Origin: a virus
Taxonomy: Duplodnaviria > Caudoviricetes
Direction: 5' to 3' (one strand)
DNA length: 33,190 nt
Virus record (IMG/VR): IMGVR_UViG_3300048577_000421
Span: 1-33,190 of that record
The notes beneath the pieces are model-generated. The model had not been told where the DNA came from and did not search any database. It saw nothing but the letters and a program-made list of their open reading frames with translations. The translations under genes were made by a program, and so were the position numbers. This document shows, piece by piece, positions 1-33,190 of this stretch. The first letter of the stretch is position 1, and the number at the start of each line of letters is the position of its first letter.

Positions 1-834
1 TTACGCTCTTATCAGCATGATATCTTTATATCTGTTTGCTCCGTTTACTGTTGAATTAATCTCCACCCGTTTTGCTCTACGAAGAGGATTTTTAATATGA
101 ACATTTTTTTCGGCCCAGTCCAACAACTCAATTAGAGATGATTTTTCTGAGGTGAAAAAGGCAAACTGACCCATTTTTAAGCAGGATAAGACGTCGAGAT
201 AATCTCGTAGCTTCCAGTAGCAGGAATACATGCTAACATCTGTGTTTAAATAGGGAGGGTCGCATATAAAAAAGACCTTTTTACTATTCTTAAACTCATC
301 ATATAGCACTCTAAAGTCTGTTGACCTACATTCTAATCCATAAAAATAATCATCGGCAAGCTTATAGTCTGAAAGGCGAATACAGTTGTAAAAAGAACCT
401 TCCTTTTTTAGACTATCGAGGCTAGTAGCATATTTTGGAGAGAACAACAACGAAGAGCTAATTGTAATAAAATCAACGTAGGATAGGTTGCTATAGCGTT
501 CAATCAACAATAAGGCCTCCTCTCTTAATTATCTTGGAACCTTTTTATCCTTTTTGACGTCTTTAAATAGCAGGCGTAAGTCTGATAGAATAGCATTCGT
601 GGTTGGTATTGCCTTAACTCTCATTTGAAAATTATCGAAGTCGTTGTATATAACCCGACTATTGGGCTTTACATCCTTTGCTGCTCTTGAAAGAAGTCCG
701 GAACCTCCAAAGAGGTCTACAAAAATGGTATCATCTGGAAGTTGTGAAATTTCTTTACAAAATTCTACAACAAAATTTCTTTTTTGTCCTTGAAAAGGGA
801 GTGGTGCCTGCTTAAACTTTACTGGCATTTTCAT
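1..834 (-). pseudogene. N6-adenine DNA methyltransferase (Dam/D12-like) interrupted by one in-frame TAA at 531-529
   Basis: ORF 529-834 has motif I (VDLFGGSG) and ORF 1-510 has motif IV (DPPY). Both are in one frame, reading ...VPR*LREEALLLIERY... Confidence 0.85.
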
Positions 835-875
835 TAAAAAAATGATTTAAAAGGTGTTTAAAGGTGATTTAAAAT

Positions 876-906
876 AAAAAAGCTCCGCTTGCTGGCGGAG
901 CTTTTT
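876..906. terminator. Intrinsic terminator, bidirectional type, downstream of the lipoprotein gene
   Basis: AAAAAGCTCCGC-TTGCTG-GCGGAGCTTTTT: perfect stem flanked by A and T tracts. Confidence 0.85.
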
Positions 907-920
907 ATAAAGTAGAAGGT

Positions 921-1514
921 CTACCTTAACTCGTCAACATACTTTTTCCATTTGTCTTTTATCATCGGAACAAAAACATAGGCGCTATCGAACAGCTGGT
1001 AGCAGCGCTGATAGTTACCAGCAGCAAAAGCGGCGGTTATATCTTTCCGGGCACGCATCACCACCTCGTTGGGTATGTAAGCTATCGTGTCGTAGTCACA
1101 GAAAGCAGGAATGGCAGAAGAGCGGGGATTTATTGGCCTACCGTCCTTGTCAAAGAAGGCAGTTACGTAAATATTTTTAATGTCAGTAAGCATATTACCT
1201 AGATGCTGCTGCCCATTCCCATCCTCATAAACAACGTCTACCCCCCACCACTTGAGAAGGTAATTAACGCTATCCCGCTGAGTATCGGAAAAGCCTCTAC
1301 CATAGCCAGCCTTGTTATCGCTTTCAGAAAATCCTCGGAATCCAGAGGCATATCTAACCACAAATTTTACCTCTGCTGGCGTCCCTGTTGATTTTAGGCT
1401 CATTTTTCCCCTAATGCTAATGGTGGAGTTGGGGTCGATGCCCCCTTTTTGTTCCTTCTCGCATCCGCATAGAGCTGCTGATGCCAGCACTACAACTGCT
1501 AAAAACTTTTTCAT
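921..1514 (-). CDS. Lipoprotein of unknown function (moron-like)
   Basis: Signal peptide II MKKFLAVVVLASAALCG-C followed by charged EKEQK; candidate promoter upstream and terminator downstream. Confidence 0.8.
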   Translation of the reverse strand: MKKFLAVVVLASAALCGCEKEQKGGIDPNSTISIRGKMSLKSTGTPAEVKFVVRYASGFRGFSESDNKAGYGRGFSDTQRDSVNYLLKWWGVDVVYEDGNGQQHLGNMLTDIKNIYVTAFFDKDGRPINPRSSAIPAFCDYDTIAYIPNEVVMRARKDITAAFAAGNYQRCYQLFDSAYVFVPMIKDKWKKYVDELR

Positions 1515-1540
1515 ATATATTTTTTTATTTAAACGCTACT

Positions 1541-1548
1541 CAAATGTA
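1541..1548 (-). promoter_or_regulatory. Bacteroidota -7 promoter element (TACATTTG) upstream of the lipoprotein gene
   Basis: Exact TAnnTTTG match about 26 nt upstream of ATG 1514, overlapping the inverted repeat CGCTAC/GTAGCG. No properly spaced -33 TTTG seen. Confidence 0.55.
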
Positions 1549-1552
1549 GCGC

Positions 1553-2095
1553 TTATTCGTTAAACTTCGCGTTATTCAGCAAACATTTTTCAACCCTGTC
1601 GCTATAAGCTTGTAAGAACAGGGATGCCTTTGATGATTTGAGGAGGTAGATGTCATTATCTAACGTTGGAAGGCTAACATCCTTAAGCAGTCCAAGGGAT
1701 AAGTTTACCCCAACCCTCAGCCAGTTTAGCTGGGCGTTGGCCGATAGGCTAAACCGATGCCCATCAAAATCAAAACCCTGCCCGATATTGGTGGCCACCT
1801 CCCTGTCGCAAGCGCCAACGTATCGCTGCCGATCCGCCTTTTGCTGTGCCATCCTTGCTGCATCGAGCTGCTGCTGGCAGCGCGGAACGAAGGCTCCCTT
1901 CTCGAAGTCTACCGGATAGATGCCATTCTCGATTGGGGGGATGTTATCCTCGCTATAAACGTTCTCTACGAGCGTCAGTACGCCATCGTCATAGCTACCC
2001 AAACCGCGCTCCAGCAGCTCCTGAACATCCCGAGCGCAGCAGTCAAACTTCAGGTAGGGCGGGTAGTCCACCCTTGTACAAGTAAAAAATTTCAT
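1553..2095 (-). CDS. Tail fibre assembly/associated protein (DUF4376-like)
   Basis: Directly downstream of the fibre gene; GFDFDGHRFSLSANAQLNW segment. Start moved to ATG 2095 (MKFF) to remove the overlap. Confidence 0.6.
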   Translation of the reverse strand: MKFFTCTRVDYPPYLKFDCCARDVQELLERGLGSYDDGVLTLVENVYSEDNIPPIENGIYPVDFEKGAFVPRCQQQLDAARMAQQKADRQRYVGACDREVATNIGQGFDFDGHRFSLSANAQLNWLRVGVNLSLGLLKDVSLPTLDNDIYLLKSSKASLFLQAYSDRVEKCLLNNAKFNE

Positions 2096-2105
2096 AAGCC
2101 AAATC

Positions 2106-4262
2106 TTAACGTAAGCGGTACATAACAAAGTTGAATCCCATATCTTGAAAGGAACCAGGGTCATTAAACATGTTTACCACAAAGGAGTTTAGCTGGCGGT
2201 CATCCCATGTACCATAGTTGTCATACTCGGTGTTGCCCAACACCCTTGCCGTTATTAGGACTCCATAGTAAGCAATGTTGGCATTATGGGTAATCCTATA
2301 CCTTCCATTTCCAATCTTGTCCACAGCGAAGGGATAGGAACCAACCCTATTTTCGCCCCAGTAGTCTTTTATACTGCCCGAAGAATCCACCATTCCTGCA
2401 CAAATCACATCCAAGAAGTGCTCCTTCTTCGAGCCGTCGGGGTTAATGGTACCGCTGGGGAAGCAGGCCTCCAGCTGCTGCTGGGTAAGGTAGCTCCCCT
2501 TGGGCTGGTACTTATCGTCGTGGTTATGGTTGGTATCCGCCTTGGCAGTAGGGTCAAAGTTGCCGGAATGGAAGATTTTTACCCAGTCGCTCCACTCGCT
2601 GGTTGCCCAGTCAGATATAACCCTCAGCCACATTTCCCCATTGCCGGTTTTTCCGCCACCTCCCCTGCTATCTATAAATAATTCGCCACCAAACAAGGGA
2701 CCTTGAAACTGAATCACATTCCCATAAGTGCCGGGGTATCCGTTATCGATAACCCCCCTAAATCTCATTCCTTTAAGATTCCTATTTGCACCAGCTAGTG
2801 CGGGAATACTATCTAGAGAGGAAATGCTGTCATGTACATGGTTTGAGGGTGCCTTTCCTGCCAGCGCATTCATCACGGTGGTCGCAAAGTTGGGGTCGTT
2901 CCCCAGCGCAGCGGCCAGCTCATTGAGCGTATCCAGCGCCGCTGGCGATGAGGCGACCAGCTCCGCCACTTTTTGCTTTACGTGCTCAATGGTGGCGTAA
3001 TTTTCCGGTTTGAAATTTCCTGTATGATAAAAATTCAGAATATCAAACGAGACCTCCTTGCTTATTTCAGACGGTTTCTGCTCATCGGTAATTTCTAAAA
3101 CTCTGTTGATTTTGACTGTTGCAGCAGTATCTTCAACAAACACACTGAACCCTTGCCAGTATGATTGCCGAGGAAACCAAAAGCATAAGTATCCGTTATA
3201 GCAAAAGGCCACAATTCCGTTGATGGGAGCACCCTGTGAAATGCCTCCCTTATGGATAATGGTATTATTGTACATGTACCCTTGAATTTTTAAATCAAAC
3301 GGGTAACCTGCAGAGTAACTATTACCTTGTAGCTCAAATAAAAAAGAAGCTCCTTCTGAATCTTGATACCACAAGGATGTTTTAATTAACGTGCCATAAA
3401 CAAAGTCTCGCTTTGTTTGCTTGGGTTGTATGATAGAAAGGCTAAGACCGCCAAGCTTTTCAGCATCCTTTGCTGTTTCTGTTTTCCCAAGGTAGCTGTC
3501 ATGCGTATGGTTTGTACTAGCCTTTCCCGCCAGCTGTTTGGTCATGGTTGCCGCAAAGTTGGGGTCATTTCCCAGCGCAGCGGCCAGCTCGTTGAGCGTG
3601 TCCAGCGCGGCTGGTGATGAGGCCACCAGCTCTGCAATTTTTTGGGCAACATCGGCGGGAGTCGCCTTGGCATTCCACTCGCTAATTTTAGCGGCGGACA
3701 CCATCCGGTTCTGGTCATCCTGCTCGATCATGGAGGCGGGATGCTTGGCCGGGTGAACGTAGTTGTTAGCGTTAGCCTCAATGCCCGTTAGCTTGCTGCG
3801 CTCCGTATCGGTAAGGAAGCGGTGCTTGGCATCCTGAATGGCATCTACAAAGCTTTTGCCTCCTGCTACGCCAACCTCGAGGTACGGCTTATCGGTAGGT
3901 TTAACCCCAGCAGCGGCAGCCCTGAAGTCGTAGGCGATGGGCTTCACCTTTAAGTCTGCATAGGCACGCTCAAGTGTAGAGTAGGATAGCGTAAGGTATA
4001 TAGGTAGCGTAACACCCGTAATGCCAGCAAACGGAGCCACCTTAAAGGTAGGCTGCCCGTTCTGGTCTGTCCCCTCCAGCGCCACCATGCCTGGCGTAAC
4101 GGAGTAGGTATTCCCCGTTTGAATCACGTCGCAACCCCTAATGATGCAGGAGCCGTACTCCTCAAAAAAGGCGGTTATAGCCACCAGCGGCTCGTGCTGG
4201 AGGTCTACCAGGTCTTGCCCCGCCCACTTCCTGACCCCCGTTTTTTGTACTTGCTCCTTCAT
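2106..4262 (-). CDS. Modular tail fibre protein
   Basis: Follows the baseplate genes; two LDTLNELAAALGNDPNFA fibre repeats, HxH motifs (NHTH, NHVH, NHNH) and a knob-like WSDWVKIFHSGNF segment. Confidence 0.88.
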   Translation of the reverse strand: MKEQVQKTGVRKWAGQDLVDLQHEPLVAITAFFEEYGSCIIRGCDVIQTGNTYSVTPGMVALEGTDQNGQPTFKVAPFAGITGVTLPIYLTLSYSTLERAYADLKVKPIAYDFRAAAAGVKPTDKPYLEVGVAGGKSFVDAIQDAKHRFLTDTERSKLTGIEANANNYVHPAKHPASMIEQDDQNRMVSAAKISEWNAKATPADVAQKIAELVASSPAALDTLNELAAALGNDPNFAATMTKQLAGKASTNHTHDSYLGKTETAKDAEKLGGLSLSIIQPKQTKRDFVYGTLIKTSLWYQDSEGASFLFELQGNSYSAGYPFDLKIQGYMYNNTIIHKGGISQGAPINGIVAFCYNGYLCFWFPRQSYWQGFSVFVEDTAATVKINRVLEITDEQKPSEISKEVSFDILNFYHTGNFKPENYATIEHVKQKVAELVASSPAALDTLNELAAALGNDPNFATTVMNALAGKAPSNHVHDSISSLDSIPALAGANRNLKGMRFRGVIDNGYPGTYGNVIQFQGPLFGGELFIDSRGGGGKTGNGEMWLRVISDWATSEWSDWVKIFHSGNFDPTAKADTNHNHDDKYQPKGSYLTQQQLEACFPSGTINPDGSKKEHFLDVICAGMVDSSGSIKDYWGENRVGSYPFAVDKIGNGRYRITHNANIAYYGVLITARVLGNTEYDNYGTWDDRQLNSFVVNMFNDPGSFQDMGFNFVMYRLR
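2883..3635. repeat. 84-bp direct repeat pair (2883-2966 and 3552-3635) inside the tail fibre gene
   Basis: Both copies encode AELVASSPAALDTLNELAAALGNDPNFA. By manual count 76/84 nt are identical and all 8 differences are at third codon positions. Offset 669 nt. Confidence 0.9.
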
Positions 4263-4741
4263 TACTGCTGAATTATCTTAAACGTTGTAAGCGCCTGCTT
4301 GTACTTTTCGACCTCGGCGCCAATTAGGTCGGCATTCACCCCCTTGGGGATGTACACCACAAAGTCCACATCCCCGAATAGCAGCCTCATCTCCCCATCT
4401 AGGGGGATGGCCACCATGTCGGCCACCTCGTCGCCAAACGAGGGCTGCTGGGTGGTGCCCTCCTCCTCAAGGCAAACGGGCAGCAGGCCATCCTCGAAGG
4501 TGACAATCTTAATGGCTATCGGCTCGTTGTACTTCTTACGCAAATACCCCTCAAATACCTTCACCTGGCTGTTGACGTTGATCATCATCCGGGTGTTGGT
4601 ACGCCATCCGTCAAAGGAGGCGAAAAGGGTGTTTAAAGGAACTGCTATGAGAGGCTGCAACCAGTCGAGCCTTTTAGTCTGTCGCTTTTCTGGAGGCAAA
4701 AGCACTCTTACCAGCCTTATAAATCCAGCTTTTACGTTCAT
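4262..4741 (-). CDS. Baseplate wedge protein (gpI-like by position)
   Basis: Lies between the J-like gene and the fibre gene with overlapping start/stop codons. Confidence 0.55.
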   Translation of the reverse strand: MNVKAGFIRLVRVLLPPEKRQTKRLDWLQPLIAVPLNTLFASFDGWRTNTRMMINVNSQVKVFEGYLRKKYNEPIAIKIVTFEDGLLPVCLEEEGTTQQPSFGDEVADMVAIPLDGEMRLLFGDVDFVVYIPKGVNADLIGAEVEKYKQALTTFKIIQQ

Positions 4742-5544
4742 CGACCCAGGTTTTTGGTAGAAGTAAAGGTTAGCGTACTGCCTGCATCGTAGTCGTAGTA
4801 TCCCGATTCAAGGGTCGAGAAAACAGGAATAGGAACAAAGGCTACATCCGACACCCCTTTACGCGATACGCTCTTTAGGTCAATAGTAACCACACCGCTC
4901 ACACCCATTATAGCCTCGGCAAAGCGCTGGCGGTAAAACGTAGAGTCAAAGCCAAGCGATGTTTTAAACCTGATAATGGCCGCCTCCACCTCTGAACGCA
5001 CGGTGGTAACCGGGACGGCAGGGTCGTAAAATACCTCCACATCGTAACGGATAATGTCTGCGGTAGTGCTCACCACCTCCGTCTGCAGCCCGGCAAACTT
5101 TACCGCGTCGATGTACCCCGTAAAGTTGTACTTCTCATCCTCCGTAAGGGGGACAATCTTTCCGTTATCATCCAGCTTAGCTACCTTAACCACCAATTTG
5201 TTAACACCCTCCGTGATGGCCACCACGCTCACGATTCTAGCTTTTGAATCATCCGTTGAATAGTAAAGCATGGCGGTTTTATCGTCAAACAGCAGCTCGT
5301 GGCCATTTTGGAAGCGGTAGCACATCTCGGCATACCACCTAATTGTTCCTGGCGTGATTTTATTGGTTAGCTCATCCACCTCCTTGCGGAAGATATCAAG
5401 TATAACCTCAAAAGCCTGAATGGAGGCGGCCACAACAAATGTCCACAACCGCCACTCGGCTACCTTGGAGGTGGAAAGCACGTACCCCCTCTTGGCAAGG
5501 CTCTGCTCTATGGCGCTCTGTATTTCTGCTACCGTTCTTGCCAT
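4738..5544 (-). CDS. Baseplate J-like protein
   Basis: Position, size and C-terminal AIMGVSGVVTI...GYY pattern typical of J-like wedge proteins. Confidence 0.65.
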   Translation of the reverse strand: MARTVAEIQSAIEQSLAKRGYVLSTSKVAEWRLWTFVVAASIQAFEVILDIFRKEVDELTNKITPGTIRWYAEMCYRFQNGHELLFDDKTAMLYYSTDDSKARIVSVVAITEGVNKLVVKVAKLDDNGKIVPLTEDEKYNFTGYIDAVKFAGLQTEVVSTTADIIRYDVEVFYDPAVPVTTVRSEVEAAIIRFKTSLGFDSTFYRQRFAEAIMGVSGVVTIDLKSVSRKGVSDVAFVPIPVFSTLESGYYDYDAGSTLTFTSTKNLGR

Positions 5545-5549
5545 TTCTG

Positions 5550-5834
5550 CTAAAGATTAAAGGTTGTAATAGGTTCTGTCAGCTCCTTTACCACGTTGGC
5601 ATTAATAAGATGGCTATCTGTATCAATAAGTACTTCTGAGCCTGGTAAAACGGCCAGCTGCAGGTAAAATGAGGTGTCAGAGATAGGATCTATTCCAACA
5701 GCCACCTTGGCGTAGGGGGCATTCTTCAAGTCGGGGTTGAGTGATAACACCTCCGCTAACGCATCCACTGTACCGTAAGCCTGCAGGCAGATATCGTAGA
5801 TGGTTTGGTTTTGGATAACGGTTATGCTACTCAT
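5550..5834 (-). CDS. LysM/tail X-like baseplate protein
   Basis: VIQNQTIYDICLQAYG...LNPDL is a LysM-like pattern. Confidence 0.65.
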   Translation of the reverse strand: MSSITVIQNQTIYDICLQAYGTVDALAEVLSLNPDLKNAPYAKVAVGIDPISDTSFYLQLAVLPGSEVLIDTDSHLINANVVKELTEPITTFNL

Positions 5835-6114
5835 AGTAAGCCTCCACCGCCAAGTTTCCGTTTACCACCGCAACGGCATTTACGCGCATGCCATCGCGCG
5901 TAAACTCCAGCCTTGCCGTACGTAGCAGCTGCTCCGGATTGCTCTCGTTCACCTGCGAAGCGATATCCACACCAACAGCCGGGGCGGACTTGTAGTGCCC
6001 TTTGGCCGTAACAAGGATGTCGCGCTGATGCTGCAGCGTGCTGTCTGCCACGTAGCCGATGTCGTCAGTGATAACAACATCCCCGTTGTCGTCAAGTAGA
6101 ATATCCCTCATCAC
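5827..6114 (-). CDS. gp25/gpW-like baseplate (sheath initiator) protein
   Basis: DILLDDNGD...KGHYKSAPAVGVD pattern, size and position. Confidence 0.6.
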   Translation of the reverse strand: MMRDILLDDNGDVVITDDIGYVADSTLQHQRDILVTAKGHYKSAPAVGVDIASQVNESNPEQLLRTARLEFTRDGMRVNAVAVVNGNLAVEAYYE

Positions 6115-6332
6115 GCAATCGTACAGGTGAACTTCCCGGTGACTGGCCCTCCTGAAGGGGGCGCAACCAGCCCGGTGCTGTAGGTTATCTCCATGCTCTT
6201 GATGGCTTCGACAATGGCTATCGCCAGCTTGTCGGACACCTTGTCTAGGGCTTCATCCCTGTTCTCCTCCTGGCTCATGACGGCGGTAAAGGCCTCCTTC
6301 ACCGCCGCCTTAATGGTATTTTTTTCCAGCAT
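6111..6332 (-). CDS. Small baseplate-region protein
   Basis: Tightly packed ORF directly after the spike gene; C-terminal GLVAPPSGGPVTG. Confidence 0.55.
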   Translation of the reverse strand: MLEKNTIKAAVKEAFTAVMSQEENRDEALDKVSDKLAIAIVEAIKSMEITYSTGLVAPPSGGPVTGKFTCTIA

Positions 6333-6334
6333 TG

Positions 6335-6883
6335 TTACCCCTCCATGTATTTGGTTAGCTCCTGCTTTATCTTCACAAAATCTGCCGCGTTGATAGGCAC
6401 GCCCGAAGGGCCTACGCCTGTTGTTACGGTTAGCTTGGTCAGCGCCTCCAGCAGCGCCTCCAGCGTTTTTTTTAGGCCTGCTCCATCCCTTGAGAGGGTG
6501 AATCCCTGCTCGGTCATCTTCAGGGTGGACTTGCCAACGGTAGCAAGGCAGCCCTTTTCGTCAACGCTCGCCGCCACCTTATCGGCTACGGTGAGCAGCA
6601 CCTTGGACACCTCCGAAAAGAGCTCAACATACAGATGGCTACCTCCCGCCACCCGAGCCACCACCACGGTGCTCTTTACGGTTGGGATAAGGCAAAACCC
6701 CTTTAGGGCTGCCTTCTCAACGGCGTAGAGCAGCACCTGCTCGTAGGTGACCCCCTCGCTGCTTACGCTGCAGGTTCGGTGCTGCTCGTCCACGCTCTCC
6801 ACCACCGCATAAAACGATACGGCTCCCGCCTCGTTTAGGCGCCGTTCGATAATCCGCCTTAGCTCGTCCATACCCTTTCCCAT
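6335..6883 (-). CDS. Baseplate spike (gpV/gp45-like)
   Basis: OB-fold-like N-terminus (AVVESVD...TCSV...PTVKSTVVV), short beta repeats and C-terminal TGVGPSGVP. Confidence 0.65.
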   Translation of the reverse strand: MGKGMDELRRIIERRLNEAGAVSFYAVVESVDEQHRTCSVSSEGVTYEQVLLYAVEKAALKGFCLIPTVKSTVVVARVAGGSHLYVELFSEVSKVLLTVADKVAASVDEKGCLATVGKSTLKMTEQGFTLSRDGAGLKKTLEALLEALTKLTVTTGVGPSGVPINAADFVKIKQELTKYMEG

Positions 6884-6887
6884 ACCG

Positions 6888-7841
6888 CTACACCTTTACT
6901 CCTATATCCACCTTGCGGCGGGCTCCTGATGTTCCAAAGGTCGTCTCCACCCCCTCCACGTAGTACGATCCGTTTCTTTCCCCGTAAAGGGTGTCCTCAA
7001 TGTGGGCTACCATTCCTGGCGCGGCAAAGGGGAAAAGGAAGGTTTCCAGCTTTCCCGCGTAGCCGTCGTAGCGGCTTCTTTTCAGCTCGGCATCGGCTAG
7101 GACGGATAGCTCCTTCTGATCCTTTACGTCGTAGAAGTAGACCGTTTTCTCCCTGCCGCCATCAGCGCCTACCGTTGCCTCCACCTTGGTGCCATCCCGG
7201 TAGATGCATACCGCCTTTACCTTCAGCTTTACATCATCGGCATGCTGGTAGGTGAGGTCGTCATCGCTGATGACGTTCTCCCGCAGGCGGTACCTCACCG
7301 TATCGCCAACCAGCTTGTGGGGCTCGCTGGCGTACACGCGCCCCTCCATGTCGAAGTAGATGCACAGCCCGTAGTCCGTTTTGAGCTTGCCCAGCACCCA
7401 CGCCACGGGCTTGGTCGATACGCTGAAGGCGCTTAGCGTTAGCTTAGCCGCGTAGCCCACCTGCAGGCCGCACTTTTTAAGCAGCACCTCCAGCGTTGTT
7501 TTGCCGGAGTGGGTGATGCTACGCTCGCGGGTAAGGTAGAAGGCATCCTCGCAGGCTATCTCGAGCGGCGCCTTCAGGTTGAGCTGGCGCACGTACCCCT
7601 TAAACTCCCGGTTGTAGCTGCCGTTGTAGCCCAGCCGAATCTCCACCGGATCGCCCACCTTGATGGACTTGGCCGTCTCGATGTAGACGGAGGGCTGCCC
7701 CTGCTGCTTCAGCACCGCCGTAACGGGGACTTTTATCGTTGCCGTAGCCCCCAGCTCGTAGACCGAGCGCCTAACGACCACCTCGTGCACCCCGTTAAAG
7801 GCCTTGCCTCCTACGGTTATTTGGCTGCATAGCGCGTACAT
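6888..7841 (-). CDS. Baseplate hub (late control D/gp44-like)
   Basis: GDPVEIRLGY...FKGYV and YYVEGVETTFGTSGARR patterns. Confidence 0.75.
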   Translation of the reverse strand: MYALCSQITVGGKAFNGVHEVVVRRSVYELGATATIKVPVTAVLKQQGQPSVYIETAKSIKVGDPVEIRLGYNGSYNREFKGYVRQLNLKAPLEIACEDAFYLTRERSITHSGKTTLEVLLKKCGLQVGYAAKLTLSAFSVSTKPVAWVLGKLKTDYGLCIYFDMEGRVYASEPHKLVGDTVRYRLRENVISDDDLTYQHADDVKLKVKAVCIYRDGTKVEATVGADGGREKTVYFYDVKDQKELSVLADAELKRSRYDGYAGKLETFLFPFAAPGMVAHIEDTLYGERNGSYYVEGVETTFGTSGARRKVDIGVKV

Positions 7842-7844
7842 CGG

Positions 7845-8453
7845 CTACGAGGTTACGGTTAGCACAAAGGGGCTGTCAGACTCCATCTCCAGCTTAATGG
7901 CCTGCATATCCTCCACGCCGGGCGTTGGCGGAAAGTCCCAGCTCTGAATAACCACCCGATCTTCAGGATCGAGGAGAAGGTCGGAGAGCGCGCTAACCAG
8001 CCGAATGGACTCGTTAACCTGTATCAGCGCGTTCATCTCGCTTACGGCAGCTTCCGGGTAAGTGCCATCTGCCGAAAAAAAGAGCCCCGTGATGCTAATT
8101 TTGGCATCGTCCATGCTAATGAGCTCCTTTACCGATCCCCGCCTTCCGGGCATGGGCGTTTTGACGGTCGTTTTAGACCCGGAGATGCTGATGATAGCCA
8201 AGGGTATCTCCAGCGTTTTGCCCTTATGCTCCAGCGCTACGGGCATGAAGTACCAGCGCCCCTCGTGCTGCGCCCACAGGCGCGACCCCTTTTGGGTAAA
8301 CTCCTGACGTGGCGGTGCGGTTGTTGTTAGCTCGTACTCCGGGATGCCCACCTGCTGCGGTGGGGGTATCAGCCCGGGGAAGGGAACCCCCTTGTATCCG
8401 GACAGGCCCGTAAGCAGGCTGCGCAGGTTGAATTCGTTAAGCATAGTCGTCAA
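7845..8453 (-). CDS. Tail tube initiator-like protein (DUF6046-like)
   Basis: Immediately after tape measure; KTPMPGRRGSVKELI...ISITG...ESD pattern. Confidence 0.6.
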   Translation of the reverse strand: MTTMLNEFNLRSLLTGLSGYKGVPFPGLIPPPQQVGIPEYELTTTAPPRQEFTQKGSRLWAQHEGRWYFMPVALEHKGKTLEIPLAIISISGSKTTVKTPMPGRRGSVKELISMDDAKISITGLFFSADGTYPEAAVSEMNALIQVNESIRLVSALSDLLLDPEDRVVIQSWDFPPTPGVEDMQAIKLEMESDSPFVLTVTS

Positions 8454-16653: not shown

Positions 16654-18218
16654 TAGAGGTGGATATCGACAAGCGCTTCCAGCGCCTGCTGGGTAACTAC
16701 GAGGTGCACTGCCGCCGCATTGCCAAGGCGGCCAGCATCAACATCAACGAGTCGCCAGCCGACAAGCTAAAGCGCATCGCGGAGCTGGAGCAGGACTACA
16801 TCCGCTGGTTCGAGTACTACTTCCCAACCTACGCCAAGAGCCCGTGCGCCCCCTTTCATCGCGATTTGGCGGAGGCCGTAATCGGTCATAGCGAATTCTA
16901 CCTGCTGGCGGAAATTTACCGTTCCGGGGCGAAGTCCGTCCACATCGACATGGGGCTGCCGCTTTACCTGATGTTTACGGGCAGAATGAAGTTCTTCCTG
17001 CTGATAGGCGAAACGGAAAAGAAGGCGCAGAAGCTGCTATCCGCCTGTCAGGCGCAGCTGCAGTTCAACAAGCGGCTCATCAACGACTACGGTGAGCAGT
17101 ACAAGCACGGCGACTGGTCTTCAGGTGAGTTCCTGACCGCCTCCGGCGTGCGCTTCATGTCTTTGGGTTTCGGCCAAAATCCGCGCGGGGTACGCGAGGA
17201 GGATCGCCGCCCCGACTACATCGCCGTGGACGATGTGGACAACAAGCGCCACGTCAACAACGACCGCCTGATGCGCGAGGGGGTGGAGTACATCTTCGAG
17301 GAGCTCTTCGGCTGCTTCGACGAGTCCGACGGCTCCACCAAGCGCTTCGTATACGCCAACAACAACTTTCATAAAAATAGCATTACCAACCGCCTGAAGA
17401 CGCAGTTCAAGGTGCTGTCCAACAAGGCGAGGGCGGATAACGCTCCCGTGCTCTACAAGGTGCTAACGGTAAGGGCGGTGAAGGACCTAAACACCTTCGA
17501 GCCGTCATGGCCGGGGAAGACCAGCGCCGAGTACTGGCGCAGCAAGTTCCGCAATACGCCCTACCGCTCCTTCATGCGCGAGTACATGCACATGCACATC
17601 GAGGATGGCGCCGTATTCCGATTTGAGGACATGCAGTGGAAGCAGATGCTGCCGCTCAAGGAGTACGACGCGCTCTGCTTCTACGGCGACCTCTCCTACA
17701 AGCAGGCGGCCTGCCACAAGGGGATGATCCTGATAGGCAAGAAGGGGCGTGAGTTTCACTTCATCCACACCTTCCTGCGGCAGGCGTCGCGGATTACGCT
17801 CGTCAGGTGGCTCTACGACCTCTACGAGGAGCGGCTGGAGAAGGAGAAGCGGATACGGTACTGGATTGAGGGGCTATTCGCGATGGACGACTTCGTGAAC
17901 GACTTCGACTCCGAAGGCGACGAGCGGGGCTACTACATCCCCGTAAAGGCGGACAAGCGTCCAAAGGATGACAAGTACGACCGCATCGAGGCCACGCAGT
18001 CCTTTTTCGAGCGGCGCAACGTCTTCTTCAACGTAGAGGAGAAGGAAACGGCCGATCAGGTCGAGCTCATCGACCAGTACCTCGCCTTCGAGAAGGGCAG
18101 CGGCTCTCCGGTGGATGGCCCCGATGCCGCCGAGGGTGCCATTAGCAAGCTCAACACCGTAACCCGAAAGGCAAAAGGAGGCTACCGGGTAGGAAAGCGA
18201 CAGAATCAGAAGTACTAA
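16650..18218 (+). CDS. terL: Terminase large subunit
   Basis: Walker A-like YRSGAKS, Walker B YIAVDD, nuclease motifs YGDLS and DGPDAAEG. Confidence 0.9.
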   Translation: MIEVDIDKRFQRLLGNYEVHCRRIAKAASININESPADKLKRIAELEQDYIRWFEYYFPTYAKSPCAPFHRDLAEAVIGHSEFYLLAEIYRSGAKSVHIDMGLPLYLMFTGRMKFFLLIGETEKKAQKLLSACQAQLQFNKRLINDYGEQYKHGDWSSGEFLTASGVRFMSLGFGQNPRGVREEDRRPDYIAVDDVDNKRHVNNDRLMREGVEYIFEELFGCFDESDGSTKRFVYANNNFHKNSITNRLKTQFKVLSNKARADNAPVLYKVLTVRAVKDLNTFEPSWPGKTSAEYWRSKFRNTPYRSFMREYMHMHIEDGAVFRFEDMQWKQMLPLKEYDALCFYGDLSYKQAACHKGMILIGKKGREFHFIHTFLRQASRITLVRWLYDLYEERLEKEKRIRYWIEGLFAMDDFVNDFDSEGDERGYYIPVKADKRPKDDKYDRIEATQSFFERRNVFFNVEEKETADQVELIDQYLAFEKGSGSPVDGPDAAEGAISKLNTVTRKAKGGYRVGKRQNQKY

Positions 18219-18235
18219 CCCATATATATAAAGGT

Positions 18236-18646
18236 ATGAGAAAAATTTCGCACATCGTGGTGCACTGCAGCGCCACCGCACAGAACGCATCGGTAGCCGC
18301 CATACAGCGCTACTGGAAGGAGAACCTCGGATGGAAAAGCCCCGGCTACCACTACATCATCGAGGCCAGCGGGAATATTGTTAAGCTGCTGGACGAGGGC
18401 AAGCCCTCCAACGGCGTAGCCGGACACAACGCCACGCTGATCAACGTCTGCTACATCGGAGGTATTGACGCTGCCGGAAAGCCGAAGGATACGAGAACCG
18501 AGAAGCAGAAGGCCTCGCTGCTGTTTTTGCTGGAGCAGCTCAAGGATCGCTACCCGTCGGCGGTTATCTGCGGCCATCACGATTTTCCTGGCGTGAAAAA
18601 GGCCTGCCCGTCGTTCGATGCCAAGGCGGAGTATAAAAACGTCTAG
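18236..18646 (+). CDS. N-acetylmuramoyl-L-alanine amidase endolysin (Amidase_2, T7 lysozyme-like)
   Basis: IVVHCSAT, GYHY, VCYIGG and GHHDF...KACPSF Zn-amidase motifs. Confidence 0.92.
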   Translation: MRKISHIVVHCSATAQNASVAAIQRYWKENLGWKSPGYHYIIEASGNIVKLLDEGKPSNGVAGHNATLINVCYIGGIDAAGKPKDTRTEKQKASLLFLLEQLKDRYPSAVICGHHDFPGVKKACPSFDAKAEYKNV

Positions 18647-18648
18647 CC

Positions 18649-19074
18649 ATGTTTATCGACAATCAGGAGCTCTACACCGCCATCTACGAGCAGACGCTGG
18701 GAGGGATTGTTACCGATGACGCGCAGGTACGGAAGGCCGTACTTGCCGCCATCAGCGAGGCCACCAGCTACCTAAACGGCAAGTACGACTGCACGGCCAT
18801 CTTTAACGCCACCGGGGATAACCGCCATCCGCTGGTGCTGGAGCACTGCAAAAGTATGGCCGTATGGTACATCCTACGCGTATCCAATGCCGGGGTGATC
18901 TATGAGAAGGCAAAGGACTACTACACGCTAGCTATTGGATGGTTTAAGGAGGTGGCAGGCGTAGGCGCATCGGGGAAGGAGCTGGCCGCCGACCTGCCGC
19001 TGAAGCAGGTCGACGGTGTGGTAAAGATGCCGCTGCGCGCGGGCAGCAACCCCAAGTTTAACCACAGCTTTTAA
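18649..19074 (+). CDS. Mu gp36-like head-tail adaptor (DUF1320-like)
   Basis: AISEATSYL..KYD...AVWY...Y..AI.W..EVA.G pattern. Confidence 0.75.
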   Translation: MFIDNQELYTAIYEQTLGGIVTDDAQVRKAVLAAISEATSYLNGKYDCTAIFNATGDNRHPLVLEHCKSMAVWYILRVSNAGVIYEKAKDYYTLAIGWFKEVAGVGASGKELAADLPLKQVDGVVKMPLRAGSNPKFNHSF

Positions 19075-19093
19075 AGGCTAAAACACCGTTTAA

Positions 19094-20353
19094 ATGAATA
19101 AAAAGCGCCATTTAAAAAGGCCTTCAGGGCAGGTGCAGCTGGCTGCTTCGGCAACCGAAAATACAAAAGCCCCCAAACGGGGCGATGGATACGCCCGCAA
19201 GCTGATCCCGAAGGCCATCTCCCGGGTTCGGGTCGATGTTGCCACCTGGCGAAAGGCGCAGCAAAGGGCCGACAGCGTGGATACGCCCCGCCGGGGGGCG
19301 CTCATTCGCCTCTACGAGGAGGTGGGTATAGATTCCATGATAGAGAGTCAAATGGGGCAGCGCATCGACAAGGTGCTGGCAGCGCCCTTCTCCATTAAGA
19401 ATGCCAAGGGCGAGGCTGACGAGGAGCTAACGGGAACGCTTAAGAACACGAAGCTGGTGGGGCAGCTTACCACCCGCATCATGGAGTCCATCTTTTACGG
19501 CCACTCGCTGGTGGAGCTCAACACGCCCGAGCACGACAGCGGATCGGAAGGCGTCGACGCGCTGTACCAGGTGGAGCTGCTGCCTAGGGGGAACGTCGTA
19601 CCCGAAAAGGGGATGCTGCTGCTGAAGGAGGACGACTCCTCCGGCATCATGTACCGTACGGCAAGGGAGTACGGCACCTTTATTCTGGAGTTTGGCGAGC
19701 AAAAGAGCTACGGCCTGCTAAATAAGGCGGTGCCGCACGCCCTCTTCAAGCGATTTGCCCAGTCCTGCTGGAGCGAGCTGTGCGAGATTTACGGCATACC
19801 GCCCCGCGTGATGAAGACGAACACCTCGGACACGGAGATGCTCGACCGTGCGGAGGCCATGATGCGCGACATGGGGTCGGCGGCCTACTTCATTATCGAC
19901 GAGACGGAGGAGTTTGAGTTCGCTCAAGGGGTAAGCACCAGCGGCGATGTTTACCATAACCTAATACAGCTTTGCAACAACGAAATGCAGATGCTCTTTA
20001 CAAGGGCAATTGTAGGGCAGGACACCAAGAACGGCAACAGGAGCAAGGAGGAGTCCAGCCAAAAAATTACGGATAACGTATTCCAAAGCGACAAGGTATT
20101 TACCCAGCAGGTATGGAATTCCATCGTTATTCCGGCGCTTGTTAGGTTGGGGATTCTACCTGCAGGGAGCACCTTTGCCTTCGAGGCCGAGGAGGACATC
20201 GAAAAGCTCTGGAGCATGACCAAGGATACCATGCCCTACATGGACGTAGACCCCGAGTGGCTTACCGAGAAGTTTGGCATCAAGGTGCTGGGCGTTAAGC
20301 AGCAGCCCGCCACGCTGTCGCTTGGGACGGGGGAATCCCGTTTTTTCGGCTAG
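19094..20353 (+). CDS. Portal protein (DUF935/Mu gp29-like)
   Basis: IFYGHSLVEL, W.ELCEIYGIP and CNNEM...IVGQ patterns; 419 aa. Confidence 0.88.
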   Translation: MNKKRHLKRPSGQVQLAASATENTKAPKRGDGYARKLIPKAISRVRVDVATWRKAQQRADSVDTPRRGALIRLYEEVGIDSMIESQMGQRIDKVLAAPFSIKNAKGEADEELTGTLKNTKLVGQLTTRIMESIFYGHSLVELNTPEHDSGSEGVDALYQVELLPRGNVVPEKGMLLLKEDDSSGIMYRTAREYGTFILEFGEQKSYGLLNKAVPHALFKRFAQSCWSELCEIYGIPPRVMKTNTSDTEMLDRAEAMMRDMGSAAYFIIDETEEFEFAQGVSTSGDVYHNLIQLCNNEMQMLFTRAIVGQDTKNGNRSKEESSQKITDNVFQSDKVFTQQVWNSIVIPALVRLGILPAGSTFAFEAEEDIEKLWSMTKDTMPYMDVDPEWLTEKFGIKVLGVKQQPATLSLGTGESRFFG

Positions 20354-20372
20354 GCCCCGCGCTAGCCGGGGC
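20341..20372 (+). promoter_or_regulatory. Candidate -1 programmed ribosomal frameshift signal joining portal to MuF
   Basis: T TTT TTC heptamer in the portal frame (20341-20347), 6-nt spacer, GCCCCG-N7-CGGGGC hairpin (20354-20372). The -1 frame is open into MuF. Confidence 0.7.
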
Positions 20373-20484
20373 GCTTAACCGTACGTACCAGCTGGCAGCT
20401 GATGGAGGTGCGGAGCCTTCAGGAGATGTAACTGAGGGCATTGTAGAGCAATACCTGAACAAAATCTACTCAGGTGCTTGGAGT

Positions 20485-21663
20485 ATGGAGCAGCTCATTC
20501 CAGAGCTGTACTTCCATACGGTTGGGGTGCTGCTTAAGGCCTACGAAGAGGGATACGAAAAGAAGTTCTTTAGCCCGGACTGGACGCTGAAGGATACCGA
20601 GCTGCTCGGACGCGTGCAGAATAACCTCTTTGCCTTCAGCGGCGCAAAATGCTACGCCCAAATGCTGGAGCTGCGCGATGCGGTATACGAGGATGGGCGA
20701 AGGCTACCCTTTAACGACTACCGCCGAAAGGCGCTAAAGGTTAACGCCCGCTACAACATCACCTACCTGGAGGTGGAGCGGCAGGCGGTAATAGCAGCCG
20801 GAACGGCAGGAAGCCGATGGGTGGACATTCAGGAGAGCAAGGACACGCACCCCTACCTGCTGCTGCTTACCGCAAACGATGAGGACGTGCGCGAGGAGCA
20901 CCGACGGATGGCAGGAATCCTACTTCCCGTTGATGACCCCTTCTGGCTGCAGTACTACCCGCCCAACGGTTGGAGATGCCGCTGCTACGTGCGTAAGCTC
21001 ACCCAGCGCCTGTACGAGGAGATGGCAAAGAAAAAAGGTATGCTTACCAGCTCCGATGAGGCCATGAAGGTTGGGGGGCATGCCGTAGATAAGGCCTGGC
21101 GCCACAACGTGGGCACCTCCGAAATTTTCGAGAAGGACGGCTCCGCCTACTTCAAGGCGAGCCCGGCAGCTGCCGAAAAGCAGCTATCCGCCGTGAAAAA
21201 CTACGGTATGAAACCAGCCAAGGTTATCTATGGCAACCCATCGCAGCTATCCGCCTACAAGGGTGATATTGCTACCGAGGATGCCTACCGCCGCTACTGG
21301 GCGAAGCTGGAGGAAAAGTACGGGACGGCTGGTGAAGGATTTTCGCTACTAGATAAGGGTAACGGGATACGGGCGACATTCGACGTTAAGCTCAAGGAGA
21401 AAATGGTGGAGCGTGGCCGCCATACCTACTTTGATGAGGTGCTGGAGGTGTTTACCAAGCCGGATGAGGTGTGGGCTATTTATAAGGGTAGCACAAAGGT
21501 AAAGTTCAGCTCCGAATTTTTTAACGTTTACCTGAAGTACTACGGCGATGTGCCAGCCGTGCTGCTGGTGAACTCCCAAGGCAGGGTGGACAGCTTCTAC
21601 AAGCTGGCATCCGTGCAGCAGGCCGAGGACTTTAGGCTAGGCCTACTCAAACAAAAAAGGTAG
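20485..21663 (+). CDS. MuF (SPP1 gp7-like) minor head protein with C-terminal PBECR2-like nuclease domain; frame open from 20299
   Basis: MuF motif DDPFW..YYPPNGWRCRC; C-terminal R..Y...PDEVW...YLKYY...SFY...R.GLL pattern. Confidence 0.85.
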   Translation: MEQLIPELYFHTVGVLLKAYEEGYEKKFFSPDWTLKDTELLGRVQNNLFAFSGAKCYAQMLELRDAVYEDGRRLPFNDYRRKALKVNARYNITYLEVERQAVIAAGTAGSRWVDIQESKDTHPYLLLLTANDEDVREEHRRMAGILLPVDDPFWLQYYPPNGWRCRCYVRKLTQRLYEEMAKKKGMLTSSDEAMKVGGHAVDKAWRHNVGTSEIFEKDGSAYFKASPAAAEKQLSAVKNYGMKPAKVIYGNPSQLSAYKGDIATEDAYRRYWAKLEEKYGTAGEGFSLLDKGNGIRATFDVKLKEKMVERGRHTYFDEVLEVFTKPDEVWAIYKGSTKVKFSSEFFNVYLKYYGDVPAVLLVNSQGRVDSFYKLASVQQAEDFRLGLLKQKR

Positions 21664-21728
21664 AAAAGCCTTACGTTGCTCACCTTCCCGGGTCAGGGGC
21701 TGCGTGTTTCCGGCTTTTCTACCTCTAT
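21652..21728 (-). ncRNA. Candidate structured small RNA convergent with MuF-nuclease (ends approximate)
   Basis: 13-bp perfect closing stem (21658-21670 with 21712-21724), internal pairings, own promoter upstream and U6 tract after the stem on the minus strand only. Confidence 0.55.
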
Positions 21729-21732
21729 ACCG

Positions 21733-21764
21733 CAATACTACAACTTTTTTCATAAAAAAGCAAA
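21733..21764 (-). promoter_or_regulatory. Bacteroidota sigma-A-type promoter TTTG-N20-TAGTATTG
   Basis: -33 TTTG at 21764-21761, 20-nt spacer, -7 TAGTATTG at 21740-21733 (one mismatch to TAnnTTTG). Confidence 0.65.
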
Positions 21765-21767
21765 AAA

Positions 21768-22283
21768 ATGAGAGATGCCCGGCTACTTGCCGCCGATCTG
21801 GCCAAAAGGCAGGCGGAGGTAAAAAGATTCCTGGCTAAAGATTTTCCGAAGTTCGTTGCCGGAGCGGCCGAACGGATAAAGGATGCCAGCTTCAGCGCCC
21901 AAGGCTTCGTTGTCAACGGTTCCCCCCGTCCTCGGTGGGCTAAGCGTAGCCGGGAGACGAGCCGAAGCCAGGGTAAAAGGATACTGCATGCAACCGGAAT
22001 ACTGCAGAGCAGCGTGAAGGCTCAGGTGCAGGGCGTAAACGTGGCCATTGGGGTTGATGTGGGGCTGGTACCCTACGCAAGGGTGCTGGGTGAAGGGGGG
22101 CGCATTCAGCAGTACGTAAAGCCCCACCACCGGAAGAACCCTCGGGGAGGTAAGCGGATACAGGTGCGCGGGTTCTCCCGCAGGCTAACCTACCCGGCTA
22201 GGCCGTACATCGGCTATTCACCCGACATCTTTAGGTCGGCAGAGCGCGATGCAAAACCAATATTTGATAAAATTTTTAGGTAA
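21768..22283 (+). CDS. Phage virion morphogenesis protein (Mu gpG-like)
   Basis: F..QGF...WAKR...IL.ATG.L..S...PYA....GG...PARPYIG pattern. Confidence 0.8.
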   Translation: MRDARLLAADLAKRQAEVKRFLAKDFPKFVAGAAERIKDASFSAQGFVVNGSPRPRWAKRSRETSRSQGKRILHATGILQSSVKAQVQGVNVAIGVDVGLVPYARVLGEGGRIQQYVKPHHRKNPRGGKRIQVRGFSRRLTYPARPYIGYSPDIFRSAERDAKPIFDKIFR

Positions 22284-22762
22284 TGGACGTACTTACTACG
22301 GTTGTGGCCGATGCCATAGCCCGGCTGAAGCTGATGGGCGAGTTTAGAAGCGTTGACGAGAACTGGGGGCAGCTGACCTTTGAGCAGCCCCCGGTGGCCT
22401 GGCCGTGCGCGCTGGTGGACGTGGAGGAGATTACCTACACCAGCCCCAGCCGGGGCAGCCAGCGTGGTGAGGGGTGTATAACCGTAACGGTTGCCGATAT
22501 GATGCTGACCGCTTTGCCGAACCATGCCACGCAGGTAAAGCGAACGCCGCCGCTGGTGCTGCTCGATCGGGTGGCCAAGCGCCTAAACGGACAGTCATCG
22601 GGCAGCTACAGCCCGATGGTAAGGGCAAAGCTGAAGAAGCTGCCGCAGGTGGACGCCGTGCGCATCTACGAGCTAACCTTCCGCTTTGCCTTTACCGAGG
22701 ATATGACTCCGCCGCTAACGCCCGTAAAGGCAGCCGCTGATATTACGGTTGAGATAAAGTAG
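22283..22762 (+). CDS. Tail terminator/completion-like protein
   Basis: VDENWGQL...PPV.WPCALVD pattern; last gene of the packaging operon. Confidence 0.6.
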   Translation: MDVLTTVVADAIARLKLMGEFRSVDENWGQLTFEQPPVAWPCALVDVEEITYTSPSRGSQRGEGCITVTVADMMLTALPNHATQVKRTPPLVLLDRVAKRLNGQSSGSYSPMVRAKLKKLPQVDAVRIYELTFRFAFTEDMTPPLTPVKAAADITVEIK

Positions 22763-22793
22763 CAAGGGCACCCTTTTGGGGTGCCCTTGCTAC
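22759..22793. terminator. Long hairpin between convergent operons
   Basis: 15-bp perfect inverted repeat GTAGCAAGGGCACCC-TTTTG-GGGTGCCCTTGCTAC at the junction of the two stop codons; no U tract. Confidence 0.7.
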
Positions 22794-23006
22794 CTAGAAC
22801 AGCCGAAGCTGGCCATTCTGGGGGGTCGGTGGCTCTACCTTGAGGTACGTAAGGTACGTTCGGTAGCACATGCCGTACGTCGGATAAATATGCTTTCGCC
22901 ATACCGCCTTGCGGCTTTTGGCGTGGCTCTCGGGCTCAAAGTGCTCATCGGTGATCGACTGTATCACGCGCGCCCGCTGGTTATATCCCTTCTTGTTGTA
23001 AGCCAT
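22794..23006 (-). CDS. Small basic protein; candidate late transcription regulator
   Basis: 70 aa with HTH-like KAVWRKHIYPTYGMCYRTYLTYL; separately promoted, at the early/late boundary. Confidence 0.6.
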   Translation of the reverse strand: MAYNKKGYNQRARVIQSITDEHFEPESHAKSRKAVWRKHIYPTYGMCYRTYLTYLKVEPPTPQNGQLRLF

Positions 23007-23044
23007 TTTTAACAGTAATACGGGTTGGTATGGGGGTTACAACA

Positions 23045-23052
23045 CAAATATA
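23045..23052 (-). promoter_or_regulatory. -7 promoter element TATATTTG for the 70-aa gene
   Basis: Exact TAnnTTTG match 38 nt upstream of ATG 23006; no correctly spaced -33 TTTG. Confidence 0.55.
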
Positions 23053-23079
23053 ACACTTTAAAAAATATCGATTTTTTAC

Positions 23080-23118
23080 AAAAAAAGCCCCGCTAGATTA
23101 ATTTCTAACGGAGCTTTT
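23080..23118 (-). terminator. Intrinsic terminator ending the early operon
   Basis: Minus strand GCUCCGUUAGA-AAUUAA-UCUAGCGGGGC followed by U7. The two GU pairs form only on the minus strand. Confidence 0.8.
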
Positions 23119-23142
23119 CAAAATTTTGGTTCTGAATTACAC

Positions 23143-23247
23143 CTACATGCATCCTGTGCATGTAGAATTTCGTAGATCGCAGTCTTGGCAGCTATAGCCT
23201 GTTGCCGCATTCCTTTGTTTTAGGTTTAAATGCCGTTTAAATATCAT
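23143..23247 (-). CDS. 34-aa CxxC-x6-CxxC micro-protein (not in ORF track)
   Basis: MIFKRHLNLKQRNAATGYSCQDCDLRNSTCTGCM*; AAGGAGG 7 nt upstream of the ATG. Confidence 0.5.
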   Translation of the reverse strand: MIFKRHLNLKQRNAATGYSCQDCDLRNSTCTGCM

Positions 23248-23261
23248 GTAAAAGCCTCCTT

Positions 23262-23690
23262 TTACTTAATTTTACTCCATTCGGTCTCCCATCCGTACCG
23301 CTTTAGCCAGTTCTCCGGATCCATCTTTGCCCGACTATGCAGCTGTACAAAGAAATCGTACTGCTTTATAGCCATTATGCACTTCACCTTTTCGCTTTCA
23401 TCCAGCTTATCGTAAAGCGGCTCGCAGCGCTTGCGGTTGATCTTCCGGTTATACCGCTCCCAAAACGAGGCAAAGGTTATGTCGATGGGAACATCCTTTA
23501 TTCGGAGCGTTTTCGTGTTTTCTATTAGCCATGACAGAACTCCAGTTGTTAGCGGAAAGTATTTAAAAAACCACTTAATCATTTCGGTGTCGAGCTTGGC
23601 CCTGTTTTCAAACTTCTCCAGTACGCCATTCTCGTTGTACTTGAGCTCTATCTCTCCATCAAATTTTGACGATACTAGCAGTATATGCAT
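23262..23690 (-). CDS. Hypothetical phage protein
   Basis: Co-oriented ORF; C-terminal FASFWERY..K...PENWL...W helical motif. Confidence 0.7.
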   Translation of the reverse strand: MHILLVSSKFDGEIELKYNENGVLEKFENRAKLDTEMIKWFFKYFPLTTGVLSWLIENTKTLRIKDVPIDITFASFWERYNRKINRKRCEPLYDKLDESEKVKCIMAIKQYDFFVQLHSRAKMDPENWLKRYGWETEWSKIK

Positions 23691-23702
23691 TGGGCAAAAT
23701 AT

Positions 23703-24755
23703 TTAAACGGTTTCGGTATCAAAGTAAATTTTGTAAAAGGACATCTTCTTTTCGGAGTCGTAGCCTTTTTCCATTAACTCACGGTTCCCATGCATGTAGA
23801 TGTGGAAGTTCTTATCCAACTTTATTAAACTCTTAAACTGCTTGGCCATGCCTTTGACAACTCCAGAGGAGATGGTAAACTCATCGTCTACCTTAACTTG
23901 GTAAAGGGTCGAGTACTTGTCCTTGTAGTCCTTAAAGGCTTCAACAATTTCAGGTTGCGCCAGCACCTTTGCCTCAAAATCGCCAGCGTTAAACACCTCG
24001 TTTTCCTTAAAGTATTGCGCGGTGCGATTGAGCATGTCCACCCGATCTGCTGGATCTACATCGTTATCCTCGTTGAATACCTCCTTTACGAACTGCTTGC
24101 AGACATCCAAGTAGGTGCGGGTCTTGTAGTAACTATCCTCACGCGGCTTCACCTGCAGGAAGGCCTCCTTCCAGTAGACCGCATCGCCGTTCCTTGTGGT
24201 GTTATCCACCACGCATATCTTATAACCAGCCTCACGTTCAGTATTGAAAATAAGGCACCCTTTATCCAGATTGAAGGGGTTAATTCCCCTTTCTGTCACC
24301 ACATATCTTTCACCATTTAAGTTTTTTACGCTTAAGAATGGCTGGTTACTTTCCGATTTGAAAATTCCTACGGCATCGCATACCTCGCCTTCTACAATCA
24401 CATCGTTAAGGAGTACCACGTACAGTTCGCCTCCCGAAATTTTAGGATGGAGCGATGCCTCGTATAGCTGCTTTGCGATTAACTCGCTGGCAGCTACAAA
24501 ATCATCCTCCCTGTCGAATATGGCAGAAGACTCCCTATAAATAGCATTCATTTCTAACGAAGAGGCATGGCTGAAGTTGAAAAATACATCACCCCTAAAT
24601 GGAGCAAAGAAGTAGCGCTTAAGTACATTTGTGGTAAAATCATCGTCAATAGGTTCTACGGTTCGGGTTGAAAGTTCTAAACCTTCGTCTCTTAGCTTAT
24701 TTCCTACTCGATGAACGATAAATTTTCTAATAGATGCTTCCGTAAACTCAATCAT
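23703..24755 (-). CDS. Nucleoid-associated protein, YejK/NdpA (NA-37)-like
   Basis: 350 aa; IVHRVGNK, HPKISGGELYVV, GIFKSE, LDKGCLIFN and YWKEAFL motifs. Confidence 0.8.
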   Translation of the reverse strand: MIEFTEASIRKFIVHRVGNKLRDEGLELSTRTVEPIDDDFTTNVLKRYFFAPFRGDVFFNFSHASSLEMNAIYRESSAIFDREDDFVAASELIAKQLYEASLHPKISGGELYVVLLNDVIVEGEVCDAVGIFKSESNQPFLSVKNLNGERYVVTERGINPFNLDKGCLIFNTEREAGYKICVVDNTTRNGDAVYWKEAFLQVKPREDSYYKTRTYLDVCKQFVKEVFNEDNDVDPADRVDMLNRTAQYFKENEVFNAGDFEAKVLAQPEIVEAFKDYKDKYSTLYQVKVDDEFTISSGVVKGMAKQFKSLIKLDKNFHIYMHGNRELMEKGYDSEKKMSFYKIYFDTETV

Positions 24756-24772
24756 ACTTTTAGTTTTAAGGG

Positions 24773-25042
24773 TTATAATTGATGTAATGGCCTATTCCGA
24801 TGAAGGCTTTCTATCATGGCTACAGCAACGGCGGCTACCTGAATAAGCTCTTTGCGGTAGTTGGCAAGTTGATCAACATCTCGGTAGTACTCTTTGAAAT
24901 GGTTCTCAAGAGCCTCCTTACTAACTTCGCCAACCTCTTCAGTTAATATTGCCACCCATTCTATGGGTTTGTGGTCTTGCTCACCCCATTTGGCATCCTG
25001 AGCTTTTCTTTCTCTTTTTATTTCTTCAAAGATTGATTCCAT
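24773..25042 (-). CDS. MazG-like NTP pyrophosphohydrolase
   Basis: LTEEVGEV...KELIQVAAVA ExxE/E pattern in an 89-aa helical protein. Confidence 0.75.
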   Translation of the reverse strand: MESIFEEIKRERKAQDAKWGEQDHKPIEWVAILTEEVGEVSKEALENHFKEYYRDVDQLANYRKELIQVAAVAVAMIESLHRNRPLHQL

Positions 25043-25045
25043 TTG

Positions 25046-25297
25046 TTAGCTTTTTTGTTCTAATACTTTGGGCTTATTTAAAAGTACCTTGTCCGGATTT
25101 TCTGCTTTGCTGATGATGCCTAAAAAGTCATTCTGAACGCGAATGCTTTCTATAATACAATCAGCAGCGTTGCATATCATCTTGGCATCCTCCAATTTTA
25201 TTTTTTCATTTTTATCTGCTTGTGGATCGCTGTTACTCTTTAGCCGTTCGATAACATCGAACAGGTGATTTCTTAGATCGTCAATGTTATTTTTCAT
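25046..25297 (-). CDS. Small hypothetical protein downstream of the HNH gene
   Basis: MKNNIDDLRNHLFDVIERL; ATG 25297 overlaps the end of the HNH gene. Confidence 0.65.
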   Translation of the reverse strand: MKNNIDDLRNHLFDVIERLKSNSDPQADKNEKIKLEDAKMICNAADCIIESIRVQNDFLGIISKAENPDKVLLNKPKVLEQKS

Positions 25298-25931
25298 CTC
25301 GCTTTTGTTGTTTGGTAATTCTTCGTTTAACGCTTGCAACCAATATTTTTACAGGCTGCAGTTCTGGAGGCACCATCTCGTAAAACGAGTTTCTTCGTCG
25401 GTTTTCCTTCATGGTTATCAGCTCAAGATTGTCGATGCTGCAGTTCATGGTGTCGCCATCCTTAAAGGTTACCACATGCTTGGGGGGAATTTCTCCGTGG
25501 GCCTGCTCCCAAATATGGCGGTGTAGCAAAACATACCGACCAAGGGCAATCCTAACATATTGGTAAACTCTTCCGGTTTTATCCTTTCTTGCCGATATGT
25601 GTCCATCGTACTTGGTATTCGTGGGCAGATTCCCACTTTTAAACCACGTGTGGGCAACCTTTTCTCTAAGTGATTCATCCATCTTTTTTCCCTTATTGGC
25701 AGGAGTGTGCCCTTTTCGAAAGGTTGTTGAGTTGCCCTTGTGTCCTTTAATCAGCCTCCCACATGCTGGGCTGCTCAGGTACTCCTTTGTTTTCTTCAGA
25801 TTTTTACTGTAGGCGTAGCTATAAATGCAGTGGATTGGACAATCAAGCGCCAGTGCTAACTGTGAGGTTGGGGTGTGTGAATATTCCCTCTCAATGCGCT
25901 CCTTTTCTTCAATAGTGAATCGATGCTTCAT
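25287..25931 (-). CDS. HNH endonuclease-family protein
   Basis: HRHIWEQAHG...V.FKDGD..N..IDNL...EN HNH_3 motif; FRKGHTPANKG repeat-like segment. Confidence 0.85.
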   Translation of the reverse strand: MKHRFTIEEKERIEREYSHTPTSQLALALDCPIHCIYSYAYSKNLKKTKEYLSSPACGRLIKGHKGNSTTFRKGHTPANKGKKMDESLREKVAHTWFKSGNLPTNTKYDGHISARKDKTGRVYQYVRIALGRYVLLHRHIWEQAHGEIPPKHVVTFKDGDTMNCSIDNLELITMKENRRRNSFYEMVPPELQPVKILVASVKRRITKQQKRDEK

Positions 25932-26662
25932 GCCAATACCTCCTCCAGCCTTACCGATTCCCCCGCTTTTATTTTTTCAGCAAGGGCAATCGCCTTTGTT
26001 TCGTCAGGTGTTCGGTTTGATTCGTTTTTCTTCTTAGCACCCCAAGCAAGGAAACAAACATGATTCACCATGAATTCCTTTGCGGCCTTTTCGTATCGTT
26101 GACGTTTCTTCTTTTCGTGATCGAGTAACACGTTTAATTCATCAACTTTGGCAACCGAATCATCCAGCGAAGAAGATAGGTATGCCCGTTGCTCTTCCAA
26201 ATCATCGAGCTTGCTGCTTGTTTCCGCTTTGATACGTTCTACCTCTTCAGCGTTACGCTGTGTTTCGGTTTTATCTACCACATGGTCGGTGTGGTTGATT
26301 AGGCCGAGGCTATACGTGATCAAACCCGTAAAAACAGCCATAAAAATCGACAGGCAGAAGCGAATGGGGTTGTCGGTACCGTTAGCTATTTCGTGGGCAA
26401 AAAGCAGGTTAAAACCGCAGAACATTAAAACGGCATCAAAAACAGGGAAAACAATCTTTACCCACTGCTTTTTACTCTTTCGCATAACCAGTATGGTAAC
26501 GGATGAAAAGGCCATCGCGCCAACTACGCTAAAGAGTTGGTCAACCAAACCCGCTTCTCCAGTCAGGTATAGCAGCGATTTGGTGTTGACGTAGGTTAGC
26601 TCCCCAAATACGAATAGGAGGGCAAAACCAACACCAAGTTTAGATATAACCTTGTCTACCAT
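25928..26662 (-). CDS. Multi-TM membrane protein with C-terminal coiled coil
   Basis: About four hydrophobic segments followed by a charged heptad region. Confidence 0.7.
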   Translation of the reverse strand: MVDKVISKLGVGFALLFVFGELTYVNTKSLLYLTGEAGLVDQLFSVVGAMAFSSVTILVMRKSKKQWVKIVFPVFDAVLMFCGFNLLFAHEIANGTDNPIRFCLSIFMAVFTGLITYSLGLINHTDHVVDKTETQRNAEEVERIKAETSSKLDDLEEQRAYLSSSLDDSVAKVDELNVLLDHEKKKRQRYEKAAKEFMVNHVCFLAWGAKKKNESNRTPDETKAIALAEKIKAGESVRLEEVLA

Positions 26663-26856
26663 TTCGAGAAGAGTTTGGGATGGCTGTCGTTTTCTTTTAC
26701 AGGCACGTGTTCCGGAAACATCCTAATTAGCGTATCATCTACCTCCTTTTCTGCCTTTTTTGCTGCAGCAAGGGTTAGCGCATTCCTAGTTCTGAAGTAT
26801 TCCTTTTGCAGCGACCGCATTTTCGCCACCTGCTCCTCAAATGTTTTATTTGCCAT
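26656..26856 (-). CDS. Hypothetical protein
   Basis: MANKTFEEQVAKMRSLQKEYF...; start moved to ATG 26856, coupled to the upstream stop. Confidence 0.6.
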   Translation of the reverse strand: MANKTFEEQVAKMRSLQKEYFRTRNALTLAAAKKAEKEVDDTLIRMFPEHVPVKENDSHPKLFSKW

Positions 26857-27001
26857 CGCTTCTTTGATTTTTAGTTTGGCAATACGCCTTGTAGCGTTTC
26901 CTGCGCTCCCGGTATTTTTCGGCATTACCTCCAGCAATAATGGTTACCAACCCAACTACGACATATGCGGCTAATGCTGCTTTTACTAGTTCTGGTATCA
27001 T
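26846..27001 (-). CDS. 51-aa single-TM membrane protein (not in ORF track)
   Basis: MIPELVKAALAAYVVVGLVTIIAGGNAEKYRERRKRYKAYCQTKNQRSDGK*; fills the gap and overlaps the next ATG. Confidence 0.65.
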   Translation of the reverse strand: MIPELVKAALAAYVVVGLVTIIAGGNAEKYRERRKRYKAYCQTKNQRSDGK

Positions 27002-27025
27002 TTTAAGTGGCGTTTAAATGGTTTT

Positions 27026-27283
27026 TCAATTGGGTTTAACTGGCTTTTTAAAGAATTCCAACCTCTTCGGCGTAAACTTTATCATATACCTCCCTGCACC
27101 TTTACAATGCCAGCATACAACATCTTCGTAGTCATCCATCCGATCGTTCATCTGGGTCACAAATCCAAATCCATTGCAATAGGAACATAGATTTACCTTA
27201 TATCCGTCAGCATCCAGCACATGTCTGGGCTTAGGTAGGGGCACAACATCTTGTGCCCCATTCAATATTTCAGGGTCTTCCAT
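27026..27283 (-). CDS. DnaJ-type CxxCxGxG zinc-finger protein
   Basis: CSYCNGFG and CWHCKGAG. Confidence 0.75.
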   Translation of the reverse strand: MEDPEILNGAQDVVPLPKPRHVLDADGYKVNLCSYCNGFGFVTQMNDRMDDYEDVVCWHCKGAGRYMIKFTPKRLEFFKKPVKPN

Positions 27284-27293
27284 AACAAAACCA

Positions 27294-27947
27294 TTAAATG
27301 TCCGTGTATTTAAGGGCTACCCTGCGGATTTTGCCATTTTCTTCAGCCACATCCACGTAGTAAAGGCGGTTGCCTGGCTCTGTTCTGATTGCCTTGTCAA
27401 AAAGGTCTACAGCCTCCACAAATAGTTCCCATCCGGGGATTTTGTTTCGTTCTGCAGTTGCCTTGTGCGAGCGAATTTCATTTACAGACGTCTGGTCGAG
27501 GTCTCCGCTGGCCTTAAAGAGGAGTGAGTTTACCATGTCGCGCAAAAAGGCAAACTTTTTGCTCTCTCTCTCGTCCTGGTCAAACACTCCAAAAAACTCC
27601 TCAAACTTGGCCTTCACAATGCCCACGTAAGTTTTGTCGAACACTAGCCTGCGGGTGGTTCTGATGTCAACGCCAACCGATTTATCGAATGCCGAAAAGG
27701 TGAGCGATTCTGGGGTAGGTAGGCGTTTGTAGTCCTTTACCTGTGCATCCTTCAGCTTAGCCTCGTAAACATCCTGCTGGGCATCATCCACCGCCTCATT
27801 CAGCTCCTTTAGGGCCTTTTCTGCCTTCAACGCGCGCTCTGCAATGCGCTGCGCATGCTTCTCTTCAACCTTAAGCACGGGGTTAATTGCCCATGTGTCG
27901 AGCTGCCTACCCGTTGCGTCTGTCCAAATCTTTCCTTTTTGCTTCAT
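27294..27947 (-). CDS. DUF3164-like Mu-type early protein
   Basis: W.DA.G start, LTFSAFD...DI, G.LD and W...VD...AI patterns; start set at ATG 27947. Confidence 0.6.
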   Translation of the reverse strand: MKQKGKIWTDATGRQLDTWAINPVLKVEEKHAQRIAERALKAEKALKELNEAVDDAQQDVYEAKLKDAQVKDYKRLPTPESLTFSAFDKSVGVDIRTTRRLVFDKTYVGIVKAKFEEFFGVFDQDERESKKFAFLRDMVNSLLFKASGDLDQTSVNEIRSHKATAERNKIPGWELFVEAVDLFDKAIRTEPGNRLYYVDVAEENGKIRRVALKYTDI

Positions 27948-28167
27948 ATTGCTGTTTTTTAAAGTTTTTCTCCTCCTCAAGCTCCTTCCGCATGGCGGCT
28001 AGGCGCTCCTGCATTTTTCTTGTATCCTCGGCGATGGCCTGATAGGTTCTCAGTAGTCTATTTTCAGTTTTGCCAAGCCACTCCATACGCCTACCTACCA
28101 GCTTCGCCAGCGCTAGTACATCCATTTCTAGCGCTTCCGTCGATGTCCTTTTATTGCTAACTATCAT
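27907..28167 (-). CDS. Hypothetical coiled-coil protein
   Basis: Co-oriented ORF overlapping its neighbours in the early operon. Confidence 0.6.
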   Translation of the reverse strand: MIVSNKRTSTEALEMDVLALAKLVGRRMEWLGKTENRLLRTYQAIAEDTRKMQERLAAMRKELEEEKNFKKQQYEAKRKDLDRRNG

Positions 28168-28411
28168 ACCTCAGCTGGGTGGTGGTGTAAACTGGTAGGT
28201 CGAACTTCGAGGTCGGCGGATCAAGCCGATCTTCGACTTGTGACACCTTTAGCTTAGCCCTTCTAAACTCGCGGAGGCAATCCTCCATTTCTGATGGCTT
28301 ACAGGCTAGCAGGCGCTTTTCGGCCTGCTTCAGCTCCCGGGCTGCTTTCCGCAATTTTTGCTGGTAAAGCTTCACGTTAAACTGCTTGGTTTCCTTTTCT
28401 TCTTTTTTCAT
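28157..28411 (-). CDS. Hypothetical basic protein
   Basis: Co-oriented, tightly packed ORF. Confidence 0.6.
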   Translation of the reverse strand: MKKEEKETKQFNVKLYQQKLRKAARELKQAEKRLLACKPSEMEDCLREFRRAKLKVSQVEDRLDPPTSKFDLPVYTTTQLRYDS

Positions 28412-28413
28412 AG

Positions 28414-28854
28414 CTAGTTGAGATAGGAGGATACCTCTACCTCCAAGTTGGTGAGGTTATCCACAAATTTTAAGTCCTTTTGCTTGTTGGTAAATGCGCT
28501 GTACAGCGAGCGTAGTCGCTCCAGCGGGATGTCATTAAAGGCCTTGGTTTCTGCAGCCCTGCAGGCAATAGCCTTAATTTGCCTGATGTCGTTATCCCTA
28601 CTCTGCTTGGTTAGCCAGCCTCCTATGGCAGCTATCAGGCGCTTGCGGTACTTGTCAAGCTCCTTTTTTTGAGGGTTTAGCTGGCATTCTAGGTTGTCGC
28701 ACAATTCTGCCAGCTGCTTCGAGGTTAAGTCTGCGCTGCTGGTCACCCCATAGTTGGATAGCAGCATATCGCGTTTAGCCTCCTTGTCAAATCCAAGCCT
28801 CCCCAACAGGGTGTGGAGGCGTTTTAGTAGGTATTTTTCGTGTACGGTTTGCAT
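28414..28854 (-). CDS. GemA/Mu gp16-like (DUF1018-like) protein
   Basis: LHTLL..LG.D.E..R.ML...G..SS.DLT..QL..L pattern; early-operon position. Confidence 0.65.
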   Translation of the reverse strand: MQTVHEKYLLKRLHTLLGRLGFDKEAKRDMLLSNYGVTSSADLTSKQLAELCDNLECQLNPQKKELDKYRKRLIAAIGGWLTKQSRDNDIRQIKAIACRAAETKAFNDIPLERLRSLYSAFTNKQKDLKFVDNLTNLEVEVSSYLN

Positions 28855-28875
28855 GGTTATGTTTTTTTGAATGGT

Positions 28876-29577
28876 TTAACTTGCTTGACCAACTTCACCC
28901 CAGTATAGCTCCGCGTTGCGTTCCTCTATGTCAACATGCCCCCCTTGGCTAAACCTGCTTACCACAAAGGCTCTTAAGCCAACTACGTTGATAATAACCT
29001 TGCTGAGTTTTCTCGCCATTTGCGCTACGGCAGGGTATGGCTTCTTCCGATCTTCGTGGGCAAGTAGTATTATCAGCTTATTGGGCAGCCTGTCGAGTAG
29101 GTCCTTCTTCAGGCGGCTGCTCTTAAGCTCATCGGCGTACATGGTGAGGTTGTCAATAATGATGATGTTGGGAGTCTTTGGCTTGCTAAACTTCTCGACG
29201 ATATCATCCACCGACAGGTACTCATCAAAAACTATCTTGTCCGATGCGGTTATGTTAGCCCTTAGGCATGCTTGCTTAAACGAGTCATCTACACCCTCCT
29301 CTGCTGATATGTAGGCTACCTTTTCCGATAGCGAGATATCCTTGGCAAGCTGAAGCGTAAACCACGTTTTGCCGTTTTTCTCTAGACCATAGATTAGCCA
29401 GTAACCTTTGGCTTCAGCCTCCCCAATTAGCTGGCGTAGTATCGGGTTTTGCAGCTTAACTGTCCGCCCTCTTTTCTTTTGTAGCACGTTGGCAGCCGTG
29501 AGGCTTCTTGGCTGCGTTCGCTTCTTTTCGGCACCCTTATCTGTTATATCCACCCCAACAGTCGCTAATTCTTCCAT
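28876..29577 (-). CDS. Second P-loop ATPase (RecA/KaiC-like)
   Basis: Walker A GLEKNGKT, YISAEEG and Walker B IIIIDN; start set at ATG 29577 just after the MuB-like stop. Confidence 0.75.
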   Translation of the reverse strand: MEELATVGVDITDKGAEKKRTQPRSLTAANVLQKKRGRTVKLQNPILRQLIGEAEAKGYWLIYGLEKNGKTWFTLQLAKDISLSEKVAYISAEEGVDDSFKQACLRANITASDKIVFDEYLSVDDIVEKFSKPKTPNIIIIDNLTMYADELKSSRLKKDLLDRLPNKLIILLAHEDRKKPYPAVAQMARKLSKVIINVVGLRAFVVSRFSQGGHVDIEERNAELYWGEVGQAS

Positions 29578-29579
29578 TT

Positions 29580-30482
29580 CTAAGCCTCCATATTTAGTAT
29601 CAGCAAACTTTCCGCGCGTCGTAAACCGCCTACGTACCCGCTTCCATCGGTTGTGAGGCACTTCTTAAGTATCATTGGGAGTTGGCTTTTATCCTGCATG
29701 TTCACCTCAAGAACGTCGGTTATAAGCTTTCTGTAAAACTGAAGCCTATCATGGTTTCCAGTTGGCACTACCGATGTATATCGTTCCGAGTATCGGCTAA
29801 AAAGTTCCCGGTAGCCCACTTTTCTTCCATTGATACCCCTTTCAATTTTCGCTCTTAGCCCATCTGCTCCAATTAGGTACCACCCGCAGGCGCCGTCGGT
29901 TCCGTTCCATAGCTCCTTTAGTTCCAAAAAGGCGGGGTAGTCTAGGTCGCCAGCCTCATCAACGATGATAATGGGATTTGGCAGCATCTTTATGTAGTAT
30001 TTGATGTTGGCCTTAACATCGGCAAATCGGCCAGTCGAATCTAGCCCAATACGCTGGGCAATAAGCCGAATGAATAGCTGCTTGGTTTTAGCCTGAGAGG
30101 CATCTACGTAAAAGCAATTTTTAAGCGATCTGGATAGGTACTGTGCCGTGTAGGTTTTCCCGATTCCGCAATCATCGACGCAAATACGTCCTTTAGCGTA
30201 CTCTTTACAGAAGAGCACGTCCTCCTCTATGGTCTTAAAAACTTCCGTTTTAGCTGTATTCCATCGGCGTTCCGACATGGTAACACCCAACTCACGGCCA
30301 AGGCTCAACCACTTTCCATCCTTAAGTATCTGTTCGGTTTCACCTGCCTTCATACGATTGAAAACAGACCCGTTTATGCCCCATTGACGGGCAAATGCAG
30401 CATCAGTACCATCGAAGTTCTTGCGAACCTCCAGTAGCGCTGTAATCACGCTATTTTTAAACTCATTGGTTAGCTGTAACAT
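29580..30482 (-). CDS. MuB-like transposition AAA+ ATPase
   Basis: N-terminal HTH, Walker A-like DCGIGKT, Walker B IIVDEA, arginine-finger-like LFSR; follows the transposase. Confidence 0.85.
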   Translation of the reverse strand: MLQLTNEFKNSVITALLEVRKNFDGTDAAFARQWGINGSVFNRMKAGETEQILKDGKWLSLGRELGVTMSERRWNTAKTEVFKTIEEDVLFCKEYAKGRICVDDCGIGKTYTAQYLSRSLKNCFYVDASQAKTKQLFIRLIAQRIGLDSTGRFADVKANIKYYIKMLPNPIIIVDEAGDLDYPAFLELKELWNGTDGACGWYLIGADGLRAKIERGINGRKVGYRELFSRYSERYTSVVPTGNHDRLQFYRKLITDVLEVNMQDKSQLPMILKKCLTTDGSGYVGGLRRAESLLILNMEA

Positions 30483-30499
30483 ATTGGTTGTTTTTTAAT

Positions 30500-32554
30500 T
30501 TAAAATCTGTCCTTTAATGAGCGGCTATACGATACCTCGCAGCGCTCGTTTTCAAACTCCTCCAGCGCTGGCAGCATTTCTGCTTTACGCTCAGCGGCTG
30601 GTAGCGGCATTGCTCTTAGCTCGCTAATCTGGAATTTGCGATTAGGCGTCACTGGCCTTTTATCCTCAATGTGTATTCGTTCAAGCTTCTTTTTTTGGCG
30701 GCTCATGTAGCCATCAATCGTGGCAGTGTAGCGGCTCATCAGCTCTAAAGCCTTTTTATCCGCATCTTTTTGCTCAATTCTTGCCCTGTTGTATCGGGGT
30801 TTAGGGTGCAGCTCGCAGATGTAGCGGTCACCATCGGCGAGGTAAACAAGCGCCTTCATTACCTTTCCGGCATTGTCATCCAGCCAGTAAACATCCAATT
30901 CTCGTCCTTCCACAATATCCATCAGATGTAGGAGCTTATCTCCCGTACAAATGCCCTCGGCATCGCCTATCAGGTACTCCTCGTACTGCAGGTTGGTGAT
31001 TCCAACGTGGCAGCTGGTGCGGGTTTTGTAGCCTAGCGATGGTAGTATGGCTCTCCAGTTGGTAGGCTGTACGTCCGGGTTTTGCGCCTCCAGAAATACC
31101 TCCCAGCGTGTTTTTCCCTTAATTTTGGAGTGGGGCATGTTGTTCCAAGTCTCGATGTCGTGAAGGCAACCATCAACTATCTTTTCATAGGGTATTTGGG
31201 GTGCTTGACCTGGACCTGCCTCGTTTGCTTCGCTAATGGCAAACGGACGAGCCAGCCATCCCTCTCGCTTCTTCTCCAGATCGTAGCGTAGCTGCCTATA
31301 GTAGGCCTCTATTCGCTTACCTCGTGCCTTGTTAGCCTCAATCCTGACATACTCAAACATGGCTCCCTCTCTCAAAAAGGTATTAAGGAAGCTGGAGTTT
31401 AAGCTCATTTCTCCCTCCAGCTCGGCGGGCATGCTTAACCCCCACATGGCATAATTTCTAACCAGCTGGCGGTAGAAGTCGATGATGATTCCTTCTTTGG
31501 TTTTGCCGTAAACCCAGCAGGTGAAGCATTCGCTACCAATATCGATAGCGTTATAGAACCATAGGCGTTTGCCCTTTGCATACTCAAACGGTGGTTGGCG
31601 GTCATCGATGGAGATTAAGCTACCCGCCATTTTGGGCTGATCCATCGAGGCGTATGGCTTAAATCGCTGCATAAGTTTCTGCCTATCTCCGCTACGTACC
31701 GCTTGCGTACCGATGGCATTGCGCCACTCTGCGATATAGTTGGTGATGGTTGCCGTGCTTAGCGATTTTATTGAATAGTCGGCAGGGTTATAAACCTCTG
31801 CTGTATGCTCATTGGTTAGCTCAATGTACCCCGAAAGAAAACCCTCGAACTGACGGGCGACTTCGGTTGCTGTAGGCTTATGCTCCTGCTTGGCGAAAAG
31901 GCAGTTAAGTAGCTGTTCTATATCTTCATCAACCTTCCTTGCACAATCGTTGCCCCATCCACCATGTATAAGCGCCTTGTAGCCGTTTTTCTTGTACTCG
32001 TTAAGCTTTTGCCTAAGCCGGGTTGGGTTAGAAGGTAAGGTATGCCCGAATTTCTCTCTCACACGGTTACATTCATCCACGGTAGCCTCCCATGCTGTTT
32101 TGGTAGAGCCTCGCAGGCTCTTGCGGTAGCCTACGCGTTCGGTATACACCTTGTTAAGCGTATTCAGCACCGAGGCGTTTACGGTGTACTCCTCAATGGC
32201 CTCGTCGGTAAGCGCCACCCCTGCTTTGGTTTCGCACGATGAGTAGAAAGCAAGCGCCCTAGCATCCCGTTCGTACTTCGACTCGAACAGCGGAACCCGT
32301 ACTTTTTCAGGTGGAGCTCCAAATTTCTTAACCAGCGCATCGCGCCATGCTTGCGGCAGGCTAGCCCACGTCACAAGCATGGGGAAGCCGGGAGACTGTG
32401 GACGCAGTTTACGTATCGCATTGTTTTGAATTCGATGGCGTAATCCTCGCTCTCCTATCAGCTGTAAACTATGCTCGCTGGCATTACGCCCCTCAAACAG
32501 GTAGCGGGCTTGCACGCCTAGTATATCGTTATGGTATTCGTATGGTGATTCCAT
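30500..32554 (-). CDS. MuA-like DDE transposase
   Basis: 684 aa; ISIDD, AID..S, P.ELE.E, N.ARGK.IE...L and WNNMPH patterns. Confidence 0.88.
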   Translation of the reverse strand: MESPYEYHNDILGVQARYLFEGRNASEHSLQLIGERGLRHRIQNNAIRKLRPQSPGFPMLVTWASLPQAWRDALVKKFGAPPEKVRVPLFESKYERDARALAFYSSCETKAGVALTDEAIEEYTVNASVLNTLNKVYTERVGYRKSLRGSTKTAWEATVDECNRVREKFGHTLPSNPTRLRQKLNEYKKNGYKALIHGGWGNDCARKVDEDIEQLLNCLFAKQEHKPTATEVARQFEGFLSGYIELTNEHTAEVYNPADYSIKSLSTATITNYIAEWRNAIGTQAVRSGDRQKLMQRFKPYASMDQPKMAGSLISIDDRQPPFEYAKGKRLWFYNAIDIGSECFTCWVYGKTKEGIIIDFYRQLVRNYAMWGLSMPAELEGEMSLNSSFLNTFLREGAMFEYVRIEANKARGKRIEAYYRQLRYDLEKKREGWLARPFAISEANEAGPGQAPQIPYEKIVDGCLHDIETWNNMPHSKIKGKTRWEVFLEAQNPDVQPTNWRAILPSLGYKTRTSCHVGITNLQYEEYLIGDAEGICTGDKLLHLMDIVEGRELDVYWLDDNAGKVMKALVYLADGDRYICELHPKPRYNRARIEQKDADKKALELMSRYTATIDGYMSRQKKKLERIHIEDKRPVTPNRKFQISELRAMPLPAAERKAEMLPALEEFENERCEVSYSRSLKDRF

Positions 32555-32575
32555 AAATCCCTTAATTCTTCAGTT

Positions 32576-32627
32576 TGCTCCCCTGCGGGTTCCGATGTGG
32601 CCGCTTACTCTGTTTTACCAGAGGGGA
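32576..32627 (-). other. Compact three-way-junction RNA-like element in the transposase leader
   Basis: Minus strand UCCCCU/AGGGGA closing stem enclosing CUG-GUAAAA-CAG and GCGG-N12-CCGC hairpins, then GCA. Confidence 0.4.
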
Positions 32628-32670
32628 TTTTTGCTACATTTAAAATTCTTACCCTTTAAAATGTAGAACT

Positions 32671-32868
32671 ATGGATGAAACTTCGAAAGATTTGAAAATC
32701 AGGATCAGATCTTTCTCTGCTAAGCTTGATGCCCTTTGTCTGGCGCTGACTCCTGAACAGAAGGACGTTTACCATCAATCGCTGCTTGATTCGAAGAATA
32801 AACTTCGTGAGTCTCTCGGAGAACTTTCTCCAGAGCAAGCTGAACTTCTTGATAAGTTGTTTTCTTAA
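32671..32868 (+). CDS. Small helical hypothetical protein antisense to the early operon
   Basis: 65-aa amphipathic sequence; near-consensus -7 box TACATTTA at 32635-32642. Confidence 0.45.
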   Translation: MDETSKDLKIRIRSFSAKLDALCLALTPEQKDVYHQSLLDSKNKLRESLGELSPEQAELLDKLFS

Positions 32869-32935
32869 GTTCATCTCGCACCATTTCTAGCACGAGTGGT
32901 GCGAGAATTTTTTTTAATATTTCCTTTATCATCAC
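32720..32935 (-). CDS. Small hypothetical early protein
   Basis: Co-oriented between the Ner-like gene and the transposase; overlaps the plus-strand ORF. Confidence 0.4.
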   Translation of the reverse strand: MMIKEILKKILAPLVLEMVRDELKKTTYQEVQLALEKVLRETHEVYSSNQAAIDGKRPSVQESAPDKGHQA

Positions 32936-32980
32936 GCGTTATTTGTCGTTACTCGCATTTTCGTTTTGTGCCTTTACCTT

Positions 32981-33190
32981 CTATTTTTTATCAGGTTCAA
33001 CACTCTTCTCTATTCCACCTCTTTCAATTGCGGCTTTTCTTATTCTTAGCGCCTGGGGAGATTCTATTTCGCCTGCTAATGCCTTGCGAACAGTTGGGTG
33101 GCTGGCGTTAAGCAGCTTGCCCAATTCCTTCTTTTCTCCTATATCCACCAATATGGGATTGAGCCCCTTTACAGTCTTTTTTGTTCTCAT
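32981..33190 (-). CDS. Ner/Cro-like HTH regulator
   Basis: 69 aa, KELGKLLNASHPTVRKAL.G...A.RIRKAA; first early gene in the window, upstream of the transposase. Confidence 0.75.
   Translation of the reverse strand: MRTKKTVKGLNPILVDIGEKKELGKLLNASHPTVRKALAGEIESPQALRIRKAAIERGGIEKSVEPDKK

Follow-up and report, generated by a model that had tools for sequence, protein, structure and literature searches.

Programmed -1 ribosomal frameshifting has been described for the tail assembly chaperone genes G/GT in lambda and in the majority of long-tailed phages (PMC5009743), where a heptamer lies near the 3' end of an assembly gene and a -1 extension sets the short:long ratio (30:1 in lambda). The portal gene we analyze here, from a 33,190-nt stretch of DNA of a Caudoviricetes virus (IMG/VR record IMGVR_UViG_3300048577_000421; hereafter the window), appears to share this layout, and a tail-chaperone site of canonical type, A AAA AAG, is also present in the same phage (11097-11091, minus strand). 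Unlike G/GT, the portal is a permanent part of the virion, its predicted extension is a MuF head protein, a 3' hairpin is conserved, and the signal occurs in both wirings, i.e., with slipping predicted either to add the extension or to cut it off.

Two wirings of one signal are also a feature of dnaX, whose tau and gamma forms co-assemble in one ring complex. In E. coli dnaX the ribosome shifts and then stops, and the other wiring, in which a frame-0 stop gives the short form and shifting gives the long form, is listed as a candidate, e.g., for Chlorobium (both from the accessible part of PMC5009743). Unlike dnaX, a replisome gene of cells whose A AAA AAG site is described there as having a Shine-Dalgarno stimulator on its 5' side, portal sites show no excess of Shine-Dalgarno-like stimulators 5' of the heptamer (10/83 clusters of related portals vs. 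19/83 in controls). The same source reports frameshift-made extensions of major capsid or tail proteins in T3, T7, A2, A118 and PSA (PMC5009743); in its accessible part, a fraction of subunits gains a C-terminal domain and in-frame and frameshifted versions both occur, as we propose for the portal, but those extensions are mostly Ig-like surface domains, whereas the part added to the portal would be an otherwise separate conserved gene whose product is predicted to lie inside the head.

The portal itself is currently viewed as a plain 12-mer made from a plain gene, and the signal analyzed here bears on the low-copy entry of MuF and MuF-borne toxins into heads. Work on the SPP1 gp7/MuF family (PMC5576092) and on MuF polymorphic toxins (PMC11699363) treats MuF as a separate protein, with the word "frameshift" occurring 0 times in the accessible text of either. 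In-frame portal-MuF fusions have been published in Microbacterium phage clusters EA3/5/8 and EB (PMC7302621) and share the covalent architecture considered here; unlike the genes we describe, they belong to another portal family (PF04860), the accessible text proposes no frameshift for them, and a strict in-frame heptamer is absent from one of them, gene 4 of phage Dismas. Our literature search found no portal-gene frameshift, although a genome-wide recoding survey or a supplement could still list one.

The portal-MuF junction of the window

The features on which the analysis rests, all on the plus strand, are as follows.

19094..20353, +, Mu-type portal gene; 419-aa zero-frame product ending FFG-stop
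20299..21663, +, MuF reading frame, -1 relative to the portal, stop-free
20341..20347, +, slippery heptamer T TTT TTC (X XXY YYZ), in frame with the portal
20347..20484, +, annotation "gap", coding in -1 (linker helix and first MuF helix), preceding the first start codon
20348..20353, +, 6-nt spacer holding the portal stop codon TAG
20354..20372, +, GC hairpin GCCCCG/CGGGGC, predicted to be stimulatory from its fold and the co-variation of its arms
20485..20487, +, earliest ATG in the MuF frame; as a start it is not conserved
about 20776-20991, +, MuF core (Pfam)
21304..21648, +, variable C-terminal domain, PBECR2-like (predicted BECR RNase-type fold)

The portal gene matches Pfam Portal_Mu (PF06074, E 2e-66) and its profile matches the solved portals 9khx and 8rka; the domain-wide profile match together with the head-gene context places it among Mu-type portals (PF06074). 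The gene that follows matches MuF1 (PF04233) at 41.3 bits (cut-off 29.6). The portal 3' end reads CGT TTT TTC GGC TAG, and re-reading the sequence reproduced the positions that an earlier note on this DNA had given for heptamer, spacer and hairpin, while recomputation agreed with its stop-free -1 frame (20299-21663), its first ATG/GTG/TTG at 20485 and its fusion of ~856 aa, which we calculate as 856 aa (~97 kDa) vs. 419 aa (47 kDa) for the portal alone. A competing GGCTAG/CTAGCC pairing is likewise present in the window, but it was not seen in the relatives' junctions inspected and we dropped it. The tryptic junction peptide suggested for detecting the fusion is impractical, since Arg stands on both sides of two Phe, and GluC or LysC would be needed.

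The minimum-energy fold of 20353-20380 is the GC hairpin (-13.6 kcal/mol). When the window sequence alone was compared with shuffles in five folding intervals, folding was not unusual (z +1.21, +0.04, -0.17, -1.04 and -2.81), and an Rfam search of 20200-20600 gave no match; because such single-sequence z-scores are uninformative, the significance of the hairpin derives from its conservation. The T6 run is free of indels in contigs from 8 independent runs (probably representing DNA, and hence uninformative about expression or indels in mRNA). In strains sharing ~90% identity across 20250-20560, 27-29 differences occur there and 0 within 20338-20379, and one more distant contig has a single change within the latter interval, at loop base 20361.

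The C-terminal domain of the window's MuF matches PBECR2 at 24.5 bits, below the cut-off of 27.1, and VIA-align gave weak RNase-type fold matches with CdiA-CT, colicin D tRNase and BrnT (Z 4-6, no Z exceeding 6.1); Foldseek with the -1 product returned nothing at E ≤0.001, and a sequence search for a solved MuF structure found none. Among relatives this domain is missing in 16/79 clusters, and the types among 61 include CdiA_C (17), PBECR2 (7) and LPD3 (4). Compared with MuF polymorphic toxins, the window's MuF has no adjacent immunity gene (a 105-nt gap is followed by a neck gene at 21768), its C-terminal domain, although variable among relatives, gives only the sub-cut-off PBECR2 score and weak fold matches above, and toxicity is putative.

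Conservation among relatives and natively fused genes

Relatives were drawn from the best 80 matches of each scan, a sample biased toward close portals, yielding 421 loci with duplicates included, of which 368 have MuF overlapping in -1 and 28 are fused (27 plus the reassigned L251). Truncated loci (15) and cores <200 aa were set aside before counting, L201 was handled separately as a one-base insertion, and L420 (no MuF) was excluded from the portal tree, a quick tree. Clustering portals at 70% identity gave 86 clusters with MuF in -1, including D3112 (L418), which was retained and scored as a miss; related clusters are not independent of each other in any of the counts below. A junction was scored as carrying the cassette when a heptamer lay within the last 20 codons together with a stem of -10 kcal/mol or better.

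By this definition, the cassette was found at 72 of the 86 portal ends (70% clusters), vs. 3/336 other gene ends and 1/112 internal heptamers. The 14/86 clusters failing the test include some with relaxed sites (L142, L215), some with weak stems (L140, L234, L236, L253) and one whose failure has no such explanation (L141). A strict in-overlap heptamer is present in 363/368 of the -1 loci (TTTTTTC in 321, TTTTTTT in 22, AAATTTT in 18 and an A-run in 2), with several lineages replacing the heptamer by A AAT TTT or A-runs. Where the portal end encodes FF, the first Phe codon is TTT and is preceded by T in 71/71 cases (19.6 expected). The stop lies one codon past the heptamer in 61/83 clusters, and the spacer to stem onset peaks at 6 nt (80/90 clusters). 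Each junction tends to pair with itself: a 6-bp stem forms from own arms in 80/90 (89%) vs. 8% with swapped arms, and 5' arms other than GCCC pair with their own 3' arm in 26/33 vs. 13% with the arms of others. The proposed recoding site sits in a disordered linker separating the folded portal from MuF. A metagenome scan contributed 8 further loci, lying outside the 421-locus counts, 4 of which contain the junction, and 4/4 of these have the heptamer and the start of the stem. Aligning related junctions, a check that the earlier note had proposed, showed the heptamer to be kept, the stem to co-vary at the 6-nt spacer, and the -1 frame to be coding as well as open, openness being part of the class definition.

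That the 131-nt gap is coding, as claimed from the window alone, is borne out by a -1-frame substitution pattern and conserved residues with no conserved start. Upstream of any ATG/GTG/TTG, substitutions fall 64/49/168 at -1-frame codon positions 1/2/3 (20 pairs, 9 clusters), and the gap itself shows third-position bias in this frame. Residues encoded there are conserved among relatives (Tyr16 in 91%, Leu8 and Leu12 in 65%) and are predicted to form helices at 7-20 and 32-44 (pLDDT 72-90), and the -1 product can be aligned to that of a relative (L009) starting at residue 1. Single gaps in the linker were off-frame in 13/14 cases and, on re-examination, net zero in 9/10 gapped pairs; linker indel phase was excluded from the support.

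We also found 88 natural in-frame portal-MuF fusion proteins (740-930 aa), 78/88 of which retain FFxxA[PLS]. Across 13 distinct fused junctions, heptamer and stem are retained in frame 0, the -1 frame reaches a stop 17-41 codons on, and the synonymous sites are fixed in 11/11 clusters (3.6-4.9 expected). In true fused genes the stem is translated in frame 0 (FFxxAP) and not as a mended -1 frame; in L201 and P0180, an extra T in the DNA fixes the fusion. Natively fused genes thus keep the cassette in reversed wiring, which is new here: slipping to -1 would meet a stop and release a short portal alone. The wiring has changed at least four times on the portal tree. Phages of Porphyromonas gingivalis are among those with the putative MuF-cutting wiring. 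A point on the other side of the ledger is that an equal subunit ratio from both wirings would require different frameshift efficiencies.

Alternative explanations

The conserved cassette is best read, at a probability of roughly 0.88, as programmed -1 ribosomal frameshifting that joins MuF to the portal; the comparative tests named in the earlier note for this core claim (heptamer, stem, coding frame, no conserved start) all came out in its favor. Two further proposals of that note, a minority share for the fusion and a nuclease tethered at the DNA exit vertex, are conjectural, the second in view of the sub-cut-off and weak matches of the C-terminal domain and its replacement or loss in relatives. 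A separate MuF protein, initiated at 20485 or a non-canonical start, with the T run and hairpin serving coupling or mRNA stability, is quite improbable for this phage, although MuF is expressed separately in the Mu-like phages D3112 and Mushu and in the Flavobacterium phages lotta8-2 and FPSV-S1, where portal and MuF are separate genes and MuF has its own ATG, so that fusion is not required throughout the family. An ATG does stand at 20485, but it lies past the first conserved helix, which the stand-alone MuF of lotta8-2 contains; the codon is TTG in near-identical strains (A20485T), and Met occupies this column in 2/83 clusters. Some ATG/GTG/TTG precedes the first MuF helix in 56/83 clusters (ATG in 22/83), with none in 27/83 (no ATG in 61/83), and the first possible start comes 114 and 101 codons in for L132 and L140, respectively. 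Nor does separate synthesis explain the coding-type evolution upstream of any start, the X XXY YYZ phase or the retention of that phase in fused genes. An ATG near the portal stop occurs in 4/83 clusters, namely hankyphage and three others, and separate MuF synthesis is possible in these; in a hankyphage MS table, portal and MuF are both in the 250-85 kDa gel slice, but so are small proteins.

Slippage by RNA polymerase along the T run, by which an extra U in some mRNAs rather than the ribosome would make the fusion, has in its favor that T runs make up most sites (of 83 clusters, 58 have 6 T and 13 have 7-9 T), that an extra T fixes the fusion in the DNA of L201 and P0180, and that Thermus dnaX uses this route (accessible part of PMC5009743). 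We nevertheless consider it improbable: 10/83 clusters have only T4 (A AAT TTT) and 2/83 no T run, the heptamer always keeps phase with the portal frame (71/71), a hairpin 6 nt downstream would, on the established mechanism, be met by the ribosome and not by a transcribing polymerase, and no upstream hairpin is conserved (15/83 vs. 16/83 controls). The T run could alternatively belong, as its tail, to an intrinsic terminator or attenuator reducing MuF expression, given a terminator-like match at +20323-20340 that ends just ahead of it, but the number of such matches, four, is close to expectation (3.8), the 3' arm of the match is altered in close strains (20335-20337), upstream hairpins are not in excess among relatives, and the conserved hairpin is 3' of the T run, with a U tract after it in only 3/73, making this reading very improbable. 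Finally, in-frame fusions are common in nature (88 proteins) and homopolymers are error-prone, with such errors in L091, L093 and L156, yet the chance that an assembly error or a recent one-base deletion has disrupted an originally fused gene in the window is practically negligible, as 61/83 diverged clusters are split in the same way, their stop lying one codon past the heptamer, 8 independent runs lack an indel, and true fused genes translate the stem as FFxxAP. The relatives' junctions and independent runs had already refuted this reading.

Proposed mechanism and implications

Under the frameshift reading, tandem tRNA slippage on T TTT TTC would be stimulated by the downstream hairpin, without a Shine-Dalgarno stimulator; to our knowledge, Bacteroidota as a phylum do not use Shine-Dalgarno pairing. 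Ribosomes that do not slip would stop just past the heptamer to give the 419-aa portal, while some ribosomes would extend it with the linker, MuF and the RNase-like C-terminal domain (856 aa), such that this phage would produce MuF largely or exclusively in the form of a portal extension. The short and long forms may co-assemble in the 12-subunit portal, and a few MuF domains would then hang into the head interior, where SPP1 gp7 is placed without a covalent link.

We lean, with some reserve, toward a broader reading for Bacteroidota transposable phages, in which one repeatedly flipped recoding cassette, whose slipping adds MuF or elsewhere cuts it off, would set the make-up of the portal ring as a mixed dodecamer, a tuned number of subunits bringing MuF into the head together with its exchangeable RNase- or toxin-like cargo. 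These MuF proteins would then be packaged by way of their covalent link to the portal.

If the frameshift reading is true, the portal would become one of the few phage genes subject to recoding, the annotated starts of hundreds of MuF genes in Bacteroidota prophages from gut, oral and aquatic sources would be wrong, and the short form would be missing from the annotation of fused "portals". For the study of frameshifting in Bacteroidota, these junctions would also provide a natural collection of signals wired in both ways.

The portal-MuF junction of the window phage

The window holds a Mu-like transposable phage (transposase, MuB-like genes, terminase, gp36 adaptor, portal, MuF and neck) whose protease, capsid, sheath and tape measure lie on the strand opposite to portal-MuF, and whose named homologs are from Bacteroidota. 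Its head operon includes an amidase (endolysin-like) gene between terminase and gp36 adaptor (18236-18646, plus strand), and a gene for an NA37 (YejK-like) nucleoid-associated protein (E 7e-31) lies at 23703-24755 on the minus strand. An earlier note had proposed that a -1 programmed frameshift fuses the portal to a MuF-nuclease, and every sequence element it invoked, from the portal end to an open -1 frame that long lacks a start codon, is present:

19094-20353, plus strand: portal gene, ending CGT TTT TTC GGC TAG
20341-20347, plus strand: heptamer T TTT TTC, in the portal frame
20354-20372, plus strand: hairpin GCCCCG/CGGGGC, -13.6 kcal/mol, after a 6-base spacer
20299 to 21663, plus strand: open -1 (MuF) frame, first ATG/GTG/TTG at 20485

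Folded alone, the window hairpin is no better than shuffled sequence. Contigs from 8 public runs showed no indel in the T run, and across 311 nt strains with about 90% identity carry 27-29 differences, 0 of them in 20338-20379, with A20485 replaced by T. The tail chaperone gene (11381-11085, minus strand) supplies the phage's second -1 signal, of the canonical G/GT kind: it ends ATA AAA AAG CTT TAG, with heptamer A AAA AAG at 11091-11097 (minus strand), a stem of -10.1 kcal/mol and a -1 frame open to 10909, directly ahead of the tape measure ATG.

Conservation of the recoding signal among relatives

Gathering loci by portal homology alone, and adding annotated phages, gave 421 loci including duplicates. 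In 368 of these (duplicates included) the MuF frame is -1 relative to the portal and overlaps its stop, and 363 of the 368 have a strict in-frame heptamer inside the overlap. In-frame fusions, L251 among them, account for 28, truncated loci for 15 and other kinds for 10. Among these last, the cassette of heptamer, spacer and hairpin is present with MuF broken further on (L091, L093, L235) or with an indel upstream (L156), the heptamer is visible (L367), portal and MuF are separate genes (L249, L250, L419), or MuF is missing (L420). The tenth, L141, has a +1-frame MuF that shares 107 nt with the portal end, and no heptamer; this may be an error or another kind of layout.

At 70% portal identity the loci form 100 clusters, of which 86 belong to the -1 class. 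A heptamer falls within the last 20 codons in 82/86, compared with 58/336 other gene ends from the same loci, and is followed by a stem (-10 kcal/mol or better, 5-9 nt past the heptamer) in 72/86, compared with 3/336; by the same criterion 1 of 112 heptamers inside the portal has a stem. The 14 clusters that miss include the outgroup D3112. Named or cultured phages with the -1 type are hankyphage p00, TCUEAP3 and BS-TP1, and two P. gingivalis phages have the reversed wiring described below, while the junctions of lotta8-2, FPSV-S1, D3112 and Mushu lack the cassette. Because BS-TP1 (L416:3640-3700) is a 112 kb Bacteroides phage with a portal only 25% identical, the signal, which here combines A AAT TTT and a stem unrelated to the others (GAGAGGGG/CCCCTCTC), extends past the 30-45 kb Mu-like group. 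Lotta8-2 (L249:3700-3805) and FPSV-S1 (L250:3850-3949) arrange these parts in a third way, with linker-like portal ends (helix, Tyr, Cys-Lys-His) and a MuF with its own ATG 4 nt after the portal.

Of the clusters whose portal ends in FF, 71/71 have TTT as first Phe codon and a T just before it, where codon use of each gene predicts 19.6. The T-rich site has been exchanged in several lineages, for A AAT TTT at 18 loci and for an A run in Peternella_1 and fF4; since codon choice is fixed, and since these substitutes alter the peptide and retain X XXY YYZ, the signal is a nucleotide rather than a peptide motif. The A runs, A AAA AAA in Peternella_1 (L253:3670-3697) and A AAA AAT in fF4 (L415 near 3110), have weak stems, and the annotated MuF start of Peternella_1 lies 98 nt downstream. 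Stems begin at spacer 6 in 80/90 clusters. In 89% the arm is complementary to its own 3' partner, against 8% when partners are swapped, and non-GCCC arms retain their own partner in 26/33. The relatives' junctions thus contained the heptamer, stem covariation and open -1 frame that the earlier note had suggested looking for, and the recoding signal is real and strongly conserved.

Relatives' junctions showed no Shine-Dalgarno-like stimulator, no conserved upstream hairpin and no U tract past the stem, which rules out a terminator and weakens the proposal that RNA polymerase slippage on the T run makes the fusion. A programmed -1 ribosomal frameshift is, on these sequence patterns, very likely.

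The -1 frame, MuF starts and fused genes

The suspicion that the stretch before M20485 is coding was borne out by conserved residues, an excess of third-position substitutions and a scarcity of early starts. Past the heptamer, the -1 frame aligns between clusters (Tyr16 91%, Leu8 and Leu12 65%). Counted over -1-frame codon positions 1/2/3, linker substitutions number 317/228/729 when 66 pairs are read as far as the first ATG, and 64/49/168 when 20 pairs from 9 clusters are read only as far as the first ATG/GTG/TTG. An AlphaFold2 model built from 61 rows for the -1 product (mean pLDDT 84) has predicted helices at 7-20 and 32-44, both preceding M20485 (residue 49), a column with Met in 2/83 clusters. 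Before the first MuF helix, 61/83 clusters have no ATG and 27/83 no ATG/GTG/TTG; an ATG near the portal stop occurs in 4/83, while 83/83 portals have one ahead of their own core. MuF is therefore without a conserved start. An early ATG does occur in 22/83 clusters, and hankyphage carries one at its portal stop, so in such cases MuF may be synthesised separately, in addition to the fusion or in its place. Linkers of many relatives (e.g., loci L092, L132, L138) contain a Cys cluster, CxCxxC, which reads CCGxH in fused genes and is possibly a metal site; the window's linker lacks it.

The nuclease label for the C-terminal domain is tentative, since its PBECR2 match is below cut-off, its fold matches (CdiA-CT, colicin D, BrnT RNases) reach Z 4-6, relatives have other kinds of domain or, in 16/79 clusters, short products without one, and no immunity gene follows it.

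A search for longer homologs returned 88 natural portal-MuF fusions, similar in size (743-934 aa) to the 856-aa product predicted for the window; in-frame portal-MuF fusions also appear in the literature (PMC7302621). FFxxA[PLS] stands at the junction in 78/88 (47/57 at 90% and 17/26 at 70% identity). At the DNA level, T TTT TTY, the six-base spacer and a stem beginning GCCC are retained in frame 0 at 13 distinct fused junctions, where the -1 frame runs into a stop 17-41 codons on; the fused L089 has no strict heptamer. This wiring is reversed, in that a -1 slip would give the short portal; reversed wiring has been published for dnaX (PMC5009743). Because the signal's synonymous positions are fixed in 11/11 clusters (90%; 3.6-4.9 expected), it is under selection rather than a decaying relic. 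In a model of one fusion (pTM 0.40), portal and MuF are joined by a disordered linker, residues 387-433, that contains the site. Explaining the 12 fused rows of a quickly built 105-row portal tree takes 6 changes, and well-supported branches force at least 4 of these; inter-phage recombination could mimic some. T TTT TTT, found in 8/11 fused clusters vs. 15/152 -1-class clusters at 90%, may tune efficiency upward. Distinct from this wiring, an extra T in the run of Flavobacterium covae AL-02-36 (L201, 2501-3673 region; protein P0180) fuses portal and MuF in frame, reading FFRL, and may be an assembly error, the result of phase variation or a fusion that has become fixed.

Literature and proposed product

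In open PMC and bioRxiv full text we found no paper proposing a portal frameshift, including in passages of PMC5576092, PMC10367356, PMC6199706, 10.1101/2020.10.07.330464, PMC11699363, PMC12135933, PMC8776804, PMC10885494, PMC5009743, PMC5221750, PMC11445458, PMC7302621 and PMC3711429; "portal" occurs 0 times in the first 300,000 of 449,034 characters of PMC5009743. GenBank records of cultured phages have no joined feature at this junction, and portal-MuF is, in the literature searched, a gene pair without a described frameshift. Hankyphage particles yielded 20 portal and 3 MuF peptides (PMC12135933, S6 table), and a 250-85 kDa slice contained peptides of both, but small proteins too. In that table the TerS and major capsid rows carry the same accession and the same values, probably by mistake.

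Under the frameshift reading, ribosomes would meet the hairpin with the two Phe codons in the P and A sites; a fraction would slip one base back and translate linker, MuF and C-terminal domain, and the others would stop one codon on. The portal crown is the C-terminal part of the protein. Since the crown of the related JBD30 portal remains inside the capsid (PMC11445458), and since gp7 binds the SPP1 portal in one to two copies (PMC5576092), we infer that both portal forms would enter one ring, which would place MuF inside the head.
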